NCBI GenBank assembly: GCA_964521195.1
Contig: CAZFRE010000001.1
Location: forward strand, 575-64,574
Direction: 5' to 3'
Origin: an uncultured Eubacteriales bacterium
GTDB taxonomy: Bacteria > Actinomycetota > Coriobacteriia > Anaerosomatales > JAAXUF01
Length of the DNA stretch: 64,000 nt
Shown: one piece after another, positions 1 through 64,000 of the stretch
How the letters are laid out: the number at the start of each line of letters is the position of its first letter
Numbering within the stretch: the stretch's first letter is position 1
The notes under the pieces: model-generated
Seen by the model: only the letters and a program-made list of their open reading frames with translations
Databases searched by the model: none
What the model was told of the DNA's origin: nothing
Made by a program: the position numbers and the translations under genes

Positions 1-318
1 CCTGTCGTCGCGTACTACCTGCCGACCACGATCCCGTCGTTCCCGTTCCCGCAATACGCCGACAACGCCGACCTGCGGGGCGGCAAGGTGAAGCTCGGCC
101 AGGACCTCGATCGCATCGCCGGTGACTCCCGCCGGGTCTGGATCATCCTGAGCTTCCAGGACATCGAATCCATCGCGGGTGACGCGTACAACACGCTCAA
201 GTGGTTCGAGCGCCATGGCTACAAGACGGTGCAGCACGTCGAGTTCAACAACGTCGAGCTGTACGAACTCGAGGCACCTGATGACCGGCTACCGCTCATC
301 AGGGGGTACGCGCCGTGA
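1..318 (+). CDS. 3' end of a gene truncated by the window edge; possibly the extracytoplasmic tail of a membrane glycosyltransferase
   Basis: Frame 1 is open from base 1 to TGA 316-318, and the stop overlaps the GTG of the GT2 gene (GTGA). Product guess comes from context only. Confidence 0.5.
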   Translation, partial: PVVAYYLPTTIPSFPFPQYADNADLRGGKVKLGQDLDRIAGDSRRVWIILSFQDIESIAGDAYNTLKWFERHGYKTVQHVEFNNVELYELEAPDDRLPLIRGYAP

Positions 319-1892
319 TCTACATCCCTCGTGAGCGCCGCAAGGAGTACCTGCGCACGTGCCGGATCATGTCGGTGATCTCGTTACTCGCTGCGCTCGT
401 GTACCTCAAGTGGCTCTACCTCGATGCGCGCCCCGACAACGCCGTGCTGTTCGTCCTCCTGGTCGCCGCCGAGACGTTCAACGTCGTGCAGGCGATCGGC
501 TTCTGGTACACGATCTCGATCCAGAAGTGGAACGAACCGGTCGCGATGGACTTCTCGGCGAGTGACGAGACGGTCGACATCTTCATAACCGTGTGCGGCG
601 AGCCGCGTGATGTCGTGGAGCGCACCGTGCGCGGCGTCATGGCCGTTCGGCATCCGCGCAAGAAGGTGTGGGTGCTCGACGACGGCCGGAGCCACGAGAT
701 CGAGGTGCTCGCGTACGTCAACGGCGCCGGCTACCTGACGCGCGACTCGCGTCGCGGCGCCAAGGCCGGCAACATCAACGACGCGCTCGCGCGAACGAGC
801 GGCAAGTACGTCGTCATCTTCGATGCAGACCACGTGCCCCGCCCCGACTTCCTCGAGAAGTCGCTTGGAGCGTTCGTCGACCGGCATGTCGCGTTCGTGC
901 AGACGCCGCAGTCCTACGCCAACCGCATCGACAACCGGGTCGCATGGGGGGCGCACGAGCAACAGCGGCTGTTCTACGGGCCGATCATGCGCGGGCGGCT
1001 CTCGGTCAACGCGGCGTTCTCGTGCGGCACCAACATGATCTTCAACCGAGCCGCGCTCGCAGACGTGGGAGGCATGCCGGAAGACTCCATCACGGAGGAC
1101 CTGCGGGTCTCACTGCTGCTGCTTGAGAAGGGCTACCGCTCCGAGTACGTGCCCGTGGTGCTCGCGCATGGCCTCGGTCCTCTCGATGTGAGCGGCTTCT
1201 TCAGCCAGCAGCTTCGCTGGGCGCGTGGCGGCCTCGAGATCCTCTTCAAGCGCAAGCCGTTCTTCAAGGGCATGCGCCCGGCCACCGGCATCCAGTTCGG
1301 ACTGAGCTTCTGGTACTGGTTCACCGGCCTGGCCTATGCGGTGTATCTCATCCTGCCCGTCGCGTTCCTCGTCTTCGGGCAACGCCCCGTGCAGGCCCCC
1401 AACGACTATCCGCTCTACTTCGTGCCCTACATCGTGGTGACGCTCGCCACCATGGCGTACGCGACCGATTTCGACATCACATTCCGCGGCATCTGGTTCA
1501 CGCTCTCGGCGTTCCCGGTGCACATCGCCGCGCTCTTCTCGGCGCTGTTTGGCGGGGATGCGAAGTTCGTCGTCACGTCCAAGAGTGGCACGAGCCGCTC
1601 GCTTCGTCCCGTCGCGGTGCACATCACGGCGATCGCGGTGCTTGCGTTCTCGATCGTGTTCGGTCTGTGGCGCTACGGCTTCAACCCGTCGGTCATGAAC
1701 AACGTCGCCTTCGCGCTCGGGCACATACTGTTGCTGCAGGGCTTCGTGCGCTACGCGCTTCACCCGCTGGTCCCCGAGGGCGAGGTGGGCGGCCGGGGAA
1801 CCGCCGCGGGTCTGGCCGCCGAGAAGCCCGCCAACGTGAGTGAGCACCAGCCGAAGATCACCGTCGCCGAGTGGGGAGGGCAGGAGGAGTGA
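315..1892 (+). CDS. Cellulose synthase-like processive GT2 glycosyltransferase, no PilZ domain
   Basis: Motifs DDG, AKAGN, DAD, QTPQ, FSCGT, TED and QQLRW. Two N-terminal and about five C-terminal TM segments. Confidence 0.9.
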   Translation: MIYIPRERRKEYLRTCRIMSVISLLAALVYLKWLYLDARPDNAVLFVLLVAAETFNVVQAIGFWYTISIQKWNEPVAMDFSASDETVDIFITVCGEPRDVVERTVRGVMAVRHPRKKVWVLDDGRSHEIEVLAYVNGAGYLTRDSRRGAKAGNINDALARTSGKYVVIFDADHVPRPDFLEKSLGAFVDRHVAFVQTPQSYANRIDNRVAWGAHEQQRLFYGPIMRGRLSVNAAFSCGTNMIFNRAALADVGGMPEDSITEDLRVSLLLLEKGYRSEYVPVVLAHGLGPLDVSGFFSQQLRWARGGLEILFKRKPFFKGMRPATGIQFGLSFWYWFTGLAYAVYLILPVAFLVFGQRPVQAPNDYPLYFVPYIVVTLATMAYATDFDITFRGIWFTLSAFPVHIAALFSALFGGDAKFVVTSKSGTSRSLRPVAVHITAIAVLAFSIVFGLWRYGFNPSVMNNVAFALGHILLLQGFVRYALHPLVPEGEVGGRGTAAGLAAEKPANVSEHQPKITVAEWGGQEE

Positions 1893-3088
1893 GCGAGCGC
1901 ACGGCACGGCGGCTCAATCTCACCGGTATCGCCGGGCTCCTCGGCGCGGTGCTTGTGGCTGTCACGCTCGGCGGGTGCGCGACCGGACGAGTCGCGGAGA
2001 ACACGCCGGCACGGCCCGGCAGCGGCATCGACGAGACGTCGTATTCGGTCGAGCCGAAGATGTGCTGGCGCGTCCAGCCACCGGCATACGGCGCCTACAT
2101 CGGCATCTATCGGCCGCCGATGCCGTTCGTCATCGCCGAGTACGACGCGTACCTCGCGACGACATCACCCAAGCCGCCGTCGATCATCATGTGGTACCAG
2201 CCGTGGGCCGAGTCGGGTCCTCACGAGATCGATCAGGCGGCGCTCGCATCGGTCTACCAGCGAGGCGCGGTGCCGATGATCACGTGGGAACCGTGGGACC
2301 CGGGTACGAACGCCAATGCGGTGCAGAACCCCGGAACGAACCAGAACTGGCGGCTGAAGAACATCCTCGACGGCCGCTATGACGGCTACATCCGCCGTTG
2401 GGCAAGCAAGATCAAGGCGGTCAAGGGCCCGGTCATGCTCAGGCCCATGCACGAGATGAACGGCGAGTGGTACCCGTGGGCGGGGACCGTCAACGACAAC
2501 ACCCCCGCGGACTACATCGCCGCCTGGCGCCACATCCACGACATGTTCGAGGCCGAGGGCGCCACGAACGTCACGTGGGTCTGGAGCATCAACGGCGAGA
2601 GCGTTCCCGACACTCGCGAGAACCGGTACGACGTGTACTACCCGGGCGACGAGTACGTCGACTGGGTCGGCCTTTCCGGCTTCAACTGGGGAACCACCGG
2701 CAACAACTCTCAGTGGGAGACGTTTGACGAGATATACACCGCCCCACTGCGTTACGCGCGCACGCTGAACAAGCCGATCGTCATCGCCGAGTTCGCCAGC
2801 GTGGAACAGGGGGGAGACAAAGCCGAGTGGATCTACGACGCCTACAAGCGGATCCGCACGGAGCACCCCGAGGTCGACGCCGTCGTGTACTTCGATTCGT
2901 TCGAAAGCGGCCCGGACGGTACGCAGGACTGGCGGATTCACACGTCGGCAGAGGCATCGCACGCCTACGCCGACTCCCTCGACGACCCGTACTACCTGCC
3001 CGCTCCACCGGCGACCATGCGCAACTGGATGGACGGCCTGTCCAGCCGCAACTGGATGTATCTTCGCTCGCTGTTGCCGGTGTACTAG
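1889..3088 (+). CDS. GH26 glycoside hydrolase, predicted lipoprotein
   Basis: LGGC lipobox; WEPW, RPMHEMNG (acid/base Glu) and IAEFAS (nucleophile Glu). GTG start overlaps the GT2 stop and follows GGAGGA. Confidence 0.88.
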   Translation: MSERTARRLNLTGIAGLLGAVLVAVTLGGCATGRVAENTPARPGSGIDETSYSVEPKMCWRVQPPAYGAYIGIYRPPMPFVIAEYDAYLATTSPKPPSIIMWYQPWAESGPHEIDQAALASVYQRGAVPMITWEPWDPGTNANAVQNPGTNQNWRLKNILDGRYDGYIRRWASKIKAVKGPVMLRPMHEMNGEWYPWAGTVNDNTPADYIAAWRHIHDMFEAEGATNVTWVWSINGESVPDTRENRYDVYYPGDEYVDWVGLSGFNWGTTGNNSQWETFDEIYTAPLRYARTLNKPIVIAEFASVEQGGDKAEWIYDAYKRIRTEHPEVDAVVYFDSFESGPDGTQDWRIHTSAEASHAYADSLDDPYYLPAPPATMRNWMDGLSSRNWMYLRSLLPVY

Positions 3089-3279
3089 CCGGGTAGCGGC
3101 CTCGGCTTCCGCCTGGCAAGGGTCCACGTCACGCCGGCCGTCCGCGGCTCGCGAAAATCTGTGTCGAAACTCACATTCATCGCCCCCAAGGGGTTCAGTT
3201 GAGCGCGCCATCGACCGATACGTTCTGTGACAGATGAACAGTTTTGTGCGGGACCGATAGGGCTTTCTGAAGCCCGATC

Positions 3280-3355
3280 CCGACAAAGGCGAACCCGTCG
3301 CGAGGCGGGGGCGCAAAGCCAAGGGTCTCCCCGAGACAGCCTAGCTACCGAAGGT
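3280..3355 (+). ncRNA. c-di-GMP-I (GEMM) riboswitch
   Basis: GGCGAACC, then P2 CCCGTC-GCGA-GGCGGG (GNRA loop), GCGCAAAGCC, P3 GGTCTC/GAGACAGC and CTACCGAAG. The G20/A47/C92 equivalents are at 3288/3315/3348. Confidence 0.85.
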
Positions 3356-3362
3356 GAAGGTA

Positions 3363-4697
3363 ATGAAGAAGCTCGTCGCAGTCCTCGTTCTCGTTCTCGC
3401 TCTGGCCGCAGCGGCCGCAACCCCCGCATTCGCATCCGTCCGAGTCACGGCGCGCGCCAAGACCCAGTTCGCCCAGGGGACTCCTTCCAAGGTCGTCTTC
3501 ACCGCCAAGCTCACCAAGCGCGGCCACGTCAAGCGCGGCATCGTCCGCTTCAGGATCTACCGCAACGGCGAGTTCGTCCGCTCGATCCGGGCCAAGCGGT
3601 CCGGCAAGTCCTACAAGGCCTCGTGGACCCTCACCGACGACGCCCGAACGCTGGCCAGCACCAGCTCCTACCGCTACAAGGTCCGCGCGACCACCAAGCG
3701 CTCCGGCCGCGGTAAGGCATCGGGTCGCGTCACGATTCCGACCCCGACGCCCATCGTGACCCCCTCGGATCCTACGACCGACACGACCGTTCCCACGGTC
3801 ACCCCGGTCCCCGTACCGGTTCCTGCTCCTACCACCACCCCGACGGCGACTCCGGGCCGCTGGGTCGGCTACTACATCCCGGGCTGCCCGTCGCATCTCG
3901 AGCCGCTCGATGAGCTGCAGTCCAAGATCGGCGCGAAGGCCGCGGTGCTCAACTTCTTCATCGCCGACTCCGAGAGTTTCCCGGCCGCCCGCGTCGAGAA
4001 CGCGCAGAGCAACGGCTCCATCCCGATGGTCACCCTCGAGTTCCACAAGACCGTCGACCTGCGTGGCGTCGAGTCGATCACCAACGGGGAGTGCGACACC
4101 TACATCCGCCGCTTCGCGCAGGCTGCCAAGGCCAACGGCGGCGAGATCTGGCTGCGCCCGTTCCACGAGATGAACGGCGAGTGGTCCGCGTGGTGTGGCG
4201 TCGTCGGCAACAACTCCGCTGCCAAGACGGTCGCCGCCTGGAAGCACATCCACGATGTGTTCCAGCAGGAGGGCGCCACCAACGTGAAGTTCGTCTGGAA
4301 CGTCAACGGCTTGAGCTGCCCCAACACCTCGGCGAACGCGATCGAGAAGTACTGGCCCGGCGACGCGTACGTCGACTACACGTCGATCGACGGCTACAAC
4401 TTCGGCAACCACGCGTCGTGGTCGAGCTGGGCGTCCCCCGAGTCGATCTTCGGCGACGCGTACCGCCGCATCAACAAGCTCAGCGGCAAGCCGATGTTCA
4501 TCGCCGAGATGGCGTGCACCTCCAACGGCGGCGACAAGGCTGCCTGGATGGCCAACTTCTTCGCCAACGTGAAGACGCAGTTCCCGAAGCTCGTCGGAGT
4601 GGTCTGGTTCAATGCCGACAAGGAAGAGGACTGGCGCGTCGAGGAGACCCCGGCCACACTGGCCGTCATGCAGAATCTCGCCGTGACCGGCTACTAG
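3363..4697 (+). CDS. Secreted GH26 hydrolase with Lys/Arg-rich N-terminal domain and Pro/Thr linker
   Basis: Signal peptide ending AFA, PT-rich linker, RPFHEMNG and FIAEMAC. Confidence 0.88.
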   Translation: MKKLVAVLVLVLALAAAAATPAFASVRVTARAKTQFAQGTPSKVVFTAKLTKRGHVKRGIVRFRIYRNGEFVRSIRAKRSGKSYKASWTLTDDARTLASTSSYRYKVRATTKRSGRGKASGRVTIPTPTPIVTPSDPTTDTTVPTVTPVPVPVPAPTTTPTATPGRWVGYYIPGCPSHLEPLDELQSKIGAKAAVLNFFIADSESFPAARVENAQSNGSIPMVTLEFHKTVDLRGVESITNGECDTYIRRFAQAAKANGGEIWLRPFHEMNGEWSAWCGVVGNNSAAKTVAAWKHIHDVFQQEGATNVKFVWNVNGLSCPNTSANAIEKYWPGDAYVDYTSIDGYNFGNHASWSSWASPESIFGDAYRRINKLSGKPMFIAEMACTSNGGDKAAWMANFFANVKTQFPKLVGVVWFNADKEEDWRVEETPATLAVMQNLAVTGY

Positions 4698-4720
4698 TCT
4701 TCAGGTTCGTCTCCTTCACC

Positions 4721-4755
4721 GAAGGCCGTTGCGGCGTGACGCTGCGACGGCCTTC
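4721..4755 (+). terminator. Hairpin, likely terminator after the second GH26 gene
   Basis: GAAGGCCGTTGCGGCG-TGA-CGCTGCGACGGCCTTC stem; no strong U-tract. Confidence 0.55.
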
Positions 4756-4768
4756 GTGCGCTATGAGC

Positions 4769-4805
4769 GCACCGTGGACGGGTGCGAGGCACCCGTCCAC
4801 GGTGC
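4769..4805. repeat. Perfect 17-bp inverted repeat
   Basis: GCACCGTGGACGGGTGC-GAG-GCACCCGTCCACGGTGC. Confidence 0.85.
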
Positions 4806-4865
4806 TACGATTGGTACCCGTGAGCGTGCGGGAGCGCGAGCCGATCACATGATGCGAGGTTGAAG

Positions 4866-6083
4866 ATGGTCAGGCGCCAGATACGCCGAGCAGTCCTTGC
4901 GATGATGCTGGCGGTCGCGATAGTCATCGGTCAGGGGTGCGCCGCCTCGCCCTCGGCCACCACAGGGCCCGCCACCCCCTCGGCCTCGGCTCCGGCGACC
5001 GTGGAGGGATCCTCGGCCGCAGTCGCAACCGCGGCCCCGCCGTCCGCGACCACCGGTACGGCATCCGACCCGGGCTACGCACCCGTCGACGACGAACTGC
5101 TCACCATCCAGATCGGTCAGGACTATGCCGTTCTGCCGCCGGCAAAAGGCGTCTACGCGGGGATCTTCGAACCTCCGGCGCCGTTCGGTTACGAGCGACT
5201 CGAGGCCTACGGCGAGAAGTTCGACAAGCCCGCGGCCATCGTGCTGTGGTACCAGGCATGGGAGCCTGACGAGTGGATCGGCGACTTCAAGGAAGAGAAC
5301 GTTCGCGAGATCCTCAAGCGCGGCGCGATTCCGATGATCACGTGGGAGCCGTGGGTCGCAGGCGCGGGCGTGAAGCAGCCCAAGTACCGCTTGAGCACGA
5401 TCATCAACGGCGACTGGGACGAGTACATCCGGTCGTGGGCGAGGGCGGCGAAGTCCATCGACGGACCGATCATGATCCGTCCGTTCCACGAGATGAACGG
5501 CGAGTGGTATCCGTGGGGCGGCACTGTCAACGGGAACAAGCCCTCAGACGTGAAGAAAGCCTGGATTCACGTGCACGACATCTTCGAGGAAGAGGGCGCC
5601 ACGAACGTCACGTGGGTGTGGAGCATCAACTGGGAGAGCTACCCCAACACGTATGCGAACCGGTTCGACGCCTACTACCCCGGTGACGAGTACGTCGACT
5701 GGACATCGATCAGCGGGTTCAACTGGGGCAAGACCCGCACCCGGCCGCAGGGCCGCTCGTTCACCAACATCTACACCAAGCCGCTCGCGTACCTCAAGAC
5801 CGTGGGCAAGCCCGTGGTCATCTCGGAGATCGGCTGCAACAGCAACGTGGACAAGGCCGCGTGGATCAAGGACGCCTACACCCGCGTGCTCCTCAAGTAC
5901 CCGCACGTGAAGGGCATCTGCTACTACGACAAGCGCGAGCCCAACAACGTGAAGGGCACGCAGGACTGGCAGATCTCGAGTTCGAAGTCGTCCGAGAGGG
6001 CGTATCGCTCGGCGATGTCGTCCCGCATGTACATCGGTGGCTCACCGACCTCGCTGCTCGGCACGGTGACCGCCACGCCGTAG
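4866..6083 (+). CDS. GH26 glycoside hydrolase, predicted lipoprotein
   Basis: GQGC lipobox, Ala/Thr/Pro linker, WEPW, RPFHEMNG and ISEIGC; clearly paralogous to 1889-3088. Confidence 0.88.
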   Translation: MVRRQIRRAVLAMMLAVAIVIGQGCAASPSATTGPATPSASAPATVEGSSAAVATAAPPSATTGTASDPGYAPVDDELLTIQIGQDYAVLPPAKGVYAGIFEPPAPFGYERLEAYGEKFDKPAAIVLWYQAWEPDEWIGDFKEENVREILKRGAIPMITWEPWVAGAGVKQPKYRLSTIINGDWDEYIRSWARAAKSIDGPIMIRPFHEMNGEWYPWGGTVNGNKPSDVKKAWIHVHDIFEEEGATNVTWVWSINWESYPNTYANRFDAYYPGDEYVDWTSISGFNWGKTRTRPQGRSFTNIYTKPLAYLKTVGKPVVISEIGCNSNVDKAAWIKDAYTRVLLKYPHVKGICYYDKREPNNVKGTQDWQISSSKSSERAYRSAMSSRMYIGGSPTSLLGTVTATP

Positions 6084-6122
6084 GCGCCCGGCCGTCGAGC
6101 CGTCATCGAGAGGGAGCAACGC

Positions 6123-6515
6123 ATGTCACTGACGCCACACCACGTCGGCATCGTCGTGAGCGACGTGGAGCGATCGACCTCGTTCTACCGCGCGCTTGGA
6201 TTCGAGGTCGTCAAGGAGCATCCAGCCGAGGACGGCTCGCGCACGATCCGCTTCATCCGCTCCGGGGACTTCGAGATCGAACTCTTCTGGTACGACGTGC
6301 CGGCGGCGCCCGCGTGCGACCCGGCGGGAAAGGGGCAACTCGGCTTCAGGCATCTGGCGTTTCGCGCCGACGACATCGACGCCACGCTCGCTTCGCTGAA
6401 GCAGCTCGGAGTCGCGCCCGACGAGCTTGAAGTGCGCAGAGTGCCGATCGGGTACAGCATCCTGTTCCTGCGCGATCCGGACGGCATCGAGATCGAGATC
6501 ATGCAGGAGGACTGA
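6123..6515 (+). CDS. VOC/glyoxalase family protein
   Basis: HHVGIVVSD, FY..LGF, ELF, HLAF and FLRDPDGIEIE. Confidence 0.88.
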   Translation: MSLTPHHVGIVVSDVERSTSFYRALGFEVVKEHPAEDGSRTIRFIRSGDFEIELFWYDVPAAPACDPAGKGQLGFRHLAFRADDIDATLASLKQLGVAPDELEVRRVPIGYSILFLRDPDGIEIEIMQED

Positions 6516-6527
6516 CGCCCGGCGCGC

Positions 6528-6968
6528 TCAGTTCCCTTGCGGTCGCAGGTACTCGGCGAACTGCAGGTCTTCTTCCCACACGTGTTGCAGCAGCCACGAC
6601 TGCAGCCACTCGCGGACCTGGTCGACGGTCAGCGTCGAGTCGCCCGCGCCGAAACGCTCGGCCATCTGGGTGACCTCGGCGCGGAACTGGGCGTGTAGCA
6701 GCTGCTGGCGTTCGAGTCCGGGGAAGCCGATGCGCCGCATCAGGTCCTCCTCGTCACCGAAGTGCGTATTCGCGTACGCGAGCACATCGAAGAGCACTTC
6801 GCCGAACGCGACGCGGTCTGGAGCGCCCTCAGCGAGCATGCTGAGTTCGAGCACGAGGTCGTGCAGCTCGACATGCTGGGCGTCGATGAGAGCGTCACCC
6901 GTTGCGAGTCGTTCATCCCAGACCCTCGGTCGCACGCCGGTCCGTCCCTTCCTTCGATGACGCACCAT
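6528..6968 (-). CDS. Bacteriohemerythrin-like protein (one His ligand replaced by Gln)
   Basis: W...L.TG..IDAQH, HFGDEE, QQLLH and WLLQHVWEED. Start is uncertain. Confidence 0.8.
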   Translation of the reverse strand: MVRHRRKGRTGVRPRVWDERLATGDALIDAQHVELHDLVLELSMLAEGAPDRVAFGEVLFDVLAYANTHFGDEEDLMRRIGFPGLERQQLLHAQFRAEVTQMAERFGAGDSTLTVDQVREWLQSWLLQHVWEEDLQFAEYLRPQGN

Positions 6969-7026
6969 TCAGACGTGCACCACTTCGCCAACGAGTCCGG
7001 GCGCCCCTGCTCCGTTCGCGGAACCG

Positions 7027-7497
7027 CTACTTGAGTGCGACGGGGAATCGGATCTCCGTCAGGTGGTCCTCCGGAGCGGTCGTTTCCGGGTCCGAGAAGT
7101 ACAGTTCCTCCGGTGGGCCCACGGCGACGTAGCCGTTCGTGTCGATCCACGCCGCGAGCTCGGCATACGTGGACGCCACGGTGTCGTATGGTCCGCGGTG
7201 CATGGCGAACGCGACAAGGTGCGGGTCCACGTGCTTGACTCCGCAGCATGTTTCGTCGACCGGCCTGTCCTGCACCACGCCCGCCACCGGCGCACGCAGC
7301 TCCCACTTCGCCTCAGCCTGCCCGACGCTCGGGTCCGTCAGGTACACGCCCGCCGGCATCCCGACGGGCTGCATGCCGTGCTGGCCCACCCAGCCGTACA
7401 GCTTCCCCATGGCCTCCGGAATGAGATCGTAGGGGCCGCTCATCGCGATGAACGCGACCGTCTCGGGCTCCGTGGTCTTGAGTTGGACATCGATCAT
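7027..7497 (-). CDS. GyrI-like small-molecule-binding domain protein
   Basis: GPYD and HRGPYDTV repeats, E.Y..DP and TEIRFPV; GGAGG precedes ATG 7497. Confidence 0.8.
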   Translation of the reverse strand: MIDVQLKTTEPETVAFIAMSGPYDLIPEAMGKLYGWVGQHGMQPVGMPAGVYLTDPSVGQAEAKWELRAPVAGVVQDRPVDETCCGVKHVDPHLVAFAMHRGPYDTVASTYAELAAWIDTNGYVAVGPPEELYFSDPETTAPEDHLTEIRFPVALK

Positions 7498-7575
7498 CAC
7501 AAACACCTCCCACCTGTACCTACCCACCTATGAGTCGCCTCGGCATCCGCCTGTTCACCCCGCTCTTGCCTGCAT

Positions 7576-7633
7576 GCAAGTACTTGCTTGGCTTGCTTGC
7601 CGCCACGGTCTAGAGTGCAAGCAGTTACTTGCA
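7576..7633. promoter_or_regulatory. Two palindromes in the divergent promoter, probable TetR operators
   Basis: GCAAGTACTTGC (7576-7587) and TGCAAG-N6-CTTGCA (7616-7633). Confidence 0.55.
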
Positions 7634-7659
7634 TCGATGATCCGACACGTGGAGGAACG

Positions 7660-8247
7660 ATGGTCCATGACACCGCCGACAAGATCCTCGCCGCCGCCTC
7701 CGAGCTCATCGCCGAGCGCGGCTACGCGGCGACGACGACGCGCGCGATCGCAGAGCGTGCCGGCGTCAACGAGGTGACGCTCTTCCGGCGATTCGACAGC
7801 AAGCTCGGCATCGTCAGGGCGCTCGGCGCCCGGTGGGCGGAGTCGCAGGCCGGCCATGCGGTGGAGCACGTCGCGGACCCCGAGGACACGCGCGCGACGC
7901 TGCTGTCCCTGGCGCGCATGGAGGTCGCGGGCGCGCAGGCGAACGGCGGTGCCGCGATGCGGCTGGCGTTCGAGGCCCGTTCGGTGCCCGAGCTCGCCGA
8001 GCTGATGGGCGATGGCCCGCGGGCGAATATGACGGGGCTCGCCGAGTACCTTGCCGAGCGCCAAGCTGCGGGCGACCTTCGCGCGGACGTCTCCGCGGCG
8101 GCGATGGCCGAGGCGTTCTTCAGCCTCACCTCGAGCCACGTGATGTACCGGATGATGCTCGGTGTCGACGGCCCGGGCTCCGGCGCGGCCTCCGATGTCG
8201 TCGAGGAACTGGTGGAGCTGTTCCTGAGGGGAGCTGAGAAGCGATGA
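7660..8247 (+). CDS. TetR/AcrR family regulator
   Basis: ILAAASELIAERGYAATTTRAIAERAGVNEVTLFRRF HTH; GGAGG RBS. Confidence 0.92.
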   Translation: MVHDTADKILAAASELIAERGYAATTTRAIAERAGVNEVTLFRRFDSKLGIVRALGARWAESQAGHAVEHVADPEDTRATLLSLARMEVAGAQANGGAAMRLAFEARSVPELAELMGDGPRANMTGLAEYLAERQAAGDLRADVSAAAMAEAFFSLTSSHVMYRMMLGVDGPGSGAASDVVEELVELFLRGAEKR

Positions 8248-8750
8248 AGAAGGTCCTTGTGGTCTATGCGACGAAGTCCGGCTGCACGACCGGAATCGCC
8301 GAGCAGATCGGCCGCGCGCTCACTGAGCGGGGAGCCGACGTCGATGTGTTCTCGGTGGCCGAGGCACCCGCACCCGCCGGCTACGACGCGGTGATCGTCG
8401 GCAGCGGTATTCGCATGGGGCAGTGGCTTGAGGCCGCTCGTGACTGGGTGGGCGCCAGCGTGCAGGCGCTGTCAGCGATGCCCGTGGCCTTCTTCACGTG
8501 TTGCCTGACGCTTGCGCAGGAGCCGGCCAAGGCCGGGGAGGTTCGTGCCTACACCGACGCGCTCATCGAGTCCTGCGGGCTGACCCCAATCGACGTGGGT
8601 CTGTTCGCCGGCTGGAACGAGCCAAGGCGATTCGGGCTGCTCGAGCGCACCATCCTCAAGGCGATGAAGGCGCCGGTCGGTGACTTTCGGGACCTTGCCG
8701 CCGTCGCGGCGTGGACCGACGCCGTCGCGCCCGAACTCGGCATGGAATAG
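8244..8750 (+). CDS. Flavodoxin-domain protein (HemG-like)
   Basis: LVVYATKSGCT, YDAVIVGSGIRMG and GDFRD. Confidence 0.8.
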   Translation: MKKVLVVYATKSGCTTGIAEQIGRALTERGADVDVFSVAEAPAPAGYDAVIVGSGIRMGQWLEAARDWVGASVQALSAMPVAFFTCCLTLAQEPAKAGEVRAYTDALIESCGLTPIDVGLFAGWNEPRRFGLLERTILKAMKAPVGDFRDLAAVAAWTDAVAPELGME

Positions 8751-8753
8751 GGA

Positions 8754-9674
8754 GTGATGCAGGTGAAGACGTTGGACCGGCTGGCACTGCTGTGCGTGAC
8801 CATCGCGCTTCTGGCGGGACTTGCGGCGGCACTCGGCGTGACGCAACGGGGGACCGGGGCGACTGCGCGAGCGACGAGCATCCGAGGCGAGCACTACGAG
8901 TACGCGACGGACGGGATCTACGCGTTCAACCCGCAGCGCGTGGTGGCCGAGGGCGTGGGTTGGGACTGGGTGACCCTGTTGGTGGCCGCCCCGCTCCTGA
9001 TCGCGTGCGCTCCCGGAGTCCGACGGGGGTCGCTGCGGGCTCGGCTGCTCGCGCTCGGTCTCCTCGGCTATCTGTTCTACCAGTACCTGATGTATGCGGT
9101 GTTCTGGGCTTTCGGCCCGCTTCTGCCGCTGTTCATCGCGCTGTATGCGCTCAGCCTCGTGGCGATCGTATGGACGGTGAGCACCATCGACGTGGCAGCA
9201 CTGCCCGCGTGTGTCAGGCCGCGCTTCCCGCGCAAGGGGATGGCGGTGTTCAGCGGCGTGATGGCTGCGCTGCTCGTCGTGATGTGGGCGCAGCGGCTTG
9301 CGACGGCGTACCGTGGCGATCTCGCGGGTGCCGGCCTGCTCGGCATGCCGACGTTCACCGTGCAGGCGCTCGACCTGGGCATGCTCGTGCCGCTCGCCAC
9401 GGCGACCGCGGTCTTGCTGTGGCGCTCCAACCCGTGGGGCTACCTGCTCGGCGTCGTGTTCGCCGTGAAGGGCGCGACGATGGCGGGCGCGATCTGCGCG
9501 ATGCTGATCTCCGCGGCGATCGTCGAAGGGGCGCTCGAGGTGGTGCCGTTCGCGATCTTCGGGGCGGCGACCCTCGTCTCGGCCGGGCTCGCGTGGCGCA
9601 TGCTCGCCAACATCGCCGAGCCGGAAGCGACGGCTAGCGCAGCGACAGCCCCCACTGCACGAGCCACAGCGTGA
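8754..9674 (+). CDS. Multi-pass membrane protein of unknown function
   Basis: About 8 hydrophobic segments; co-oriented with TetR and flavodoxin. Confidence 0.7.
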   Translation: MMQVKTLDRLALLCVTIALLAGLAAALGVTQRGTGATARATSIRGEHYEYATDGIYAFNPQRVVAEGVGWDWVTLLVAAPLLIACAPGVRRGSLRARLLALGLLGYLFYQYLMYAVFWAFGPLLPLFIALYALSLVAIVWTVSTIDVAALPACVRPRFPRKGMAVFSGVMAALLVVMWAQRLATAYRGDLAGAGLLGMPTFTVQALDLGMLVPLATATAVLLWRSNPWGYLLGVVFAVKGATMAGAICAMLISAAIVEGALEVVPFAIFGAATLVSAGLAWRMLANIAEPEATASAATAPTARATA

Positions 9675-9969
9675 CCATGCCCGCGACGAGCGTGGCGATG
9701 GTGTTCTTGGTGCGCAGCGCCACCACGAGCGCGACCAACGCGCCGAGCGTTCGCGCGGGGACCGCCTCGTAGGCGCCGTTGTGCTTCAGGTACAGCGACC
9801 CGGGCACGACGAGCGCGGTGAGCGCCGCGACCGGGACGTAGCGCAGCAGCCGCTCGAGCCACGGCGGGTGCGGTACCCGTCCGTGCAGGATGATCGGGAA
9901 GCTCCGCATCGCCCACGTGCCCGCGCCGAGCAGGCCGATGAGCAACCAGAACTGCGCGGTAGCGCTCAT
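9634..9969 (-). CDS. azlD: AzlD-family branched-chain amino acid exporter small subunit
   Basis: L.YVPVAALTALVVP pattern; ATG overlaps the azlC stop. Confidence 0.8.
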   Translation of the reverse strand: MSATAQFWLLIGLLGAGTWAMRSFPIILHGRVPHPPWLERLLRYVPVAALTALVVPGSLYLKHNGAYEAVPARTLGALVALVVALRTKNTIATLVAGMVTLWLVQWGLSLR

Positions 9970-10718
9970 CGGGCCGCCCCCTCGGACGGCGCGACGGTGT
10001 CGCGCCACGCGCCGTACGCCATGCCGCCGAGCAGCGCGACGATGAGTCCCGACTGCATCGGGAGCAGGGGCACGAGCACGGCCGCCGCCAGTGCGGTCAC
10101 CAACGCGACGCCGACCGCGGTCCTGTTCGCGAGCGATGGCGCGAGCATCGCGAGGAAGACGAGCGGCACCGCGAAGTCGAGTCCCCATGCTGTGGGGATG
10201 ACGGGGCCGAGCAAAGCGCCGAGCAGCGTGGTGACCTGCCATGTGCCGGCGAGCGCCGCCCAGGCGCCGACATAGTACGGCACGACATCGATGTCGTCTC
10301 GGAAGCGACCTCGTGTCATGACCGAGGCGTAGTTCTGGTCGACGAGCATGTAGCCGAGGAACGGCCGCTGCCACTCCGGGGCGTCGGAGAGCAGTGGCGC
10401 GATCGACGTCGAGTAGATGAACATCCGCGAGTTCACGATCAGTGCGGTGAAGAGCGCGACCCACAACGGGGCACCGTCGCCGAACAGCGTGGTGGCGACG
10501 ATCTGGGAAGCGCCCGCGAAGACTATGACCGACATGCCGATCGACTCGGCCACGCCTTGCCCGATCTGGATGACCGCCGTTCCGGCGACCAGGCCGAAGG
10601 GGACGACCCCCACGAGGATGGGGAGCATGTCCTTCACGCCGGCGTTGAAGCTGTGGCGGGAGCGGGATCGCCTGTCGGCAGGTGCCGCCGAGTCCCGGGG
10701 GCTGTGGTTGTGCGGGAT
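9966..10718 (-). CDS. azlC: AzlC-family permease; start uncertain (ATC 10718 or ATG 10628)
   Basis: PILVGVVPFG, SVIVFAGASQ, VNSRMFIYS and LDFAVPLVFLA. Confidence 0.82.
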   Translation of the reverse strand: MPHNHSPRDSAAPADRRSRSRHSFNAGVKDMLPILVGVVPFGLVAGTAVIQIGQGVAESIGMSVIVFAGASQIVATTLFGDGAPLWVALFTALIVNSRMFIYSTSIAPLLSDAPEWQRPFLGYMLVDQNYASVMTRGRFRDDIDVVPYYVGAWAALAGTWQVTTLLGALLGPVIPTAWGLDFAVPLVFLAMLAPSLANRTAVGVALVTALAAAVLVPLLPMQSGLIVALLGGMAYGAWRDTVAPSEGAAR

Positions 10719-10771
10719 CGGGCACCTCCTCGGCTGGTATGGCGGCCGGCCGCTTCGTGATGTGTCTGCGG

Positions 10772-11500
10772 CTACTCCTCCACAGGCTGCGTCACGTGCA
10801 GGTAGAGCTGGTCGCCGTTTCCGGTACGTATCGACAAAGGGTACACCGAGACGTGCATGCGTCCCGCGATCGTGTCGACCGTCTCGAGGTGGCCCTGTCC
10901 GGTGCGGACACACTCGTCGAGCGGGCAGCCGGGCGGGACAGCACCATCGGCGTGCATCTCTTCGTTGCAGTATATGTAGCGGTCGCACACGCCCGTCTCG
11001 GTGCAGTCGTAGAACGCGCCGTTCGCGATCAGCACCCGGTGCTGAGCGTCGACGATCATCGTCGGGTGCGGGAAGCCACGCAACACCGCCTCCACGCTCA
11101 GCACGTGCTCCGAACCCTCGATGTCACCCGTGAGGTCGTCGAGCAGCCGCGCCAGATCCCACGGCTGGAATGGCTTCGAGATCACATGCGTGGGCCCGGG
11201 GAACGAGGTCGTCTCGGCGCCCTCCTCGGGCAGCACGAGGACTATGGGAAGGCTGCGGTGTGCGAACTGCCTCCGGATGAGGGTGATGAGCTCGACGCCG
11301 GACATATCGGGCATGGACAGGTCGATGACGGCGCAGTCGTAGTCGTCTTCCTCGAGTAGGGCGAGCGCATCGGCGGCGTTTCCGGCTTCGACGGCGTAGT
11401 AGCGCCCGGTGCCTTCGAGCGCGAACGACTCGATGCTCCTTGGGACGAACTCGTCATCGACGATGAGGACACGGTGGGTTGGCACGTGCGTGTCGAACAT
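10772..11500 (-). CDS. Response-regulator receiver plus PAS-like domain, no output domain
   Basis: VLIVDDE, VIDLSMPDMSG and KPF; C-terminal IVDAQHRVLIAN and GCPLDEC. Confidence 0.78.
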   Translation of the reverse strand: MFDTHVPTHRVLIVDDEFVPRSIESFALEGTGRYYAVEAGNAADALALLEEDDYDCAVIDLSMPDMSGVELITLIRRQFAHRSLPIVLVLPEEGAETTSFPGPTHVISKPFQPWDLARLLDDLTGDIEGSEHVLSVEAVLRGFPHPTMIVDAQHRVLIANGAFYDCTETGVCDRYIYCNEEMHADGAVPPGCPLDECVRTGQGHLETVDTIAGRMHVSVYPLSIRTGNGDQLYLHVTQPVEE

Positions 11501-11580
11501 TGAGCCCCCTCCATTTTGCGTGTGTGTTCGATCAGGCGCGAGAACTGGCATATCCTGCGAGATTCGTCACGTCTGCGATA

Positions 11581-12411
11581 TCACCTGCAGAGTGTGACGA
11601 GATGCACTTCGGGGCGCGCGAGGAAGCGAAGCGGCAGTGTGACCGCGCCCACGCCGTTGGAGACGATCACCGGCACGCCGTGCTCGGAGGTGAGCCCTTG
11701 CTGCAGGTAGCGTCGCCCGTAGCGGGTGGGCTTGCGCGGGTTCAGCCGGTAGACTCCCGCGACCTGGCCCCCGTGCGTGTGGCCTGCCAGCGCCAGCACC
11801 CAGCGCCCCGGCAGTGCAGGCAGAGCATCGGCGAACGAGTCCGGGTTGTGCGCGACGAGCACGGCGATGTCGCCCGGCGCAAGGCCCTCGGCCGCCGCAG
11901 CAGCATCCGGCGTCCCGGTCCACTCGTCGGCCAGCCCCGTGATCGCGAGCGTCGCATCGCCGACGCTCAGGCGCACAGTCTCGTTCTCGAGCAGCCTGAT
12001 GCCGGAATCCCGCAGCCTCGAGCGGGCGATGTCGCCGCCCTCCCAGTCGTCGTGGTTCCCAAGCACCGCGAACACGCCGTACTTCGCCGAGAACCGCGCC
12101 GCCGCCGGGTAGAACACGTCGGCACCGCCGTGCCGGCCTCCCACGTAGTCCCCGCCGAGCACCACGACGTCGGCCGAGAGGTCGTTCACCCGCTCGACCA
12201 GCTGCTCCATGCGCGCGGGCCCGTACAACGGTCCCGCATGGATGTCGGCGAGGAAGGCGATCTTCGTGCCGTCGAGGTCTTCCGGCAGGTCGGGCACCCG
12301 GAGGGCTTCGCGGGACACGCCGAGCCCGCGGGCCTCTCGGATCGCCGCCACCACGAACAGGAACGACACGGCCGCCAGCATGCCGAGGACGGTGAGCGCG
12401 ACACCCGACAT
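11581..12411 (-). CDS. Metallophosphoesterase (YkuE/YaeI-like)
   Basis: ADIHAG, GGDYV, GNHD, HNPD and GHTHGGQ. Confidence 0.9.
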   Translation of the reverse strand: MSGVALTVLGMLAAVSFLFVVAAIREARGLGVSREALRVPDLPEDLDGTKIAFLADIHAGPLYGPARMEQLVERVNDLSADVVVLGGDYVGGRHGGADVFYPAAARFSAKYGVFAVLGNHDDWEGGDIARSRLRDSGIRLLENETVRLSVGDATLAITGLADEWTGTPDAAAAAEGLAPGDIAVLVAHNPDSFADALPALPGRWVLALAGHTHGGQVAGVYRLNPRKPTRYGRRYLQQGLTSEHGVPVIVSNGVGAVTLPLRFLARPEVHLVTLCR

Positions 12412-12566
12412 TCAGGCTCCTTGGGGGTTGAAGCGGCTTCCTCCCGATGATACCCACGCCACAGCGCCGTCTTGTGCGCAAGAGCGGTCGGCGCCTGCGG
12501 TCGTCACGTGCCGTCGCGGGGAATACTCATGAGTGAAGCGAGCGACGACGTTCTTGGGAGGCAACG

Positions 12567-13058
12567 ATGGTCCGCATACATGACGATGGCTCGCTCGAGG
12601 ACGAGGAACTCGTTCGCGAGGGCGGTGTGTTCGTGTCGCGCAATGGCGGGCACGAAGCCGACTCGGCCGAGGCGAGAGCTGCCGACGACTACATCGAGGA
12701 CCCGGGAACCGGAGACGGCGTCCCGGGCACCGTTGACGATCTGCCGTACGACTACGGCGTAGAGAACGCCGTGCCTGCCGACCAGTTGCTCGAGAGCTCC
12801 GGCCGAGGCCGGGGACTCGGCAGCAGCATCGGCTACACCGGTGCCGATGACGATCGCGAGCCACCCCCTCTCGGCGGACCGGAGGAGCGGGAGCTGTGGC
12901 GCAGGCAGCGCGCGCTCATCCAGGAGTCCGGGGACGAGGAGCTGCGCTACGCCGGGTTGCCTGACGACCTGGCGGCCAAGGTGGATGCGACCTCGGGCGA
13001 GGACGCGGGCGAGGTGTTGCCCGAAGCGCCGGAGGGCAAGAGCGCGACGGGACTCTGA
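12567..13058 (+). CDS. Acidic low-complexity hypothetical protein
   Basis: GGGAGG RBS, open frame with GC-rich third positions, Asp/Glu/Gly-rich. Confidence 0.65.
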   Translation: MVRIHDDGSLEDEELVREGGVFVSRNGGHEADSAEARAADDYIEDPGTGDGVPGTVDDLPYDYGVENAVPADQLLESSGRGRGLGSSIGYTGADDDREPPPLGGPEERELWRRQRALIQESGDEELRYAGLPDDLAAKVDATSGEDAGEVLPEAPEGKSATGL

Positions 13059-13133
13059 GTGGCCCTCGCTTGAAACCCCGGCGAAACGTCCGCATGTGAG
13101 GATGGACTCCCTGCAACGGACGGGAGTCGCGCC

Positions 13134-14640
<1,507 letters not shown>

Positions 14641-14644
<4 letters not shown>

Positions 14645-15738
14645 GCCGGGGCGCTCCTCTCGGCGTTCGCGCCGTCGGCCCACGCAAGCACCTGGAGCGC
14701 GCGCAGCGTCAGCCACTTGCTCGGCTGGCCCTTGGTCTCGATGTCGGCGTACATCTTGCCGTTGAACGTGTTGCGAAGCTTCCAGCGCATCTGCGCGTCG
14801 GCCGCCGAGCGTACGACGTCGATCGCATCCGCGTACTCGGGCCGAGGAGGCTCGCCGATGCGCGAAAGCGCCCAGAGCGCCTCGAGGATGTCGGAGTTGT
14901 ATGAGAGCGGGTATCCGAACCGCAGCCAGCCGGGCTTCTCCTTGTAGTGAAGCTCGGGGTGCTCGCCAAGGAAACGCTCGCGCATCCCAGGCCGCTCGGA
15001 TGACGGCGCGGACCACACCATATCGAAGAAGTCCTTCGACTCGGCCGGCAGGGAGCGGAACACCTCCTTCTCGCGAAGCTTCGTCACGCACTCGCCGAGA
15101 AGGTCCTCGGCGCCTTCCGGCCACAGTTCGCGCGGTACCTCGGCCAAGAAGAGAAGCTCCTTGGGCGCAAGCATGTGGCAGTAGCCGTTGAGCTGGTAGA
15201 GCGCTCCGTCTCGGCAGTCGAGCACGCCAAGCTCGCCGTAGAGCGTCACCACATGCTGCAGCGCAGCGAGCACTCGTTCGTCGCGCGCCCATCCCATCCG
15301 TGCGAGCGCGCGTCCCACGTTGGAGGTCAGGCAGGGGATCGAGCCTGCCGCCCGGGCGTTGCTCGCGCTCCATGAGCCGTCCGGTAGCTGCCGCGTGAAC
15401 GCGTACTCAGCTGCGGCTTGCACCCGAGGATCGGAGCCGTCGGCCCACAGCTCGCCGAGCAGGTGCACCTGCCACAACGATCCCACGTACTTGCGATAAT
15501 CCTGCGACGGTGCCATCCACGAGCCGTCGTCGTGCTCGCCCGCCAGTATCGCCGCCACCGGCGGATACTCGTTGCGGCGTGCCCACAACGCAGCGGCCGC
15601 ATCGTCGTCCGCTTCGCCGAGCAGTTCGCGGCGGGTCAGCACCGCAACCGCCGGGTTGTCCGGCTCGAGCAGCCAGTCGATCGTCTTCTGGGGAACGTCG
15701 GTCGCTACCGCCGGTCGGGCGCTGCTCTTCGCAGGCAT
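14641..15738 (-). CDS. Prenyltransferase/squalene-cyclase-repeat (alpha/alpha barrel) hypothetical protein
   Basis: HDDGSW and QLPDGSW QW-like repeats, FGYPLSYNSD and KWLTLRAL; GAGGAGG RBS. Confidence 0.65.
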
Positions 15739-15880
15739 GCTGCGGCCTCCTCTCCTCGTCGCCATTCGTACATACCCGCGTCTGTGCCGTCGTCGCGGTG
15801 TCGGAACGTGGCAGCATCGCGTAGCATGTCTGCGAAGCGCAGTTCGCGCCGGCCCACACTCTCAGGAAGGTCGATCAGTC

Positions 15881-16504
15881 ATGGAGCGCACGACCACACG
15901 ACGGCCCCACCTGCCCCTCGCAGCCATCGCACTCGCGGTGGTCCTTGCCGCCACGGTCGTCGGCTGCGGCAATCAGGTCGCCGAGAACGCTGCCACGGGG
16001 ACCGTCGACCTGGTCGGCAAGTCCGCGCTCGAGAGCCTGCCGGCAGCCACCTCGGCACTCGCGACGATGGCACCCGACGCCAAGCTGCTGTTCATTCAGA
16101 GCGGCAACTCCAAGGAGCCGACGCAGGCACCGGTGTGGGGCTTCCTGTTCGGCTCGCCCTCCTCGGACAAGACCTACATCGTCTACGTCAGGGACGGGAA
16201 GGCGATGCGTCCGTCCGAGTACGGGCAGGCCGGACTCGCGAAGGGCGAATGGCCGAAGGTCGCGTCGGCCGATGCGATCAAGATCGACAGCAAGGCCGCA
16301 CTCGATTCGGCGCGCTCGAAGGCCGGGGCCACCGACAAGGACGCCTACTCGATCGCGCTCGTCGTGCACGTGCCGGCCGCGGAGACGACCACCACGACCA
16401 AGCCGATGGTGTGGTACGTCTCGTTCGACCCCGCGAGCGGTGCGGCTTCCGGCACGGTGGAGGTCGACGCGAGGACCGGCGACGTGACGACCATGGACCA
16501 GTAG
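15881..16504 (+). CDS. Lipoprotein of unknown function with PepSY-like C-terminus
   Basis: VVGC lipobox; IDSKAALDSA and VEVDARTGDV. Confidence 0.7.
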   Translation: MERTTTRRPHLPLAAIALAVVLAATVVGCGNQVAENAATGTVDLVGKSALESLPAATSALATMAPDAKLLFIQSGNSKEPTQAPVWGFLFGSPSSDKTYIVYVRDGKAMRPSEYGQAGLAKGEWPKVASADAIKIDSKAALDSARSKAGATDKDAYSIALVVHVPAAETTTTTKPMVWYVSFDPASGAASGTVEVDARTGDVTTMDQ

Positions 16505-16510
16505 CGGGGC

Positions 16511-16540
16511 TTGCCTAGCCAATACCCGTGGGGGTATGGT
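16511..16540 (+). promoter_or_regulatory. Sigma70-type promoter containing a CsoR/CstR-type operator
   Basis: TTGCCT-N18-TATGGT with the palindrome ATACCC-GTGG-GGGTAT (16522-16537) overlapping the spacer and -10. Confidence 0.7.
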
Positions 16541-16592
16541 GGGTGGCGACCCCGGGCAACGTCCGGGCAGCCGAATGCAGAGGAGCCGACCG

Positions 16593-17009
16593 ATGATCTC
16601 CATCGCCATCCGCGTGGTCGACGTCGACGACTGCAGTTGAAGCGGCGACGGGGATCCGTACTCGGGCGGTCTGTCCGAGTGGATGGCGCTAGAAGCACAG
16701 GTGCTGGGCACCGGCGATGCGTTCGCTGAGCTCTCGGCGTGCGGGATGCCGGTCGAGCGCCAGGCCGAGCTCCTCGAGGCGGCGCTGCGGGAGCGAGGCA
16801 TCGCGGGCATCGCGGTCGACGCGCCCGATCTCTACGACCTTGAAGGTGACGAGCGCGATGCCGCACTGGATGCCATCGTCGAGGGCAGGCCGTCGCCGTA
16901 CGTTCTGGTCGGCGGTCGGTTGGTCTCCTCCGGCGCTATCGAGATGGATTCCGTGTTCGACGCGGTCTCGGCGTGCGCAGGCCACCACTGCGGCGGGCAC
17001 GGGGAGTAG
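16593..17009 (+). CDS. Candidate selenoprotein (138 aa, C-S-U motif, thioredoxin-like/YuzD-like fold, His/Cys tail)
   Basis: AGGAG RBS before ATG 16593; MISIAIRVVDVDDCS-TGA(16638)-SGDGDPYSGGLSEW runs in frame into the 16683 ORF; a SECIS-like hairpin follows. Confidence 0.8.
16654..16684 (+). other. Bacterial SECIS-like hairpin
   Basis: AUCC-[GU bulge]-ACUCGGGC-GGUCU-GUCCGAGU-GGAU; the apical loop begins 28 nt after the UGA. Confidence 0.75.
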
Positions 17010-17011
17010 CG

Positions 17012-17341
17012 GTGGCCGCAGCCTCCGGAACCACCCGCGAGCCCAAGCCCGAGGTCGCCGTGCGCATCCTCGGAAGCCTACGGCCATCACGCGCCGAGAA
17101 GGGCCTGCCGTACGAGTTCTCGGCCTGCGTGCCACATGAGGGCATCTCGGCACGTGCACTCGCCGAGGAACTCGGGTTGCCGATGGATCGCGTCGAGGGC
17201 GCGTTCGTCAATCATGTCGTGCACGGCCTGAGTGTTCGGATCATGCCTGGCGACCGGGTGGCGTTCGTTCCCAACGACACGCCGGGTCCGCATCGCGTGT
17301 TCCTCGGCCTGTACGACGCGGGGAAGGATTCTGGCGAGTAG
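17012..17341 (+). CDS. MoaD/ThiS-like ubiquitin-fold protein lacking the C-terminal GG
   Basis: ARALAEELGLP...VEGAFVNH...PGDRVAFVP followed by the extension NDTPGPHRVFLGLY. Confidence 0.72.
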   Translation: MAAASGTTREPKPEVAVRILGSLRPSRAEKGLPYEFSACVPHEGISARALAEELGLPMDRVEGAFVNHVVHGLSVRIMPGDRVAFVPNDTPGPHRVFLGLYDAGKDSGE

Positions 17342-17374
17342 GTGCACCTGCCTGACCCGGTGGCCGGCAGCCGG

Positions 17375-18013
17375 TTAGGGCTCCGGGTGCCCGAGCAGGA
17401 TGCGGATCGCTGCGTGCGCCTCGTGCGCGGCGGCAACCATTACGCGTGAGGCCATCAAGGGCAGGGCGTCGCGCACGTCGCTCTCCAGATCGCCGACGAG
17501 GTAGAAGCGCTCGCCCACGCGCTCGGTCACGATCTCGTTTGCCGACGAGCACCCCGCGAGCCCGGATGCTGACACGAGGGGCATCTGGGGCAACTCGCGC
17601 ATGAGCGTGTTGGCGATCATCGCCTTTGTGTCCGCGTGGTCGACGGCCTCGATGACGACGTGAGAGTCGCGCACGAGATCCGCGACGTTCTCGGCGGTGG
17701 CCCGGGCGGCAACGCGTTGCAGCTCGACATCCGGTCGAATCCGACGAAGCGTGTGCGCCAGCGCGTCCACCTTGGCCAGCCCGAGCTCGTCTTGGAAGTA
17801 GAGCTGGCGGTTGAGATTGGACTCGTCGACCCGGTCGAAGTCTATGAGGGTGAGACGGCCGACTCCCGCGCGCACGAGCAAGTTCGCCGCGTTACTCCCC
17901 AGGCCCCCACATCCGATGAGCGCGACGTGCGCGATGCCGAGTCGCGCGCGCACCGCGTCGTCGTCATTCGTATCGACGGGCGGCCACTCGAAGTCAGAGT
18001 CGCGAGGCGGCAC
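17375..18013 (-). CDS. thiF: ThiF/MoeB-family sulfur-carrier adenylyltransferase
   Basis: GCGGLGSN, DFDRVDESNLNRQ, EAVD and RVMVAAAHEAH. Confidence 0.88.
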   Translation of the reverse strand: MPPRDSDFEWPPVDTNDDDAVRARLGIAHVALIGCGGLGSNAANLLVRAGVGRLTLIDFDRVDESNLNRQLYFQDELGLAKVDALAHTLRRIRPDVELQRVAARATAENVADLVRDSHVVIEAVDHADTKAMIANTLMRELPQMPLVSASGLAGCSSANEIVTERVGERFYLVGDLESDVRDALPLMASRVMVAAAHEAHAAIRILLGHPEP

Positions 18014-18014
18014 G

Positions 18015-18254
18015 CTAGCCCCCTGCGACCGGCGGGAAGATTGCGAGGCGGTCGCCTTCCGACAGGATCTGCTCGTCGGTGGCGTGACGACCGTTCAGGA
18101 ACACGACGCGCGGTTGGTCCGGCAGCCCCAGCTGGTCGATGACGTCGCCGACCGTGGCGTCCGCGGCCGCCTCGATCGCGCGCGAGTGACGTCCGCCCTG
18201 GCCGTCGGGCTGGTACTGAGAGAGGTATGCGAAGAGCGCGAGATTCACCTTCAT
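18015..18254 (-). CDS. moaD: MoaD/ThiS sulfur carrier protein
   Basis: 79 aa; MKVNLALFAYL, VFLNG and C-terminal LAIFPPVAGG. Confidence 0.9.
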   Translation of the reverse strand: MKVNLALFAYLSQYQPDGQGGRHSRAIEAAADATVGDVIDQLGLPDQPRVVFLNGRHATDEQILSEGDRLAIFPPVAGG

Positions 18255-18336
18255 GCCCGATTCCTAGCGACGATCATGCCGCGCGACGCGCCCGCGACGC
18301 CGCCCGGAGGCGACGGCGCGGGCGCAGGATGCGCGA

Positions 18337-20121
18337 CTACTGCAGGCCCATCTCGGCAGCGGTGCCGGCCACGAAGTCGAACACGGAGTCGAGCTCCTCG
18401 TCGGATACGGTGAACACGACGTCGTGTGGCGGCAGCTTCTCCTCGTAGAAGAACTTCGGCAGCCTGTCGTCGGCTGCGGTGAAGCCCGCCCGTGTGTTGT
18501 ACATGCGCTCCATCGTAAGCGTCTCGCGGCCGAGCTGCATGAGCTCGGCGATATCCCATTTGTCACCCGTGTGCGCCTCGACCATCTCGTGGATGGCGAC
18601 GAGCGCCTCGGGGATGTCGAGAACCGGGAACGCGACGAAGATGCACAGGCCCAGCGAGTCGAGCATCGCTGTCGCGATCTGCAGGTTCTTCGACAGGACG
18701 GCCTGACCCTCGGACTTGAGCGGGTCGACGGTGCCGCCAACCGCGAGGATGTTGGAGGTGATGGTGTAGCCGGCGGTGTGGTCGGCACCCATGGTCGAGG
18801 TCGCATAGGTCACGCCGATGCCCTGGATGGGGCGCGGGTCGTAGGCGGGGAGTGCCTGGTGCTTCACGACCGGGATATTAGCGACGCCGAACTTGATGCC
18901 CGTGGCCTCGGCGCCGTCCCAGAGCACGCGCAGCTCGCTGTTCGGGTCGATGCCGGCCTTGAGTGCCTTGAGCGCGCCCTCGGCGTCACCGAACTCGAGC
19001 GCGCCTGATGCCATGTACACGCCCATCGTCGCGCCCATCTCGATCGTATCGAGCCCGAGGTCGCCGCACGCGCGGTCCAGCTCGGCGATGCCGTCGAGGT
19101 CGCCGATGCCGCAGTCGGCGCCGAATGACCAGGCCGTCTCGTACTCCGGACCCTTCGTCTTGTAGTGGCCGTCCTTGTCGAGCCAGTAGCGCGAGCACTG
19201 GATGACGCAGCCGCTGTGGCAGCCGTGGCTCGCGTTCGAGGGCGAGTCGCCGCGCGCGAGTATGGTCTCACGCTGGGTCTCGCCGCCGATCGCATCGGCG
19301 AACTCGAACGTGCCCGCCGAGAAGTTGCGCGTGGGCAGGCCTCCGGCCTCGTTGAGGATGTTCGTCAGGACGTTGGTCCCATACATCGGGAGCCCTGTGC
19401 CTGAGACCGCGTGCTCCTTCAGGGCCGCCGAGAACCTCTTGGCGGCGGCGTTGAACGCGTCTTTGTCGGCGTGGTCGATGGACTTCGCTCCCGTGTAGGA
19501 GATCACGATGCCCTTGAGCCCCTTGCTGCCCATGACCGCGCCCAGACCGCCTCGGCCGGCGAAGCGGTTCGGATAGCCCTTCGGGTCCGAGACGGCGATG
19601 CCCGACGCTCGGGCGCCGACCTCGCCAGCGGGGCCGATGCTGATCGTGGCGAATCTGTCGCCATCCGGGCGCATCGCGGCAAGCTTGTCGTACACCTCGT
19701 AGTTGCCGAGGCCTGCCCAGTCATCGACGCGCTCGAGCCGCGCGGTGCGATCGGCTTCGATCACGAGCGCATAGCGCGCAGACGCATCGGCGGGGACGCC
19801 TTCGATCACGACCGCCGAGAAGCCGATGCGCGCGAGGGCGTGCGCCGCCTGACCGCCGGAGTTGGACTCCTTGATGCCGCCGGTGAGCGGGCTCTTCGCG
19901 CCTACCGAAAGCCGCCCGCCGTTGGGTGCCGTGGTGCCCCCGAGTGTGCCCGGCGCGAAGACGAGCTTGGCGGCGGGGCCGAGCGGGTCGGCGTCCGCCG
20001 GCACCTCGTGGTAGATGATCGCGTCGGTCAGGGCTCGGCCACCGTACTTGGCCCACCCCTCGCGCACCGGCTCGATGGTGACCGAGAGATCGGTCATGTT
20101 GACGCGGAGTAGCTCCCTCAT
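18337..20121 (-). CDS. aor: Aldehyde:ferredoxin oxidoreductase (tungsten/molybdopterin family)
   Basis: SPLTGGIKESNSGG, GRGGLGAVMGSKGLK, CHSGCVIQC, PEYET, DLGLDT and DSLGLC; GGGAGG RBS. Confidence 0.93.
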   Translation of the reverse strand: MRELLRVNMTDLSVTIEPVREGWAKYGGRALTDAIIYHEVPADADPLGPAAKLVFAPGTLGGTTAPNGGRLSVGAKSPLTGGIKESNSGGQAAHALARIGFSAVVIEGVPADASARYALVIEADRTARLERVDDWAGLGNYEVYDKLAAMRPDGDRFATISIGPAGEVGARASGIAVSDPKGYPNRFAGRGGLGAVMGSKGLKGIVISYTGAKSIDHADKDAFNAAAKRFSAALKEHAVSGTGLPMYGTNVLTNILNEAGGLPTRNFSAGTFEFADAIGGETQRETILARGDSPSNASHGCHSGCVIQCSRYWLDKDGHYKTKGPEYETAWSFGADCGIGDLDGIAELDRACGDLGLDTIEMGATMGVYMASGALEFGDAEGALKALKAGIDPNSELRVLWDGAEATGIKFGVANIPVVKHQALPAYDPRPIQGIGVTYATSTMGADHTAGYTITSNILAVGGTVDPLKSEGQAVLSKNLQIATAMLDSLGLCIFVAFPVLDIPEALVAIHEMVEAHTGDKWDIAELMQLGRETLTMERMYNTRAGFTAADDRLPKFFYEEKLPPHDVVFTVSDEELDSVFDFVAGTAAEMGLQ

Positions 20122-20417
20122 CAGAACCTCCCAGGCTGAAACGGTGTCATTCGACACTCAGACGCATGACAGATGTATCCCCAGAACCTCGTGGCGCGGG
20201 ACACCGTCTCGTCGGCGAGCCGGGTCGGCCTTGCGGCAGTCTGCCCCGAGGGCGATCCGACCCCGGGGCATGTCCCACGAGCCGGTCCGGCCTGAGATGA
20301 AATGGAGAGCTTAGGAGCATGCAGGGGTATCCTCCCATCTGAGCCCACGATCCAGGAGCGATTCTTGACCGACTACACCCAACTCATCGCGGCGGTCGCC
20401 GCCGGGCGGTCGCGCGA

Positions 20418-21305
20418 GTGACGGCGGCGACGCCGACCACGAAGGTGCGACGCTGGCCAGCGGTTCTGGGATGGACTGTCCTTGGGCTCGTGCTCGCGCT
20501 CTACATCGGCTTCCCTGTGGCCATGGCGGTCGTCACGGTGTGGCCCACGCGTGCCGAGGTGGGTGCGCCGCCCGCCGGGTTCGAACGCGTGACGGTCGAT
20601 CGTGGCGACGGCGTGGCGATCGCCGCCTGGTACGCCCCATCTCGCAACGGTGCCGCGGTGGTCGTCGCACACGGTGCTGGCGGTTCGCGCGAGAGCGTGC
20701 GCCCTCAGGCGGAGCTGCTCGCGCGCCACGGTTACGCTGTGCTCGCGATCGACCTGAGCGGCCACGGCGAGAGCGGCGGGCGCACGAACCGGCTGGGCTG
20801 GCAGGGCACCGAGGACGTGAGCGCGGCGGTCCGCTTCCTCGCACAGAAGCCCGGCGTGCAGCACATCGGCGCCTTCGGATCTTCCATGGGCGGCGAGGCG
20901 GTTCTCGGCGCGAGCGCAGCATGCCCGCAGGTCGAAGCCATCGTCGCCGACGGGGCGACCCGGCGTTGCACCGCCGAGCTCCTCGCGCTGCCCTCGGAAC
21001 GGCCCTTGGTCCGCAACTTCACCGCCCGCGTCATGTACGCTGCTGCGCGCGCGTTCTCGTGGCAGCAGCCTCCGGCGCCGCTTCTCGAGGAGATGCGTCG
21101 CTCGAACGGCACGCAGTATCTCCTCGTCGCGGCCGGGGGCAACGACCTCGAGACCCGGTTCAACCGCTACTTCGCCGAGCAGCTCGGCGGCCGCGTCCGG
21201 CTGTGGGTCGCACCGGAGGTCGAGCATGTGGGGGCGATCGGCCGCTACCCCGCCGAGTACGAGCAGCGGGTCGTCGATTTCTTCGACGAGACGCTGCTGC
21301 AGTAG
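20418..21305 (+). CDS. Membrane-anchored alpha/beta hydrolase
   Basis: N-terminal TM, HG.GG, GHGES and GSSMGG nucleophile elbow. Confidence 0.85.
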   Translation: MTAATPTTKVRRWPAVLGWTVLGLVLALYIGFPVAMAVVTVWPTRAEVGAPPAGFERVTVDRGDGVAIAAWYAPSRNGAAVVVAHGAGGSRESVRPQAELLARHGYAVLAIDLSGHGESGGRTNRLGWQGTEDVSAAVRFLAQKPGVQHIGAFGSSMGGEAVLGASAACPQVEAIVADGATRRCTAELLALPSERPLVRNFTARVMYAAARAFSWQQPPAPLLEEMRRSNGTQYLLVAAGGNDLETRFNRYFAEQLGGRVRLWVAPEVEHVGAIGRYPAEYEQRVVDFFDETLLQ

Positions 21306-21347
21306 CCGCCTCGTGGCCGATGCGTATGACGAACCTGAGGAGGGCCC

Positions 21348-21953
21348 GTGTCCGCTGAACTCATCTACCGCCTGAGCGCGCTCGCCATCGCCGTCACCTA
21401 CATGACGATGCGCTCGGTGTTCGAGCGCAGGCTCGGCCGCGGTTCGAAGTTCGAGACGCTCAAGCACGCCGACAAGGACAGCCGCCTGGAGTTGATGGTT
21501 GTGAGCTGGGGTCAGATGACGCAGTGGCTCTACATGCTCACGCCATGGATCGACTTCGCCGCGCTCGGCTTCCCCGCGTGGCTGCGCTGGTCCGGTGCGG
21601 TCGTCGCGGCTTTAGGGCTCGGGTTGTTCATCTGGACGCATGCGCAACTCGCCGGCAACTGGTCGCCGTTCGTGGAGCGCGCGCAAGCGGGTACGCTCAT
21701 CACCGGTGGCCCGTACCGCTGGGTGCGCCACCCCATGTACTCGTCGTTCTTCCTCTACAACGCCGGCCTGCTGCTGCTTGTCTCCAACTGGCTCGCCGGG
21801 ATTCCGGCGCTCGTGACCTTCGCGTGGATGTACCACCACCGGGTCGGCCGAGAGGAGCGCCTCATGCTCGAGCAGTTCGGCGACGAGTACGCTTCCTACG
21901 CCGAGACGACCGGGCGTGTGATCCCGGGAGTGGGTCGCCGGGCACTCGGCTGA
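21348..21953 (+). CDS. Isoprenylcysteine carboxyl methyltransferase (ICMT/Ste14)-family membrane protein
   Basis: LITGGPYRWVRHPMY, EERLMLEQFGDEY..Y and TGRVIP. Confidence 0.88.
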   Translation: MSAELIYRLSALAIAVTYMTMRSVFERRLGRGSKFETLKHADKDSRLELMVVSWGQMTQWLYMLTPWIDFAALGFPAWLRWSGAVVAALGLGLFIWTHAQLAGNWSPFVERAQAGTLITGGPYRWVRHPMYSSFFLYNAGLLLLVSNWLAGIPALVTFAWMYHHRVGREERLMLEQFGDEYASYAETTGRVIPGVGRRALG

Positions 21954-22036
21954 GTGTGCCGGGCCGTCTCGGCGTGCCTTCGCGGTGGGCTATCCTGTTG
22001 CGAGTCTGCCGCCATCCGGTCCCTAGGAGTCCGCCG

Positions 22037-23206
22037 TTGTTCATCCTCGAAGAGCCCTACGTCTCCGACCTGCTCGCCGGCACCGTGGCCGAGCTCGGCC
22101 TACCGGTGCTCGACACGCCCATCGCTCGGCGCCGGCTCGTCGGCGCATATGCGACCACGCTCTCCCCGGCTGATGACTTCGTGACCGCTGCCTCGGCACC
22201 GGGCGCGCGAGTCTACTCGAACTCCGAGAACGCCATCGGCTGGATCGCCCAGCGCCTCTCGTGCACCGATCTGCCGCGGCGCATCGAGCTGTTCAAGGAC
22301 AAGGTCGCCTTCCGAGAGCTGCTGGCCGACCTCTATCCGGACTACCGGTTCGTGGGGTTGTCTCTCGCAGAGCTGCGTGGCTTCGACGTCGCCCGCGTCC
22401 GCGCGCCGTTCATCGTGAAGCCGGCCGTGGGCTTCTTCAGCCTTGGCGTGCACGTGGTCGACTCGGCGGCGGCGTGGCCCGAGGTGGTCGCGACGATCGA
22501 GCGCGAGGCCGAGCAGTTCGCGGCTATGTACCCGGACCAGGTCCTCGGGCTCGACCGCTTCATCGTCGAGGAGGCGATTGGTGGCGAGGAGTTCGCGGTC
22601 GATGCGTACTTCGACGCCGACGGCGAGCCGGTGCTCGTCGACGTGTACACGCACCTGTTCGCCTCGGCGGACGACGTGAGCGACCGCGTCTACTACACCG
22701 ATGCCGAGACGATTCGCCGGCTCGGTCCGCCGGCGATGACGTTCCTCGCCGAGGTGGGGCGCCGCGCGCGTGTCACGGACTTCCCGGTCCACGCGGAGCT
22801 GCGCATCGACAGCGAGGGCAACGTCGCACCGATCGAGATCAACCCGATGCGCTTCGGCGGGTGGTGCGCCACCGACGTCGCGCACTTCGCGTACGGCATC
22901 AACCCGTACCGCGCATACCTGCTCGGCGAGCGTCCCGACTGGGACCGCATCGCGCAGGAGACCGCCGGGCGCACGACCGCGCTCATCGTGTCGGATCTGC
23001 CGAGCAGCGTGGATCTCGCGGCCATCGAATCCGTCGACTACGACGGTTTCGCGGCGCGCTTCAGCCGCGTTCTCGAGCTGCGGCCGACCGACTTCAACCG
23101 CTACCCGGTGTTCGCGTTCACGTTCGTCGAGGTGCCGAGCGACGATCTTGGCGAGCTGCACGCGGTGCTAGGGGCGGACCTGCGCGAACACCTGCGGATG
23201 CGGTAG
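22037..23206 (+). CDS. ATP-grasp domain protein
   Basis: FKDK..FR, FIVKPAVGFFSLGV, EE.I.GEEFAVD, HAELR and IEINPMRFGG; AGGAG RBS before TTG. Confidence 0.85.
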   Translation: MFILEEPYVSDLLAGTVAELGLPVLDTPIARRRLVGAYATTLSPADDFVTAASAPGARVYSNSENAIGWIAQRLSCTDLPRRIELFKDKVAFRELLADLYPDYRFVGLSLAELRGFDVARVRAPFIVKPAVGFFSLGVHVVDSAAAWPEVVATIEREAEQFAAMYPDQVLGLDRFIVEEAIGGEEFAVDAYFDADGEPVLVDVYTHLFASADDVSDRVYYTDAETIRRLGPPAMTFLAEVGRRARVTDFPVHAELRIDSEGNVAPIEINPMRFGGWCATDVAHFAYGINPYRAYLLGERPDWDRIAQETAGRTTALIVSDLPSSVDLAAIESVDYDGFAARFSRVLELRPTDFNRYPVFAFTFVEVPSDDLGELHAVLGADLREHLRMR

Positions 23207-23270
23207 GCGGATGGTCGTGTTCCGGAGGCCTTGATGCCGCCTTTGGGAACCTTCACCCGAAGGAGGCTTC

Positions 23271-23945
23271 ATGATCGATCTGTGGACAACGCTCGTCCCG
23301 CTCATCGTCGCGGGCATCGTCGTGCCGGTGCAGCTCGTCATCACGCTCATGCTGGTGCGCACATCGTTGCGTGCAGCCGCGGCATGGGTTGCCGGGATGG
23401 CACTCACCAGGCTCGTCCAGGGCGTCGTGTTCGGGCTGGTGCTCACGCCGGGCAATGGGGACCCGGCGAGCGCCTCTGAGCTCGGCATCGTAGCCTCGAG
23501 CCTGCTGCTCGTACTCGCGGTGTTGCTGTACGTGACTGCACTTCGGCAGCTGCTGAAGGCCGAAGACGAGGATGCCCCACCCGCGAAATGGATGGAGCGC
23601 GTCGGATCGATGACGCCGCTGGTCGCGCTGGGTGCCGGCGCCGGCTACATGGCGGTCGCCGCGAAGTTCTGGGTGTTCACGCTCGGCGCGATAGCCGCGA
23701 TCGCCGAGGCGGAACTGACCGCGTCCGCCGCGGCTCTCACCTTCGTGCTCTTCGTCGTGCTGTCGCAGGCGGGCAATCTGGCGATACTCACGATCGCCGG
23801 CGTGTTCCCGGTCCGCGCCGCCGGCGTGTTGGATGCCTTGACCGAGTGGCTGCGGCGCAACAACCGCGTCATCAAGATCGTGATCGGCGTGGTGTTCGGG
23901 ACGTGGTTCCTGCTCAAAGCGCTCTCGGGGTTTGGGCTTCTCTGA
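23271..23945 (+). CDS. GAP/Sap (LysE-superfamily) membrane protein
   Basis: Six TM segments; P...KW and L..WLRRNNRVI...VFG pattern. Confidence 0.7.
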   Translation: MIDLWTTLVPLIVAGIVVPVQLVITLMLVRTSLRAAAAWVAGMALTRLVQGVVFGLVLTPGNGDPASASELGIVASSLLLVLAVLLYVTALRQLLKAEDEDAPPAKWMERVGSMTPLVALGAGAGYMAVAAKFWVFTLGAIAAIAEAELTASAAALTFVLFVVLSQAGNLAILTIAGVFPVRAAGVLDALTEWLRRNNRVIKIVIGVVFGTWFLLKALSGFGLL

Positions 23946-23966
23946 CCGCTGATCTGTCGCGCCAGG

Positions 23967-25403
23967 CTACAGCAGGTTCGAGAGCAGCCGCGCCGCGGAG
24001 TTCCTGAAGCGGCGACCGCGGCTCCAGCCGCGCACCTCTTCGAGCGTGAGTTCGCGGCACTCGCGCAGGTCCTCGTCGAAGTGACGGTCTTGCTCGCGCG
24101 TCACCGCCTCGTCGTACACCCACACCATGAGTTCCTTGTTGAGGCGCAGGCTGCGGATGTCGAGGTTGAGTGTTCCGATCGAGCAGACCTGCCCGTCGAC
24201 CGAGAGCGTCTTGGCGTGGAAGAATCCCTTCTCCCACAGCCAGATGCGCCCTCCGGCAGCGAGAAACGGCTCGAAGTACGACTCGGCGGCCCACCACGGG
24301 ATCTTCTTGTCCGGCCATGCGGTCGTCATCAGGTCGACCTTCACGCCACCGGCCGCAGCGTTGACCAGCACATCGAGTGTGCTGGGGTCGGGGACGAAGT
24401 ACGGCGACTGCAGCCGCACGGATTCCCGAGCGCCCGAGACCGCCAGCTGGAACGCCCTCGTTGCGGAGTTCCACCGGTCGTCGTAGCCCTGATGCACCGT
24501 CTGGACCATGATCTCGCCGGCCGCGAGTTCCGTGTAGGGGTAGTACGTGGGATCGAACAGGTTCTCTCGGTAGACCTCGTACCAGCGCATATCGAACAGC
24601 TTCTCGAGGTCGGCGACGCCGGGGCCGGTGATCCTGATGCCGGTGTCGCGCCAGGCGGGGTACTTCTTGCCGCCGTCGATGTACTCCTGACCGACGTTGA
24701 AGCCTCCGCTGTGTCCGATCTCCGAGTCGACCACGGTGATCTTTCGATGGTTGCGGTAGTTCAGCCGGGCGAGGCCGGTGAGGTCCAGGCCGACGATCGC
24801 GCCCGCGTCGCGCAGCGCATCGAGCTCGTCCTTGGGATACGCGAGACAGCCGAGGTAGTCGTTGAGGATGCGGACTTCGACGCCCGCCGCCACCCGGTCC
24901 GTCAGCACTTCGGTGATACGGGCGGTGAGTTCGTCCTTCTCCCAGATGAAGTAGTTCATGTGGATGAACCGCTTGGCCGAGGCGAGGTCGGCGATCAGGG
25001 CGTCGAAGTATTCGGCGCCCGACTCATACAGGTCGCAGGTCCGGACCGGCAGGGGAGGCGCGCCGGCCTTGGTCTCGATCAACGTCGCGAGACGCCTGAC
25101 GTACTCCTCCTGACCCGGCCGATCGACGAGCTCTATCGACTGGGCGCGATACGGTGCGTAGACGTTCGGCATGAACTCGCCGAGCAACGCCTGGAGCTGC
25201 ACGGTCACGGGCGCCTTCTGGACGATCGCCGGCCAGTTCCTGCCGAAGAAGAAGTAGATGAGGAGCCCGACGTAGGGCACTGCGAACAGGACGAGGAGCC
25301 AGGCCAGCGAGGCGGTGGACTCCCGGTCCTCGCTGATGATCAGGATCGAGACGCCCACCCAGTAGACGAGAATCGCCGCGTCCAGCACAAGCCACAGGTT
25401 CAA
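23967..25403 (-). CDS. cls: Cardiolipin synthase
   Basis: PLDc_N with two TM; two HKD motifs (HRKITVVD, HAKTLSVD); GGAGG before TTG. Confidence 0.92.
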   Translation of the reverse strand: MNLWLVLDAAILVYWVGVSILIISEDRESTASLAWLLVLFAVPYVGLLIYFFFGRNWPAIVQKAPVTVQLQALLGEFMPNVYAPYRAQSIELVDRPGQEEYVRRLATLIETKAGAPPLPVRTCDLYESGAEYFDALIADLASAKRFIHMNYFIWEKDELTARITEVLTDRVAAGVEVRILNDYLGCLAYPKDELDALRDAGAIVGLDLTGLARLNYRNHRKITVVDSEIGHSGGFNVGQEYIDGGKKYPAWRDTGIRITGPGVADLEKLFDMRWYEVYRENLFDPTYYPYTELAAGEIMVQTVHQGYDDRWNSATRAFQLAVSGARESVRLQSPYFVPDPSTLDVLVNAAAGGVKVDLMTTAWPDKKIPWWAAESYFEPFLAAGGRIWLWEKGFFHAKTLSVDGQVCSIGTLNLDIRSLRLNKELMVWVYDEAVTREQDRHFDEDLRECRELTLEEVRGWSRGRRFRNSAARLLSNLL

Positions 25404-25446
25404 CAGTGGACCTCCAGTGTCAGGTTGTGGCACCCAGGTGCCGGCA

Positions 25447-26595
25447 TCACGGCGTATCCGTCAGTTCGTCGGCGGGCGTGTCGGTCGGTTCGTCCGTCGG
25501 AGCGTCTGACGGCTCGTCCGGCGCCGCGCCCTCAGAAACAAGCAGCATGACAGCATAGCCCTTGTAGACGATCTCCTCGGCGTCGGGGCTCTGCTCGAAC
25601 ACCGTGCCCTCCGGATGGTCCTCGTTGGGCGTGGGAATCAGCGTGGGGCGCAAGCCTGCATCGAGCATCTTCGCCATCGCGTCCTCGGCCGACATGCCGA
25701 TGACCCGCGGGACGGAGGTCGTCTCGACGTCCGGCTCCACCGGCGGTGGCTCGTCGCCGGGGGGCGGGTCGGGGTAGGTGGGCGGCGTCGCTGGCGGGAC
25801 CGATGGCCTCCGGCCCGCCGAGACGTGTACGCCGATCCTGCTGCCCGGAGCGACCTTCACGCCCTCGCGGGGCTCCTGCGCGACGACCTCGCCTTTGGGC
25901 CGGTCGCTGTACATCTCGATCGCCTGCCCCCTCAGACCCGCCTCAGTCAGCGCCGACATCGCCGCCGCCCGCCTCAGGCCGACCACGTCGGGCACGGCGA
26001 TGGCCGCTGGCTGCTCGGGGCCGATCGAGACGGCAAGCAGCACGGTCGAATCGGGTTCGACCCTCGCGCGCGGACCGGGCTCTTGCTCGATCACAGTCCC
26101 GACGGGCACAGCGGGGTCGTAGGTCAGCGTGAAGTACGCGCCGAGGCCCGCGTCGCGCAGGCGCTCCTGCGCCTCGTTCTGGGTCTGACCTACGACGTTG
26201 GGCACGCGCACCTGCTGTGCCGGGCGTTTGCCGAGCGAGACGAGGATGCCAACCGTCGCGCCGGGCTCGACCTTGTCGCCGGCCGCCGGGAGCTGGTCGA
26301 TGACGGAGCCGGCGGCGACAAGCGGGTCGTACTCGGCCGTTTCGCTGGTGGCGAGTCCCGCAGCGTCAAGCGCGGCCGTCGCGTCGGCCTTCGTCAATCC
26401 TACGACGTCGGGCACCTCGGTCTTGCTCTCAGCGATCTGATCGGACTCTGGCACGTCCGGAACGGCGGACTTGTCCGCGGAGGTCGACCACCACGCGAGG
26501 GCGCCAACGAGCGTCACGACAAGCACGGCCGCTGTCACCCAGGCCCATCGCGGAAGGGGGGTGCGGTTCTCGGGGGAGTTCGGCTCATCAGCCAT
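25447..26595 (-). CDS. Membrane-anchored protein with four PASTA domains and no kinase
   Basis: Four VP.V.G...A...L..AGL repeats after a single TM. Confidence 0.85.
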   Translation of the reverse strand: MADEPNSPENRTPLPRWAWVTAAVLVVTLVGALAWWSTSADKSAVPDVPESDQIAESKTEVPDVVGLTKADATAALDAAGLATSETAEYDPLVAAGSVIDQLPAAGDKVEPGATVGILVSLGKRPAQQVRVPNVVGQTQNEAQERLRDAGLGAYFTLTYDPAVPVGTVIEQEPGPRARVEPDSTVLLAVSIGPEQPAAIAVPDVVGLRRAAAMSALTEAGLRGQAIEMYSDRPKGEVVAQEPREGVKVAPGSRIGVHVSAGRRPSVPPATPPTYPDPPPGDEPPPVEPDVETTSVPRVIGMSAEDAMAKMLDAGLRPTLIPTPNEDHPEGTVFEQSPDAEEIVYKGYAVMLLVSEGAAPDEPSDAPTDEPTDTPADELTDTP

Positions 26596-26875
26596 CAGGG
26601 TCTCCTGTTGCTCGTGGGTCGGCTTGCAGCTGCGACCGGTGGTTTGTTCCTGCCCGTTCGCCAGCGCGTTGCGACGCGGTCACGCGAGGTAGCGGGGGGT
26701 GCAGGGGCTTGAAGCGGCGGAAACACGGGTCTCGTGCCGACGCCGAAGGTGCCTGCGGGTGTTGTTGGGTAAGCACTCAGCAACTGGGAAACGCAGTCAG
26801 CCTAGCGAGCTGCATGGAGTCGCGGCAGATGTCGGCACAGACACGGGCGAGCTGCCGCAAGAATGGAGCCAGACG

Positions 26876-28264
26876 ATGTCCGAGCACGCCACCCCCGACC
26901 GGGGGGAGCTTCCCTCTCGCGTCAAGACCCTCATGCCTCAGCTCACATCGGAGCTTTCGGACCTGATCGCGATTCCCTCGGTTTCCGAGACGGGTTACCC
27001 GGAGTCGTCCCGCCCCGAGCTGCTGCGCGCGTGCGACATGATCTCGCGCCTGCTCCGAGAGGCCGGCTGTGACTCAGTCACGACGCTCGACCTGCCCGAC
27101 ACCGCCCCCGTCATCGTGGGCGAGATACCCGCGCCTGAAGGCATGCCGACGGTGCTGCTCTACAGCCACTACGACGTGGTTCCGGCAGGCGACGCGTCGC
27201 TGTGGGAGACGCCGCCGTTCGAGCCTACGTTGCGAGATGGTGCACTTCACGGGCGAGGCGCCGGGGATACCAAGTCCAACATCATCGCCGTCATCGGCGC
27301 GTTGCGCGTGTGGGACGGCCGGCCGCCGGTCGGCCTCAAGTTCGTGTTCGAAGGCCTCGAGGAGGTCGGCAGCGGCGGCTTCGTCACCCACGCGCTCGAG
27401 CATCCCGAGTTCTTCCAGTCGGATGCAATGATCATCGCGGATATGGGCAGCGTGCGCCCGGGAGTACCTACGCTCACGGTGGCGCTGCGCGGTATGGCGA
27501 ACGTGACCGTTGAAGCGCGCACGCTCGGCTCGGCGAAGCACAGCGGCCAGTACGGTGGTGCCGCCCCGGATGCGCTGCTCGCGCTGATCCGGGCTCTTTC
27601 GACGCTGCACGACGAGCGCGGCAACGTCGCCGTCGAGGGGCTGCGCAGGGACGAGTGGACCGGCGCGAACCCTTCCGAGGAGGAGTTCTGCGATCTCGCC
27701 GACGTCGTGGACGGCCAGCCGCTCGTCGGCACCGGCTCCCTGGGGTCGCGCGTCTGGTCCGGACCTGCGATCACCGTGATCGGCATGGACACGCCTTCTG
27801 TCGATGCGGCGCTCAACGCGGTCCAGCCCTACGCTCGGGCCAAGCTCAACGTGCGCGTGCACCCACAGCAGGACGCCCGCGAGGCGCAGGCTGCGGTGGC
27901 TCGGCACCTCGAGGAGGCGATGCCGTACGGGATCAGCCTCTCGGTGGAGCTCGGGCCCACGGGCAACGGGTTTGCCGCCGATACCACGAGCCCGGTGTTC
28001 GCCGCCGCGTGCGCGGCCTGGACCGAGGCGTGGGGCGCCGAGACGATCACGGCCGGCGGCGGCGGTTCGATTCCCATCGTAAGCGCGCTGGCGCAGGCGT
28101 CTCCCCAGGCCGTCGTGATGCTCGGCGGAGCGACGGATGGCTTCGCCAACATCCACGGACCCAACGAGCGCGTACTGCTCGACGAGTTCGAGAAGACCAC
28201 GGTCGCCGTCGCGGACTTCCTCGGGCGGTTCGCCGAACTGTCGTCTGAAGGGAGCACCCGGTGA
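26876..28264 (+). CDS. M20 family metallo-dipeptidase
   Basis: YSHYDVVP, GRGAGDTK, EGLEEVGS, GGGGSIP and IHGPNE. Confidence 0.9.
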   Translation: MSEHATPDRGELPSRVKTLMPQLTSELSDLIAIPSVSETGYPESSRPELLRACDMISRLLREAGCDSVTTLDLPDTAPVIVGEIPAPEGMPTVLLYSHYDVVPAGDASLWETPPFEPTLRDGALHGRGAGDTKSNIIAVIGALRVWDGRPPVGLKFVFEGLEEVGSGGFVTHALEHPEFFQSDAMIIADMGSVRPGVPTLTVALRGMANVTVEARTLGSAKHSGQYGGAAPDALLALIRALSTLHDERGNVAVEGLRRDEWTGANPSEEEFCDLADVVDGQPLVGTGSLGSRVWSGPAITVIGMDTPSVDAALNAVQPYARAKLNVRVHPQQDAREAQAAVARHLEEAMPYGISLSVELGPTGNGFAADTTSPVFAAACAAWTEAWGAETITAGGGGSIPIVSALAQASPQAVVMLGGATDGFANIHGPNERVLLDEFEKTTVAVADFLGRFAELSSEGSTR

Positions 28265-29940
28265 GTGCCGAGAACGCTGCAGCAGCGCCCAATGAAGGGG
28301 CAGGCGGCTCGACCAAGGGCGGTCTGCTCGACGTCATCGAGCGCGTTGGCAATAAGGTCCCGCATCCGGCGATCCTCTTCATGGTGCTGTGCCTCGGCAT
28401 GATCGTGCTGTCGCAGGTGTTCTACCTGCTCGGAGCGAGCGCCACATACGAGGTCGTGAAGCCGGCGCCGGCGCAGGTGGAGCAGGTCGACATCGCCGGC
28501 TCGACGCTGCCCGCCGAGCTCCTGCCCGCCGAGCAGGCCGATGCCGCTGACTACAAGGTCGTGACCGAGACGGTGGAAGCGCGGGGCCTGCTGACCGCCG
28601 ACGGCATCCGCTTCCTGTTCACGTCGTTCGTGCGCAACTTCATGGGCTTCACGGCGATGGGCATCATCCTCATCGTCATGATCGGCGTCGGAATCGCCGA
28701 GCTATCGGGCTTGATCGCCTCGCTCATACGCAAGCTGGTGGCGGTCTCCTCGGCGGCCACGCTCACGTTCATCATCGTGTTCCTCGGCATCATCTCGAGC
28801 ATCGCGTCTGACGCAGGCTACCTGGTGCTGATCCCGCTCGGCGCCGCGGCGTTCATGAGTGTCAAGCGCCACCCGCTCGCAGGCATGGCGGCCGCGTTCG
28901 CCGGCGTGGCCGGCGGCTTTGGCGTGAACCTGCTCGTGACGCCGACCGACGCGATCCTCACCGAGATCACCAACGAGGCGATCCACCTGGTCAATCCTGC
29001 GATGTCCATCGACATCACGGCGAACCTGTACTTCGGGATCGGTTCGACAATCGTGCTCACCGTGGTACTCGCGCTCGTGACGACGCACGTCGTCGAGAAG
29101 CGGCTGGGCACCTACGATCCCTCGTTCGCACCCGCCGCCGATCAGGACGCCGGCACGTCCGACGCGTTCGCCGACATCACTCCGGAGCAGGACGCCAAGG
29201 GGCTGAAGTACTCGGGAATCGGGACGCTGATCGTGCTGGTCGTCGTCGGGCTGCTCACGTTTCCGCCGGGCGCCCCGCTGCGCGACACCGTGACTGGCGC
29301 GATCATCGGCACGTCCCCGTTCATGGACAGCCTCATCGTCATCATCGCGCTCGTGTTCCTCGGCGCGGGGATGGGCTACGGGCGCGGGGCGGGCACCCTC
29401 AAGACGAGCGATGACCTCATCGGCGCGATACAGAAGTCGTGGGCGGGGCTGGCGGGGCTGCTGTTCCTGTTCCTGCTCATCGCCCAGTTCATCGCCTACT
29501 TCAACTACTCGAATCTCGCGCAGATCGCCGCTGTTCGCCTCGGCGACACCATCGAGAGCATGAACGTGGGGAGCCTCTGGCTGCTGTTGGGAGCCATCGG
29601 GATCACCGCGGTGGTCGGCGTCATCATGCCGCAGGCGATCGCGAAGTGGGCGCTGCTCGCCCCGATCTTCGTCCCGCTGTTCCTGCGGCTCGACATCGCG
29701 CCCGCCGTGGTGCTCGCCGCCTACCGCGTGGGCGACTCGCCGATGAACATCGTCACCCCGATCATGGCGTACTTCCCGCTCATCGTGGTGTTCGCGGCCC
29801 GCTACGACAAACGTTCCGGGATCGGCACGATCATCGCGCTCATGCTGCCGTACTTCATCGCGCTGACGATCGCCTGGACGCTGTTCTTCGCCGCGTGGTA
29901 CCTGCTCGGTATCCCGTGGGGCCCGGGGGCGCCGATGTAG
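28261..29940 (+). CDS. abgT: AbgT-family transporter
   Basis: IERVGNKVPHP, RHPLAG, YRVGDSPMNIVTP and GIGTIIALMLPY. Confidence 0.9.
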   Translation: MSAENAAAAPNEGAGGSTKGGLLDVIERVGNKVPHPAILFMVLCLGMIVLSQVFYLLGASATYEVVKPAPAQVEQVDIAGSTLPAELLPAEQADAADYKVVTETVEARGLLTADGIRFLFTSFVRNFMGFTAMGIILIVMIGVGIAELSGLIASLIRKLVAVSSAATLTFIIVFLGIISSIASDAGYLVLIPLGAAAFMSVKRHPLAGMAAAFAGVAGGFGVNLLVTPTDAILTEITNEAIHLVNPAMSIDITANLYFGIGSTIVLTVVLALVTTHVVEKRLGTYDPSFAPAADQDAGTSDAFADITPEQDAKGLKYSGIGTLIVLVVVGLLTFPPGAPLRDTVTGAIIGTSPFMDSLIVIIALVFLGAGMGYGRGAGTLKTSDDLIGAIQKSWAGLAGLLFLFLLIAQFIAYFNYSNLAQIAAVRLGDTIESMNVGSLWLLLGAIGITAVVGVIMPQAIAKWALLAPIFVPLFLRLDIAPAVVLAAYRVGDSPMNIVTPIMAYFPLIVVFAARYDKRSGIGTIIALMLPYFIALTIAWTLFFAAWYLLGIPWGPGAPM

Positions 29941-29977
29941 CGTTGCGCATCAGCGTCGGGACCGCCGATCCGCTCGG

Positions 29978-30757
29978 CTACTGCGCGTTGTCGGCGAACC
30001 GCAGCTGTGCGATGGTCGCGGCGATTCCGGCCACGAACGTCACCGCGAGTACGACATAACTCGCCGCAGGCAGCGTCTGCGGCGAGCCCACCATGCCGAT
30101 CATGAGCGGCACGATCGACCACGGGAAGTACTCGGCCCAGCCCGTCTTCCCGAACAGGTTCCCCAGCGCCATCATGGCGATCGCGAACGCGATCGGTGCC
30201 GAGCTGCCACGCGCCCACACGGTGATCCAGGCCACGACCGGGGCGAGCAGGAACGAAATCGCGGATGCGAGCAGCGCATTGCCGATCCCGCCCACCGCCA
30301 GGCCCGCAGAGAACCCCGGCAGCCCGAGAGCGAAGCCGATGACGAGCGCTTCAGCGAGAACCGCGACCGTGAGCGCCGCCCACCACGCGGCGGCGACCAG
30401 TAGTTTCGCGACCACGAACCAGTGACGCATGATGGGCGAGGCGAGCATGTTCTTCGCGGTAGCGTCGTCGTACTCGCGGCCGAACAGGTAGGCGACGATG
30501 AACGCCAGCAGTAGCATGCCGCCGATGCCGACGATGAGCGTCAGCATCTCGAAGTAGGCAGGCCAGGTGGCTTCGAGTCCGGCGAGATTGGCCTTCGCCC
30601 CCAGCAGTCCAAGCTGCGCCGCGCGACCCGGTTCGCGCACGATCCACATGAACAGCGCGATGCCGAGCGGCCCCAGAGACAGCCCTCCCAGGGTTGCCCA
30701 CGTGACCTTGCAGCGGCGCAACTTCATGAACTCGGTGGCAAGCACCTGCGTGAACAT
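29978..30757 (-). CDS. ABC-2 type permease (BcrB-like)
   Basis: EFMKLRR, FGREY...T.KNML..P and six TM segments. Confidence 0.85.
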   Translation of the reverse strand: MFTQVLATEFMKLRRCKVTWATLGGLSLGPLGIALFMWIVREPGRAAQLGLLGAKANLAGLEATWPAYFEMLTLIVGIGGMLLLAFIVAYLFGREYDDATAKNMLASPIMRHWFVVAKLLVAAAWWAALTVAVLAEALVIGFALGLPGFSAGLAVGGIGNALLASAISFLLAPVVAWITVWARGSSAPIAFAIAMMALGNLFGKTGWAEYFPWSIVPLMIGMVGSPQTLPAASYVVLAVTFVAGIAATIAQLRFADNAQ

Positions 30758-31554
30758 CAGGCGTCGCCCCCGTTGGAGCCGTCGCCCGTTCGCGCGAGGA
30801 AGTAGCGCTCAAGGTCCATCGTGAGCAGCGCTTGTTCGCGCTCCTCGGCGGTGTAGGCGTCGGAGGCGAAGGCGCGGGCCTTGGCGGCGAGTTCATCGCG
30901 CGACGACTCCTCGATGAGCCGCCCGTCGTGCACGATGCCGATACGGTCGGCGAGGTGCGCGACCTCGGCGAGGATGTGGCTGCTCATGAAGACGGTCACG
31001 CCCTGCTCGCTCGCGAGCCGGCGCAACAGGCTGCGGACCTCTACGATCCCGGCCGGGTCGAGGGCGTTGGCCGGCTCGTCGAGGATGAGCAGTTCGGGCG
31101 AGTGGAGCAGTGCGCGCGCGAGCGAGAGGCGCTGCTTGTTACCGAGCGACAGCTTGCCGCTCACGCGGTCTGCATAAGCCCCCAGGCCGAGGAGTTCGAT
31201 CGTCTCGGCGATGGCGGTCTTTGGGGCGCCGGTGAGACGGCGGGCGATGTCGAGGTTCTCTCGGACGGTGAGGTTGGGGTAGGCGGACGCGGACTCCACC
31301 AGAAAGCCGATGCGCGCGAACACGTCCTGCTCGCCCGGCTCGATGCGCTTGCCGAGCACCGTGACGTCACCCGAACTCGGCCGGATGAGGCCCAGCAGCA
31401 TGCGGATCGTCGTCGTCTTGCCGGCCCCGTTTCGTCCCAGGAACCCGTAGATCTCGCCTCGGCGGACATTGAGGTCGAGCGACTCGACGGCGGTCACGTC
31501 GCGGTAGCGCTTGGTGAGCGCGCGCGTGCTGATCGCCATGTCGCCGGTTGTCAT
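30757..31554 (-). CDS. ABC transporter ATP-binding protein (BcrA-like)
   Basis: GRNGAGKTT, LSLGNKQR, LILDEP and SSH. Confidence 0.92.
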   Translation of the reverse strand: MTTGDMAISTRALTKRYRDVTAVESLDLNVRRGEIYGFLGRNGAGKTTTIRMLLGLIRPSSGDVTVLGKRIEPGEQDVFARIGFLVESASAYPNLTVRENLDIARRLTGAPKTAIAETIELLGLGAYADRVSGKLSLGNKQRLSLARALLHSPELLILDEPANALDPAGIVEVRSLLRRLASEQGVTVFMSSHILAEVAHLADRIGIVHDGRLIEESSRDELAAKARAFASDAYTAEEREQALLTMDLERYFLARTGDGSNGGDA

Positions 31555-32153
31555 GCGCAGGCCCCTGGGTAGCCGAGCGCGCGAAGTGCCAGCTGGGTCG
31601 CGGACTCGATCGCCGCCGGCATCCGGGCGGCGGGAGTGCCTGCGAGCTCGACGCTTTGCAGCCCGGCCATGACGAACCACGCGGCTGCGCGCGCGTCGGG
31701 CACGTCGAAGACGCCCTCTGCGACGCCCTGCGCGACGATCGACTCGACGAGCGGCAGTAGCGCGGGCACGAGGTGCTCGGCGAGGCGATCGTGCAGGGCG
31801 CGGTTCTCGGGGCGGTGGATGAAGTCGGCGAGTGCGAGCGCGGCGGCGTCCTCGTCGAAGCGGATCAGCACGTCGCGCAGGCCGAGGAACTTGTCGAGAG
31901 CGGTGGTGCCGGCCGCGCTGACGGCGGACTCGATCTCGGCGACCATCTGCGCGCCGATCCGGTCGACGACTGCGAGGACCACGTCATCCTTGGTGTCGAA
32001 GTACAGGTAGAAGGTGCCCTGCGCCACGCCCGCAGCCTTCACGATGTCGGACACGGCCGTGTTCGCGACGCCGCGATCTGCGAAGCAGGCGGCAGCGGCC
32101 GAGGCGAGTTCGGCTCGGCGGGCGGCGGGATCTGTGCGTGGGCGAGGGGTCAT
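31551..32153 (-). CDS. TetR/AcrR family regulator
   Basis: FADRGVANTAVSDIVKAAGVAQGTFYLYF HTH. Confidence 0.92.
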   Translation of the reverse strand: MTPRPRTDPAARRAELASAAAACFADRGVANTAVSDIVKAAGVAQGTFYLYFDTKDDVVLAVVDRIGAQMVAEIESAVSAAGTTALDKFLGLRDVLIRFDEDAAALALADFIHRPENRALHDRLAEHLVPALLPLVESIVAQGVAEGVFDVPDARAAAWFVMAGLQSVELAGTPAARMPAAIESATQLALRALGYPGACA

Positions 32154-32175
32154 GGGGGCAGTGTAGCACGAATAC

Positions 32176-32192
32176 TGACTGACAGTCAGTCA
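32176..32192. promoter_or_regulatory. Probable TetR operator
   Basis: Perfect palindrome TGACTGAC-A-GTCAGTCA, 23 nt upstream of the TetR start. Confidence 0.7.
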
Positions 32193-32199
32193 TATAACT

Positions 32200-33204
32200 C
32201 TAGGGGCGAGTGACGCTTGCGCCCGAGACGGTGAACGTATCGACCAGCGTGCCGCGCACCGAGTAGAACTCGCCCTCGAGTGTGTCCTCGGCGACGGTGA
32301 GCTTGAGCGCGCCCCAGTTGGACCGGTAGCGCCTGACGCTGCCCCGCAGCGGCTTGGCGAAGCCGTACCGCGACGCGCCGCCGAGCCCGTTCACCACATA
32401 GCTGATGCCGTTCCGCTCGATTCGCTCGTACGTGTGCGCATGCCCGGAGAGCACCATGTCCGCGCCCCACCGGGCGAAGGGCCACCGCATCACCGTCGTC
32501 GACCCGTGCTTGTTGTCCGATGAGTACGGCGGATGGTGGTCCACCACCAGTTTGAACTGCGACTGTGACGCAGCAAGCGCCTTGCGGAGCCACCGCGCCT
32601 GCTTCGACGAGCTGCTTCGACCGCTCGGCTCCTGACGATTCGAGTTGAGGATGAAGAGGTGTACGGGCCCCTGGACCACGTCGTAGTAGCGCTCGTTGCC
32701 CGGCAGCTTGAAGTAGGAGAGGTACGTCTTGGGCGACGGCGTCGCATCGGTGTAGTCGTGGTTGCCGAGCGAGGGGTAGAAGCGACGCTCCCGTACCCAC
32801 GTGCCGTAGTAAGCGCCGGTCGAGCGCCGGTAACGGCTGCTTCCGGTCCCGCCCGCGCGGCGGTAGTAGTCGTCGCCGGTCGTGAAGACGAACGAGGGCT
32901 CCCATGAGGCGACGAGGCTTGCGACCTCTGCGGCATGCGAATCGTTCGTGCCGTAGTCGCCGATGACCGCGAGCACGAGCGGTACCGTGGGTTCGACCGA
33001 TGCGGTCGGTTCAGCCGAGCCGGTCGCGGGTTCAGCCGTCAGGGCCGTCGTGACCCCCGTCGCGGGCGACGAGGCCACGCTGGCGGGTGGCATGCTGAGA
33101 GGCTCGAGCGCGCATCCTGCGAGCACGCACACAAGCGCGAAGGCACTCACGAATCCTGGCACGAACCCGTGCGCGACGATCGGCGGCGTGCTGCGGCTCG
33201 GCAT
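32200..33204 (-). CDS. Exported metallophosphoesterase (acid phosphatase-like), likely lipoprotein
   Basis: LAGC lipobox, IGDYG, TGDDYY, LGNHD, HHPPYS and SGHAHTYER. Start is uncertain. Confidence 0.85.
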   Translation of the reverse strand: MPSRSTPPIVAHGFVPGFVSAFALVCVLAGCALEPLSMPPASVASSPATGVTTALTAEPATGSAEPTASVEPTVPLVLAVIGDYGTNDSHAAEVASLVASWEPSFVFTTGDDYYRRAGGTGSSRYRRSTGAYYGTWVRERRFYPSLGNHDYTDATPSPKTYLSYFKLPGNERYYDVVQGPVHLFILNSNRQEPSGRSSSSKQARWLRKALAASQSQFKLVVDHHPPYSSDNKHGSTTVMRWPFARWGADMVLSGHAHTYERIERNGISYVVNGLGGASRYGFAKPLRGSVRRYRSNWGALKLTVAEDTLEGEFYSVRGTLVDTFTVSGASVTRP

Positions 33205-33305
33205 CCCCGACTCCTTCAGCGGCGGACGAGCGCTACCGGGAGTTGGTACCCAGGCTTAGGGTAGAAGCCTCTCGGTGGGTTCACGCACACGACAGAGGGA
33301 GCGAC

Positions 33306-33494
33306 ATGGGAAACGCGGGCAACAACAGCGCGGCCGCAGGGGCAGGTGCGGTCTACGGCCTCGGGATCTTCGGAGCAGTCGTGTACTACGTGCAGACGGC
33401 GACAAGCTTCTTCGGCGGTCTCATCGGCATCATCAAGGCGTTCTTCTGGCCGGGATTCGTCGTCTACGAGCTGATGCGGTTCCTGAATATGTAG
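33306..33494 (+). CDS. Small two-TM membrane protein (62 aa)
   Basis: GAGGGAG RBS; GAVYGLGIFGAVVYY...IKAFFWP..VVY. Confidence 0.7.
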   Translation: MGNAGNNSAAAGAGAVYGLGIFGAVVYYVQTATSFFGGLIGIIKAFFWPGFVVYELMRFLNM

Positions 33495-33580
33495 CCGAGC
33501 GGTTGCCGGGCGCTGTTATTCTTCTGGCCGACCCATATCCGACGCCCGCGACGCTCCAGCGCGGGATCTCAGGAGGCTTC

Positions 33581-34480
33581 GTGCCCGCACGCATCGCGCT
33601 TGTCACGACAGACGTCCCCGAGCTCCTCGAGCACGAGTTCGACATCGAGCCGCTGCTCGCTGAGTTCGCGCGTCGCGGCATCCACGCGGATGCGCCGGTG
33701 TGGCACGACGTCACGGTGGACTGGAGCGCCTACGACCTCATCGTGATGCGCTCGCCCTGGGACTACTCGCTGCGAACGTGCGAGTTCCTCGCGTGGCTCG
33801 ATGCGCTGCCGGACGGTCGTGTGCTCAACCCGCCAGCCGTCATCCGCTGGAATCTCGACAAGCGCTACCTGCTCGACCTGGAGGCGCTCGGCGTGACGAT
33901 CGTGCCGACAACCGTTGCGGCGACGCTGGCGGAGGTCCGCATGGCCGCGGGGGCCATCCCCGGCCGCGTCGTCGTGAAGCCCAACATCGGCGCGGGCTCG
34001 TGGGGCGCGCACCTCACGCACGCCGACGACCCGCGACTGCCCGAGTACGTCGCCGAGGTGTTCGACGCCGGCAAGCTCGTGCTCGTGGAGCCTGAGGTGC
34101 CGGAGATCACGGGTGGCAACGAGCACGGCCTGCTCTTCTTCGACGGCGAGTTCTCGCACGCGATCATCAAGGGCCGCATCCTCGGCGACGACGGAGGGTA
34201 CTTTGGCGGCGTCTACGACGAGGTCATCACCCCGGTCGTCCCGAGCGACGCCGAGATTGCGATGGCGCGCCGCTGCAGCCAAGCCATCGCCCGCATCGCC
34301 AAGGAGCGCGGCTGGGCTCTCGGCGCCGATGCGACGCCGCTGTACGCGCGCTACGACATCGTCACCGGCGCGAACGGGCCGATGATCATCGAGGCCGAGC
34401 TCTTCGAGCCGAGCTACTTCGTAGAGTTCGCGCCGGGCAGCGTCGAGCGCGTGGTCGACGCGATGGTGCGGAGGCTGTAG
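33581..34480 (+). CDS. RimK/glutathione-synthetase-like ATP-grasp protein
   Basis: RSPWDY, N....WNLDKRYL, VVKPNIGAGS, YARYD and IEAELFEPS; AGGAGG RBS. Confidence 0.85.
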   Translation: MPARIALVTTDVPELLEHEFDIEPLLAEFARRGIHADAPVWHDVTVDWSAYDLIVMRSPWDYSLRTCEFLAWLDALPDGRVLNPPAVIRWNLDKRYLLDLEALGVTIVPTTVAATLAEVRMAAGAIPGRVVVKPNIGAGSWGAHLTHADDPRLPEYVAEVFDAGKLVLVEPEVPEITGGNEHGLLFFDGEFSHAIIKGRILGDDGGYFGGVYDEVITPVVPSDAEIAMARRCSQAIARIAKERGWALGADATPLYARYDIVTGANGPMIIEAELFEPSYFVEFAPGSVERVVDAMVRRL

Positions 34481-34483
34481 GGC

Positions 34484-35437
34484 ATGATCGCCATCCTGTT
34501 CACAGTCGTGGGATGTGCACTTCTCTTCGGCGGGGGCGAGGTGCTCGTGCGGGGGGCGGTGGCGATTTCGTTGCGGCTGGGGATCTCGAGGATGCTCGTC
34601 GGCATGACGGTCGTCGCATTTTGCACGTCGTCGCCCGAGCTGTTGGTATCGGTTCAGGCGGCGCTGGGTGGATCGCCGGACATCGGGCTCGGGAACGTGG
34701 TAGGCAGCAACATAGCGAACGTGGGACTGGTCTTGGGACTGACCGCCGTGATCCTGCCGATACTCGTGGAGCCTCGAGAGCTCAGGCGCGATCTCGTGCT
34801 CATGGTCGGATCGTCTGTCGCACTGCTCGCGCTCGGCCTGCTCGGGCAGATCGGACGCGTTGCCGGCATCGCGATGCTCGCGCTTCTCGGCGGCTACATC
34901 TGGCTTTCCTACCGTATCGAGCTGGGCGAGAAGCCCGTGTCCGATGAGGATTGGCACGCCGAGGAGACTGAGGAGTTCGCCGACGTGGTGATTCCGCTCT
35001 GGGTGTCGGTGGCGATGCTGGTGAGTGGGCTCGCGGCCCTCGTGCTAGGGGCGCAGCTGGTGATACGTGGCGCCTCCGAGATCGCAGTTGCGCTCGGCGT
35101 CCCGGAGGCAGTCGTGGCGCTGACGGTGGTGGCGCTGGGGACCTCGCTTCCGGAGCTGGCCACCTCGATCACGGCCGCTCGCCGAGGTCACACCGACGTG
35201 GCCGTGGGCAACGTGATCGGCAGCAACGCGTTCAACATCATGCTCATCCTGGGCACGACGGCGGTGATCTCTCCGCTGACCGTGAGCGAACGGATGGCGC
35301 GCGTCGACATTCCAGTGATGCTGGGGTTCACGCTGCTGGCGGCGGTTCCGCTGATGACGACTGGCCGAATCGGCCGAGTGTTCGGTGCCGCGTTGCTCGG
35401 CGCGTATGCAGCGTACGTGATCGTGCTGTACGTGTAG
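34484..35437 (+). CDS. Calcium/sodium antiporter (CaCA, YrbG-like)
   Basis: Two alpha repeats, TSSPELL..GNVVGSNIAN and TSLPELA..GNVIGSNAFN. Confidence 0.92.
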   Translation: MIAILFTVVGCALLFGGGEVLVRGAVAISLRLGISRMLVGMTVVAFCTSSPELLVSVQAALGGSPDIGLGNVVGSNIANVGLVLGLTAVILPILVEPRELRRDLVLMVGSSVALLALGLLGQIGRVAGIAMLALLGGYIWLSYRIELGEKPVSDEDWHAEETEEFADVVIPLWVSVAMLVSGLAALVLGAQLVIRGASEIAVALGVPEAVVALTVVALGTSLPELATSITAARRGHTDVAVGNVIGSNAFNIMLILGTTAVISPLTVSERMARVDIPVMLGFTLLAAVPLMTTGRIGRVFGAALLGAYAAYVIVLYV

Positions 35438-35532
35438 CTCGCGCAGATGTGGCGAGTGGTCAGCTGCGCACGTGGTTTGCTCTGAGTCAGCCGACAGGCG
35501 CCGATCAGGTCCGATTCGAGAAGGCCGATTCC

Positions 35533-36174
35533 ATGACACGACGCGTGGGGATACTTGCGTTGCTTGCGGCGGCAAGTGCGACGCTCATTCTCGTCGGCTG
35601 CAGCGCGCCAGCCGCGCGTCCGGCCGCCGTGCCGGCGACCACGACCGCATCCACGACGACACCGACAGGAGGCGCGAACGTGAAGACCATCTACCTCGCA
35701 GGCGGGTGCTTCTGGGGGCTCGAGAAGTATGTCGGGCTGGTGCGCGGTGTGAGCGGCACAGAAGCCGGCTACGCGAACGGCACCCGTGATAACGCGCGCT
35801 ATGGCGATGGCAGCGGCTATGCCGAGGTCGTCAAGATCGAGTACGACCCGGCAGTCGCGCCGCTGCCGTTCCTGCTCGACCTCTACTACGACGCGATCGA
35901 GCCGACATCGGTGAACCGGCAGGGGAACGACGTCGGGGTCGAGTACCGCACCGGGATCTACTACACCGACCCGGAGGACGAGGCCGCCATCAGGGCGTCG
36001 ATCGCCGAGCTGCAGAAGAGCTTCTCGGCGCCTGTCGCGATCGAGGTCGGGCCGCTTGTGCGCTACACGCCCGCCGAGGAGTACCACCAGGACTACCTCG
36101 ACAAGAACCCGGGCGGCTACTGCCACATCCCGCGCAAGCTCTTCGACGCGGCGGCTCAGGCGCGGCCGAAATAG
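35533..36174 (+). CDS. msrA: Peptide methionine sulfoxide reductase A with lipoprotein signal
   Basis: LAGGCFWG, RQGND.G..YRTGIY and AEEYHQDYL.KNP.GYCH; LVGC lipobox. Confidence 0.92.
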   Translation: MTRRVGILALLAAASATLILVGCSAPAARPAAVPATTTASTTTPTGGANVKTIYLAGGCFWGLEKYVGLVRGVSGTEAGYANGTRDNARYGDGSGYAEVVKIEYDPAVAPLPFLLDLYYDAIEPTSVNRQGNDVGVEYRTGIYYTDPEDEAAIRASIAELQKSFSAPVAIEVGPLVRYTPAEEYHQDYLDKNPGGYCHIPRKLFDAAAQARPK

Positions 36175-36282
36175 AATAAGACGAGGTCAAACGCCCCATC
36201 TTGCATCTCCACCATACCACGAAACCGACCTGAGAACGAGTCCTGACATCGCCGGGCAAACGGCGTAGGCTGCCGGTTCGAG

Positions 36283-36930
36283 GTGATGCACATGCTGGTT
36301 CCATTCGAGAGCGAAGCGAACGGCGCGCAGCTCGCCACTGCCGCGCGCGAGCTCATCGCCTGCAACGAGGTCATCGGGCGCTACGGCCTCGCGCTGTCCG
36401 CCGCCGACGCGCAGGCGATCGTGGTGGGGCGCGCCGAGGCGCTCGCGGTGAGCGACCGGGTCGAGTTCGGCGGCGGAGTCGCGAAGGATCTCGTGCTCGC
36501 GTTCGCGGGCTCGCCGCAGGTGTCGCAGTCGACGTTCGTCGAGACGATCCTCGAGCTGCAGGAACTGTTCTACGAGTTCAAGAACGAGTCGCTCGAACAG
36601 CTCACCGACGACGACCTCATCAAGAAGATGCGCACGCTCTTCGACGACTACGCCAACGGCGACGTCGCGCTGCTCGAGGAGGCGCTCTTCGAGGGTCTCA
36701 CCCGCACCATCCGAGACGAGCTCGTGAACCCGCGCCGTCCCGGCTTCCACGACCTCACCGAGTCCGAGAAGATCGACGCCGGCACCGGCTACGACGACGC
36801 TGCGGACCCCGACGCCGACAACGCTGCTGCCAACGCGCACACGCTTGCACAGCACCGCTACGACATCGGCAAGTGGGTCGACGACAAGTTCGAACCCGAA
36901 TGGGAGAGCTCGAGCTGGCTCGACGAGTAG
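36283..36930 (+). CDS. Hypothetical protein, DUF6323-like
   Basis: N....YGL.LS, RVEFGGG, F..SP and LQELFYEFKNE pattern recalled for this family. Confidence 0.65.
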   Translation: MMHMLVPFESEANGAQLATAARELIACNEVIGRYGLALSAADAQAIVVGRAEALAVSDRVEFGGGVAKDLVLAFAGSPQVSQSTFVETILELQELFYEFKNESLEQLTDDDLIKKMRTLFDDYANGDVALLEEALFEGLTRTIRDELVNPRRPGFHDLTESEKIDAGTGYDDAADPDADNAAANAHTLAQHRYDIGKWVDDKFEPEWESSSWLDE

Positions 36931-36941
36931 AGGAGCACCGC

Positions 36942-37847
36942 GTGCCCGACGAGAGCCGATTCGTTCCCGCATCCGCGCCCGGAGCTGACCGCGCCCTCGC
37001 GACGCCCGAGGAGCTCGCTGCGTTCGAGCAGCGCTTCATGCGGCTGCTCGAGCGGCGCACCGCGATCTACACGATGGGCGACAGCACGTCGGTGCCCAAG
37101 CACGTCGCGGTCGACCTGTTGCGCTCGGTGAGCTTCGTGCTCGGTATCGATCCCGAGCGGCCGGAGATACCGGTCGAGCTGCTCGGCGTGGATCTTGAGG
37201 ACGAGTACCGGCGGCGGCTCGGTGTGATCGAGCGCAAGGTCGCGGCGACGGGAGAGCTGTGGCACGAGGTCGTCGCGACGATGCCGGCGATTCCCAGCGT
37301 CGCCCTGCAGGACACGCTCGCGGAGATCGGCAACTTCCCGCGCGTGTACGACTTCCGCTCGATGGCGCACGAGATCCCGCTCACCTTCGACTACCCGCTC
37401 TGCCACCCGGTCGACGAGTCGCTCCAAGGCGTCGAGTACATCCACGAGTACCTGCGCCGCCTCCTGATCGAGGCCGAGTTCCTGCGCCACTTCGAGCGCG
37501 ACGTGTGCATCCGCGTGCTCGAGCGCACGAGCCCCGACTACGCCGAGCTGCTGGTTAACCTCTACGAGCCGGTCGCGACGAACGCTCTCGGTCGCGCGCT
37601 ACTGGGAGCTGACCCGCGACCGCTGCGCATCACCGCTGAGGACCGCGCCGAGCTCGCGCGCCGGCTCGGCCCGCTGGGCGACGCCGAGCGGGCCCGCGCG
37701 CTGCGCGAGGCTGCGAGCGCGGTGTGCGGTGCGCTCGGCATCGAGGATCCCGCTGCGCGCGACTACCTGCGCGAGCTGGTACCGGAGCTGCTGCCGCGCG
37801 TGCGCGTCTCGCTCGCCAACGGTGAGCTGCGCGGGGTGTGGGTCTAG
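36942..37847 (+). CDS. Hypothetical protein, DUF6179-like
   Basis: YTMGDSTSV, FDYPL, GVEYI.EYL and LLVNLYE; AGGAG RBS before GTG. Confidence 0.65.
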   Translation: MPDESRFVPASAPGADRALATPEELAAFEQRFMRLLERRTAIYTMGDSTSVPKHVAVDLLRSVSFVLGIDPERPEIPVELLGVDLEDEYRRRLGVIERKVAATGELWHEVVATMPAIPSVALQDTLAEIGNFPRVYDFRSMAHEIPLTFDYPLCHPVDESLQGVEYIHEYLRRLLIEAEFLRHFERDVCIRVLERTSPDYAELLVNLYEPVATNALGRALLGADPRPLRITAEDRAELARRLGPLGDAERARALREAASAVCGALGIEDPAARDYLRELVPELLPRVRVSLANGELRGVWV

Positions 37848-37861
37848 AATCTCGCGGATTC

Positions 37862-37922
37862 GTGGAAACTGCTTGACAGACGAGTTTCCACGGTGGAAAC
37901 TGGCGGCGTTGAGAGTTTCCAC
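37862..37922. promoter_or_regulatory. Two tandem GTGGAAAC-N14-GTTTCCAC operators over a TTGACA -35
   Basis: 37862-37891 and 37893-37922; TTGACA at 37873-37878. Confidence 0.8.
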
Positions 37923-37969
37923 CACCGACGTCGTCCGCACCACCGACGCCACCGCCAAGGAGCCGCCCC

Positions 37970-38506
37970 GTGTCCCAGAAGGACCAGATCGCCCAGACGT
38001 TCGAGCGCCACGTGGCGCGGGTCGGCTACGCGAAGGCGACGCTCGACGACGTCGCGAAGGAACTCCACATCTCCAAGAAGACGATCTACGTCCACTTCGA
38101 CGGCAAGCGCGACATCTACGCCGCGATCGTCGAGCGGCAGGCCGCGACCGAGCAGCGCAAGCTGCGCGCGATGGTCGCCGAACTGCCGGACCACCGGGCG
38201 AGAGTGGAGGCGCTGTTGAAGTTCGTGATCGGGAGCGCTCGCGCTCACATCGCCGAGACGAGCGAGTCCGAGTGGCTCGCCGAGTACGAGATCGCGGCCG
38301 ACGCGTTCGCCAAGGCCAACGGCGACCTGCTGCGCGAGATCGTCTCGGAGGGGATCGAGGCAGGCGAGTTCGTGCCGGGCGACGCCGAGCTGGTCGAGAA
38401 GATGTGCCGAGCGATGGTCCTCGAGTACACGCTGATGGTGAACGCGCAGCCCGAATACGACCGCGATGCCGAGCTCGTCGAGCGGGTGCTGCGCTTCATC
38501 GGATAG
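37970..38506 (+). CDS. TetR/AcrR family regulator
   Basis: GYAKATLDDVAKELHISKKTIYVHF HTH. Confidence 0.92.
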   Translation: MSQKDQIAQTFERHVARVGYAKATLDDVAKELHISKKTIYVHFDGKRDIYAAIVERQAATEQRKLRAMVAELPDHRARVEALLKFVIGSARAHIAETSESEWLAEYEIAADAFAKANGDLLREIVSEGIEAGEFVPGDAELVEKMCRAMVLEYTLMVNAQPEYDRDAELVERVLRFIG

Positions 38507-38553
38507 GCAACCAGGGTCGCGGCCACGCGGCAGCGACCCTTCTCTGTGCAGTA

Positions 38554-38582
38554 TGGAAACTGGAAACCGAATGAGTTTCCAC
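38554..38582. promoter_or_regulatory. Third copy of the same operator
   Basis: TGGAAAC-N14-GTTTCCAC, upstream of 38601. Confidence 0.75.
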
Positions 38583-38600
38583 GAACGAAGGAGAGACGAC

Positions 38601-38948
38601 ATGGAGACCACAACTGCAATGAGCACGGAAACGACCGCCTCGGTAGTGCGAGGATTCGCCGAGCAGACCCCGGGCGAGCAGGCCTTCAGCCTGTTCATCT
38701 TCGGGCTCGGCGCGGTGGTGAGCGGCGCATTCGTGTACTACCTCATCACGGACCCGGGCCGGCTCGGTGAGGTGTGGGCATGGACTCGCTCTCTCAACAT
38801 CCTGGTGCAGGGCGTCATCTGGCTGCTCTTCCTGCCGTGGATGATCTGCCTTTGGATCTGGACGCTGCCGTGGGCGATGCCGATCCGGCTCGTGCTCGTG
38901 ATCGCGGCGCTGGCGTGGACCAACTGGCTGCTGTGGCCGTGGAAGTAG
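38601..38948 (+). CDS. Small Trp-rich membrane protein
   Basis: AAGGAG RBS; three hydrophobic segments ending WLLWPWK. Confidence 0.7.
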   Translation: METTTAMSTETTASVVRGFAEQTPGEQAFSLFIFGLGAVVSGAFVYYLITDPGRLGEVWAWTRSLNILVQGVIWLLFLPWMICLWIWTLPWAMPIRLVLVIAALAWTNWLLWPWK

Positions 38949-39016
38949 CGTGTAGGCACTGATGACACCGATGCGGAGTGCCTGACGGGACTTCGAGACG
39001 AGAAGGGTTCGAGACG

Positions 39017-39298
39017 ATGAAGATGGCATTCTGGATCGTGTTCGTGGCAGGGTTCGTGGCGTGCTCGGCGTTCGGGATCGGGCCGGTGCTCAAGCGCATG
39101 GGCGGCGACTGGATGAGCGCGCCGATGCTCGCAGGGATCGTGCTGGGCTTGGTGATCCTCGTGCTCGCGGTCATGTTCGCGATGGGCGTGCGGCCGGGGG
39201 TGCTCGCGAGCGACTCGGCGATGGTGTGGGCACTGGTGACGGTCGTCGGCGTGAAGGTGGTTGTTGGTGCGATGGCGCTCTCGGGTGCCGCTCGGTGA
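39017..39298 (+). CDS. Small three-TM membrane protein
   Basis: Hydrophobic 93-aa ORF co-oriented with its neighbours. Confidence 0.6.
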   Translation: MKMAFWIVFVAGFVACSAFGIGPVLKRMGGDWMSAPMLAGIVLGLVILVLAVMFAMGVRPGVLASDSAMVWALVTVVGVKVVVGAMALSGAAR

Positions 39299-39412
39299 CG
39301 GTGCCAGTCCGGCTCGACGTCGCGGGTCGCACGCGTGCCTGCCAGGCTTCGCCCGACACCCCGCAGGGTATATACGACACAGATGGATTCTCAGGCCGAG
39401 AGGAGGCGCGTC

Positions 39413-39997
39413 ATGTTGCGGAACACGTTGACCGGCGCGGCGGTCTTCGGCGTGCTGGGTGCTTCGGCGGCCTACATCTGGACCGCTTTCGAGTTCCCGT
39501 TCGCGATCGTGGTGCCGGCGTTCGTGGGCTGGTATGCCGTGATTCGCGGTGACTTCGGCTCACGCAAGGCGCTTGTCGGCGGGCTCGTGGGAGGCGTCTC
39601 GTTCACGGTCGTCTTCATGCTCGCGCTGTTCTTCGCGTTGACCGACGGCTCGCCGGTGGTGCTGACCGCGTGGATGTCGGCGGTGCTCGCTGCGGCGGTG
39701 GCCGGTGCGCTCACCGGCTGGGTGCTGGGCGGTGTGAGGCCGGCGCTGACGGTGGGTGGGTTCTCGGCGGTGGGGATGCTCGTGGCCGTGGCGGCTGCAG
39801 GGCTGCTGCGGACGGTCGCGCCGAGCGCCGTCGACGTCGAGGGCGCCGTGCAGTACGGCTACTTCGCTCTCTCGATGGGCGTCGTGTCGACGATCCTTGG
39901 TGCCGCGTCCGGCGCTGCCGTCTCGTGGGTGAAGGGTCACGAGCTTGGCGGGGACTCGGGCACGCCGATCGAGATGGGGCATCCGAGGCCGTCGTAG
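39413..39997 (+). CDS. Multi-pass Gly/Ala-rich membrane protein
   Basis: GAGGAGG RBS before ATG 39413; about six TM segments. Confidence 0.68.
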   Translation: MLRNTLTGAAVFGVLGASAAYIWTAFEFPFAIVVPAFVGWYAVIRGDFGSRKALVGGLVGGVSFTVVFMLALFFALTDGSPVVLTAWMSAVLAAAVAGALTGWVLGGVRPALTVGGFSAVGMLVAVAAAGLLRTVAPSAVDVEGAVQYGYFALSMGVVSTILGAASGAAVSWVKGHELGGDSGTPIEMGHPRPS

Positions 39998-40118
39998 GGA
40001 CGCTCGACAAGCTCTAGGCGCGCTCGGGTGTACTCGGTCGAGATCAAGCGCTCGGCTGCGCGGGAATCGAGGAGCTGCCGCTGGCCGACCGCCGGCCGCA
40101 ATTGGCTTCACCCCTTGG

Positions 40119-40158
40119 TTGAAGGCGTTCATACTCACGTGCATAATGAGAGTATGAA
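40119..40158 (+). promoter_or_regulatory. TA promoter with inverted-repeat operator
   Basis: TTGAAG-N17-CATAAT; TTCATACTC-N13-GAGTATGAA flanks the -10. Confidence 0.7.
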
Positions 40159-40185
40159 CAATCCAGATCAGAATCGGGGATCGGC

Positions 40186-40509
40186 ATGACCGCCAGAGTC
40201 ACCATCTCGCTGCCGGATGAGCTGCTCGCGCGCCTTGACGCGATTGCGGATAGCGAGTCGCTTACGCGTAGCGATGTGGTGCGCGAGGCGGCGGGCGCCT
40301 ACGTCACCGCACATGCCGGTGGGCTGGAAGCCGCACGACGACTGCGGGCAGTCGAGGACGGCATCGAGTGGCTCAGGGAGGTCGCGGCGCGGCCGAGCCT
40401 GGACCCGCGGCCGAGTCTCGAGATACTGCGGGAAGTCCGGGGCGAGGCGGGAGCGGTCGATCCAGGCGCGGACACGGGTGGTTCGGACGCTGGCGGCGAG
40501 GGCCAGTGA
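40186..40509 (+). CDS. vapB: Ribbon-helix-helix (CopG) antitoxin
   Basis: RVTISLPDELLARLD...TRSDVVREA; stop overlaps the PIN gene start. Confidence 0.8.
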   Translation: MTARVTISLPDELLARLDAIADSESLTRSDVVREAAGAYVTAHAGGLEAARRLRAVEDGIEWLREVAARPSLDPRPSLEILREVRGEAGAVDPGADTGGSDAGGEGQ

Positions 40510-40922
40510 GCGCTGTTCGGCGCATCGTCTTAGACGCCTCGGTCGGCGCGAAGTGGTTCCGGGACGAGGCAGGGACTGACGACGCGCTGGAGTTGCTCGG
40601 CGGACACGGCCGAGGCGAGATCGAGCTCGTTGTTCCCTCGCTGTTCGTGTACGAAGTGGTCTCGGTGGCGACGCGGTCGATGTCCGCAGCGCAGGCCGAC
40701 GCCTTCTGGGAGCGATTCATGAGCTGGCGCGTGTGCGTCGTCGAGGTGGGGGCGTCGCTGGTGCGCGAGGCCCTCGCCGTGCGGGACGAACTCGGCTGCA
40801 GCTTCTACGACGCCGTCGCGCCGGCGCTCGCGCGGGAGCTCGACGCTACTCTCTGCTCGGCGGACGTTCGGGCTCACTCCGGATGGCCGGAGGTCATGCT
40901 GCTGGGCGGGGCGCGCGGCTAG
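40506..40922 (+). CDS. vapC: PIN-domain toxin
   Basis: IVLDASV..KWF..E, FYDA..PALA and LCSAD. Confidence 0.88.
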   Translation: MSAVRRIVLDASVGAKWFRDEAGTDDALELLGGHGRGEIELVVPSLFVYEVVSVATRSMSAAQADAFWERFMSWRVCVVEVGASLVREALAVRDELGCSFYDAVAPALARELDATLCSADVRAHSGWPEVMLLGGARG

Positions 40923-40979
40923 CGTCGCACCGCCGGCCGCATCCCCTCCGCGACTGTCACGGCGGTGTCGACGTTCGAC

Positions 40980-41108
40980 ATGAGCGTGACCGGCGGCTCG
41001 GTGGCGCTGGCGTTTGGCGTATCGACGGCCATCGGGCTGGTCTTCGGGTACTACCCCGCGAGGCGGGCCGCGAAGATGGATCCGATCGATGCGCTTCGGT
41101 ATCAGTAG
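40980..41108 (+). pseudogene. C-terminal remnant of a MacB/FtsX-type ABC permease
   Basis: [36 protein letters not shown]-stop is the diagnostic MacB end; the upstream gene body is missing. Confidence 0.8.
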
Positions 41109-41333
41109 TGCGGCTGGCTGGCGGCCTCGTCCATTGTTGCTGCGACTGCGAGGATCCGATCTCTGTAGTACGCGCGCGATCCGACGTTCGTGCGCGGCAC
41201 ATCGTCGCGGCCGTGCGTGGTTCGAAACGTCGCAGGCGCGTACGCCTGCTGCCGCTCGCGCCACATGTAGACGGCGCCGCCGTCGACCTTGAGCTTGCCC
41301 GACGACAGCAGGGGCGCGAAGCCGGCGCACGCA

Positions 41334-41368
41334 GAAGGGGCCTGCCGAGCGACGCGACAGGCCCCTTC
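41334..41368 (-). terminator. Hairpin terminator for the minus-strand operon
   Basis: GAAGGGGCCTG-N13-CAGGCCCCTTC, 30 nt past the stop at 41398. Confidence 0.6.
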
Positions 41369-41397
41369 CTATGTGAGCGCTCAGGGGAGAGGGCGAC

Positions 41398-42129
41398 TCA
41401 CACTCCCGGCGCCGGGTTGAACACCTTCGGGGTGGGGGCTGCGGTGTGCGGACTCTTCTCGGCGGGAGCCTCACCTTGGGCGAGCGCTTCGGGGTCGAAG
41501 CCCTTCACGATGAGCCAGCCAGCGAGCACCATCTCCTGGACCAGCAGCGAGACCATGACGACGTTGATGTTGCCCAGACCGATGAGCTGAGAGAGGTTGG
41601 CCACCATCATGAGCGCCACCGAGATGTAGCCCCAGATGAGTATCCAGCTGGGGACGAGCTTCGCGCGGTGGAGCAGGGCGTAGAACATGAACGCGCCGAT
41701 GCCGAAGGGCATCGAGGCGAGCTGGTTCCAGATGACATCGTTCGCGGTCATGAGCGTATGGGCGTTCGGGGCCATGGCCCCCGAGGCCGGCTGGCTGCTC
41801 AGGGTGATGAGTGTGAGCCAGAGTAGTCCGCTGATGACGTAGATCATGCCCTCGAGCGCTCCGCGGAAGATCACGTAGCCGGTCGCGAGCCATTCGCTGA
41901 ACCGTCGTCCGATGGGATAGAAGACGGCCGCGAGCACGGAGAGCGCGAACCCCATGGTGAGCACGAGCAGCGTTCCGGCGACGGTGGCGCCGCGGTGGGC
42001 GGCGATGGTCGCGAGGATGTCCGTGCCCGGGCCGAAGCTGGGCATGACGAGACTCGCGATGACGCCCGTGACGGTTCCTATGATGTAGAGCACGCCGATG
42101 ATGATGGCGGCCTTTCTCTCTTTGGTCAT
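41398..42129 (-). CDS. DUF4386-like membrane protein
   Basis: KAAIIIGVLYII, GYVIFRGALE, L.HRAKLVP.WI..WG and VQEMVLAGWLIVKGF. Confidence 0.8.
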   Translation of the reverse strand: MTKERKAAIIIGVLYIIGTVTGVIASLVMPSFGPGTDILATIAAHRGATVAGTLLVLTMGFALSVLAAVFYPIGRRFSEWLATGYVIFRGALEGMIYVISGLLWLTLITLSSQPASGAMAPNAHTLMTANDVIWNQLASMPFGIGAFMFYALLHRAKLVPSWILIWGYISVALMMVANLSQLIGLGNINVVMVSLLVQEMVLAGWLIVKGFDPEALAQGEAPAEKSPHTAAPTPKVFNPAPGV

Positions 42130-42821
42130 GACAGGACTCCTTCGAGGCGAGCCGGTGCGGACGCGGTCCGACCGGCGCGAACGATCAGCCATACGCCGAT
42201 GAAGAGTTCGAACGGCGCGTACGGCAGTCCGGCAAGGATGCCGAGGCTCAAGCCTCGGTCCCACAGCGTGAGCAGCGTGGACACGAGCAGTGGCAGCGAC
42301 GCGATCAGGCCCCATCCCGCCAGCCAGTGCGGGACCAGATCCGAGCGATACAGAAGCGAGTACCAGAGCAGCGCTCCCAGGCCGAAGAACAACATATGCG
42401 CCGTGAAGGCGTACTGGTACAGGCTGAAGGCGACCGTGGCGGCGGCCGCGAGCGGAGCGGGGGGAACACCGGCGGCGACCTGCGCGCCGAGAGCGGCGAG
42501 GGCGTAGAGGCCGAGCCCGGCCACAGCGAGCAACCCGGCCTCGGTGAGCCACAGCCCCTGCGCGACGAGCGCGCGCGGGCGACCGATCTCGCTCAGTGAG
42601 GCGAAGAGCAGGGTGGTGAGTGCAGTGATGCCCGCAGCGGTGAGCAGCTCCAGCAGAGCGCCGGCGCGTACGGCGGTGAGGTTGTTGGCGGCCGCGACCA
42701 GCACTTCGTCGACGCCTCCAGCAAGCACCTCCGTGGACACGATCGCGAAGGCCATGCTCGTGACGAACTGCGCGACGAACGCCGCGCCTAACCATCTGGT
42801 AGTACGAGAATCCGTGTTCAT
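42126..42821 (-). CDS. DUF4386-like membrane protein (paralog)
   Basis: LLYRSDLVPHWLAGWG and PFELFIGVWLIV. Confidence 0.78.
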   Translation of the reverse strand: MNTDSRTTRWLGAAFVAQFVTSMAFAIVSTEVLAGGVDEVLVAAANNLTAVRAGALLELLTAAGITALTTLLFASLSEIGRPRALVAQGLWLTEAGLLAVAGLGLYALAALGAQVAAGVPPAPLAAAATVAFSLYQYAFTAHMLFFGLGALLWYSLLYRSDLVPHWLAGWGLIASLPLLVSTLLTLWDRGLSLGILAGLPYAPFELFIGVWLIVRAGRTASAPARLEGVLS

Positions 42822-42849
42822 CGTTCCACTTCCTTAACGCTGCGCCGGG

Positions 42850-43119
42850 CTACCCGACGTCACGCATCATCTGTTCGATCGACTCCACCGACGAGCGGAC
42901 CGCTGCCAGGTCGGCCTGCATCGCGGCCTGGGCCTCGCGCGTCTCCCGAGCGAGCTTCGAGTACTCGGCGCTGAGCGCCTCAAACTTCTCGTTGCCGGAC
43001 GCCTTGATCTCAGCGAGCTTGATCTGCTGGCGCCGATACGACGGCAAGCCGAGCGAGGCCACGCCGAAGAAGACCAGAATCACAATCACGAACCCCAAAG
43101 AGCTGTCGAGCCATGTCAT
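42850..43119 (-). CDS. Small protein with one TM and a coiled coil
   Basis: 89 aa; ATG overlaps the ArsR stop (ATGA). Confidence 0.72.
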   Translation of the reverse strand: MTWLDSSLGFVIVILVFFGVASLGLPSYRRQQIKLAEIKASGNEKFEALSAEYSKLARETREAQAAMQADLAAVRSSVESIEQMMRDVG

Positions 43120-43451
43120 CGCTTTCCCCTTCCTTCTGCTCCACCCTCGGTGATGGTCTTCGCCGCTTGGCTGATCCGCTCGGGGGTCAGATGCTCGTCG
43201 AAGTCCGCGACCGTGTAGTAGCGAAGCGCCTTTCCGTCTTCCGAGACCTCGTGGCGTCCGACCACGAGCCCGGCCTTCTCCAGTGTTTGCAGGTGCATGT
43301 GGAGGAGGGGACGGCCGATCCCCAGCTCCCGGGCCAACTCGCTGACGTAGCTCTCGCGCTCGCGCAGAGCCGCGAGGATCCGCAGCCGGTGAGGGTTCGC
43401 AAGGGCGGAGAGCATCTGCAGAAGCTGGTCGCCTGTTTGGTGGTCCGACAT
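43116..43451 (-). CDS. ArsR/SmtB-family HTH regulator
   Basis: ALANPHRLRIL, YVSELARELGIGRPLLHMHLQTLEKAGLV. Confidence 0.9.
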   Translation of the reverse strand: MSDHQTGDQLLQMLSALANPHRLRILAALRERESYVSELARELGIGRPLLHMHLQTLEKAGLVVGRHEVSEDGKALRYYTVADFDEHLTPERISQAAKTITEGGAEGRGKR

Positions 43452-43462
43452 GTTCCTCCTTC

Positions 43463-43504
43463 ACGTGTCAACCAATACTGACAGGTAATAGTGATAGCTG
43501 TCAA
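43463..43504 (-). promoter_or_regulatory. Promoter/operator of the ArsR operon
   Basis: Near-palindrome ACGTGTCA-N8-TGACAGGT; TTGACA on the minus strand at 43504-43499; AGGAGG RBS. Confidence 0.55.
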
Positions 43505-43582
43505 GGGGTGATTCTGGGACGGGCTGTACGCTTACACCTGAGAGCACGCTACCGAGCCACACAGCCGAGGAAAGGGCTCCGC

Positions 43583-44428
43583 ATGGCCACGTACCGGTTC
43601 GTCATCGTCGACGTTTTCACCGAGACAGCCCTCGCCGGCAACCAGCTTGCCGTCTTCACGAATGCGACCGGGCTGACACCCGAACAGATGCAGGCGCTCG
43701 CGCTCGAGATCGGCTTCTCCGAGACGACCTTCGTGCTGCGAGCCGAAGCCGGCGGAGACGCGCGCGTCCGCATCTTCACGCCGCACGAGGAGCTGCCGTT
43801 CGCCGGGCACCCGGTGCTGGGGACCGCGTTCGCTGTGGCCGGGTCGCTGCAAAGCGTCGTGATGCGGCTTGAGACCGCGCGGGGCATCGTGCCGGTCGCG
43901 CTCGAGCGCGACGGCGCCAAGCTCGCGTTCGGCCGCATGCAGCAGCCGATCCCGACGGTGGCGGCGTGGCCCGATCCGGCACCGCTGATCGCCGCGCTCG
44001 GTGTCGAGGGTTCGCGGCTACCGATCGAGCTCTACGACAACGGCGTGCCGCACGTGTACGTGGCGCTCGACAGCTTCGACGAGGTCGCCGCGCTCTCGCC
44101 GGAACCGCGGGCGCTGGCTGCTGCGGCGCCAGGCATGGGCGTGAACGCCTTCGCGGTCGAAGGCGGCCGAGTGAAGACGCGCATGTTCTTCGACGACCCG
44201 CGCGTGAGCGAGGACGCCGCGACCGGCTCGGCGGCCGGTCCGCTCGCCGTGCACCTCGCGCGGCACGGCGTCATCGCCTGGGGCACCGAGTTCGAGATCT
44301 CGCAAGGCGCCGAGATCGGCCGTCCCAGCACGCTGTGGTCGAAGGCGACCGGCACCGCCGAGGCGATCGAGAGCGTGGAGGTCGGCGGCAGCGCGGTAGT
44401 CGTGGGGCACGGGGAGTTCAGGGTGTAG
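43583..44428 (+). CDS. PhzF-family (diaminopimelate epimerase-like) protein
   Basis: VDVFT...GNQLAV, FSETTFV, RIFTP.EELPFAGHP and EDAATGSA. Confidence 0.92.
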   Translation: MATYRFVIVDVFTETALAGNQLAVFTNATGLTPEQMQALALEIGFSETTFVLRAEAGGDARVRIFTPHEELPFAGHPVLGTAFAVAGSLQSVVMRLETARGIVPVALERDGAKLAFGRMQQPIPTVAAWPDPAPLIAALGVEGSRLPIELYDNGVPHVYVALDSFDEVAALSPEPRALAAAAPGMGVNAFAVEGGRVKTRMFFDDPRVSEDAATGSAAGPLAVHLARHGVIAWGTEFEISQGAEIGRPSTLWSKATGTAEAIESVEVGGSAVVVGHGEFRV

Positions 44429-44517
44429 CAGCAAGACGGCCACAGAAGTCGTCATCGAGGTGAACCCTGTTACGATTGTCGTCAGGTGCCCCGACTGACA
44501 GCCGAGGAGAGGTGACG

Positions 44518-46752
44518 ATGGCAGGCCCTTCACGAACGCGCGCGGCCACGGCTCGAGCGGCGATCCTGCCGCCCTTGCTGGCGCTCATCCTAGTCGTTGG
44601 GCTGGCGGTGGTGCCGCATTCGGCGTCGGCCGTCGGCGTGAGCCACGAGGTGGGGGTCTACCCGATAGTCAATTCCGGAGCCCAGGAAGTCGCGCCCGAC
44701 GTCGAGGGCGACATCGTGGTATGGCAGCACGTGCCAGAAGACTCGCCGTTCCAGCCCTACGATGCCTGGGGCCAGATCGGCTCCAACACGGCTACGTACT
44801 CAACCTACGTTCCCGCCGCAGGCAATCGCCCTCGGCTCCGGAATGGTCGAGTGTATTCCCTCGCCTCGGATGGCCTGCACGTCACCGACATCGAGTCCGC
44901 GACATCGATGACGGTGCCGGCGACCTCGTACATGACCGGCTATCTGGTGATGTCGGATGATGGGCTGGCAACATGGGCGTCCGCGCTCAAGAGCGCCGCG
45001 ATCTACGACACCAACGATGAAACGCTGACGATCGTGCCCTACTCCGGCATCCCGCGGCTTCCCAACGAGAGCTACACGTGGGCCTTCATCCAGCCGATGG
45101 CCGCGGGGTCGCGCCTGCTTCTCGGCGGTGACTTCAATTCAGGGCGTGTCAGAGGACCACTCTCGACGTGGGACAGCGTTGCCGAGACGCGGACGGTCTG
45201 GGGGACGGGCGAATACCTGCCCGCCGCGCGAAGGAACCTCCTGTCCTCAAAGTACGTCGTGTGGGTCGACTCGAGCGATCAACGCATCCATGTTCACGAG
45301 TTCGCATCCGGCGAGACCACCATCATCGCGAACTCTGATCCGGCGTCGCTCGGGGAGCTCGATATGTCGGGCACCCGGATCGTCTGGGAAGACGTGCGCA
45401 ACGGGAACTCCGACATCTACTGGTACGACGTTGCGACAGGGGAGGAGCGGCGACTGACATCCGACATGTCGAAGCAGACCGCACCGGCCATCGACGGCAA
45501 TCGTGTTGTGTGGGCCGACGCGCGCTCGGGCAATGGCGACATCTATGCGACCAATGTGGTGCCTGGCTCGCCCAACGACGTGGTCCCGCCAGTCACCTCC
45601 GTGGTCACCAAGAGGAACGCCGATGGCTCCGTCTCGGTGTCGCTGACGGCAACCGATCCTGCAGGCGTCGACGGCCCGTTCTACTCGCTCGACGGTGGCG
45701 ACTGGGTGGAGGGCACCTCTCTCGAGCTCGACGAGCCGGGGCCGCACCACATCAACTGCTACTCAGTCGATGGGTACGGCAACATCGAGGCGGAGCACGT
45801 GGAGAAAGTGCTCGTGTCCGTCCCGACGACTGTGACGATCGGCGTATCGCAGCACGTGGTCCGTTGGGGCGAATCGGTCGAGATCACCGCTGCAGCGCGC
45901 ACTACCGGCCTGGTCGAAGGCCCGCTCGGTTCTGCTGCTCTGCGGATCGAGGCACGGCAGCCCTCGTCAGGCGACTCCTGGTGGGAGATCGGCACCGTGA
46001 CCACGAACGCATCCGGCGTCGCAACGTATGCGGTCTGCCCGTTCTACACCACGGAGTACCGTGTCGTGTATGACGGGTTCGACGGCAAGGCATCTCCCTC
46101 ATACACCACCGGCAGCATCAGCACCAGCACCGCAGTGCACACGCAGCGAAGCACTGCAATCACGGTCGCGGGTTCCAGAGTCGAACCAGGCTCAACTGCA
46201 ACCACCATCACGGGTGTTCTGAGCTACAAACTGTACGAGTGGTATGGCTGCTCGCTGGTGCCTGTCTCGCTCGAGCGTCGCGTGGACGACACATGGGAGA
46301 GCATCGATACGACGTTGACCGAGCAGGGTGGCCTCTACCGCTTCCGAGTCATGCCGACATCGACGATGACGTACAGGGTCGTCTTTGCGGGTCTAGAGGA
46401 CGAGTTTGACCGGGCCGAGAGTCCGACCGTCGGTGTGGTTTTGCTCGGCACGCCGATGGCGCCGGCGTCAATGCGGCGCGGGAAGTCGTATACGGTCTAC
46501 GGCTCACTCAAGCCGAAGAGCAAGGCCGGTACGAAGCCCGTACGCATCTACCGTTGGCGCAAGGTGAACGGCCGCTGGCGCTCGTATGGCAGTGTCCTGG
46601 CCAAGGCGTATGACTACAAGGGCTACAGCCGCTACAAGACGGCACTGTCGCTCAAGTACAGGGGGAGGTGGCGCCTGAGGGCGTACTCCTCGTCTGATTC
46701 ATTGCACTTCAGGACGTGGTCGACGGGGTACGACTACGTCACTGTGAGATAG
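44518..46752 (+). CDS. Secreted multidomain surface protein (beta-propeller repeats, OmpL47-like sandwich, Ig-like repeats, basic C-terminal domain)
   Basis: Signal peptide; IVWEDVRNGNSDIY and VVWADARSGNGDIY repeats; PPVT..YSLDGG..YSVD.YGNIE. Confidence 0.8.
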   Translation: MAGPSRTRAATARAAILPPLLALILVVGLAVVPHSASAVGVSHEVGVYPIVNSGAQEVAPDVEGDIVVWQHVPEDSPFQPYDAWGQIGSNTATYSTYVPAAGNRPRLRNGRVYSLASDGLHVTDIESATSMTVPATSYMTGYLVMSDDGLATWASALKSAAIYDTNDETLTIVPYSGIPRLPNESYTWAFIQPMAAGSRLLLGGDFNSGRVRGPLSTWDSVAETRTVWGTGEYLPAARRNLLSSKYVVWVDSSDQRIHVHEFASGETTIIANSDPASLGELDMSGTRIVWEDVRNGNSDIYWYDVATGEERRLTSDMSKQTAPAIDGNRVVWADARSGNGDIYATNVVPGSPNDVVPPVTSVVTKRNADGSVSVSLTATDPAGVDGPFYSLDGGDWVEGTSLELDEPGPHHINCYSVDGYGNIEAEHVEKVLVSVPTTVTIGVSQHVVRWGESVEITAAARTTGLVEGPLGSAALRIEARQPSSGDSWWEIGTVTTNASGVATYAVCPFYTTEYRVVYDGFDGKASPSYTTGSISTSTAVHTQRSTAITVAGSRVEPGSTATTITGVLSYKLYEWYGCSLVPVSLERRVDDTWESIDTTLTEQGGLYRFRVMPTSTMTYRVVFAGLEDEFDRAESPTVGVVLLGTPMAPASMRRGKSYTVYGSLKPKSKAGTKPVRIYRWRKVNGRWRSYGSVLAKAYDYKGYSRYKTALSLKYRGRWRLRAYSSSDSLHFRTWSTGYDYVTVR

Positions 46753-47857
46753 GCCGCATCCCGAACAGCCACCGCAGCGCGCCAACGCGGCGCACACCCT
46801 CGTAGATCGCGAAGCTCGCGACCACCGAGGCGACCAGGACCGCAAGCCACTGCGCCACCCCACCCACCGGCGCCGCCACTACGAACCACGCGAGTACGAC
46901 GATCGCGGTCTGGTGGAGGATGTAGACGGGATACGACGCCTCGGCGAGGTAGGAGAGCGACTTCGACGGACGGTTGAGGTAGCGCCGGCCTGAGCCGAGC
47001 AGCCCGATCAGCATCGTCCACACGCCGAGCATCCCCACGTAGTTGACCGCGAAGAGCTGCAGCGAGGGGTCGGGTAGTGTGTCGCGCCACTGCCAAGCCG
47101 CGACGTAGGCGGCAGACACGACGATCCCGATCGCGAGTGCGGCGAACCGGTGGCGCTCGGCGGATCGGGTGAAGGCGTCGTCGGCGATCACGATGAAGCC
47201 GAGCACGAAGATGACGAGGTAGTAGATCGCCGCCTTGCCGAAGAGGTCCGGCATGCCCTCGGCGAACCAGAGGATCAGCGGCGGCAGCAACCACCACGCC
47301 GGTCGCGCGAGCCTGCGCGCCCACGCGCCGACGCGACTGCTCCCGCGCTCCGAGCGCCCCCACGCGAAGACGGGCAGCGCCACCATCGAGAACACCAGCA
47401 GGAACAGGATGAACCACAGGTGGCCGACCCCGAACCCGCCGTAGTAGTCGCCGCCGTCGTGGATGTTCCAGCGCAGGAAGTCGAGGCTCGTGATGTAGTG
47501 CAGGAACGTCTGCGTGTAGCCCGAGTTGTAGCGCGCGCCCACGTAGGTCTGTGGCGGCATGATCACGAGGATGCCGAAGAGCAGCGGCACGCCCAGTCGC
47601 GTCAGACGCTCTCGCGCGAACGTCCCCGGACTACGCCTCGCGAGCGAGAAGTACGCCGAGCACCCCGCGAGCAGGAAGAGCAGCGGCATGTGCCATCGGT
47701 CGACGAAGGCGATGAAGTAGTTGATCGCCATCGAGAGGCTGGGGCTCTTGATGTAGAAGTCCTCGCCGAAGTTGAACACGCGCGACGTGTGGAACGGGAA
47801 GAGGAGCAGGACCGCAAGGACCCGGAGCCAGTCGATGTAGTGTTGGCGGTTGGACAT
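46739..47857 (-). CDS. Acyltransferase family 3 (OpgC/MdoC-like)
   Basis: RQHYIDWLR, WHMPLLFLLAG, GHLWFI and EASYPVYILHQ. Confidence 0.9.
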   Translation of the reverse strand: MSNRQHYIDWLRVLAVLLLFPFHTSRVFNFGEDFYIKSPSLSMAINYFIAFVDRWHMPLLFLLAGCSAYFSLARRSPGTFARERLTRLGVPLLFGILVIMPPQTYVGARYNSGYTQTFLHYITSLDFLRWNIHDGGDYYGGFGVGHLWFILFLLVFSMVALPVFAWGRSERGSSRVGAWARRLARPAWWLLPPLILWFAEGMPDLFGKAAIYYLVIFVLGFIVIADDAFTRSAERHRFAALAIGIVVSAAYVAAWQWRDTLPDPSLQLFAVNYVGMLGVWTMLIGLLGSGRRYLNRPSKSLSYLAEASYPVYILHQTAIVVLAWFVVAAPVGGVAQWLAVLVASVVASFAIYEGVRRVGALRWLFGMRPISQ

Positions 47858-48000
47858 GCTGAGTCACCCCCGCTGGCGATGATACCCGGGTGCGGGCACC
47901 GCACAACCTAGGTGCTCGCCGTCGAGCCGGAGGACGAGTCCCGCCGGCTCGCGGGGAGCTACGCGGGGTGTCCGTGGGCTAGACTCGCGCTCCCGTTGTC

Positions 48001-49329
48001 GTGGTATGTTCGCCTCTGCGGGCACCAAGCCCGGCGGGGCGGTTCCGGAAGGCGGCGGCTCGGCACTTGGACGACACGACTCGCAAAGCGGCTCCCGAGC
48101 TCAAACGCATACGCACGCGCAACCCGGCTACGGCGGCGTTTCGGATCGTGGCGGTGTACGCCGTGGTGGCGGTGGCGTGGATTCTGTACTCGGACCACGT
48201 TCTGAGCTTGCTGTTCACCGATTCCGGCATGCTCACGCGCGCGGCGAGCGTGAAGGGCGCACTGTTCGTCCTCGTCACATCGGTGCTGCTCTTCCTGCTC
48301 ATCCGCAGCTACCTCGCACGGCTCGAGCGCGCGAGCGAGCAGCTGCGTGAGAGCGAGCGCCGTTTCAGGCACATGGTCGAGGTCTCGCCGGTTCCCATCG
48401 CCGTACACGCCTCTGACGGCGGTGTGACGCTTGTGAACGCTGAGTTCACCTCGGTGCTCGGCTACGAACGCCAGGACATCCACACCGTGTCGCACTGGTG
48501 GGAGCTCGCGTATCCCGATCCTGATTACCGGCGCAGCGTGATGGAGGCGTGGCAGTGCGAGAGCGAGCGGAGCCAGCGTGAGGACGACATGTTCGTTCCC
48601 GTGCCCGCCCGCGTGAGGTCCAAGGACGGCGCCGAGCGGTTCATGCTCATCGGATCGGCCGTCCTCGATGCCGGGACTTCCGAGCGGATCGTGGTCTTCC
48701 ACGACCTGACCGAGCACCAGCGAGCCGAGCAGTCCATCCTCGCCGCAAACGTGCGACTGGAAGGCCTGCTCAGGGAGGTCATCTCCCTCATCGGCAAGAT
48801 CGTCGAGACGCGCGATCCGTACACGAGGGGCCATGAGGAGGGTGTCGCGAGGATCGCCCGGCTCATCGCCGAGGAGCTCGACCTTCCCGCGGAAGATGTA
48901 GAGGGCATCGAGGTGGCGAGCCTCGTGCACGACGTCGGCAAGCTGGGCGTGCCTGCCGAGATCCTCTCGAAGCCGGGCACGCTCCTGGCTGTCGAGTACG
49001 AGATCATCAAGACCCACCCGACGGTCGGCTACGAGATCCTCCAGGGAGTCGACTTCGGCTGGCCCGTCGCCGAGATGGTCCGCATGCATCACGAACGGAT
49101 GGACGGCTCGGGCTACCCGCAGGGCCTGAGCGGCGACGACATCCCCATGGCGGCGCGCGTGCTCATGGTTGCCGACGTGGTCGAGGCGATGGCGGCGCAC
49201 CGCCCCTACCGGGCAGCGCTGGGGCACGTGGCGGCGATCAACGAGATTCTCTCGCATCCCGAGAAGTTCGACCCGGATGTCGCGCAGGCGTGCGTGCGGT
49301 TGTACGAGGCCGGGCGGCTGGGGCTGTAG
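48001..49329 (+). CDS. Membrane PAS + HD-GYP c-di-GMP phosphodiesterase
   Basis: Two TM, PAS, RDPYTRGH, HDVGK, HHERMDGSGYP and ADVVEAM. Start is uncertain. Confidence 0.9.
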   Translation: MVCSPLRAPSPAGRFRKAAARHLDDTTRKAAPELKRIRTRNPATAAFRIVAVYAVVAVAWILYSDHVLSLLFTDSGMLTRAASVKGALFVLVTSVLLFLLIRSYLARLERASEQLRESERRFRHMVEVSPVPIAVHASDGGVTLVNAEFTSVLGYERQDIHTVSHWWELAYPDPDYRRSVMEAWQCESERSQREDDMFVPVPARVRSKDGAERFMLIGSAVLDAGTSERIVVFHDLTEHQRAEQSILAANVRLEGLLREVISLIGKIVETRDPYTRGHEEGVARIARLIAEELDLPAEDVEGIEVASLVHDVGKLGVPAEILSKPGTLLAVEYEIIKTHPTVGYEILQGVDFGWPVAEMVRMHHERMDGSGYPQGLSGDDIPMAARVLMVADVVEAMAAHRPYRAALGHVAAINEILSHPEKFDPDVAQACVRLYEAGRLGL

Positions 49330-49426
49330 CCGGGCGGTGGGATTCGGCTAGTGTCGAGGGAGCCGCGGCCAACTGCTCGCGATACAATCCCTTTGCACCT
49401 GCATCCTCGCTGAAAGGCCACCTCTC

Positions 49427-50770
49427 ATGATCCCTCGCTACTCCCGCCCCGACATGGCTCGCATCTGGGAGCTCGAGAACAAGTTCGCGATCTGGCAGGA
49501 GATCGAGGTGCTCGCGTGCGAGGCGCAGGCCGAGCTGGGGCAGGTCGGCATCACGCGTGCCGAGGCCGCGCACATCCGCGAGCACGCCGCCTTCGAGGTC
49601 GAGCGCATCGACGAGATCGAGCGCGTCACCAACCACGACGTCATCGCGTTTCTCACCAACATGGCCGAGCACATCGACGCGGGTCTCGGCGAGGACGACC
49701 CCAAGCCGAGCCGCTGGGTGCACTACGGCATGACCAGCTCGGACCTGGGCGACACGGCGCTGTGCTACCAGATGATGCAGGCGACCGACATCCTCATCGA
49801 AGACGTCCGCAGGCTCGGCGCCATGTGCAAGCGGCGCTCGCTGGAGACGCGCGACATGCTCTGCGTCGGCCGCACGCACGGCATCCACGCCGAGCCTATG
49901 ACCATGGGCATGAAGTTCGGCCGCTGGGCGTTCGCCTTCAAGCGCGCGCTCGAGCGCCTCGAGCGCACCCGCGAGAACGTCGCCGTGGGCGCGATCTCCG
50001 GCGCCGTGGGCAGCTACTCCAACATCGACCCGTTCGTCGAGGCGTACGTGTGCGACCGCCTCGGCCTCACGCCCGAACCGCTCTCGACCCAGGTCATCCC
50101 GCGTGACCGCCACGCGCAGTTCCTCGCCGTGCTCGCCACCGTCGCAGCGACGCTCGAAGAGATCGCCACCGAGGTTCGCGCGATGCAGAAGTCCGATACC
50201 CTCGAAGCCGAGGAGCCGTTCGCCAAGGGCCAGAAGGGTTCCTCGGCGATGCCGCACAAGCGCAACCCGATCACCGCCGAGCGCGTCTGCGGCCTAGCGC
50301 GCGTCATCAAGGCGAACGCGCAGGTAGGCTTCGACAACGTGGCGCTCTGGCACGAGCGCGATATCTCGCACTCCTCGGCGGAGCGCGTGGTGCTCGCGGA
50401 CTCGACGATCGCGCTCGACTACATCTGCGGCAAGCTCGAGTGGATCCTCGACGGGCTCGTGCTGTACCCGGAGCGCATGAAGGCCAACCTCGACGCGACG
50501 CGCGGGCTCATCTACTCCTCGCGCGTACTGCTCAAGCTCGTCGACACCGGCATCACGCGCGAGGATGCGTACGCGATCGTGCAGGCCAACGCGATGGTTG
50601 TGTGGGACGACATCCAGCAGGCGCGCAAGGGGCCGAGCTACCGCCAGCTGCTCGAGGGCGACTCGGACTGCACGCTCACGAGCGAGCAGCTCGACGAGTG
50701 CTTCGACCCGTGGGGCTTCCTGACGCGGACCGGCGTGCTGTTCGAGCGTGTGGAGAAGCTGGAGTTCTAG
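49427..50770 (+). CDS. purB: Adenylosuccinate lyase
   Basis: MIPRYSRP, HYGMTSSD, GRTHGIHAEP, SSAMPHKRNP and WHERDISHSS. Confidence 0.96.
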   Translation: MIPRYSRPDMARIWELENKFAIWQEIEVLACEAQAELGQVGITRAEAAHIREHAAFEVERIDEIERVTNHDVIAFLTNMAEHIDAGLGEDDPKPSRWVHYGMTSSDLGDTALCYQMMQATDILIEDVRRLGAMCKRRSLETRDMLCVGRTHGIHAEPMTMGMKFGRWAFAFKRALERLERTRENVAVGAISGAVGSYSNIDPFVEAYVCDRLGLTPEPLSTQVIPRDRHAQFLAVLATVAATLEEIATEVRAMQKSDTLEAEEPFAKGQKGSSAMPHKRNPITAERVCGLARVIKANAQVGFDNVALWHERDISHSSAERVVLADSTIALDYICGKLEWILDGLVLYPERMKANLDATRGLIYSSRVLLKLVDTGITREDAYAIVQANAMVVWDDIQQARKGPSYRQLLEGDSDCTLTSEQLDECFDPWGFLTRTGVLFERVEKLEF

Positions 50771-50882
50771 GGCTGCGACCATTCCGCGACTGCTGTTCGC
50801 ATCGAGGGACACATCCATTTGCTGCCATGGTCTCTCGGCGATACGCTGACGCGAACGCACAAGCGAGGGTCTGGGGGTCCTG

Positions 50883-51242
50883 ATGCCGCTGTCGGACTGG
50901 GAGAAGACGCAAGTGCTCCTCAAGGAGTACGACGCGCTGCGCGCGCAGATTCTCCAGTACATGCACCAGCGATTCCAGATGCTGACGATTGCCGGCGCAC
51001 TCGGCGCATTCGCCCTGTTCACCGCGAAGGTCAGCACCGGAGTCCAGCAGGCCGCCCTCGCGGTGGCGGCCGGCGTCGCGATCACCGTCTGGTGGACGGC
51101 TGGGTATGGAATGGCGCTGTGCGGCAACCGGATCGCCGAGATCGAGCTGCAGGTGAACCAGCTAGCCGGTGACGGCGAGGACCTTCTCGCTTGGGAGGCC
51201 CGACTCCAGGGCAACAGCATCCTGCATCGGTTGCACGGCTAG
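50883..51242 (+). CDS. Small two-TM hypothetical protein
   Basis: LLKEYDALRAQI, two TM, RIAEIE and WE pattern. Confidence 0.65.
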   Translation: MPLSDWEKTQVLLKEYDALRAQILQYMHQRFQMLTIAGALGAFALFTAKVSTGVQQAALAVAAGVAITVWWTAGYGMALCGNRIAEIELQVNQLAGDGEDLLAWEARLQGNSILHRLHG

Positions 51243-51293
51243 TCGCGGCGCCGCTCGCGCTGCGAGTTGCGTTACCCGCCCCTTGAACATGTC

Positions 51294-51329
51294 ACAGCGT
51301 GGTCATACCATCAGGTATGACCACGCTGT
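51294..51329. promoter_or_regulatory. Perfect 16-bp inverted repeat, probable antitoxin operator
   Basis: ACAGCGTGGTCATACC-ATCA-GGTATGACCACGCTGT. Confidence 0.8.
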
Positions 51330-51358
51330 TCGTTTCACGCGATAGAGGGGTGTTCCCG

Positions 51359-51652
51359 ATGGTCCGCAAAGTGACGATATCCCTTCCGGACGGGCTGCTC
51401 GACGACATCGACGCAGAGGCGCTGGCCAGCGGCACCACGCGCAGTGGCATCGTGCAGGAGGCGAGCGCACACTACCTCGCGCACGCGCGGGACGAGCGCT
51501 CGGCGGGGGAGCGCCAGGCGGAAGCTGACGACCTCGTCGGCTGGCTCTCGGAGCTTGCTGGGCGCCCCGTCAGTGACCGTCGGCAGACGCTTGAGATCCT
51601 GCGTGAGATCCGAGCGACCGACGGCGCGACGGATGAGCCGGAGCAGCCGTGA
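51359..51652 (+). CDS. vapB: Ribbon-helix-helix (CopG) antitoxin
   Basis: KVTISLPDGLLDDID...TRSGIVQEA. Confidence 0.8.
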   Translation: MVRKVTISLPDGLLDDIDAEALASGTTRSGIVQEASAHYLAHARDERSAGERQAEADDLVGWLSELAGRPVSDRRQTLEILREIRATDGATDEPEQP

Positions 51653-52047
51653 GCGCCGACGTCGTCCTGGACGCCTCCGCAGCTGTGAAGTGGGTGCGAG
51701 AGGAGAACGGCAGCGATCTTGCGCGCGAGCTCGTGCGGCGCCATGTGCTTGGCGAGCTGCGGCTCTGGCTCCCCGAGCAGTGCCTCGGCGAACTGCTGGC
51801 GGTCACCACCCGGGTGCACTCGCCCGAGACCGCCGTCGAGGTGTGGCGGCGCGTGCGCCGTGCCAAGATCGCTGTGGCGCCGCTGAGCGACGGATTGGTC
51901 GAGCGCGCGGCGGACGTCTCGGCGGCAAGCGGGTGCTCCTTCTACGACGCGCTCGCCCCCGCACTAGCCGACATGCTCGACGCGCCACTCGTGTCAGCCG
52001 ACAAGCGTGCACACGCCGAGGTGCACGGCGTCTGGTGGCTCGGCTAG
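51649..52047 (+). CDS. vapC: PIN-domain toxin
   Basis: VVLDASAAVKWV.EE, FYDALAPALA and LVSAD. Confidence 0.88.
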   Translation: MSADVVLDASAAVKWVREENGSDLARELVRRHVLGELRLWLPEQCLGELLAVTTRVHSPETAVEVWRRVRRAKIAVAPLSDGLVERAADVSAASGCSFYDALAPALADMLDAPLVSADKRAHAEVHGVWWLG

Positions 52048-52156
52048 CCCGCCCGTCCGCCCACCCGAAACACCGCCCTAGCACGCGTCGGCGTAGCGTG
52101 TACGCTGGCAGCACCTGAAGTCGCAAACCGCCGCGCAACCCGAAGGAGCCCGCCCC

Positions 52157-52549
52157 ATGTCACCCATCCTCACCGGCGCCGTCGTCGGCATCCTGCTCGC
52201 CGCAGCGCTCTACTCCGTCGCCGTCTTCGCCGAGCGCCGCGCCGGCGTCCTCAAGCCGTGGCACCTCGTCGTGTTCTGGCTCGGCTTCCTCGTCGACACC
52301 ACGGCCACGACGTTCATGAGCATGATCACCGGCGGCATCACCATGGACATCCACGGGATCCTCGGCGTGAGCGCGATCCTCATCATGCTCGTGCACTCGG
52401 TGTGGGCGACGGTGGTGCTCGTGCGCAAGGACGAGGTCGCGGCCCGCAAGTTCCACCGCTTCAGCATGGCGGTGTGGGCGCTCTGGATGGTCACGCTCGT
52501 GACCGGCTTCGCGCTCTCGCTCCCCAAAGTCATGGCCGGGAAGGGCTAG
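52157..52549 (+). CDS. HsmA/TIGR03987-like membrane protein
   Basis: WHLVVFWLG...DT..T, HG..G and M..H..WA...FHRFS..VW..W pattern. Confidence 0.72.
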   Translation: MSPILTGAVVGILLAAALYSVAVFAERRAGVLKPWHLVVFWLGFLVDTTATTFMSMITGGITMDIHGILGVSAILIMLVHSVWATVVLVRKDEVAARKFHRFSMAVWALWMVTLVTGFALSLPKVMAGKG

Positions 52550-52552
52550 CCG

Positions 52553-53311
52553 ATGAACCCCACGATCGAACTCATGAACGCGCGCTGCTCCACGCGCACC
52601 TACTCCGCCGAGCCCATCACCGAGCAGGAGAAGCAGGCGATCCTGCACACCGCGATGCGCGCTCCCACCGGCGGCAACATGATGATGTACTCGATCCTCG
52701 AGATCGAAGACCCGGCCATCAAGGACCGCCTCGTCGTGACCTGCGACGACCAGCCGTTCATCGCCAAGGCGCCGTGGGTGCTCATCTTCGTCGCCGACAT
52801 GCAGAAGTGGATGGACCTGTTCGAGCACGCGCACGTGAGCGAGATTGAAGGCTGCGAGCACCGCACGACGCTCGGGACCGGAGACCTCCTCAACGCGTGG
52901 GCCGACGCGCTCATCGCGGCGCAGAACGCCGTGATCGCCGCCGAGTCGCTCGGCATCGGGTCGTGCTACATCGGCGACATCATCGAGAACGGCGAGGAGG
53001 TCGCGCAGCTGCTCGGTTTGCCGCAGTGGACGATGCCCGCCGCGATGCTCTGCTTCGGCCGCGCGAAGGCGCAGCGCGCGCCGGTGGCCCGGCAGGAGGA
53101 GTACGTGGTCATGCGCGACCGCTACCGCCGCCTCACGCCAGCCGAGCTCGGCCACGTCTCCGACAAGCTCGACGCCGAGTACGAGCCACATGGCCCCAAG
53201 CCCGGCCTCGCGAACCACATCCAGGCCCTCTACCGGCGCAAGTTCGTCAGCGCCTACATGGCCGAGATGAACCGCTCGGCGCAGTGGTGGCTCGATCGCT
53301 GGATGGCGTAG
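52553..53311 (+). CDS. Nitroreductase family protein (NfsA/NfrA-like)
   Basis: RCSTRTY, RAPTGGNMMMYS, QPFIAKAP and AAESLGIGSCYIG. Confidence 0.9.
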   Translation: MNPTIELMNARCSTRTYSAEPITEQEKQAILHTAMRAPTGGNMMMYSILEIEDPAIKDRLVVTCDDQPFIAKAPWVLIFVADMQKWMDLFEHAHVSEIEGCEHRTTLGTGDLLNAWADALIAAQNAVIAAESLGIGSCYIGDIIENGEEVAQLLGLPQWTMPAAMLCFGRAKAQRAPVARQEEYVVMRDRYRRLTPAELGHVSDKLDAEYEPHGPKPGLANHIQALYRRKFVSAYMAEMNRSAQWWLDRWMA

Positions 53312-53428
53312 CGGACGCCCATCGCCCGCGCTCTTGCCGTACGCTGACCGGTAGCGCCGCACTGTCGGTGCACCTCCCGCGCCCGAGCGGGTATCCACAT
53401 CACAGGACCCGCTTGCGAAAGGCCGCCG

Positions 53429-56155
53429 ATGCCCGAACCGGTACCGACCGTCGCACCCGCATCCACACCGTGGCACGCTTTGCCGCCTGACGCCGCTGCG
53501 GCCCGTCTCGGCACGTCGATCGACAGCGGTCTCACCGCCGAGGAGGCCGCGCGCCGCCTGGTCGCCGACGGCCCCAACGCGCTCGAAGCCGAGGAGGGCA
53601 CCTCGCTCGGACGTCTCGTCTTCGAGCAGGTCGCCAACCCGATGGTGTACCTCCTCGCCGGCGCCGCGGTCGTCTCTCTGCTCGCGGGCGATGCGTTCGA
53701 CGCGGTCGTGATCGCCCTCATCGTCGTCGCCAACGTGATCATCGGCGTCTGGCAGGAGTACCGGGCCGAGACGGCGCTCGACGCGCTCAAGCGGCTGTCG
53801 AGCCCGCGTGCCCGGGTGCTGCGCGACGGCGAGGTGCGCGTGATCGATGCGAGCGAGGTCGTAGTGGGTGACGTCCTCGTGATCGAGACCGGCGACAGGG
53901 TCGGCGCGGACGCTCGTCTGCTCACCGAGACCGATCTGCGTATCGATGAGTCGGCGCTCACCGGCGAGTCGGAGCCCGTCGAGAAGGAACTCGCCGAGCT
54001 GCCCGAGGACACCGCGCTCGCCGACCGCACCTGTCTCGTGTACTCCTCGACGCCTGTCGTGGCGGGGCGTGCGACCGCTGTGGTCACCGCGACCGGCATG
54101 AGAACGGTGGTCGGCGAGATCGCGGGCGAAGTGCGGTCGACCGGTCGCCAGGAGACGCCGCTGCAGAAGCGCCTCGCGCGGCTGTCCACTCGGCTCGGCA
54201 TCCTGTCTGTCGCCGCCGCGGCGATCATCTTCGTGCTCGGTATCGTGCGCGGCGAGGCGCTCGTCGAGATGCTGCTGTTCTCGGTGGCCGCGGCCGTCTC
54301 GGCGATTCCCGAAGGGCTGCCGACCGCGGTCAGCGTGTCGCTCGCCCTGGGCGTCCAGCGGATGGCCAAGCGCAGGGCGCTCGTGCGACGCATCGCAGCG
54401 GTCGAGACGCTGGGTGGCTGCACGGTCGTGTGCACCGACAAGACCGGTACGCTCACGCGAAACGAGATGACGGTCACGCGCCTGTGGGCAGGCGGCGAGC
54501 GATTCGATGTGACCGGCGACGGCTATTCGCCGCATGGCGAGATCGTTCCGGACCCCGGCCAGACCGAGGTGGTCTGGTCCGATGTCGAGCTGCTGCTCGA
54601 GGTGGGATGCACCGCGAACAATGCCCTGCTCGAGGAGGACGAGAACGGGCGGTGGCGCATCGAGGGCAACCCCACCGACGGCGCCGTGCTGGTGGCAGGG
54701 GCGAAGGGCGGCCTCTTCTCGGGAGGGGGGCGTTGCGATGCCGCGCGCATCGACGAGATCCCGTTCTCGAGCTCGTTCAAGTACATGGCAACGCTCGACG
54801 CCCGCGACGGGGGCGGGCGCAGACTGCACGTGAAGGGTGCGCCCGACCGTGTGCTGGGCTACTGCGACCGGATGCTCCTCGACGGCGAGATCGTGGCGCT
54901 GACCGCGGAGCACCGGCGCGCGGTGCAGCAGGCGCAAGCCGACTTCGCCGCGGATGCGTTGCGCGTCATCGCGGCCGCGTACCGCGAGATGCCGTCCGAG
55001 ACGAGCGAGGCGGATCGCGCCGACGCCGAGACGGGCTGCATCTTCGCGGGCCTGTGGGGCCTCATGGACCCGCCAAGGGCCGAGGCGGCTGAAGCCGTCG
55101 CCGCTGCCCAGCGCGCCGGCATCGTGGTGAAGATGATCACGGGTGATCACGCCTCCACCGGCTCGGCGATCGCCAAGCGGGTGGGCATCCTGCCCGAGGG
55201 CGCTTCCGAGGGCGCGGTCGTCACCGGCGCCGAGATGGACGCGCTCGACGACGCCGAGCTCAGGGAGCGTGTGCGCGATATCGCTGTCTTCTCTCGCGTC
55301 GAGCCGCGCCACAAGATGCGTATCGTCGAGGCGCTGCAGGAGCTCGGCGAGGTGGTCTCGATGACGGGCGACGGCGTGAACGACGCGCCTGCGCTCAAGC
55401 GCGCCGACATCGGCGTGGCGATGGGCATCACGGGCACGGAGGTCTCCAAGGAGGCCGCGGACATGGTGCTCGCGGACGACGACTTCGCCACGATCATGTC
55501 GGCGGTCGAGGAGGGGCGGGTCATCTACGGGAACCTGCAGCGCGTAGTGGCGTTCCTCGTGATGGTCGCACTGGGACAGGTCTCGGCGATCGCGGCGAGC
55601 CAGGTCATCGGGTGGCCACTGCCGATCACGCCGGTGATGGTGCTCTGGGCGAACCTGGTGGTCGCGAGCACGCTGACCATCCCGCTCGGCATCGAGCCCA
55701 AGAACGACGACGTGCTGGCGCTGCCGCCACGCTCACCAAGCGACGACATCATCGATCGGCGTGCCGCGTGGCGTATCGGCACGGGGGCGGCGCTCAAGAT
55801 GGTGGGGATGCTCGTCGTGTTCGGCTACTTCCTCTCCACGTCGACGGTGATCCACGCGCAGACGGTGGCCTTCACCACACTCGTCGCGTTCGAGTGGGCG
55901 CAGGCGATCGGAAGCCGTTCGTGGAACGTCCCGGTGTGGAGATTGGGGCCGTTTGCGAACCCGAGCCTTGTGCTGGGCCTGCTCGGCGGGGTGGCGCTCC
56001 AGTGGGTCGCCGTCTCGAGCCCTGTCGCGACCAGGCTTCTGGGCACCGAGCCGCTCGGCCCCACCGAGTGGGCGATCGCGATCGCGCTGGGTTCGACCGG
56101 GCTGGTGCTCTCGACGGTGATGACCGCGATCGAGCGCCGTCGCAGCGGGCGATAG
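53429..56155 (+). CDS. Cation-transporting P-type ATPase (type II, Ca2+/Na+-like)
   Basis: TGES, IPEGLP, DKTGT, KGAP, TGD and GDGVND. Confidence 0.95.
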   Translation: MPEPVPTVAPASTPWHALPPDAAAARLGTSIDSGLTAEEAARRLVADGPNALEAEEGTSLGRLVFEQVANPMVYLLAGAAVVSLLAGDAFDAVVIALIVVANVIIGVWQEYRAETALDALKRLSSPRARVLRDGEVRVIDASEVVVGDVLVIETGDRVGADARLLTETDLRIDESALTGESEPVEKELAELPEDTALADRTCLVYSSTPVVAGRATAVVTATGMRTVVGEIAGEVRSTGRQETPLQKRLARLSTRLGILSVAAAAIIFVLGIVRGEALVEMLLFSVAAAVSAIPEGLPTAVSVSLALGVQRMAKRRALVRRIAAVETLGGCTVVCTDKTGTLTRNEMTVTRLWAGGERFDVTGDGYSPHGEIVPDPGQTEVVWSDVELLLEVGCTANNALLEEDENGRWRIEGNPTDGAVLVAGAKGGLFSGGGRCDAARIDEIPFSSSFKYMATLDARDGGGRRLHVKGAPDRVLGYCDRMLLDGEIVALTAEHRRAVQQAQADFAADALRVIAAAYREMPSETSEADRADAETGCIFAGLWGLMDPPRAEAAEAVAAAQRAGIVVKMITGDHASTGSAIAKRVGILPEGASEGAVVTGAEMDALDDAELRERVRDIAVFSRVEPRHKMRIVEALQELGEVVSMTGDGVNDAPALKRADIGVAMGITGTEVSKEAADMVLADDDFATIMSAVEEGRVIYGNLQRVVAFLVMVALGQVSAIAASQVIGWPLPITPVMVLWANLVVASTLTIPLGIEPKNDDVLALPPRSPSDDIIDRRAAWRIGTGAALKMVGMLVVFGYFLSTSTVIHAQTVAFTTLVAFEWAQAIGSRSWNVPVWRLGPFANPSLVLGLLGGVALQWVAVSSPVATRLLGTEPLGPTEWAIAIALGSTGLVLSTVMTAIERRRSGR

Positions 56156-56204
56156 CAGGTTGTCAGCGCCGGGGTTGCGGTCCGAGCGGCCGCCGCCCCG
56201 ACGC

Positions 56205-56789
56205 TTAGGCCCCCGTGCGTCCGTACCCGTCGACCAGCATCCGCACCGTGCGTTCGAAGCTCGCCTCCGTGAAGGTGATGTCGGGTACCGCGCCTCCACC
56301 CTCGATCGTGGGGTAGCTCGTCGTGAGCAGCGCGTGCCCGAACGACAGCGCGAACGTCGCCTCGAACAGCTGGGCGGCGTCCTTCTCGGCGATGCCGCGG
56401 GAGAGGAGGAAGCGCAGCGGGTCGGTGACGTACATCGCGGGTGCCTCCGGGCCGGTGGGTGCGTGCGAGGCCATGTGTGGCAGCACGTTGGGGTGGGCGA
56501 CGAGCGCGCGCCGGAAGCCGAGGATCGCGCCGACGACGATATCCTGCCACGGCGTGTCGGGCGTGGGCGGCGGGCCGCTCGGCGCTTGCGCGGTGAGCGC
56601 GAGTTCGACGACGCCGTCGAGCAGCGCATCCTTGTTCGCGACGTGGTGGTAGAGCGACATCGCCTCGACCCCGAGCTCGCGCGCGAGCCGGCGCATCGAG
56701 AGCGCGTCTATGCCCTCGGCGTCGATGAGTGCCAGGGCCGCCGAGAAGATCTCGGGCTTGGTGAGCGGGGTGGTGCGTCTGGCGGTCAT
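56205..56789 (-). CDS. TetR family regulator (TetR_C type)
   Basis: LSMRRLARELGVEAMSLYHHVANKDALL. Confidence 0.92.
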   Translation of the reverse strand: MTARRTTPLTKPEIFSAALALIDAEGIDALSMRRLARELGVEAMSLYHHVANKDALLDGVVELALTAQAPSGPPPTPDTPWQDIVVGAILGFRRALVAHPNVLPHMASHAPTGPEAPAMYVTDPLRFLLSRGIAEKDAAQLFEATFALSFGHALLTTSYPTIEGGGAVPDITFTEASFERTVRMLVDGYGRTGA

Positions 56790-56846
56790 CGGCGGGCCTT
56801 TCGGGAGCAGGGGCCGGGGCGCGAGCGGCGAATTGAGGTGTTGACC

Positions 56847-56895
56847 CTTACAGTGTACGGTGATATACCTTACACTGTAAGATGTACACCGTAAG
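56847..56895. promoter_or_regulatory. Three CTTACA-N-TGTAAG-type operators in the divergent promoter
   Basis: Perfect copy at 56869-56881; variants at 56847-56859 and 56883-56895. Confidence 0.7.
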
Positions 56896-56926
56896 GTTAC
56901 AGCGCATCTCGCGGAAGGGCAAGGCC

Positions 56927-57637
56927 ATGGGCTCCGTCATCCTCACCACCGTCAAATGGGTTGCGATCGTCGCGGCGGTGCTTGTCGCCGTCATCGTGAT
57001 CGGCTTCGTGCTCGTCCCGCCGCTCACCCGGCGCTTCACCGACCGCTGGGGCGCCACGCCCGAGGAGGTCGCCGCGACGCAGCCGGGCGATGAGCTGTTT
57101 CCGGCCACCCGCGAGATCTCGACGAAGGCGATCACCATCGCCGCGCCGCCGGCGACCGTCTACGCGCTGGTGCAGCAGATGGGGCAGCACCGCGCGGGCT
57201 GGTATGGCTGGGACTGGTTCTACAACGCGACCGGCTCGTCGGACTTCGTCGACGGCCACTACTCGACGCGTATCGTGCCGGAGCTCCAGAACGTGGCGGT
57301 GGGCGACGAGATCGGCATCAACGACATGGTGAAGTACACCGTCGCGCGAGCCGATCGCGACAAGGCGTTCGTGCTCGCAGCCGGTTCGCTCGACGCCGCC
57401 GCGCTCGGCTCGCTGCGTTCGATGCCGGAGACGTGGACCGAGAACACGATGGCGTTCGTGCTGACGCCCACGGCCGACGGGGGCACGCGACTCGTGCTCC
57501 GCATGCGCGCCGACGGCACCGACACCGGCTTCGCGCGCTGGATGTGGAACGGCCCGCTCAACTTCGGCGGGGCGCTGTTCAGCCACAAGACGCTCGTCGG
57601 CATCAAGCGCACTGCCGAGCAGATCGCGGGCGAGTAG
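56927..57637 (+). CDS. Membrane-anchored hypothetical protein (SRPBCC-like)
   Basis: WGATPEE....[23 protein letters not shown] and TRLVLRMR. Confidence 0.7.
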
Positions 57638-57680
57638 CGCGCCGCGGCGTGCGGGGCGCGCTGCATCGCCCGCTGCCGAG

Positions 57681-58619
57681 CTACCGCTCCGCCGCCGCCA
57701 GCTCCTCGACGTCGCGCGGGTCGGCCGAGGGCTCCGGGCCCGTCTCGGCGAAGACGACGGCGCCGATGACGAGCGCGCACGCAGCCAGCTGCACCACGCT
57801 CAGCTGCTCGCCTCGCACGAGCCAGCCAGCGAGGATCGCGACGGCAGGCACCAGGTTGATCGCGAGCGCGGCTCGGCTGGCGGGGAGTCTCGCGAGCGCG
57901 GAGTTGTACAGGCCGAACGCACCGAGCGAGCAGGCGACCCCTAGGTAGACGATGCACGCCCACGCGATGGGGGGTGCCGAGAGCCACGTCGACGGACTCG
58001 AGGTCATCAGCGCGAGCGGCAGGAAGAACACGAGACCTACCGCCGCTTGGACCGCCGTGAGCAGCCACGCGTTGTAGCGGGCGCTCAGGTGCTTGATGGT
58101 GAGCATCGAGCCGGCCGCCGCGAGCATCGCCAGCAACTCGAGTACGTTGCCGAGCACGGGGTTGGGCGCCGATTCCTGCGCCGATCCGCCCAGCGACAGC
58201 ATGGCGACGCCCACGAGCGACACCGCGATCGCGATCGCGCCGCGCGCGCTGAGTTTCTCGCGCAGGAACAGCCACGCGCCTGCAGCCACGAGCAGCGGCA
58301 CGATCGCCGAGACGACGCCGGCCTGGCTCGAGGTCGTGTACACCATCGCGAAGCCCTCGAAGAAGTAGTACGCACACGGGATGCACAGGCAGGCCAGTGC
58401 GAGGATCTTCCAGTCGCCGGGCCGGCGCTCGGGCTTCGGGAGCCGCGGCACGAACGGCGCGATCGCGATCGCCGCCACGACCCAGCGCAGCCAGATCACG
58501 GTCATCGGGGAGAACGAGTCGAGCGCTGTCTTCATCGCCACGAAGCTCGTGCCCCAGAACAGCACCGCACCCCCGAGCGAGAGCAAGGCGATGGTGCGGG
58601 CGCGGGAAGCTGAGGGCAC
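57681..58619 (-). CDS. DMT/EamA family transporter
   Basis: WGTSFVA, ten TM in two repeats and INLVPAVA. Confidence 0.9.
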   Translation of the reverse strand: MPSASRARTIALLSLGGAVLFWGTSFVAMKTALDSFSPMTVIWLRWVVAAIAIAPFVPRLPKPERRPGDWKILALACLCIPCAYYFFEGFAMVYTTSSQAGVVSAIVPLLVAAGAWLFLREKLSARGAIAIAVSLVGVAMLSLGGSAQESAPNPVLGNVLELLAMLAAAGSMLTIKHLSARYNAWLLTAVQAAVGLVFFLPLALMTSSPSTWLSAPPIAWACIVYLGVACSLGAFGLYNSALARLPASRAALAINLVPAVAILAGWLVRGEQLSVVQLAACALVIGAVVFAETGPEPSADPRDVEELAAAER

Positions 58620-58859
58620 GGTGGCGGCTCCGGGGTTCGCGGGTGGCTCGGCGAGCGACTGGCCCAGCCGAGAAGGACCGCACAGCAGCTTAGCGCAACC
58701 CGGCCGACCGCGGGGTGCGGCCGTCTACCGATTTCTGGCTGGCGGAGCGCGATCGAAGCGCCGGGACTCCACGCAGTTATGCTACCGTTGCCGTGGCACA
58801 TATCATCCGAGCCACCCGCATATCCGGCATGCCACACCGACAAAGGAGGACGGGGCCCG

Positions 58860-59258
58860 ATGGTTGTCTGGGACCGTGCACTGGAGACCGGCGACGAGAC
58901 GATCGACGGTCAGCACAAGGCACTGTTCGCGCTCATCGACGAGCTGCACGACGCGTGTCTCGAGGCCAACACGGACGAGTGCATCGACGGGATCCTCGAA
59001 CGGCTGCTCGGTTACACGGTCGAGCACTTCTCGGCGGAGGAGTCGCTCATGGCCCGCAGCCGCTATCCCGTCGAAGTGGCCATCCGGCACAAGCAGGCCC
59101 ACCGCGAACTGCGCTCCAACGTCGACGAGATGCTGGGGCAGCGCGTTCGTGGCGAGATGAACTCGGTCTTGCCACTCGTGCGGTTCCTCAACGAGTGGCT
59201 CAAGACGCACATCCGCGTTGTCGACCGCGAGTTCGTCGCCTACGTGCAGCAGGCATAG
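58860..59258 (+). CDS. Bacteriohemerythrin
   Basis: IDGQH, HFSAEE, HKQAH and WLKTHIRVVD, i.e. a full ligand set. Confidence 0.92.
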   Translation: MVVWDRALETGDETIDGQHKALFALIDELHDACLEANTDECIDGILERLLGYTVEHFSAEESLMARSRYPVEVAIRHKQAHRELRSNVDEMLGQRVRGEMNSVLPLVRFLNEWLKTHIRVVDREFVAYVQQA

Positions 59259-59283
59259 CCGCTCAAACGGGTAGCAACTCCGC

Positions 59284-59796
59284 ATGGCGCATCCGATCCT
59301 CACAGGCGAGCGTGTGACCCTTCGCGAACTGCGCGAGGAGGACTTGCCGCGGCTACTCGAGATCCTGCTGCAACCTGGGGTCTCGGAGTGGTGGCCCTGC
59401 TACGACATGGACCGGCTGCGCGCCGACACCTTCGGCTCGCCGGAATCGACATCGCTCGCGGTCGAGCTCGGCGGCGACTTCGTGGGGCTCGTCATGTACA
59501 CCGAGGAGCCCGATCCGTTCTACAAGCACGCGGGCATCGATATCGCGCTCGACATCTCCTGCGTAGGCCAGGGACTCGGGAGCGACGTGCTGCGGACGGT
59601 CGCCCGGCATCTCTTCGAGGAGCGCGGCCACCACCGGCTCTCGATCGACCCGGCGCTCGCCAACGAGCGCGCGATCCGCGCGTACGAGCGGGTCGGCTTC
59701 AGGCGCGTCGGTGTGATGCGCCAGTACGAGAAGGGCGCCGACGGCACCTTTCACGACAACCTGCTGCTCGACATGCTCGCTGGCGAGTTGCGGTAG
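59284..59796 (+). CDS. GNAT acetyltransferase (AAC(6')-like RimJ/RimL group)
   Basis: GQGLG, IDPALANERAIRAYERVGF. Confidence 0.88.
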   Translation: MAHPILTGERVTLRELREEDLPRLLEILLQPGVSEWWPCYDMDRLRADTFGSPESTSLAVELGGDFVGLVMYTEEPDPFYKHAGIDIALDISCVGQGLGSDVLRTVARHLFEERGHHRLSIDPALANERAIRAYERVGFRRVGVMRQYEKGADGTFHDNLLLDMLAGELR

Positions 59797-59817
59797 CCGG
59801 GGGCGTGGGCGCGGCGC

Positions 59818-60222
59818 TCACTCGTCCTCGAGCAGCTTCACGACATCGATCTCGCAGGCGGCGGTCAGCACGATCATGACCTTCTCGGCGCCGTCGACCG
59901 ACGTCGCGAAGACCTGCGACACGTTGATGTTGTGATCGGCGAGCTTGCGCGCGATCCGGGCGAGCTCGCCGGGCGTGTTGGGCACCTCGGCGACGACGAC
60001 CGACTGCATGTCCATGTCGCCGCCCAGCTCCGAGAGTGCCTCGTAGGCGAGCTTGTTGTTGCTCGTGATCATGAGGAACTCACCCGCGTCGCCCTTGTCG
60101 TACGCACCGATCGCGAGGATGTTCACGCCGTGTCTGTTGAGCGCTTCGGTGACGTCGGCGAGCAGGCCCACGCGCGTCGGGGCCTTGAACATGACTTCGT
60201 TTCGAACCTGGACCTTGGCCAT
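59818..60222 (-). CDS. Tandem ACT-domain protein
   Basis: TRVGLLADVTEAL...VNI and NTPGELARIARKLADHNINV. Confidence 0.85.
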   Translation of the reverse strand: MAKVQVRNEVMFKAPTRVGLLADVTEALNRHGVNILAIGAYDKGDAGEFLMITSNNKLAYEALSELGGDMDMQSVVVAEVPNTPGELARIARKLADHNINVSQVFATSVDGAEKVMIVLTAACEIDVVKLLEDE

Positions 60223-60322
60223 GACAGCCTCCCGAACCTCGAGGTGACGTGACTGGTTCATACCCCGCCCGGCAGGCCGGGCGCGCGACGGTGCTCGGGG
60301 GAATACAATCGGCACACGACGT

Positions 60323-60934
60323 ATGGCGATGGGAGGGCGCGTGCGCAGCGGGGTGCAGACGCGAGTGCGGTCCCAGGGGTGGCGTCTGCTGGTCACGGCC
60401 GCCGCGCTCGCCAGCGGTCTGGCCGTGCTCGGGCTCGCGGCCGGGTGCATCCCCGTCGTCATCGACGAGCAGGGGACGGTGCGCCTGGCGACCACGCAGG
60501 CGCATCCCGACACGTCGACCGCCGAGGCGACCGGAGCGCCGGCTCCGTCACCGGTGGGCGCGGTGAAGAAGGCCGGCTCGTGGCAGGTGACCGTGACGAG
60601 CGCCAAGCGCAGCTCGAAGGGCCCCGGCGGTGCGAAAGCCGGCTCGGGCAAGGAGTTCCTGCTGATCGAGACGGTCTTCGAGAATACGCAGATGTCCACG
60701 GTGCTCGTGGTGAGACCAACCGCGGCATCGCTTGAAGGCGCGTCCGGCGCCTCGTACGACGAGTGGGGCACCGCTCCGGGCTACAACGGCCGGGGCATGC
60801 GCGAGATCGGTCCCGGACTCGGCGGCAACACCACCTGGGCCTACCGGGTGCCCAAGGGCTCGGCGACCTACACCTTCACGTTCGCTCCGAAGGTCGATGG
60901 AGAGCGCGTGCCCATGGAATGGCGCGTACCGTAG
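60323..60934 (+). CDS. DUF4352-like lipoprotein
   Basis: AAGC lipobox; WQVTV, G.EFLLI...EN and YRVPKG. Start is uncertain. Confidence 0.7.
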   Translation: MAMGGRVRSGVQTRVRSQGWRLLVTAAALASGLAVLGLAAGCIPVVIDEQGTVRLATTQAHPDTSTAEATGAPAPSPVGAVKKAGSWQVTVTSAKRSSKGPGGAKAGSGKEFLLIETVFENTQMSTVLVVRPTAASLEGASGASYDEWGTAPGYNGRGMREIGPGLGGNTTWAYRVPKGSATYTFTFAPKVDGERVPMEWRVP

Positions 60935-61033
60935 CGACCCGCCGCGAACTCGGACTCCTCGGCGTGGACGGGTACAAACCAGACGCGCCGCAAGAATGTG
61001 CGCGTCCCACCGATTCGACCAGTGGAGGTCCGT

Positions 61034-61747
61034 ATGTCTGAGAGCACCGTTTCGGGAGCAGCCCTCGAACTCGAGGAGTTCGCGGCGCGCCACGCGCAGA
61101 AGCGCGGCGAGGGTAGCTGGCAGCTCGAGAGCTCGCGCTGCCTCGAGATCCATCTGCAGAACGAGACGGTGCGGACCAAGGTCGGGGGCATGATCGCCTA
61201 CCGGGGAAACCTCACGTTCGAACGCGCCAGCACCGGCGGCGTCGGCAAGATGATGAAGGCCATGTTCACGAGCGAGAGCGGGCGCGCGACCAACGTCTGC
61301 GGGACGGGCGTGCTGTACGTGGCTGACGCCTCGAAGGAGATCAGCATCCTCAAGCTCACCGACGACACGCTCTACGTGAGCTCGCGAGATCTGCTCGCGT
61401 ACTCGGACAGCCTCGAGTGGGACATCACGGTTATCAAGGGCGCGGGAATCGTCGCCGGTGGTCTGTTCACGACGAAGCTGTGGGGCAACGGCTACGCTGC
61501 GATCACCACGCATGGCGAGCCGCTCGTCCTCGCGGTCACGCCCACGAGCCCGCTCTACACCGACCCAAACGCCACCGTGGCCTGGAGCGAGGGCCTCTCG
61601 GTGGACGTGAAGACCGACGTCAACCTCAAGACGCTGACCGGGCGCGCGAGCGGCGAGACGTGGCAGATGCACTTCGCCGGCGAGGGGTTCGTGGTGGTGC
61701 AGCCCTACGAGGAGGGCGAAGACTCCACCGCGCGCGCTCAGGCATAG
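61034..61747 (+). CDS. AIM24 family protein
   Basis: GGMIAYRG, DPNATVAWS and GETWQM.F.GEGFVVVQPYE. Confidence 0.85.
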   Translation: MSESTVSGAALELEEFAARHAQKRGEGSWQLESSRCLEIHLQNETVRTKVGGMIAYRGNLTFERASTGGVGKMMKAMFTSESGRATNVCGTGVLYVADASKEISILKLTDDTLYVSSRDLLAYSDSLEWDITVIKGAGIVAGGLFTTKLWGNGYAAITTHGEPLVLAVTPTSPLYTDPNATVAWSEGLSVDVKTDVNLKTLTGRASGETWQMHFAGEGFVVVQPYEEGEDSTARAQA

Positions 61748-61776
61748 ACCACTCGGCACCGACGGAAGGACCACCG

Positions 61777-62355
61777 ATGAGTGACGAATTCGAGACCACA
61801 TCGGCCCCCGAGCCCGCAGAACCGTCCGACCCCACGCCGCCGCCGGCCGACGCGTCAGAGCCCGCCGCCGCGGATGCCACGCCCGGGCCGAGCGCCAGCG
61901 AGGCGTGGGCCGAGGTCGTGTCGCGCATGGGCGAGCTCAGCACCGCTGTTGCGGCGTGGGCGAAGGCCGCTGCCGACAACCCGGAGAACCGCCGCCGCCT
62001 CGACGAGGTCAAGAACGGCGTCAACGACATGGCCAAGCAGGCCGACGCTGCGTTCGCGCACGTGACCAGCAGCGACTTCGGCCAGCAGGTCAAGTCCGGC
62101 GCAGAGGAGGCGGGTGCTGCGATCGGCGATGCCGCGCAGAAGGTCTCGGAAGCGGCCGCCCCGCACGTGGCCACCGCGTTCGCGGGACTGGCCGGCATGT
62201 TCGGCAAGGCCGCCGAGAAGGTCGAGGAGGCGGCGCAGCGCCAGCGCACCGCCGCTGAGCCCTCGGCCGAGCCGGCCGCAGAAGAGGCAGCGGCCGCTGA
62301 GCCGGCCGCGCCCGCCGAGCCAAGCGAGCCGGAGTCGACGCCGCCCGCACAGTGA
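61777..62355 (+). CDS. Ala/Glu/Pro-rich helical hypothetical protein
   Basis: AAGGA RBS; low-complexity termini around an amphipathic core. Confidence 0.65.
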   Translation: MSDEFETTSAPEPAEPSDPTPPPADASEPAAADATPGPSASEAWAEVVSRMGELSTAVAAWAKAAADNPENRRRLDEVKNGVNDMAKQADAAFAHVTSSDFGQQVKSGAEEAGAAIGDAAQKVSEAAAPHVATAFAGLAGMFGKAAEKVEEAAQRQRTAAEPSAEPAAEEAAAAEPAAPAEPSEPESTPPAQ

Positions 62356-62436
62356 GTGTCACGCGTGCCCGCTGGAGGCTCGCGATGTAGGTCAGGGGCG
62401 CCCGCTTTCCGGCGGGCGGAGCGGAAGGGGGGAGCT

Positions 62437-62994
62437 ATGCGCACGCGCACACTGCTCCTGATATCGGTACTGCTGGTCGTCGCGTTCGCCACCGTCGGCT
62501 GCTCGGGAGGTGGCCAGCCTGCGACGACCGAGCCTGCGACGGCACCGGGGACGTCGGCGCCGGACGAGCCGGCCGCCGAGCCCGCCGCCGAACCGGCTGC
62601 GGCCGCGGTGACGCCGATGGGCACCGCTGCGACGACCGCCGACTGGTCGATCACGGTCAAAGAGGTCGAGCGCGAGGACAACGCGGGTGGCGCGACCGCA
62701 ACGAGCGGGAACGAGCTGCTCGTCATCAAGTTCGACCTCAAGAACGGCACGGCGCAGGACTCCGGCATGGGCCCGACCTACTTCAAGCTCGCGGATGCGA
62801 GTGGGACGGAGTACCAAGCGGCGTCGACGAGTGACCCCGAGTACATCTTCAACACCCCGCAGCCGATCAAGATGGGCGAGACGCGCGAGATTCTCATCGC
62901 CTACGACGTGCCGAAGGGTTCCGGCCCGTTCACGTGGACCTTCGAGCCGTTTGTCGAGGGTGGCGCCACGCCGGTTGTGATGGAGGTCAAGTAG
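62437..62994 (+). CDS. DUF4352-like lipoprotein
   Basis: TVGC lipobox; WSITV, F.L.D.SG.EY and AYDVPKG. Confidence 0.75.
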   Translation: MRTRTLLLISVLLVVAFATVGCSGGGQPATTEPATAPGTSAPDEPAAEPAAEPAAAAVTPMGTAATTADWSITVKEVEREDNAGGATATSGNELLVIKFDLKNGTAQDSGMGPTYFKLADASGTEYQAASTSDPEYIFNTPQPIKMGETREILIAYDVPKGSGPFTWTFEPFVEGGATPVVMEVK

Positions 62995-63152
62995 GATCTG
63001 CGCACCGGAGTCCGATCGGCGCTCGGGCAGGTCAGTCGCTCAGAGTGCGGTAGTGAGCTGCTCGCGGCTTCGCCGTGCGGTGGCTTCATAGTTGCTGGTT
63101 GGGGGGCGATCATCCCGCGCCGCCGGTACGGCGTTGTCTGAAGGAGTGGCTT

Positions 63153-64000
63153 GTGACCCGGGTAGGGAACGTTTCGCGTGTGCTCGGCATCGTCATGCTC
63201 GCCGCGGCCCTGTGGCCGAGTGCCGCCTGGGCGGCGGACCCGCCGCTCGTCAAGCCGTTGACCGCGGTCAGCTTCTCGAGCGCGAACAACGGGTTCATCT
63301 CCGGCGGCACCGGAAGCGATGGTGTCGTCTCGTGGACGAAGGACGGCGGCGCCAGCTGGCACGCCACCGTCGACGAGAAGCATATGCGCAACGTGACCGC
63401 TTCCGTTGACGGACTCGCGGCGACGGTGGTTCCGGCCACCTATGACGGCCTGCTCAACGTGACCAACTCGGGCGTGGCGGGCACCTGGGAGAGCCCGCTG
63501 CACGGGCGGACCGTCGACTATGCGGATATGGCTCACCTCTCGGGTGGCCGCCGCGTCGCCGTGGGCAAGCTGAGCGACCAGTACGCGTTCATCGCCTCGG
63601 CGGTGGGGAGCGGCGACTGGCAGATCGATTTCCAAGGGCCGTACTACGCACCGCCCAATGATGAAGACCCCGCACCGTCAACGCGCGCGTATCTCTCGGC
63701 GATCGACGCGGCTCCGGGCGCTACCACTGCGTGGACGGTGGGAGTCGACTGGACCGAGAGCAACACACCGCCGTACAAGGGCCTGATCTACAAGACATCT
63801 GACTCGGGTTCGACGTGGACGACGCAGACCGCGCCGACTACCACGAGTGGCCTGGATTGCGTTGCGGCGCCCAGTTCGCAGGTAGCGTTCATCGGCCAGC
63901 AGAACAGCACCAAAGTATGGCGTACGCTCGATGGCTCGACATGGGCGGAGGTCACCGCGCTGCCATCGGCGTGGAGCATCGGTGGCGTCAACGGGATCGA
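63153..64000 (+). CDS. 5' part of a secreted BNR/YCF48-like beta-propeller protein (runs off the window; missing from the ORF track)
   Basis: AAGGAG RBS, GTG 63153, signal peptide ending AWA; TKDGGASW, TSDSGSTW and TLDGSTW Asp-box repeats; no stop before 64000. Confidence 0.82.
   Translation, partial: MTRVGNVSRVLGIVMLAAALWPSAAWAADPPLVKPLTAVSFSSANNGFISGGTGSDGVVSWTKDGGASWHATVDEKHMRNVTASVDGLAATVVPATYDGLLNVTNSGVAGTWESPLHGRTVDYADMAHLSGGRRVAVGKLSDQYAFIASAVGSGDWQIDFQGPYYAPPNDEDPAPSTRAYLSAIDAAPGATTAWTVGVDWTESNTPPYKGLIYKTSDSGSTWTTQTAPTTTSGLDCVAAPSSQVAFIGQQNSTKVWRTLDGSTWAEVTALPSAWSIGGVNGI

Follow-up and report, generated by a model that had tools for sequence, protein, structure and literature searches.

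The window, by which is meant the whole 64,000-nucleotide stretch of DNA analyzed here, comes from an uncultured Coriobacteriia-like member of the Actinomycetota. Its first 6,083 nucleotides carry on the forward strand the 3' end of a gene for a putative GT-C glycosyltransferase, a gene for a cellulose synthase-like GT2 enzyme, and genes for three glycoside hydrolases of family GH26, designated GH26a, GH26b, and GH26c. Genes downstream of position 6083 within the window are unrelated, and a single public sequencing run holds any of this DNA, at 7% of the sampled words.

The GT-C gene (positions 1 to 318) is cut by the window edge, and its class was assessed on full-length relatives, as the window has only the last 105 codons. 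Their translation shares 55% identity with the C-terminal end of the PMT_2 gene product at a related locus designated L035. The full-length relatives match Pfam PMT_2 at values from 6.6e-14 to 2.3e-18, and the aligned loci and homologues show strong conservation of the motifs R..W.DE, HPPL, WYSQEARMY, and G.H..WP; the W-x-D-E motif is kept in 30/30 aligned loci and varies little or not at all in two homologue alignments. Comparison with the PDB by sequence found no match; a structure model of one relative (P0242; pLDDT 87.7) resembles ArnT (TM 0.52–0.54) and ALG12 (TM 0.51–0.57), and also ALG9 and STT3 at a TM of about 0.5. On these grounds the upstream partner is predicted to be a PMT_2/ArnT-like membrane glycosyltransferase of the GT-C fold with an intact DE motif. 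Its TGA stop codon (316–318) overlaps the GTG start of the GT2 gene (315–317) as GTGA, and in each of the 30 actinomycetotal loci whose GT2 relative is full-length a GT-C gene lies directly 5' of the GT2 gene, mostly with a 4-nt overlap. Coriobacteriia-type loci further encode an ArnC/PgfS/PpgS-like polyprenyl-phosphate sugar synthase (NCBIfam PgfS 1.6e-40, ArnC 2e-38, and PpgS 1e-21 in relatives), a CE4 or YdjC deacetylase, and a MOP flippase, and the N-terminal domain of long GT-C forms itself resembles a MOP flippase (hhalign probability 88.5%, E 2.7e-6). These accessory genes lie upstream beyond the window, so that their presence in the source genome is assumed from the relatives.

The GT2 gene (positions 315 to 1892) encodes a protein of 525 aa that is assigned, from its sequence, motifs, and predicted fold, as a BcsA-type processive synthase and translocase. 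A Pfam profile search returned Glyco_trans_2_3 (3.5e-25) and Cellulose_synt (3e-12); scores on NCBIfam fell far below the cut-offs both for CelA (TIGR03030; 260 bits against 699) and for NF008558 (194 bits against 992), such that the BcsA equivalog cut-off was not reached. In the PDB, E. coli BcsA matches at E 4.7e-51 over residues 17–460. The BcsA-type set of catalytic motifs is complete, with D122-D123 (VLDDG), D170-x-D172 (FDADH), T260-E-D262, and Q298-QLRW302, and is accompanied by K150AGN, QTPQ at 196, and the gating-loop motif FVVTSK at residues 418–423. Six hydrophobic helices are present, two on the N-terminal side of the catalytic domain and four on its C-terminal side, followed by some 40 residues beyond the last TM helix that form a variable tail of low pLDDT. 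No Pfam match to a PilZ domain was found in GT2, and the domain for c-di-GMP gating is absent. An AlphaFold model superimposes on BcsA (9b8v_E) with a TM of 0.81 and an rmsd of 3.1 Å over 500 columns. By sequence identity, GT2 stands at about equal distance from BgsA (~31%) and E. coli BcsA (~30%).

GH26a (1871 to 3088), GH26b (3354 to 4697), and GH26c (4860 to 6083) all pass the gathering cut-off of Pfam PF02156 (62.3, 36.3, and 53.1 bits, respectively, against 20.2). The nearest enzyme of solved structure to all three is the lichenase CtLic26A, a beta-1,3-1,4-glucanase (EC 3.2.1.73; E about 1e-38 to 1e-55), although an identity of 35–43% to one such enzyme cannot fix their substrate specificity. 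The match is strongest for GH26a (E 1.6e-55, 43% identity), followed by GH26b (E 3e-54, 41% identity across the entire domain) and GH26c (E 5e-38), whereas the best matches to mannanases or xylanases are weaker (4.5e-13, 1.1e-08, and 7.5e-09). Judged from these comparisons, the three paralogs are putatively lichenase-like and not mannanase-like. The catalytic glutamates, an acid/base residue preceded by His and a nucleophile, align with E109/E222 of CtLic26A as E195/E307 in GH26a, E272/E385 in GH26b, and E211/E323 in GH26c, and both are kept in 52/52 GH26 copies from the window and related loci. GH26a has a signal sequence with an L-G-G-C lipobox and is the only canonical lipoprotein among the three; it also bears a conserved C-terminal tail of ~35 aa. 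GH26b has a Sec-type signal (AFA|S) and no lipoprotein signal, followed by an N-terminal basic domain of ~110 aa, a Pro/Thr linker, and the GH26 domain. The basic domain is possibly Ig-like, and the orthologue of GH26b at a second related locus, L036, gives a faint FlgD_ig match. GH26c, 45% identical to GH26a, has an atypical G-Q-G-C lipobox and an Ala/Ser/Thr/Pro-rich linker, and shares with GH26a a loop insertion after ITWEPW that CtLic26A is without. As c-type copies occur in only two related loci (L006 and L012), GH26c appears to be an accessory, lineage-specific duplicate.

The longest open reading frame of GH26a begins at GTG 1871 and overlaps GT2 by 22 nt; a start at GTG 1889 is more likely, and it forms a GTGA overlap with the GT2 stop codon (1890–1892) and has GGAGG ~10 nt upstream. 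For GH26b, ATG 3363 is the more likely start over 3354, and for GH26c, ATG 4866 is likely over 4860. A preliminary description of this DNA had recognized a processive GT2 with D,D,TED,QQLRW motifs, translationally coupled to a GH26 lipoprotein and followed by two more exported GH26 genes, all keeping both catalytic glutamates; the motifs, the probable GTGA coupling, the lipobox of GH26a, the export signals of the other two, and the aligned glutamates bear out this picture in each respect. Features that had escaped that description are the kinship of the GH26s with CtLic26A, the invariant GT-C gene upstream, and the standing of GH26a as the sole canonical lipoprotein. Between GH26b and GH26c, folding identified two long perfect hairpins (4715 to 4805, forward strand). 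The region 4695–4860 has a folding energy of -99.9 kcal/mol (z -7.4), a stability reached by 0/200 shuffles; no T-tract was found at the hairpins, and the stem of the second is unique within the window. The hairpins possibly act as a terminator or processing site, and the location of GH26c behind two such strong structures means that it may be transcribed separately.

The preliminary description had also named the linkage of GH26 genes to the GT2 gene in related genomes as a condition for its interpretation, and this linkage held. Among the Coriobacteriia-type relatives, defined by a GT2 at least 47% identical (n=21), 21/21 have a GH26 gene no more than 10 kb away from the GT2 gene. Of the 20 relatives with a contig that runs past GT2, 17 have an a-type GH26 gene directly 3' of the GT2 gene, and in L035, as in the window, the a-type gene overlaps the GT2 stop codon; b-type genes are near GT2 in most relatives, on either the upstream or the downstream side. 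In L036 the a-type GH26 is fused to GT2, and GT2-GH26 fusions of ~880 aa form five distinct protein clusters. The linker of these fusions contributes one extra TM helix past the cytoplasmic C-terminus of GT2, which would put the GH26 domain outside the cell. In sister clades the place of GH26 is taken by GH8, often fused to GT2 (~20 GT2-GH8 fusions among the 120 matches listed), or by GH12 together with GH16, and a minimal locus, L039, consists of only a GT-C gene and a GT2-GH8 fusion. That GH26, GH8, and GH12 with GH16 alternate in one position identifies it as a beta-glucanase slot. Neither BcsB (sought within 8–10 kb) nor BcsC or other Bcs genes were found among the called genes in L035, L036, L039, and L040. 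Homologues number in the thousands, and all those seen come from uncultured genomes. A literature search found no paper describing the GT-C/GT2/GH26 arrangement. The locus represents a conserved and so far uncharacterized set of genes, probably for the synthesis and trimming, and perhaps also the decoration, of a secreted beta-glucan.

What kind of beta-glucan this may be is suggested by both the hydrolases and the synthase. The activities that PMC10470212 lists for GH26 are those of mannanases, of beta-1,3-xylanases, and of a single beta-1,3/1,4-glucanase, CtLic26A, with no cellulase among them. On the side of the synthase, positions that discriminate linkage type have been tabulated as computational candidates (S8 Table of PMC6821405), 17 of the 33 being validated for the present comparison with references from machine-read text; at these 17 candidate positions, GT2 agrees with BgsA at 10, with CrdS at 6, with BcsA at 4, and with none of the three at 3. 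GT2 also has in common with BgsA and CrdS the small number of N-terminal TM helices and the lack of PilZ. The polymer is therefore probably of mixed linkage and lichenan-like, with beta-1,4 next to beta-1,3 bonds, and the earlier suggestion that it may be a non-cellulose beta-glycan gains support from the lichenase-like character of the paralogs. Lichenase activity is common to the CAZy families GH8, GH12, GH16, and GH26, all of which occur in the slot. The chief competitor is a simple beta-1,4-glucan, either cellulose itself or a wall glucan resembling it, of the sort associated with Streptomyces CslA, in which case the GH26s would be endoglucanases equivalent to BcsZ. We regard this as unlikely, while granting it a substantial minority share. 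The fold and motifs of GT2 match those of BcsA, the BcsA-type residues H249, Y302, and S357 are kept, and the presence of GH8, the family of BcsZ, in the slot of sister clades, even as a fusion, keeps a cellulose-like product in consideration. Against it stand the lichenase as nearest enzyme to all three GH26s in a family for which PMC10470212 lists no cellulase, the excess of BgsA-type over BcsA-type residues at the candidate positions, and the GH16 enzyme of one sister clade, GH16 not being known as a family of cellulases (CAZy). The GH26 and GH8 clades differ at several of the discriminating positions, so that their products may differ as well.

Somewhat favored overall is a model in which the locus constitutes the distal portion of a module for a synthase-dependent exopolysaccharide or envelope glucan, with a membrane-tethered glucanase and, probably, a mixed-linkage product. 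GT2 would polymerize a beta-glucan at the cytoplasmic face, with a nucleotide sugar (probably UDP-glucose) as donor, and pass the chain through its own membrane channel; with neither a PilZ domain nor a BcsB partner, it would not be subject to c-di-GMP gating of the Bcs type. GH26a, fixed on the outside of the membrane by a lipid anchor here and by the extra TM helix in the fused relatives, would act on the emerging chain as BcsZ does on cellulose, by trimming it, releasing it, or relieving jams. The exported paralogs GH26b and, in this genome, GH26c may remodel or disperse the polymer further out. GT-C would use a polyprenyl-phosphate sugar at the outer face to decorate the chain or to attach it to an acceptor.

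The product could instead be a glucan anchored to the wall or to a lipid, and not an exopolysaccharide set free, with GH26a acting mainly as a transglycosylase that moves the cut nascent chain to an acceptor and with GT-C supplying the primer or attachment sugar. GH26 enzymes are retaining and use a double-displacement mechanism (PMC10470212), which makes transglycosylation chemically possible, and the tethering or fusion of GH26a at the channel exit and the minimal gene content of L039 are in keeping with such a role. A precedent exists in NdvB, a GH17-GT2 fusion whose GH domain carries out transglycosylation. GH8, however, is an inverting family (CAZy), for which the same kind of transglycosylation is impossible, and it is GH8 that fills the slot in sister clades; as neither an acceptor nor a ligase was found, an anchored glucan built in this way appears improbable. 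That the GH26s serve nutrition, with beta-glucan or mannan from plants, fungi, or lichens as substrate, and are adjacent to GT2 by chance, is barely credible, for although CtLic26A is itself part of a degradative cellulosomal enzyme and the secreted, linker-bearing layout of GH26b is typical of degradative enzymes, such a role is contradicted by the linkage in every relative, the overlapping stop and start codons, and the independent GT2-GH26 and GT2-GH8 fusions, and no sugar transporter or catabolic genes adjoin the locus.

To return to the synthase-dependent module, it is enticing to speculate that the coupling of GT-C, a BcsA-like synthase, and a tethered or fused hydrolase amounts to a new polysaccharide machine that merges two normally separate pathways, although this bolder proposal is a tentative one with the odds against it. 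A mixed-linkage chain would be extruded while an Arn/PpgS-type pathway (polyprenyl-phosphate HexNAc synthase, deacetylase, and flippase) supplies a lipid-linked sugar to GT-C at the exit, either for decoration with an amino sugar or mannose or for anchoring to the envelope. The hydrolase would set chain length, and the hydrolase family, perhaps together with the linkage pattern, would have been exchanged from one actinobacterial class to another (GH26, GH8, and GH12 with GH16). Decoration by GT-C might then represent a new mode of modifying a synthase-made polymer, analogous to phosphoethanolamine cellulose but with a lipid-linked sugar.

Bacterial synthesis of mixed-linkage beta-glucan is documented, in the literature found, for two organisms, S. 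meliloti and Romboutsia ilealis, and what makes a GT2 form a 1,3 rather than a 1,4 linkage is an open question in the field. The locus offers a compact natural test set in this regard, with orthologous synthases paired or fused with different glucanase families and differing at candidate specificity positions. It also points to a polymer system of the envelope or matrix that is widespread and unstudied in Actinomycetota of soil, groundwater, and wastewater, and tethered enzymes of the lichenase type may prove to be tools in beta-glucan analysis.

Among known systems, BcsA-BcsB-BcsZ of E. coli and Cereibacter sphaeroides shares with the locus a membrane-integrated processive GT2 with the D,D,D,QxxRW signature, an FxVTxK gating loop, a closely similar predicted fold, and a dedicated exported glucanase gene beside the synthase, which in Bcs is the GH8 endoglucanase BcsZ. 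E. coli BcsG, a membrane enzyme docked on BcsA, decorates the chain extracellularly (PDB 9fmz) and is a functional analogue of the role proposed for GT-C. Unlike BcsA, the GT2 of the window has no PilZ domain and two N-terminal TM helices rather than four; the hydrolase here is a lichenase-type GH26 that can be fused to the synthase, and the invariant partner is GT-C. Sinorhizobium meliloti BgsBA is alike in that its GT2, a member of the BcsA superfamily, lacks PilZ and has few TM helices at the N-terminus, and in most of the validated candidate residues. BgsA (669 aa) binds c-di-GMP through its C-terminal ~100 aa, is paired with the HlyD-like BgsB, and is adjoined by a diguanylate cyclase gene (PMC10374906, PMC6821405); the BgsBA locus, from a diderm proteobacterium, has neither an adjacent glycoside hydrolase nor a GT-C. 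RiGT2 of Romboutsia ilealis is a Gram-positive (1,3;1,4)-beta-glucan synthase that works without BcsB (PMC10374906), and the likeness, drawn by description, is that of a single BcsA-like GT2 from a monoderm; the main text of that paper mentions neither "glycoside hydrolase" nor "GH26". Streptomyces CslA-GlxA is similar, again by description, in joining an actinobacterial PilZ-less cellulose synthase-like GT2 with extracytoplasmic partners to lay down a beta-glucan (PMC13432765), but the partner is the copper radical oxidase GlxA rather than a GT-C, the reported product is a beta-(1,4)-glucan, and there is no GH26.

The accessory genes of the relatives follow the logic of ArnC-ArnD-ArnEF-ArnT, which places aminoarabinose on lipid A, with a polyprenyl-phosphate loading GT2, a deacetylase, a flippase, and transfer outside by a GT-C. 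The same logic is seen in mycobacterial PpgS/Rv3779, which places galactosamine on arabinogalactan, Rv3779 being an enzyme that decorates a polysaccharide (PMC3485146). GT-C resembles ArnT at the level of fold only (TM about 0.53, 12% identity), and, unlike in the Arn and PpgS systems, it is coupled here to a BcsA-like synthase, an arrangement for which no precedent was found. Finally, CtLic26A, which is the GH26 module of CelH from Clostridium thermocellum, shares with the three GH26s both catalytic glutamates, the HE(x)NG and xAE motifs, and an identity of 35–43% along the whole barrel; it differs in having neither the post-ITWEPW loop of GH26a and GH26c nor the C-terminal tail of GH26a and in being a degradative cellulosomal module, whereas the GH26s here are predicted to be membrane-tethered or secreted partners of a synthase.

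The first 6083 nt of the window carry one partial and four complete genes, all on the + strand and with a G+C content of about 65%. The first complete gene (315-1892) encodes a 525-aa family-2 glycosyltransferase (GT2) of the cellulose-synthase type, which matches the Pfam families Glyco_trans_2_3, Glycos_transf_2 and Cellulose_synt and aligns over residues 17-460 with the BcsA structures of E. coli (E 5e-51) and Cereibacter (E 2e-42). An AlphaFold model of the protein (pLDDT 77.6) superimposes on E. coli BcsA with a TM-score of 0.81 and an rmsd of 3.1 Å. The catalytic motifs claimed in the preliminary description are real: D122-D123, D170-x-D172, T260-E-D262 and Q298-QLRW302 were all located, together with KAGN, QTPQ and the gating-loop sequence FVVTSK. 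Two hydrophobic helices precede the catalytic domain and four follow it, and since the protein ends about 40 residues past the last helix in a variable tail modelled at low confidence, it lacks a PilZ domain. The NCBIfam CelA model scores the protein at 260 bits, well under its curated cut-off of 699, and an exact-match look-up of the GT2 returned no contig on record.

The synthase gene is interlocked with its neighbors on both sides. Its start codon (GTG 315-317) overlaps the stop codon (TGA 316-318) of a partial ORF at 1-318, also on the + strand, which is cut by the window edge and was missed in the preliminary description; it is the 3' end of a PMT_2 gene for an ArnT-like membrane glycosyltransferase of the GT-C class. 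At the other end, the GT2 stop codon (TGA 1890-1892) is overlapped by GTG 1889, and with a GGAGG about 10 nt upstream this codon is, from its sequence context, more likely to be the start of the first hydrolase gene, GH26a, than is GTG 1871. With either start, the two genes are translationally coupled, as had been proposed. The spacer between the second and third hydrolase genes, GH26b and GH26c (4695-4860), folds at -99.9 kcal/mol (z -7.4) into a pair of long hairpins whose stems, of about 20 and 15 bp, are perfectly paired; no T-tract accompanies them, and the sequence of the second stem occurs only once in the window. These hairpins suggest that GH26c may be a separate transcript. No unusual RNA structure was found in the spacer at 3086-3360 (z -0.8), and a scan for sigma-70 promoters and terminators gave nothing above chance. 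The one sequencing run recovered by a search was a wastewater metagenome, in which 7% of the sampled words occurred; the matches included no RNA data. The genes downstream of 6083 are unrelated and encode a glyoxalase, a hemerythrin, a GyrI-like protein, TetR, a flavodoxin, AzlC, a response regulator and a phosphoesterase. One product in this region (10772-11551, - strand) joins a response-regulator receiver domain to a stretch of about 120 aa that contains conserved Cys and His residues and has no Pfam match.

The three ORFs downstream of the synthase, all on the + strand, exceed the Pfam GH26 threshold, and alignments bear out the earlier claim that each retains both catalytic glutamates. 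LGGC forms the lipobox of GH26a; GH26b begins with an ordinary Sec signal and also contains an additional domain on its N-terminal side and a Pro/Thr linker; and GH26c has an atypical GQGC box and a linker rich in Ala, Ser, Thr and Pro. For all three, the best solved relative is the beta-1,3-1,4-glucanase CtLic26A, which is the GH26 module of CelH from C. thermocellum, with E-values of 1.6e-55 (GH26a), 3e-54 (GH26b) and 5e-38 (GH26c) and identities across the barrel of 43, 41 and 35%, respectively. Mannanases and xylanases score 1e-13 or worse, leaving CtLic26A ahead by some 30-40 orders of magnitude. Judged by these comparisons, the three proteins are not generic GH26s, a point that the preliminary description missed. 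The GH26 activities listed in a 2023 JBC paper are those of beta-1,4-mannanases, beta-1,3-xylanases and one beta-1,3/1,4-glucanase, CtLic26A (PMC10470212). Within the trio, GH26a and GH26c are 45% identical and have in common a loop insertion after ITWEPW, whereas GH26b is 35% identical to GH26a and has loop lengths as in CtLic26A. Both catalytic glutamates are kept in all 52 GH26 copies from the window and related loci; a simple regular expression had indicated that nine copies lacked the catalytic motif, and inspection found both residues in all nine. Two segments lie outside the shared barrel. The N-terminal domain of GH26b (3354-3900; residues ~28-140) is basic, spans about 110 aa and has no Pfam match, and an orthologue of it shows a faint match to a FlgD Ig-like domain; it may serve to bind carbohydrate or the wall. 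The C-terminal ~35 aa of GH26a (2981-3088) form a tail ending in LLPVY that a-type orthologues and the fused proteins conserve and that CtLic26A, GH26b and GH26c lack; this tail may help GH26a to dock onto the synthase or the GT-C protein.

The arrangement recurs in related genomes. The GT2 homologues at 55-78% identity trace without exception to genomes and metagenomes of uncultured Coriobacteriia or Actinomycetota. Scanning species-representative genomes yielded 34 loci, to which others were added from contig look-ups, and the proteins of the window and of neighboring genes were mapped onto this set. A PMT_2 gene immediately precedes the GT2 gene in every one of the 30 actinomycetotal loci whose GT2 relative is full-length (L001-L028, L035, L036), and in most of them its stop overlaps the GT2 start by 4 nt; two further loci, L039 and L040, likewise carry the GT-C and GT2 pair. 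A GH26 gene lies within 10 kb of the synthase in all 21 Coriobacteriia-type loci (GT2 at least 47% identical). Where the contig continues past the GT2 gene, an a-type GH26 follows directly in 17 of 20 such loci, the exceptions being L011 and L013, where it lies 2-3 kb further on, and L036, where it is fused to the synthase. A b-type gene is nearby in most Coriobacteriia-type loci, and among them the c-type occurs in L006 and L012 only. In L016 (10001-11442) and L023 (10001-11455), both MAG loci, the match to the GT2 breaks up into several reading frames, which could reflect sequencing frameshifts or pseudogenes.

GT2-GH26 fusions of about 880 aa form five distinct protein clusters (P0073, P0075, P0076, P0080, P0095). 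The GT2-GH26 linkage, whose absence from relatives would have refuted the preliminary description, is thus kept in them. The fusion that was fetched, from L036, is a single uninterrupted ORF whose linker is a single hydrophobic helix matching the signal and lipobox region of GH26a. As the C-terminus of a BcsA-type synthase is cytoplasmic, one extra helix would place the fused GH26 domain outside the cell, and the lipid anchor of GH26a would achieve the same placement in the window genome.

Relatives in the Solirubrobacteraceae and Acidimicrobiia, with GT2s at 35-42% identity, retain the GT-C and GT2 pair and have a different hydrolase. A GH8 gene lies directly downstream of the synthase gene in L019, L021, L022, L025 and L040; a GH12-like gene and a GH16 gene lie downstream in L024-L027; and L018 has a pyruvyl transferase downstream and a GH8 upstream. 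Here too the hydrolase can be fused to the synthase: a search seeded with a Solirubrobacteraceae GT2 returned, among the 120 matches listed, about 20 GT2-GH8 fusions of 757-941 aa (within P0148-P0237), from Solirubrobacteraceae and Acidimicrobiia MAGs. One locus, L039, is minimal, with two genes, one for the GT-C enzyme and one for a GT2-GH8 fusion (8001-10655), and no other polysaccharide genes nearby. One synthase family has thus been fused independently with two unrelated hydrolase families, which argues strongly for the hydrolase being a functional component of the machinery, as opposed to a chance neighbor.

The other constant component, the GT-C protein, is in relatives a membrane protein of about 520-560 aa with a PMT_2 match. 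Single-sequence and profile searches of the PDB with it found nothing meaningful, and a fold search alone gave matches: a model of the full-length relative P0242 (pLDDT 87.7, pTM 0.88) retrieved GT-C enzymes only, including ArnT (TM 0.52-0.54), ALG9/ALG12 (0.51-0.57) and STT3/PglB (0.45-0.50). Among NCBIfam models, it comes closest to the mycobacterial mannosyltransferase MT1671 (1e-10). Four motifs show strong conservation in the aligned loci and homologues: R..W.DE (the acidic motif found in the first loop of GT-C enzymes), HPPL, WYSQEARMY and G.H..WP. The enzyme is therefore probably active. In the Acidimicrobiia (L018, L019, L040; P0336-P0360) the protein reaches about 890 aa through an extra N-terminal half. 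BLASTP comparison of this extension with Wzx-like flippases found nothing and Pfam did not recognize it, whereas profile-profile alignment (hhalign) with the Coriobacteriia flippases gave a moderate match (probability 88.5%, E 2.7e-6, 360 columns); the long form looks like a flippase-GT-C fusion.

A second GT2, about 380 aa long and alignable over its full length with polyprenyl-phosphate sugar synthases (NCBIfam PgfS 1.6e-40, ArnC 2e-38, PpgS 1e-21), is also encoded in most Coriobacteriia-type loci, together with a CE4 or YdjC/HpnK-like deacetylase and a MOP (Wzx-like) flippase; a GT4 and an Acetyltransf_6-type GNAT are frequent additions. Arn-type pathways load a sugar onto polyprenyl phosphate, deacetylate and flip it, and use a GT-C enzyme to transfer it outside the cell. 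The mycobacterial PpgS/Rv3779 pair puts galactosamine on arabinogalactan in this manner (PMC3485146), and the accessory genes together with the GT-C gene follow the same logic. On this basis, we propose that the GT-C enzyme would decorate or anchor the glucan as it leaves the synthase. In the window genome, the accessory genes would be located beyond the upstream edge of the window.

Which polymer is made can be approached from both the hydrolases and the synthase. The lichenase-type GH26, GH8, GH12 and GH16 families overlap on beta-glucans in the CAZy scheme, where beta-1,3-1,4-glucan is, to our knowledge, the one substrate class recorded for all four. For the synthase, 33 positions, which are computational candidates, are conserved within and differ between the BcsA (cellulose), CrdS (curdlan) and BgsA (mixed-linkage) sub-families (PMC6821405, S8 Table, S1 Fig), and we used the 17 that reproduced the published residues in all three machine-read reference sequences. 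The GT2 carries the BgsA residue at 10 of these, the CrdS residue at six, the BcsA residue at four and none of them at three. Positions of BgsA/CrdS type and not of BcsA type are, in RsBcsA numbering, Q276, Q298, R299, R309, N321, P336, L351, G387 and F410. The helix count points the same way: the N-terminal helices number four in BcsA, which also has a PilZ domain, and two or three in CrdS and BgsA, which lack PilZ (PMC6821405); the window GT2 has two and no PilZ. The GH26- and GH8-linked clades differ consistently at 302 (Y/F), 317 (S/C), 387 (G/C) and 351 (L/H). Overall GT2 identity was rejected as a discriminator of linkage, being about 31% to BgsA and about 30% to E. coli BcsA. The BgsA reference locus, L037, was confirmed as bgsBA by its HlyD-like neighbor and the published sequence. 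Residues that the GT2 shares with BcsA and with neither of the other two references are H249, Y302 and S357, and a plain beta-1,4-glucan, as made by BcsA, is an unlikely though credible product. Taken together, the hydrolase families, discriminating residues and architecture lean towards a glucan that combines 1,3 and 1,4 bonds. The polymer is most likely a beta-glucan, and its assignment as a mixed-linkage glucan is tentative, with a chance approaching even.

With no PilZ domain in synthases of this family, any control by c-di-GMP would need another route. Genes for GGDEF proteins occur at two of the loci: a GAF-GGDEF-HD protein is encoded about 3 kb from the Solirubrobacteraceae module in L040 (12385-14661), and a GGDEF gene adjoins bgsBA in L037 (248-1273).

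The preliminary description of a GT2 followed by three exported GH26s as a candidate exopolysaccharide system is therefore confirmed as an observation, and its reading is supported and extended by the conserved GH26 linkage, the fusions, the lichenase-type character of the hydrolases and the GT-C partner. Literature searches on GH26 with cellulose synthase or exopolysaccharide, on GT39 or GT-C with BcsA, and on Coriobacteriia found no such system, and a survey of synthase-dependent operons reported nothing resembling the module (PMC7112194). The nearest published statement, from a 2026 Actinoplanes paper, is that characterized Wzx/Wzy clusters include none with a GH26 (PMC13390465). The Bcs system likewise pairs a synthase with a dedicated glucanase; however, the window module falls outside BcsA proper, with neither PilZ nor BcsB and a score under the equivalog cut-off. 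BgsA is similar in architecture and in candidate specificity residues but has its own HlyD partner and a c-di-GMP-binding tail, both lacking here. Romboutsia RiGT2 needs a PilZ domain (PMC10374906), which the window GT2 does not have, and in the Streptomyces CslA-GlxA system the partner is an oxidase (PMC13432765). What is new among synthase-dependent polysaccharide systems is the combination of an invariant GT-C partner with a swappable, sometimes fused glucanase.

Follow-up and report, generated by a model that had tools for sequence, protein, structure and literature searches.

The GT2–GH26 locus

The stretch of DNA that we analysed (64 kb; hereafter the window) contains, on the plus strand, a gene for a cellulose-synthase-like GT2 protein followed by three GH26-family genes, the second of which bears the riboswitch described below. 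The GT2 gene (315-1892) was recognised by the Pfam families Glyco_trans_2_3 and Cellulose_synt; its product has no PilZ domain and scored 260 bits against TIGR03030 CelA, below the cutoff of that model. It overlaps by 22 nt with GH26a (1871-3088), which was assigned on the basis of Pfam GH26, its lipoprotein-like N-terminal sequence and synteny with relatives. GH26c (4860-6083, Pfam GH26) likewise has a lipoprotein-like N-terminus and is 45% identical to GH26a; neither Rfam nor our own covariance model found a riboswitch upstream of it. The order GT2–GH26a–riboswitch–GH26b is conserved in MAGs of uncultured Coriobacteriia, and the most suitable placement of the host is with uncultured Coriobacteriia-like Actinomycetota, not with classical actinomycetes.

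The riboswitch-bearing gene, GH26b (3363-4697), encodes a protein of 444 aa, in which a Sec signal peptide (AFA/S) is followed by an Ig-like (FlgD_ig-type) domain, a Pro/Thr linker and the GH26 domain (residues 165-437; Pfam PF02156, 36.3 bits against a cutoff of 20.2). The protein matched the GH26 domain of Clostridium thermocellum endoglucanase H (CelH), which we take to be the lichenase Lic26A, with an E-value of 3e-54, in comparison to 1e-8 for mannanases. The two catalytic glutamates, E269 (in the HEMNG motif) and E382, were invariant among 37 homologs. GH26b is predicted to be a secreted beta-glucanase of the lichenase-like branch of GH26.

Promoter candidate and leader

Upstream of GH26b we noticed a candidate promoter of the sigma-28/FliA/WhiG2 type (3195-3221, plus strand), found as a motif match TCAG-N15-ACCGATAC. 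The -35 element is TCAG (3195-3198), the spacer has 15 nt, and the -10 element ACCGATAC (3214-3221) contains an exact CCGATA core, with a predicted transcription start at about 3227-3229. The published WhiG2 consensus consists of a -35 element T(A/C)AA, N16 and a -10 element GCCGATAA (PMC12871210; also PMC8325347), and by its sequence the candidate fits the sigma-28/FliA/WhiG2 pattern with a spacer of about 15-16 nt. This was the only intergenic match to T[AC]A[AG]-N15-17-CCGATA in the window. In 16 riboswitch-GH26 units the same motif precedes the aptamer by 36-80 nt; no copy was found outside these units in 656 kb of related loci.

Comparison of the upstream regions delimited a 5' leader (3227-3259), which includes GTGACAGATGAACA (3227-3240), common to several relatives. 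It is followed by a hairpin that we call P0 (GGGCUU-UCUG-AAGCCC, 3260-3275), predicted in the minimum free energy fold 3 nt upstream of the first aptamer helix. Of the 18 GH26-associated relatives, nearly all have a hairpin of 4-8 bp that ends 1-3 nt before P1; the stem sequences differ, and the z-scores of the individual hairpins were weak. The region is also covered by an open reading frame at 3227-3715 (plus strand) and by antisense ORFs, and the overlapping ORFs of the relatives range from 126 to 267 aa. This variable length, a conservation that mirrors that of the RNA and the out-of-frame overlap with GH26b led us to reject a coding explanation.

A class-I c-di-GMP aptamer upstream of GH26b

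When the whole window was scanned with Rfam at gathering thresholds (GA), a single riboswitch match was obtained, at 3279-3353 of the plus strand. The top-scoring model was RF03167 (c-di-GMP-I-GGC, clan CL00126), with 69.4 bits against a GA of 59 and an E-value of 2.3e-14, and the match spanned the full model (1-80). A second family of the same clan also exceeded its own GA at this site and was ranked lower by the clan filter; this is presumably RF01051 (GA of 35 bits), which was the winning model in some close relatives. Our own covariance model gave 99.9 bits. The preliminary description had placed a GEMM-I element at 3280-3365, which is correct to one base, and had named RF01051 as the model to check it with; the class was borne out by the Rfam models of clan CL00126 above GA, with RF03167 rather than RF01051 as the best one. 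Its proposal that the element abuts the ribosome-binding site of the second GH26 gene in a polysaccharide locus also agreed with our sequence reading and Pfam annotation of the GT2 gene and the three GH26 genes.

The aptamer (3279-3354, plus strand), identified by the Rfam and own-model scores and by covariation, is composed of three helices. P1 is formed by 3279-3282 with 3349, 3350, 3353 and 3354, in which C3279 and C3280 pair with G3354 and G3353, and C3281 and G3282 with G3350 and C3349. P1a starts with a 2-bp stem (3289-3290 with 3313-3314; pairs G3289-C3314 and C3290-G3313), continues through internal loops GAA and GGC into a 6-bp stem (3294-3299 with 3304-3309) and is capped by a GCGA loop (3300-3303). 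The linker AAA (3315-3317) joins it to P1b, in which 3317-3329 pair with 3333-3346, leaving A3338 and G3339 bulged. This architecture agrees with the original GEMM description (PMC1950547), in which a P1a of 2 bp and 6 bp with a 3-nt internal loop and a GNRA loop is followed by an AAA linker and the P1b hairpin. In the thermodynamic prediction P1a and P1b were stable, P1 was weak, and the Shine-Dalgarno (SD) sequence had no strong alternative partner.

The residues expected to contact the ligand are canonical. The earlier assignment of G20 and C92 to 3288 and 3348 was upheld by the model alignment: G3288 is an unpaired G directly 5' of the 2-bp stem of P1a, and C3348 lies directly 5' of the 3' strand of P1. 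The third contact, A47, corresponds to A3315. C3312 in the internal loop of P1a and the bulged G3339 of P1b are equivalent to the interhelical C44-G83 pair of the Vc2 riboswitch, and both were invariant among the 14 closest relatives. The roles of G20, A47, C92 and the interhelical pair in Vc2 have been described (PMC4744006, PMC5888326). Judged by these residues, 3279-3354 is a canonical (G20/A47/C92) class-I c-di-GMP aptamer of a subtype with a GYGA tetraloop and a short P1b, and c-di-GMP would be its ligand. As such it is a genuine but ordinary addition to a well-known riboswitch class.

Relatives and covariation

Beyond the window, 17 loci have the same aptamer immediately in front of a GH26b ortholog. 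For the wider analysis we used an alignment of 110 homologous sequences, which was fitted to our own model and partly chosen by a sequence pattern, and both of these raise its pairing statistics somewhat. Covariation in this alignment backed all four helices, with compensatory changes in 19 of the 24 pairs; 93.6% of the cells were paired, in comparison to 28-54% when the partners were slid, and none of 500 shuffles matched the observed pairing. RNAalifold recovered P1a and a part of P1b from the 110 sequences. From the 14 closest sequences it returned only the inner P1a stem and an alternative pairing and not the full fold, since the variation among them is too low.

The type of tetraloop covaries with the type of P1b receptor. 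A GAAA loop was accompanied by a long, receptor-like P1b (UCUAAG...UAUGA) in 44 of 49 sequences, and in 43 of 55 sequences with a GYGA loop P1b was a short continuous helix. With GCGA and a short P1b, the window belongs to the latter kind.

Expression platform and proposed mechanism

The 3' end of the aptamer continues into AAGGTGAAGG (3351-3360), which is followed by the start codon ATG (3363-3365). The SD sequence AAGGUGA (3351-3357, plus strand), identified by sequence reading, lies 5 nt upstream of the start codon, and the 3' strand of P1 (C3349, G3350, G3353, G3354) runs into its core AGGUGA (3352-3357), so that G3353 and G3354 serve both as SD bases and as the 3' side of the two outer P1 pairs. 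Aptamer and gene share a strand, and the aptamer, in a 5' UTR position, stops 9 nt short of ATG 3363; the relatives show the same arrangement. The arrangement ...CCGAAGGUGA-N5-6-start was kept in all GH26-associated relatives; the start codon may be ATG, GTG or TTG, and its distance to the aptamer is constant.

A scan of 2900-3600 revealed no terminator on the plus strand between the aptamer and the ORF, and a transcription-termination mechanism was therefore dropped. No conserved anti-SD was seen in the window and the relatives either. The CUUUC of the window P0 loop was considered as a partner of GAAGG and rejected, as it is not conserved in the relatives. With neither a terminator nor a conserved anti-SD, a translational switch is the best reading of the sequence.

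The proposed platform would be minimal, as the 3' strand of P1 itself provides the 5' half of the SD. The aptamer would probably be carried by a 5' UTR of roughly 135 nt of a monocistronic GH26b mRNA starting at the sigma-28/WhiG-type promoter. At high concentration, c-di-GMP would pair with C3348, stack on A3315 and contact G3288, and thereby lock P1. The locked RNA would be a compact aptamer that stops 9 nt short of the AUG and keeps two guanines of the SD base-paired, which would hinder the loading of the 30S subunit and reduce translation of GH26b; occlusion could be partial, since P1 contains only two of the six SD core bases. At low c-di-GMP, P1 would open and the SD would be free. GH26b could then trim or disperse the beta-glucan produced by the neighbouring GT2 synthase, which has no PilZ domain, as the cell leaves the matrix-producing state of high c-di-GMP.

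Ligand and direction of control

The name of the best Rfam model raises the question of whether the aptamer is a specificity variant, either a true c-di-GMP-I-GGC RNA or one that recognises another ligand such as 3',3'-cGAMP or an unknown dinucleotide. The c-di-GMP-I-GGC variant was reportedly introduced by Weinberg et al. in 2017, and we take GGC, in line with the model consensus, to denote positions 20, 47 and 92. The window shares with RF03167 the short-P1b scaffold and the ...CCGAAG 3' end, but it has A3315 at model position 37, the equivalent of A47, where RF03167 has a conserved G. By this defining residue of the variant, the window is not a member. All 110 relatives also had A47, even though the search pattern left this position free, and no G47 variant was found among these 110 matches. 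Rfam divides equally canonical relatives with A47 between RF03167 and RF01051 interchangeably, and the GGC label of the window is an artefact of the competition within the clan. The c-AMP-GMP (GEMM-Ib) riboswitches have the same fold and clan, but carry A at position 20, where the window has G3288. Closely related A20 versions of the scaffold do exist upstream of GH26 paralogs in relatives (L014:3875-3955 and L056:11686-11765), and these sister copies may read a second dinucleotide. For the window itself we regard a variant specificity as very improbable. The Rfam label c-di-GMP-I-GGC is given to many RNAs without the defining G of the variant, and automated annotations of variant ligand specificity need a check of the pocket residues.

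With c-di-GMP as the presumed ligand, the direction of control has to be weighed. The same aptamer could act as an ON switch, in which the SD would be masked in the free state by the leader, the P0 hairpin or the early coding region, and released by c-di-GMP, with the glucanase co-produced with glucan at high c-di-GMP, as for BcsZ-type glucanases beside cellulose synthases. Both polarities occur among class-I members, Vc1 being an ON switch (PMC4744006) and Vc2 an OFF switch (bioRxiv 10.1101/617340). In the unconstrained ensemble the SD bases paired with 3376-3384 of the coding region at a moderate probability (0.1-0.4), and the GH26b gene adjoins the synthase gene. On the other hand, the relatives offer no conserved masking partner, as the leader and P0 loop sequences vary between loci, and the 5' strand of P1 is the sole conserved partner of the SD guanines. 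A glucanase coupled to the synthase would more obviously be GH26a, whose gene overlaps that of GT2. We consider an ON switch unlikely. One might also read the element as a relic in decay, or as a constitutive part of the 5' UTR that serves its structure or stability; the short and weak predicted P1 would speak for this. Such a reading is scarcely credible given that the pocket and tertiary-contact residues are strictly kept, that compensatory changes are seen in numerous MAGs with GH26b proteins that are only 37-55% identical, and that the placement of the element with respect to the start codon does not vary.

Taken alone, repression at high c-di-GMP is the direction that we favour with some reserve. 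The combination of a canonical aptamer, a translational OFF switch through the P1/SD overlap, a secreted GH26b and a logic of matrix dispersal is, in our judgement, a likely explanation of the locus and the best one considered. In its favour, the window contains a PAS-HD-GYP gene, so that genes for the turnover of c-di-GMP do exist in the genome. It would provide a concrete, predicted c-di-GMP effector and target for uncultured Coriobacteriia-like Actinomycetota, and would tie c-di-GMP to the turnover of a beta-glucan matrix whose synthase lacks the usual PilZ receptor for c-di-GMP.

A possible second tier of c-di-GMP control

In other Actinomycetota, RsiG sequesters WhiG only when c-di-GMP is bound (PMC12871210, PMC8325347). 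That the riboswitch and the candidate WhiG-type promoter are so strictly paired suggests that the messenger could be sensed at two points, by a sigma/anti-sigma couple and by the RNA. Together they might form a conserved c-di-GMP gate with two tiers, the WhiG/sigma-28-type promoter and the translational riboswitch, a proposal that we put forward only tentatively. No sigma factor or flagellar gene was found among the 43 window ORFs scanned. A GGEEF motif at 21524-23206 was rejected as a diguanylate cyclase, since it belongs to an ATP-grasp protein. If both tiers hold, the secreted beta-glucanase would be made only at low c-di-GMP, under transcriptional and translational control. Uncultured Coriobacteriia and Thermoleophilia would then possess a coherent dispersal switch of the AND type.

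Comparison with known systems

The closest reference is Vc2, the RF01051 prototype located upstream of Vibrio cholerae tfoY. The window element shares with it the three-helix fold, the G20/A47/C92 pocket, the C44-G83 pair, the AAA linker, the GNRA-capped P1a and the 5' UTR position. It differs in having a GCGA tetraloop and a short continuous P1b (GUCUC/GAGAC) in place of the GAAA loop and 11-nt receptor of Vc2. Its platform is reduced to the direct overlap of P1 and the SD, and it has the extra P0 hairpin at the 5' side. It comes from an uncultured Coriobacteriia-like actinobacterium, and the gene that it would regulate encodes a GH26 glucanase.

Another class-I riboswitch, Cd1 of Clostridioides difficile, lies upstream of the flgB operon (PMC6200980, PMC6366702). 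Like the switch proposed here, it is an OFF switch of the c-di-GMP-I class, and it has a link to the motility regulon of sigma-28 (SigD). However, Cd1 acts by transcription termination and is located upstream of the operon that encodes SigD, whereas in the window a sigma-28-type promoter appears to drive the riboswitch mRNA itself and control would be translational.

The RsiG-WhiG system is similar in that the candidate promoter of the window fits the WhiG2/FliA consensus and that both devices would answer to c-di-GMP. It is, however, a sigma/anti-sigma switch at the protein level, and its descriptions (PMC12871210, PMC8325347) mention no riboswitch partner. A double reading of c-di-GMP at the GH26b gene would extend the RsiG-WhiG story.

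A c-di-GMP-I riboswitch upstream of the second GH26 gene

When all 4227 Rfam families were scanned against the whole window at their gathering thresholds, the sole match was found at 3279-3353 (+), to RF03167 (c-di-GMP-I-GGC, clan CL00126), with 69.4 bits (gathering score 59), an E-value of 2.3e-14 and model positions 1-80 covered. The match was reproduced when the local region was rescanned, and one more CL00126 family also exceeded its gathering score here and was suppressed by the clan filter. The complete GEMM-I pattern proposed in the preliminary description was thus borne out by a full-length match and by the anatomy of the RNA; the expected covariance-model hit was obtained within the clan, but the top model was RF03167 and not RF01051, as named there.

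Alignment of the sequence with the model (all features on the + strand) indicated that helix P1 is formed by C3279, C3280, C3281 and G3282 with G3354, G3353, G3350 and C3349, with A3351 and A3352 bulged. The unpaired G3288 lies directly 5ʹ of P1a, which consists of an outer stem (G3289-C3314 and C3290-G3313), the internal loops GAA 3291-3293 and GGC 3310-3312, and an inner stem (3294-3299 with 3304-3309) closed by the GCGA tetraloop 3300-3303. After AAA 3315-3317, P1b pairs 3317-3329 with 3333-3346 (A3321 bulged, a C3320·A3343 mismatch and an A3338-G3339 bulge), and A3347 and C3348 lead into the 3ʹ strand of P1. G3288 and C3348 had correctly been identified as the equivalents of positions 20 and 92 (numbering of Vc2, the class-I prototype upstream of Vibrio cholerae tfoY). 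Weinberg et al. described the same architecture for GEMM in 2007: stems of 2 and 6 bp with a 3-nt internal loop, closed by a GNRA loop, then AAA as the linker and a further hairpin (PMC1950547).

Relatives and covariation

A scan of GTDB representative genomes guided by GH26b homologs yielded 78 loci. A regex, followed by a covariance model trained on 14 of these, located the same aptamer at 18 places in them; a metagenome scan with a pattern leaving position 47 unspecified added 80 more loci (related loci are designated L below). In a 110-sequence alignment, fitted to the covariance model built here and partly chosen by sequence pattern, standard pairs filled 93.6% of cells, versus 28-54% when the 3ʹ partners were slid by 1-3 columns. 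Both-side changes occurred in 19 of its 24 pairs, CG/UA/AU/GC alternation was seen in all four helices, the four P1 pairs included, and none of 500 column shuffles matched the observed values. Independent RNAalifold prediction recovered P1a and part of P1b from this broad alignment; from the 14 near-identical sequences the full fold was not recovered. A GAAA tetraloop went with a long P1b bearing UCUAAG...UAUGA, an 11-nt-receptor-like motif, in 44 of 49 cases, and a GYGA loop, the type found in the window, with a short continuous GUCUC/GAGAC helix in 43 of 55. This tertiary covariation agrees with the 2007 description (PMC1950547).

Assignment of the aptamer

Since the best model was that of the 'GGC' variant, we checked the pocket residues. 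We take 'GGC' to denote positions 20, 47 and 92, a reading based in part on the model consensus, where a conserved G occupies model position 37, the equivalent of A47. The window has A3315 at this position, so its defining residue rules out a GGC variant; the pocket is the canonical G/A/C, and C3312 and G3339, the equivalents of the interhelical pair, are both there. The residues that touch the ligand in Vc2 are G20, A47 and C92, and conservation of the interhelical C-G pair is universal (PMC4744006; PMC5888326). Position 47 was A in all 110 aligned sequences; no true G47 sequence was among them, though the metagenome search pattern left this position free. The c-di-GMP-I-GGC model beat the general one on many sequences with canonical A47. 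Rfam runs on 11 related loci, with 11 clan overlaps suppressed, sent equally canonical A47 sequences to either RF03167 or RF01051 (gathering score 35); besides the window, the two models were compared on L001, L009, L014, L027, L086, L090, L119, L127 and L146. Clan competition that pits a small, sharp model against a broad one therefore produces the 'GGC' label as an artefact, and automated annotation will mislabel canonical A47 RNAs as specificity variants. Judged from its residues, the window RNA belongs to the GYGA-tetraloop, short-P1b subtype of standard c-di-GMP-I aptamers.

G20 and C92 were present in 91 of the 110 sequences, and about 10 had A at position 20, which shifts GEMM-I towards cGAMP. 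A20 versions of the same scaffold were found upstream of GH26 paralogs at L014:3875-3955 (+) and L056:11686-11765 (+). In L014 there is a G20 copy as well (2421-2498), and in the metagenome locus L086 A20 and G20 aptamers stand in tandem (L086:3097-3189 with L086:3264-3356).

Gene neighbourhood

The compact locus opens with a cellulose-synthase-like GT2 gene (315-1892, +; Pfam GT2 and Cellulose_synt, TIGR03030 CelA sub-threshold), in which no PilZ domain was found. GH26a (1871-3088, +) overlaps it by 22 nt, an arrangement suggestive of translational coupling. A 274-nt spacer holding the riboswitch separates GH26a from GH26b (3363-4697, +), and GH26c follows (4860-6083, +). The GH26b product starts with a Sec signal peptide (…TPAFA|SV), followed by an Ig-like domain (FlgD_ig in homologs) and, after a Pro/Thr linker, by the catalytic domain. 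This last domain matches the GH26 domain of C. thermocellum endoglucanase H (CelH), which we take to be lichenase Lic26A, at E 3e-54, versus about 1e-8 for GH26 mannanases. All 37 homologs compared retain both catalytic glutamates, E269 and E382. GH26a and GH26c are lipoprotein-like, with a cysteine following a hydrophobic N-segment; GH26b has a predicted cleavable Sec signal instead.

The order GT2–GH26a–riboswitch–GH26b is syntenic in L001, L003, L004, L006, L008, L010, L019 and L056, and other loci have the same genes in divergent orientation. The closest relatives, only 37-55% identical in GH26b, come from uncultured Coriobacteriia MAGs, a few labelled Actinomycetes or mislabelled. In the metagenomic relatives, the aptamer stands ahead of genes for other secreted proteins (GHL15 hydrolases, a subtilase, an FG-GAP/cadherin protein), the gene spectrum usual for GEMM. 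One MAG contig carries two 100% identical aptamers on opposite strands, L001:5917-5992 (+) and L001:10498-10573 (-). Each has its own promoter motif and stands ahead of an Ig-domain/GH26 gene, a sign that the entire cassette was recently duplicated.

Elsewhere the window holds unrelated housekeeping genes, except for a PAS and HD-GYP (Pfam HD_5) protein at 48001-49329 (+), likely a c-di-GMP phosphodiesterase and the only c-di-GMP turnover gene found in the window.

Promoter and leader

TCAG-N15-ACCGATAC at 3195-3221 (+) stops 58 nt short of the aptamer. In 16 riboswitch–GH26 units the same motif, T(A/C)A(A/G)-N15-17-CCGATA, precedes the aptamer by 36-80 nt; within 656 kb of related loci it was found nowhere else on either strand, GH26 paralogs lacking the riboswitch included. 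By itself, the -10 core has a background rate of about 5% per 160 nt. The Thermoleophilia loci L051 and L052 have a CGATAA variant instead. The motif fits the flagellar/WhiG consensus (-35 T(A/C)AA, N16, -10 GCCGATAA; PMC12871210; PMC8325347), making 3195-3221 a putative sigma-28/FliA/WhiG2-type promoter. In Actinomycetota, RsiG sequesters WhiG only with c-di-GMP bound, and single-motif RsiG proteins occur in Thermoleophilia and Rubrobacteria. If the genome has a WhiG/RsiG pair, c-di-GMP would gate GH26b twice, which would be coherent if the riboswitch is an OFF switch. The apparently strict coupling to a WhiG-type promoter is the most interesting lead. A second CCGATA hexamer just upstream of hairpin P0 (3254-3259, +) has no matching -35 and no counterpart in relatives, and is probably due to chance.

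P0 (3260-3275, +; GGGCUU-UCUG-AAGCCC) ends 3 nt ahead of P1 and lies outside the Rfam model. A hairpin of 4-8 bp and differing sequence occupies the same position in nearly all GH26-associated relatives. The leader GTGACAGATGAACA (3227-3240, +), right after the putative -10, has near-exact matches in L001 (both copies), L013 and L016; the short ORF opened by its ATG is not conserved.

Expression platform and direction of control

As previously read from the sequence, the aptamer runs into AAGGTGAAGG (3351-3360) and ATG 3363. The gap to the ORF is only 9 nt, the Shine-Dalgarno (SD) core AGGUGA (3352-3357) lies 5 nt ahead of AUG, and G3353 and G3354 are shared by the SD and the outer P1 pairs. 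Every GH26-associated relative has the 3ʹ end ...CCGAAGGUGA with ATG, GTG or TTG 5-6 nt on, so that spacing to the start and not the codon is conserved. A terminator scan found no terminator-like structure between aptamer and ORF. Folding of 3228-3395 gave P0, P1a and P1b as stable hairpins, with P1 missing from the MFE structure and no strong alternative partner for the SD; leader and P0 loop sequences vary between loci, and no conserved anti-SD sequence was found among relatives. Given the lack of a terminator and of a conserved anti-SD, and the overlap of SD and P1, direct occlusion is therefore the simplest model.

The riboswitch is real, and its interpretation as c-di-GMP control of GH26b translation was essentially right. 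Binding of c-di-GMP would lock P1, the compact aptamer would then be set against the SD, and translation initiation would fall. On this modelled mechanism we somewhat favour an OFF switch; alternatively, the riboswitch may have an ON design, as in Vc1, another class-I member. The window RNA adds a new member, from a little-studied lineage, to a known riboswitch class; its minimal platform places the SD in P1, and the OFF direction proposed for it would be like that of Vc2, reported as an OFF switch (bioRxiv 10.1101/617340).

Follow-up and report, generated by a model that had tools for sequence, protein, structure and literature searches.

In MoaD/MoeB chemistry a ThiF-type E1 enzyme adenylates the C-terminal glycine of MoaD, and the thiocarboxylate formed there supplies the dithiolene sulfurs of pyranopterin. 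Iyer, Burroughs & Aravind (2006, PMC1779556) described an AOR-MoaD-MoeB/ThiF gene cluster as a mobile one for tungsten cofactor biosynthesis, and such a cluster goes under the name Class I WOR + WorX + thiF in a later paper (PMC13328260, 2026). The aor-moaD-thiF genes at positions 17375-20121 of our window (the whole 64-kb stretch of DNA that was analysed) are an example of this already described cluster: to go by the available passages of those papers, both have AOR/WorL followed by a GG-ended ThiS/MoaD-like carrier and ThiF, and from both a gene for an electron-transfer subunit is absent. The known cluster, in the same passages, has one ubiquitin-like protein (Ubl) with a reactive tail, whereas in the window an additional, tail-capped MoaD paralogue adjoins it; the searched passages of the PMC1779556/PMC13328260 literature make no mention of a second MoaD paralogue of this kind beside an AOR cluster.

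Two convergent operons

The aor gene (worL; 18337-20121, minus strand) encodes a single-subunit (Class I) tungsten-type aldehyde:ferredoxin oxidoreductase with AFOR_N and AFOR_C domains, and its start is placed at ATG 20121 because alignments with homologues begin at residue 13 of the longest ORF. Its best solved relatives are 9mqx (7.6e-93), 8c0z and 1aor. The cluster cysteines that the first-pass annotation had claimed are found in GCHSGCVIQC and DSLGLC, and we take the motifs GPEYE and GADHTAGY to be the equivalents of the active-site Glu and His of PfAOR. Directly after aor, here and in related loci, comes moaD (worX; 18015-18254, minus strand; Pfam ThiS 1.3e-13), encoding a 79-residue sulfur-carrier protein that ends in ...PPVAGG; thiF (17375-18013, minus strand), which is kept after moaD in related loci, encodes the E1-like adenylyltransferase for the sulfur carrier (Pfam ThiF 4.4e-35; NCBIfam NF006395 at 232 bits, cut-off 159). 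The upstream neighbour of aor is an alpha/beta hydrolase gene on the opposite strand, and an ORF and domain reading of the window found no ferredoxin-like gene adjoining aor, in agreement with the earlier description.

Converging on this cluster from the plus strand are a gene for a selenoprotein, here SecP (16593-17009), and a gene for a MoaD-like protein lacking the C-terminal GG, here MoaDL (17012-17341); the stop codons of the two operons are 33 nt apart. All five genes, with their order and orientation, are as first annotated.

We favour a reading in which the locus consists of two separable units, one comprising aor, moaD(GG), thiF and MoaDL and the other SecP, so that four genes belong together and SecP is a lineage-specific neighbour and not part of a selenium-dependent maturation system; we give this a probability of roughly 0.6. 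In the first unit, moaD(GG) and thiF would be the AOR's own ubiquitin-like sulfur carrier and E1-like adenylyltransferase, with ThiF adenylating MoaD, the thiocarboxylate yielding the pyranopterin dithiolene sulfurs, and the W-bis-pterin thus completed taking its place in AOR. MoaDL would be a MoaD-fold paralogue whose reactive GG tail was swapped for PGP and a short helix, and which stayed beside this AOR clade through repeated rearrangements. We infer that it is a non-reactive mimic of MoaD, perhaps an adaptor or chaperone docking on a MoaD-binding surface (that of ThiF, MPT synthase or apo-AOR) and channelling cofactor to AOR, or alternatively a small structural subunit. SecP, the second unit, is predicted to be cytoplasmic, with C-x-U in the loop after strand 1 and, at the N-terminal end of helix 1, an invariant Cys that faces the cis-Pro and is Sec in distant members. 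Such an arrangement suggests selenenylsulfide/thiol exchange, and equally would suit an ArsD-like soft-ligand site of three chalcogens. In one sublineage SecP would have been recruited directly upstream of MoaDL, with no requirement for it on the part of the AOR module.

A tail-capped MoaD paralogue linked to AOR

The 109-residue MoaDL starts at GTG 17012, 2 nt past the SecP stop, with its Shine-Dalgarno sequence (GGGGAG, 17001-17006) inside the SecP gene; translational coupling is likely, since the gap is just 2 nt. This layout suits a stoichiometric pair more than an accidental neighbour. The AF2 model of MoaDL is a beta-grasp, the fold common to the MoaD/ThiS/SAMP/TtuB/Urm1 carriers, with SAMP1, MoaD and TtuB as its best Foldseek matches (probability 1.0; TM-score normalised to target length, TMt, 0.6-0.7); the window's copy has no Pfam ThiS match. 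Its VEGVFVN and PGDRVAFVP segments stand where the carriers have V-x-V-N and GDxxAxFPP. The carriers then end in Gly-Gly, whereas the MoaDL chain runs on as PGPHRVFLGLYxAGK... (in the window, ...PNDTPGPHRVFLGLYDAGKDSGE), with PGP and a 17-residue extension of variable end in place of GG; in an hhalign comparison the tail departs from the neighbouring MoaD exactly at the latter's VAGG end. Adenylation and thiocarboxylate formation are the defining chemistry of the carriers, and because the GG tail is replaced, neither adenylation nor sulfur carriage should be possible for MoaDL without processing.

An AOR of the same clade lies within 2.4 kb of MoaDL in 31 of 63 MoaDL-centred genome loci, in all three orientations: in 16 the genes are co-directional, with aor 112-258 nt downstream of MoaDL, in 10 they converge and in 5 they diverge. 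When only loci flanked by 3 kb or more on either side are counted, the number is 20 of 37. MoaDL is likewise adjacent in 10/11 informative AOR-centred metagenome loci; AORs at 37-44% identity are without MoaD, ThiF or MoaDL. MoaDL is thus linked non-randomly and flexibly to aor-moaD-thiF. The linkage is spread over many Coriobacteriia and Actinomycetota MAGs, which makes a conserved module of at least four of the five genes; to this extent the proposal of a five-gene module holds. MoaDL appears to be a genuine, conserved and uncharacterised tail-capped fourth partner of the AOR cluster. At half of its loci, though, no AOR is found within 10 kb of MoaDL. Another MoaDL subgroup adjoins arginine deiminase, and the neighbours are different again in MAGs of the Desulfobacterales and in Geobacter-like ones, so MoaDL may not be AOR-specific.

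SecP and its neighbours

SecP has no such tie to AOR, and in this respect the five-gene proposal is not supported. It occurs in none of the 25 AOR-centred loci, and it is absent within 6-10 kb from five loci (L007, L008, L037, L043, L075) whose AOR is 85-88% identical to that of the window; one of these, L075, has the GyrI-like and lipoprotein flank in common with the window. Among ten SecP-centred loci, AOR is found in one and MoaDL in two, and neither lies near the homologues of SecP in L102 and L103, which share 65% identity with the window copy. In locus L042 SecP closes an ArsR-Thioredoxin_3-ArsP-Usp-TlpA-like-CcdA-SecP operon, whose TlpA-like protein is itself a selenoprotein (UxxC). Elsewhere its neighbours include OsmC (adjoining it in L002 and L006), MsrB, a DsbD_TM/cupredoxin protein and CCP_MauG. 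It had been expected that, if the module were spurious, the Sec gene pair would be unlinked to aor in other genomes; by synteny the pair divides, SecP being unlinked and MoaDL linked.

A loose association between SecP and MoaDL does recur. The two genes are adjacent in the window and in L009, and have a single SDR gene between them in L001 and L012. They are found 2 kb apart in L042, where AOR is also present, and 7 kb apart in L028. SecP is present in 4 of 63 MoaDL-centred loci against about 0.5 expected, on a rough estimate that assumes one SecP per genome and is uncorrected for relatedness. It is conceivable that the selenoprotein and the non-conjugatable ubiquitin-like adaptor are a functional pair, with AOR one client or neighbour among several, in loose likeness to the Urm1-peroxiredoxin and Ubl-OsmC associations, the latter recorded for archaea (PMC2948915). 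The closeness of the two genes where AOR is missing (L001, L012, L009), a MAG with two copies, the distant SecP forms near MoaDL in L028 and L042, and the two loci in which SecP is next to OsmC all speak for such a pair. We nevertheless consider it unlikely: eight of the ten SecP-centred loci lack MoaDL and 59 of the 63 MoaDL loci lack SecP, the adjacent cases come from one MoaDL subclade and can therefore be explained by inherited synteny, and a MoaDL without GG is barred from Urm1-type conjugation or persulfidation unless processed.

The first-pass annotation had gone further and suggested that all five genes may form one system. On such a reading SecP and the capped MoaDL would employ selenol chemistry in the maturation, repair or protection of the AOR tungsten-pterin site, possibly by handling sulfide or selenide or by keeping the dithiolene or carrier pathway reduced. 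The natural analogy is the maturation of Se-dependent molybdenum hydroxylases by SelD with YqeB/YqeC-type factors, which is, to our knowledge, the only established use of selenium in finishing a pterin-metal cofactor. That system, however, provides a labile selenium ligand and not a Sec-containing protein, serves enzymes of the xanthine-oxidase and not the AOR family, and has NCBIfam families that match none of the five window proteins. The 2-nt spacing of SecP and MoaDL, the firm link of MoaDL to AOR, the recurrence in L042 of a SecP-family gene close to MoaDL-AOR-MoaD-ThiF and the general oxygen sensitivity of tungsten AORs would all fit a single system, but SecP is missing from the closest AOR clusters and from all 25 AOR-centred loci, its 65% identical homologues stand apart from MoaDL and AOR, the L042 gene sits in a different operon ending CcdA-SecP, and the metal-binding-like tail of SecP is not conserved. 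We regard the five-gene system as improbable, and prefer to treat SecP as a separable unit.

A thioredoxin-fold selenoprotein

SecP is a real selenoprotein of 138 residues (C14-x-U16 ... C50), as read-through translation, homologues and AF2/Foldseek models agree. It starts at ATG 16593, with GAGGAG seven nt upstream, and stops at TAG 17007-17009; the start given earlier, 16511, is that of a spurious ORF read in a different frame. The in-frame TGA at 16638-16640 (plus strand, codon 16) lies within VVDVDDCS-U-SGDGDPYS, is at the same position in at least 10 homologues, and is kept together with both flanks down to 46% identity. Its aligned counterpart in the full-length proteins P0133 (CGC) and P0154 is Cys, and a second UGA occurs at the invariant Cys50 in the distant members L042 and L028. 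Beginning 22 nt past the U of the UGA is a SECIS-like hairpin (16660-16680, plus strand), ACUCGGGC-GGUCU-GUCCGAGU, with an 8-bp stem and an invariant GGUCU loop; across nine aligned sequences 94.4% of cells are paired and compensatory changes occur at two pairs, with a covariation score of 0.243 where shuffles give 0.104 (0/500). In the AF2 model of the Cys form P0133, strand 1 of the thioredoxin fold is made by the segment preceding the UGA. That TGA 16638 is instead a stop, the gene being a 108-residue ORF from ATG 16683 behind a conserved leader, is hardly credible: in all database entries gene callers did annotate just the ORF that follows the TGA, and no Sec machinery gene or tRNA-Sec was seen in the window (ORFs judged by eye, first 70 residues each), but in-frame amino-acid conservation on both sides, the Cys alignments, the second TGA, the compensated hairpin and the contribution of the upstream segment to the fold are all against it.

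SecP matches no Pfam or NCBIfam model and is a previously uncatalogued thioredoxin-fold selenoprotein. Its best structural matches are small thioredoxin folds without a canonical CxxC, YuzD/DUF1462 (S. aureus SA0789, PDB 1xg8) and ArsD: among the best Foldseek results for the P0133 model are 1xg8 (TMt 0.63, probability 1.0) and, lower, ArsD 3mwh (TMt about 0.5, probability 0.91). ArsD has three soft ligands close to strand 1 and helix 1 and may carry a Cys-rich C-terminal tail, beside which may be set the C-x-U plus Cys50 of SecP and the tails of some SecP members. Sequence comparison gave no match to ArsD, and one to DUF1462 at just E=0.042 in 2/16 members. SecP also differs in the loop, some 35 residues long, that parts C-x-U from the third ligand, and in its use of selenocysteine, and in the window it is without ars-operon context. 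The Cys/His-rich tail CAGHHCGGHGE, from which metal sensing had been suggested, is confined to the window copy; P0177, another member of the family, ends instead in GGCCSGGCC. With the catalogued thioredoxin-like bacterial selenoproteins SecP shares a small thioredoxin fold and the C-x-U motif, and it differs from them in the extra invariant Cys/Sec at helix 1; no NCBIfam selenoprotein model matches its members, and PF13192 does not match them at a threshold as loose as E<=10. In the L042 operon a true PF13192 protein is encoded by a gene separate from SecP.

The convergent locus and its established part

Between 16.5 and 20.2 kb the window (G+C ~68%) carries five genes in two convergent operons whose stop codons lie 33 nt apart, a layout proposed by the first-pass annotation and borne out by ORF reading together with Pfam/NCBIfam identities. 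On the forward strand, a 138-residue selenoprotein with the pattern C14-x-U16 ... C50 (SecP) is encoded at 16593-17009, from an ATG preceded by GAGGAG to a TAG stop, with an in-frame TGA at 16638-16640; this Sec gene exists as annotated, although its true start is 16593 rather than 16511. A 109-aa MoaD-like protein that lacks the Gly-Gly terminus (MoaDL, 17012-17341) follows from a GTG start 2 nt past the SecP stop, with GGGGAG located within the 3' end of the SecP gene. On the reverse strand are thiF (17375-18013; NCBIfam NF006395, 232 bits against a cut-off of 159; PF00899, 4.4e-35), moaD (18015-18254; PF02597, ThiS/MoaD, 1.3e-13; C-terminus PPVAGG) and aor (18337-20121; PF02730, AFOR_N, 5e-55, and PF01314, AFOR_C, 2e-74). 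A search of sequencing runs matched this DNA in activated-sludge DNA metagenomes only, and in no RNA runs.

The AOR aligns over residues 13-577 with solved structures (9mqx, 7.6e-93; 1aor, 2.5e-76; also 8c0z). The four cysteines of the [4Fe-4S] cluster are retained, as previously annotated, in GCHSGCVIQC (one residue longer than CxxCxxxC) and DSLGLC, according to the sequence and the 9mqx and 8c0z alignments. The same sequence and alignments show the motifs GPEYE and GADHTAGY, which we take to hold the equivalents of the active-site Glu and His of PfAOR. At one end the aor gene adjoins moaD and thiF, at the other an alpha/beta hydrolase gene, confirming that a ferredoxin subunit gene is not adjacent. 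Judged by sequence, this is a predicted tungsten-type aldehyde:ferredoxin oxidoreductase of Class I WOR, the class with no electron-transfer subunit gene next to it. A by-eye reading of the window's ORF list, as opposed to a family scan, picked out no tup or mod genes.

The window moaD has both marks of a sulfur carrier, a ThiS/MoaD domain and a C-terminal Gly-Gly, and ThiF scores above the curated cut-off for ThiF/MoeB E1-like adenylyltransferases. In the established chemistry of such pairs, MoaD-GG is adenylated by ThiF, and the resulting thiocarboxylate feeds dithiolene formation for the AOR pterin. The aor-moaD-thiF trio is an already known arrangement. Iyer, Burroughs & Aravind (2006; PMC1779556) found MoaD genes "strictly adjacent" to those for AOR, in many cases accompanied by MoeB, and considered this a probably mobile tungsten-cofactor cluster; Makarova & Koonin (PMC2948915) confirm the association in archaea, and a 2026 classification (PMC13328260) describes the type as Class I WOR with a ThiS-like carrier, "WorX", and thiF.

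A capped MoaD paralogue that travels with AOR

Over 250 relatives of MoaDL were found, some of them named "MoaD/ThiS family protein [Coriobacteriia]". The window protein itself had no Pfam or NCBIfam match at E<=0.01, and its homologue P0114 has a precomputed PF02597 match. An AF2 model of MoaDL (pLDDT 79.5) is a beta-grasp, with SAMP1, MoaD and TtuB as its best Foldseek matches (probability 1.0). The motif FVPNDTPGPHRVFLGLYxAGK near the C-terminus is invariant in 30 homologues, while the extreme C-terminus is variable. A profile alignment with the neighbouring MoaD places PGDRVAFVPN on EGDRLAIFPP; MoaD stops at VAGG, whereas the MoaDL chain runs on for 21 residues. At the GG position MoaDL reads P-G-P, with Gly kept at the first Gly position only, and 17 more residues come after it. 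The tail of MoaDL replaces the VAGG end of MoaD, and the GG required for adenylation is therefore missing. We rejected processing of MoaDL from a pro-carrier form: it has no internal GG, and a JAMM peptidase gene was not noticed among the listed neighbours.

The position of this gene beside aor-moaD-thiF recurs in other genomes. Scanning a single genome for each species returned 63 MoaDL loci, nearly all from MAGs of Coriobacteriia or other Actinomycetota, and in 31 of these tblastn with the window proteins located this AOR clade no more than 2.4 kb from MoaDL. Three orientations occur: co-directional, with MoaDL 112-258 nt upstream of aor (16 loci); convergent, as in the window (10 loci); and divergent (5 loci). 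Restricting the count to MoaDL loci flanked by 3 kb or more on each side gave AOR in 20 of 37. Conversely, in an AOR-centred metagenome scan, MoaDL adjoins 10 of the 11 informative loci (AOR at least 64% identical), and at AOR-centred metagenome loci with AORs of 37-44% identity MoaD, ThiF and MoaDL are all absent. Because the adjacency persists through three gene orders and at MoaDL identities of 43-81%, it argues for functional coupling between MoaDL and AOR.

Being non-reactive yet conserved with AOR, MoaDL is probably a MoaD mimic that acts on a MoaD-binding surface. Docked there, it would scaffold or target cofactor assembly; alternatively, it may be a small structural subunit. How the W/Mo cofactor is directed to a given apo-enzyme is an open question in a study of ubiquitin-like (Ubl) proteins of T. 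kodakarensis (PMC11323500), and a tail-less MoaD paralogue held beside one AOR clade over at least three rearrangements is a candidate cofactor targeting or assembly factor. New here is the finding that a Class I tungsten AOR has a capped MoaD paralogue as a conserved partner.

Not all MoaDL genes are found in this setting. A second subgroup sits between arginine deiminase and amidohydrolase genes with no AOR within 10 kb (L016, L024, L034, L036 and L041; L numbers denote homologous loci in other genomes or MAGs), and a second paralogue (~45% identical) is often found beside MoaDL-aor, upstream, divergent and on the opposite strand (L026, L029, L033, L038, L042 and L064), in L042 after a nitroreductase gene. 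In Geobacter-like MAGs an OYE-type flavoenzyme gene comes after the MoaDL homologue. In a Desulfobacterales MAG (L065, 148-1420) a MoaDL homologue (...LPYGTPGPYRVFLGM...) is directly followed by a 311-aa E1-like ThiF-family protein, a hint that E1-like enzymes cooperate with MoaDL proteins beyond the AOR context too.

SecP, an uncatalogued selenoprotein family

The N-terminus of SecP reads M-I-S-I-A-I-R-V-V-D-V-D-D-C-S-U-S-G-D-G-D-P-Y-S. A k-mer-seeded search yielded no more than six relatives, each annotated as a C-terminal fragment, and HMMER run over all 1.84 billion representatives expanded the family to 87 clusters. Almost all of these are short and start just past the TGA or at the following Met; the database entries returned, none of them named, are miscalled as fragments of ~80-110 aa. 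In the DNA upstream of these fragments a TGA lies in frame at the same column with both flanks conserved, and this column is identical in at least 10 homologues of 46-69% identity: VVDVDDCS-U-SGDGDPYS in L001 and L012, VVDLDDCS-U-SGGSDPYS in L002, L005 and L006, IVDLEECS-U-SGGSDPYS in L071, VIDLGDCG-U-VADEDPHS in L070, VVDVDECS-U-SGGQDPYS in L100 and VVDVDDCS-U-SDSGDPHS in L102. Full-length Cys forms align a Cys with the UGA (family members P0133, DDCGCGCGGG, and P0154, ACGC). Two distant members, L042 (7747-8103) and L028 (14198-14563), have two in-frame UGAs each, the second replacing the invariant Cys50 (SAC-GMP becomes GAT-U-ELP and GST-U-AMP); both genes are directly 3' of a DsbD_TM/CcdA gene.

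A SECIS-like hairpin with an 8-bp stem begins 22 nt past the U of the UGA and presents an invariant GGUCU loop at +31 to +35. Across nine sequences 94.4% of cells are paired, with compensatory changes at two pairs (AU/CG/GC/GU); the covariation score of 0.243, against 0.104 in shuffles, was reached by none of 500, and paired cells fall to 19-39% in slid controls. Hairpins with GU-containing loops also occur 3' of the second UGAs. Within the 64-kb window no tRNA-Sec was found, and an Rfam scan at gathering thresholds gave no SECIS-family match. The SecP selenoprotein is real. In L001, L012, L009, L070 and L071 TGA serves SecP as Sec codon and stop codon alike, and the window copy stops at TAG. 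One copy from a long-read MAG (L009, 8199-8580) is split over three frames, either an assembly error or a pseudogene.

Modelled by AF2 from the Cys-form homologue P0133 (pLDDT 73 overall, 74-92 in the core), SecP is predicted to adopt a thioredoxin fold: strand 1 (residues 4-9) is encoded 5' of the UGA position, a low-confidence loop of ~35 residues carries the C-x-U/C motif, helix 1 opens right after the invariant Cys, and strand 2, helix 2, a cis-Pro, strands 3 and 4 and helix 3 follow. Pro102 and Cys50 are invariant in the family. Foldseek against the PDB returned thioredoxin-fold matches only, all weak (E>=0.014), the best by target-length-normalised TM-score being S. aureus SA0789/YuzD-like 1xg8 (0.63) and ArsD 3mwh (~0.5). 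Comparison of 16 members with Pfam/NCBIfam at E<=10 gave nothing usable, DUF1462 (E=0.042, two members) being the only match, and assignment to ArsD (PF06953), YuzD (PF07315) or Thioredoxin_3 (PF13192) was rejected accordingly; a PDB sequence search with the family profile returned noise only. Secretion was also rejected, as strand 1 starts from residue 3-4 and a signal-peptide-like segment was not seen by eye.

The family is absent from the model-backed families tabulated in a 2026 selenoproteome review (PMC13188914), whose entry "Sec.1, PF13192, CxU" belongs to another Pfam family; the L042 operon encodes a genuine PF13192 protein in a gene separate from SecP. SecP is a new, uncatalogued thioredoxin-fold selenoprotein family by this model, and would add to the prokaryotic selenoproteome a further small family with one or two Sec at active-site-defining positions. 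U16 may engage C14 and C50 in selenenylsulfide exchange, or the three may bind a soft metal.

The proposal that a Cys/His-rich tail of SecP (CAGHHCGGHGE, window 16977-17006, residues 129-138) is a conserved metal sensor did not hold, since the tail is found in the window copy only. Another member, P0177, ends in GGCCSGGCC. ArsD carries vicinal-Cys tails, and the optional tails of the SecP family recall these.

Selenoprotein and AOR: a non-conserved adjacency

The first-pass annotation had proposed the five genes as a selenium-assisted AOR maturation or protection module. With SecP presence scored by a TGA-aware family HMM on six-frame translations, the synteny of the Sec gene with aor-moaD-thiF failed in both directions. 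SecP was detected in none of 25 AOR-centred loci; it is absent from L007, L008, L037, L043 and L075, whose AORs are 85-88% identical to that of the window; and of the 31 MoaDL loci linked to AOR, L042 is the only one besides the window with a SecP gene no more than 10 kb away, there in another operon. L075 shares GyrI-like and lipoprotein genes with the window and has SpeE-like and AzlCD genes at the place of SecP. The putative lipoprotein 5' of SecP (15572-16504, +) has no Pfam or NCBIfam match and a 50%-identical homologue at 11243-11905 of L075, in the same relative position, with the GyrI-like gene adjoining in both. Upstream genes in L007 and L008 are unrelated to those of the window.

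Seen from SecP, a metagenome scan with the closer alignment returned no loci, and contexts were therefore taken from exact-protein look-ups. Among the ten loci obtained, the window is alone in having AOR, with MoaDL there too; L001 has MoaDL without AOR, an SDR gene lying between SecP and MoaDL; and L002, L005, L006, L070, L071, L073, L100 and L102 have neither near SecP. The neighbours at these loci are OsmC, FmdB zinc ribbon, DUF302, YgaP-like/rhodanese and MsrB genes, a DsbD_TM-cupredoxin protein, CCP_MauG, PadR, a sigma-70 factor and a 2TM protein. The two-Sec forms of SecP close an operon of, in order, ArsR, Thioredoxin_3, ArsP permease, Usp, a TlpA-like ORF, CcdA and SecP. The membrane-anchored thioredoxin/TlpA-like ORF of L042 (6483-7018, +) also has an in-frame TGA (IYLLFHSLS-U-QSCVEIS, a UxxC motif), and this operon would hold three Sec codons. 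This operon context points away from pterin chemistry and towards thiol/selenol redox relays or the handling of soft metals. SecP is outside the AOR module, and the proposed selenium-AOR link is a non-conserved adjacency; of the five-gene module, the tie of MoaDL to aor-moaD-thiF stands and the inclusion of SecP does not. This should save experimental effort or redirect it to MoaDL.

SecP may have been recruited to a site upstream of MoaDL within a single sublineage. SecP adjoins MoaDL in the window and L009, and a single gene intervenes in L001 and in L012 (the latter from the same MAG as L009); the distance is 2 kb in L042, where AOR is also present, and 7 kb in L028. In a crude NJ tree the adjacent cases fall together in a single MoaDL subclade that lies inside the convergent-AOR clade, so shared ancestry accounts for part of the recurrence; in L028 and L042 the SecP and MoaDL copies are very divergent. 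As SecP near MoaDL was observed in 4 of 63 loci against ~0.5 expected (a rough estimate assuming 20-kb loci and one SecP per genome, uncorrected for relatedness), the two may share a loose functional tie. A stronger version, in which SecP is paired with the capped MoaD-like protein in a selenol-based redox or chalcogen relay servicing the tungsten-pterin AOR in the window's lineage, draws on the 2-nt spacing of the genes, the AOR linkage of MoaDL and SecP-MoaDL proximity in three separate lineages, and we regard it as improbable. Such a pair might maintain the reduced state of the dithiolene/W site or of the MoaD-thiocarboxylate pathway, or deliver a chalcogen ligand, and if real would be the first case of a selenoprotein dedicated to pterin-cofactor maturation or repair.

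Two minor observations concern neighbouring genes and the wider window. An FmdB-family zinc-ribbon gene (Zn_ribbon_8) lies directly 3' of SecP in the OsmC-linked clade (L002, 10304-10510; L005, 488-697), and the 2026 review counts FmdB among families with selenoprotein (UxxU) forms (PMC13188914). The sole match in the Rfam scan of the window was a c-di-GMP-I-GGC riboswitch aptamer (RF03167) at 3279-3353 (+), scoring 69.4 bits (gathering score 59); directly 3' of it is a 447-aa ORF (3354-4697) whose N-terminus appears signal-peptide-like by eye over the first 70 residues.
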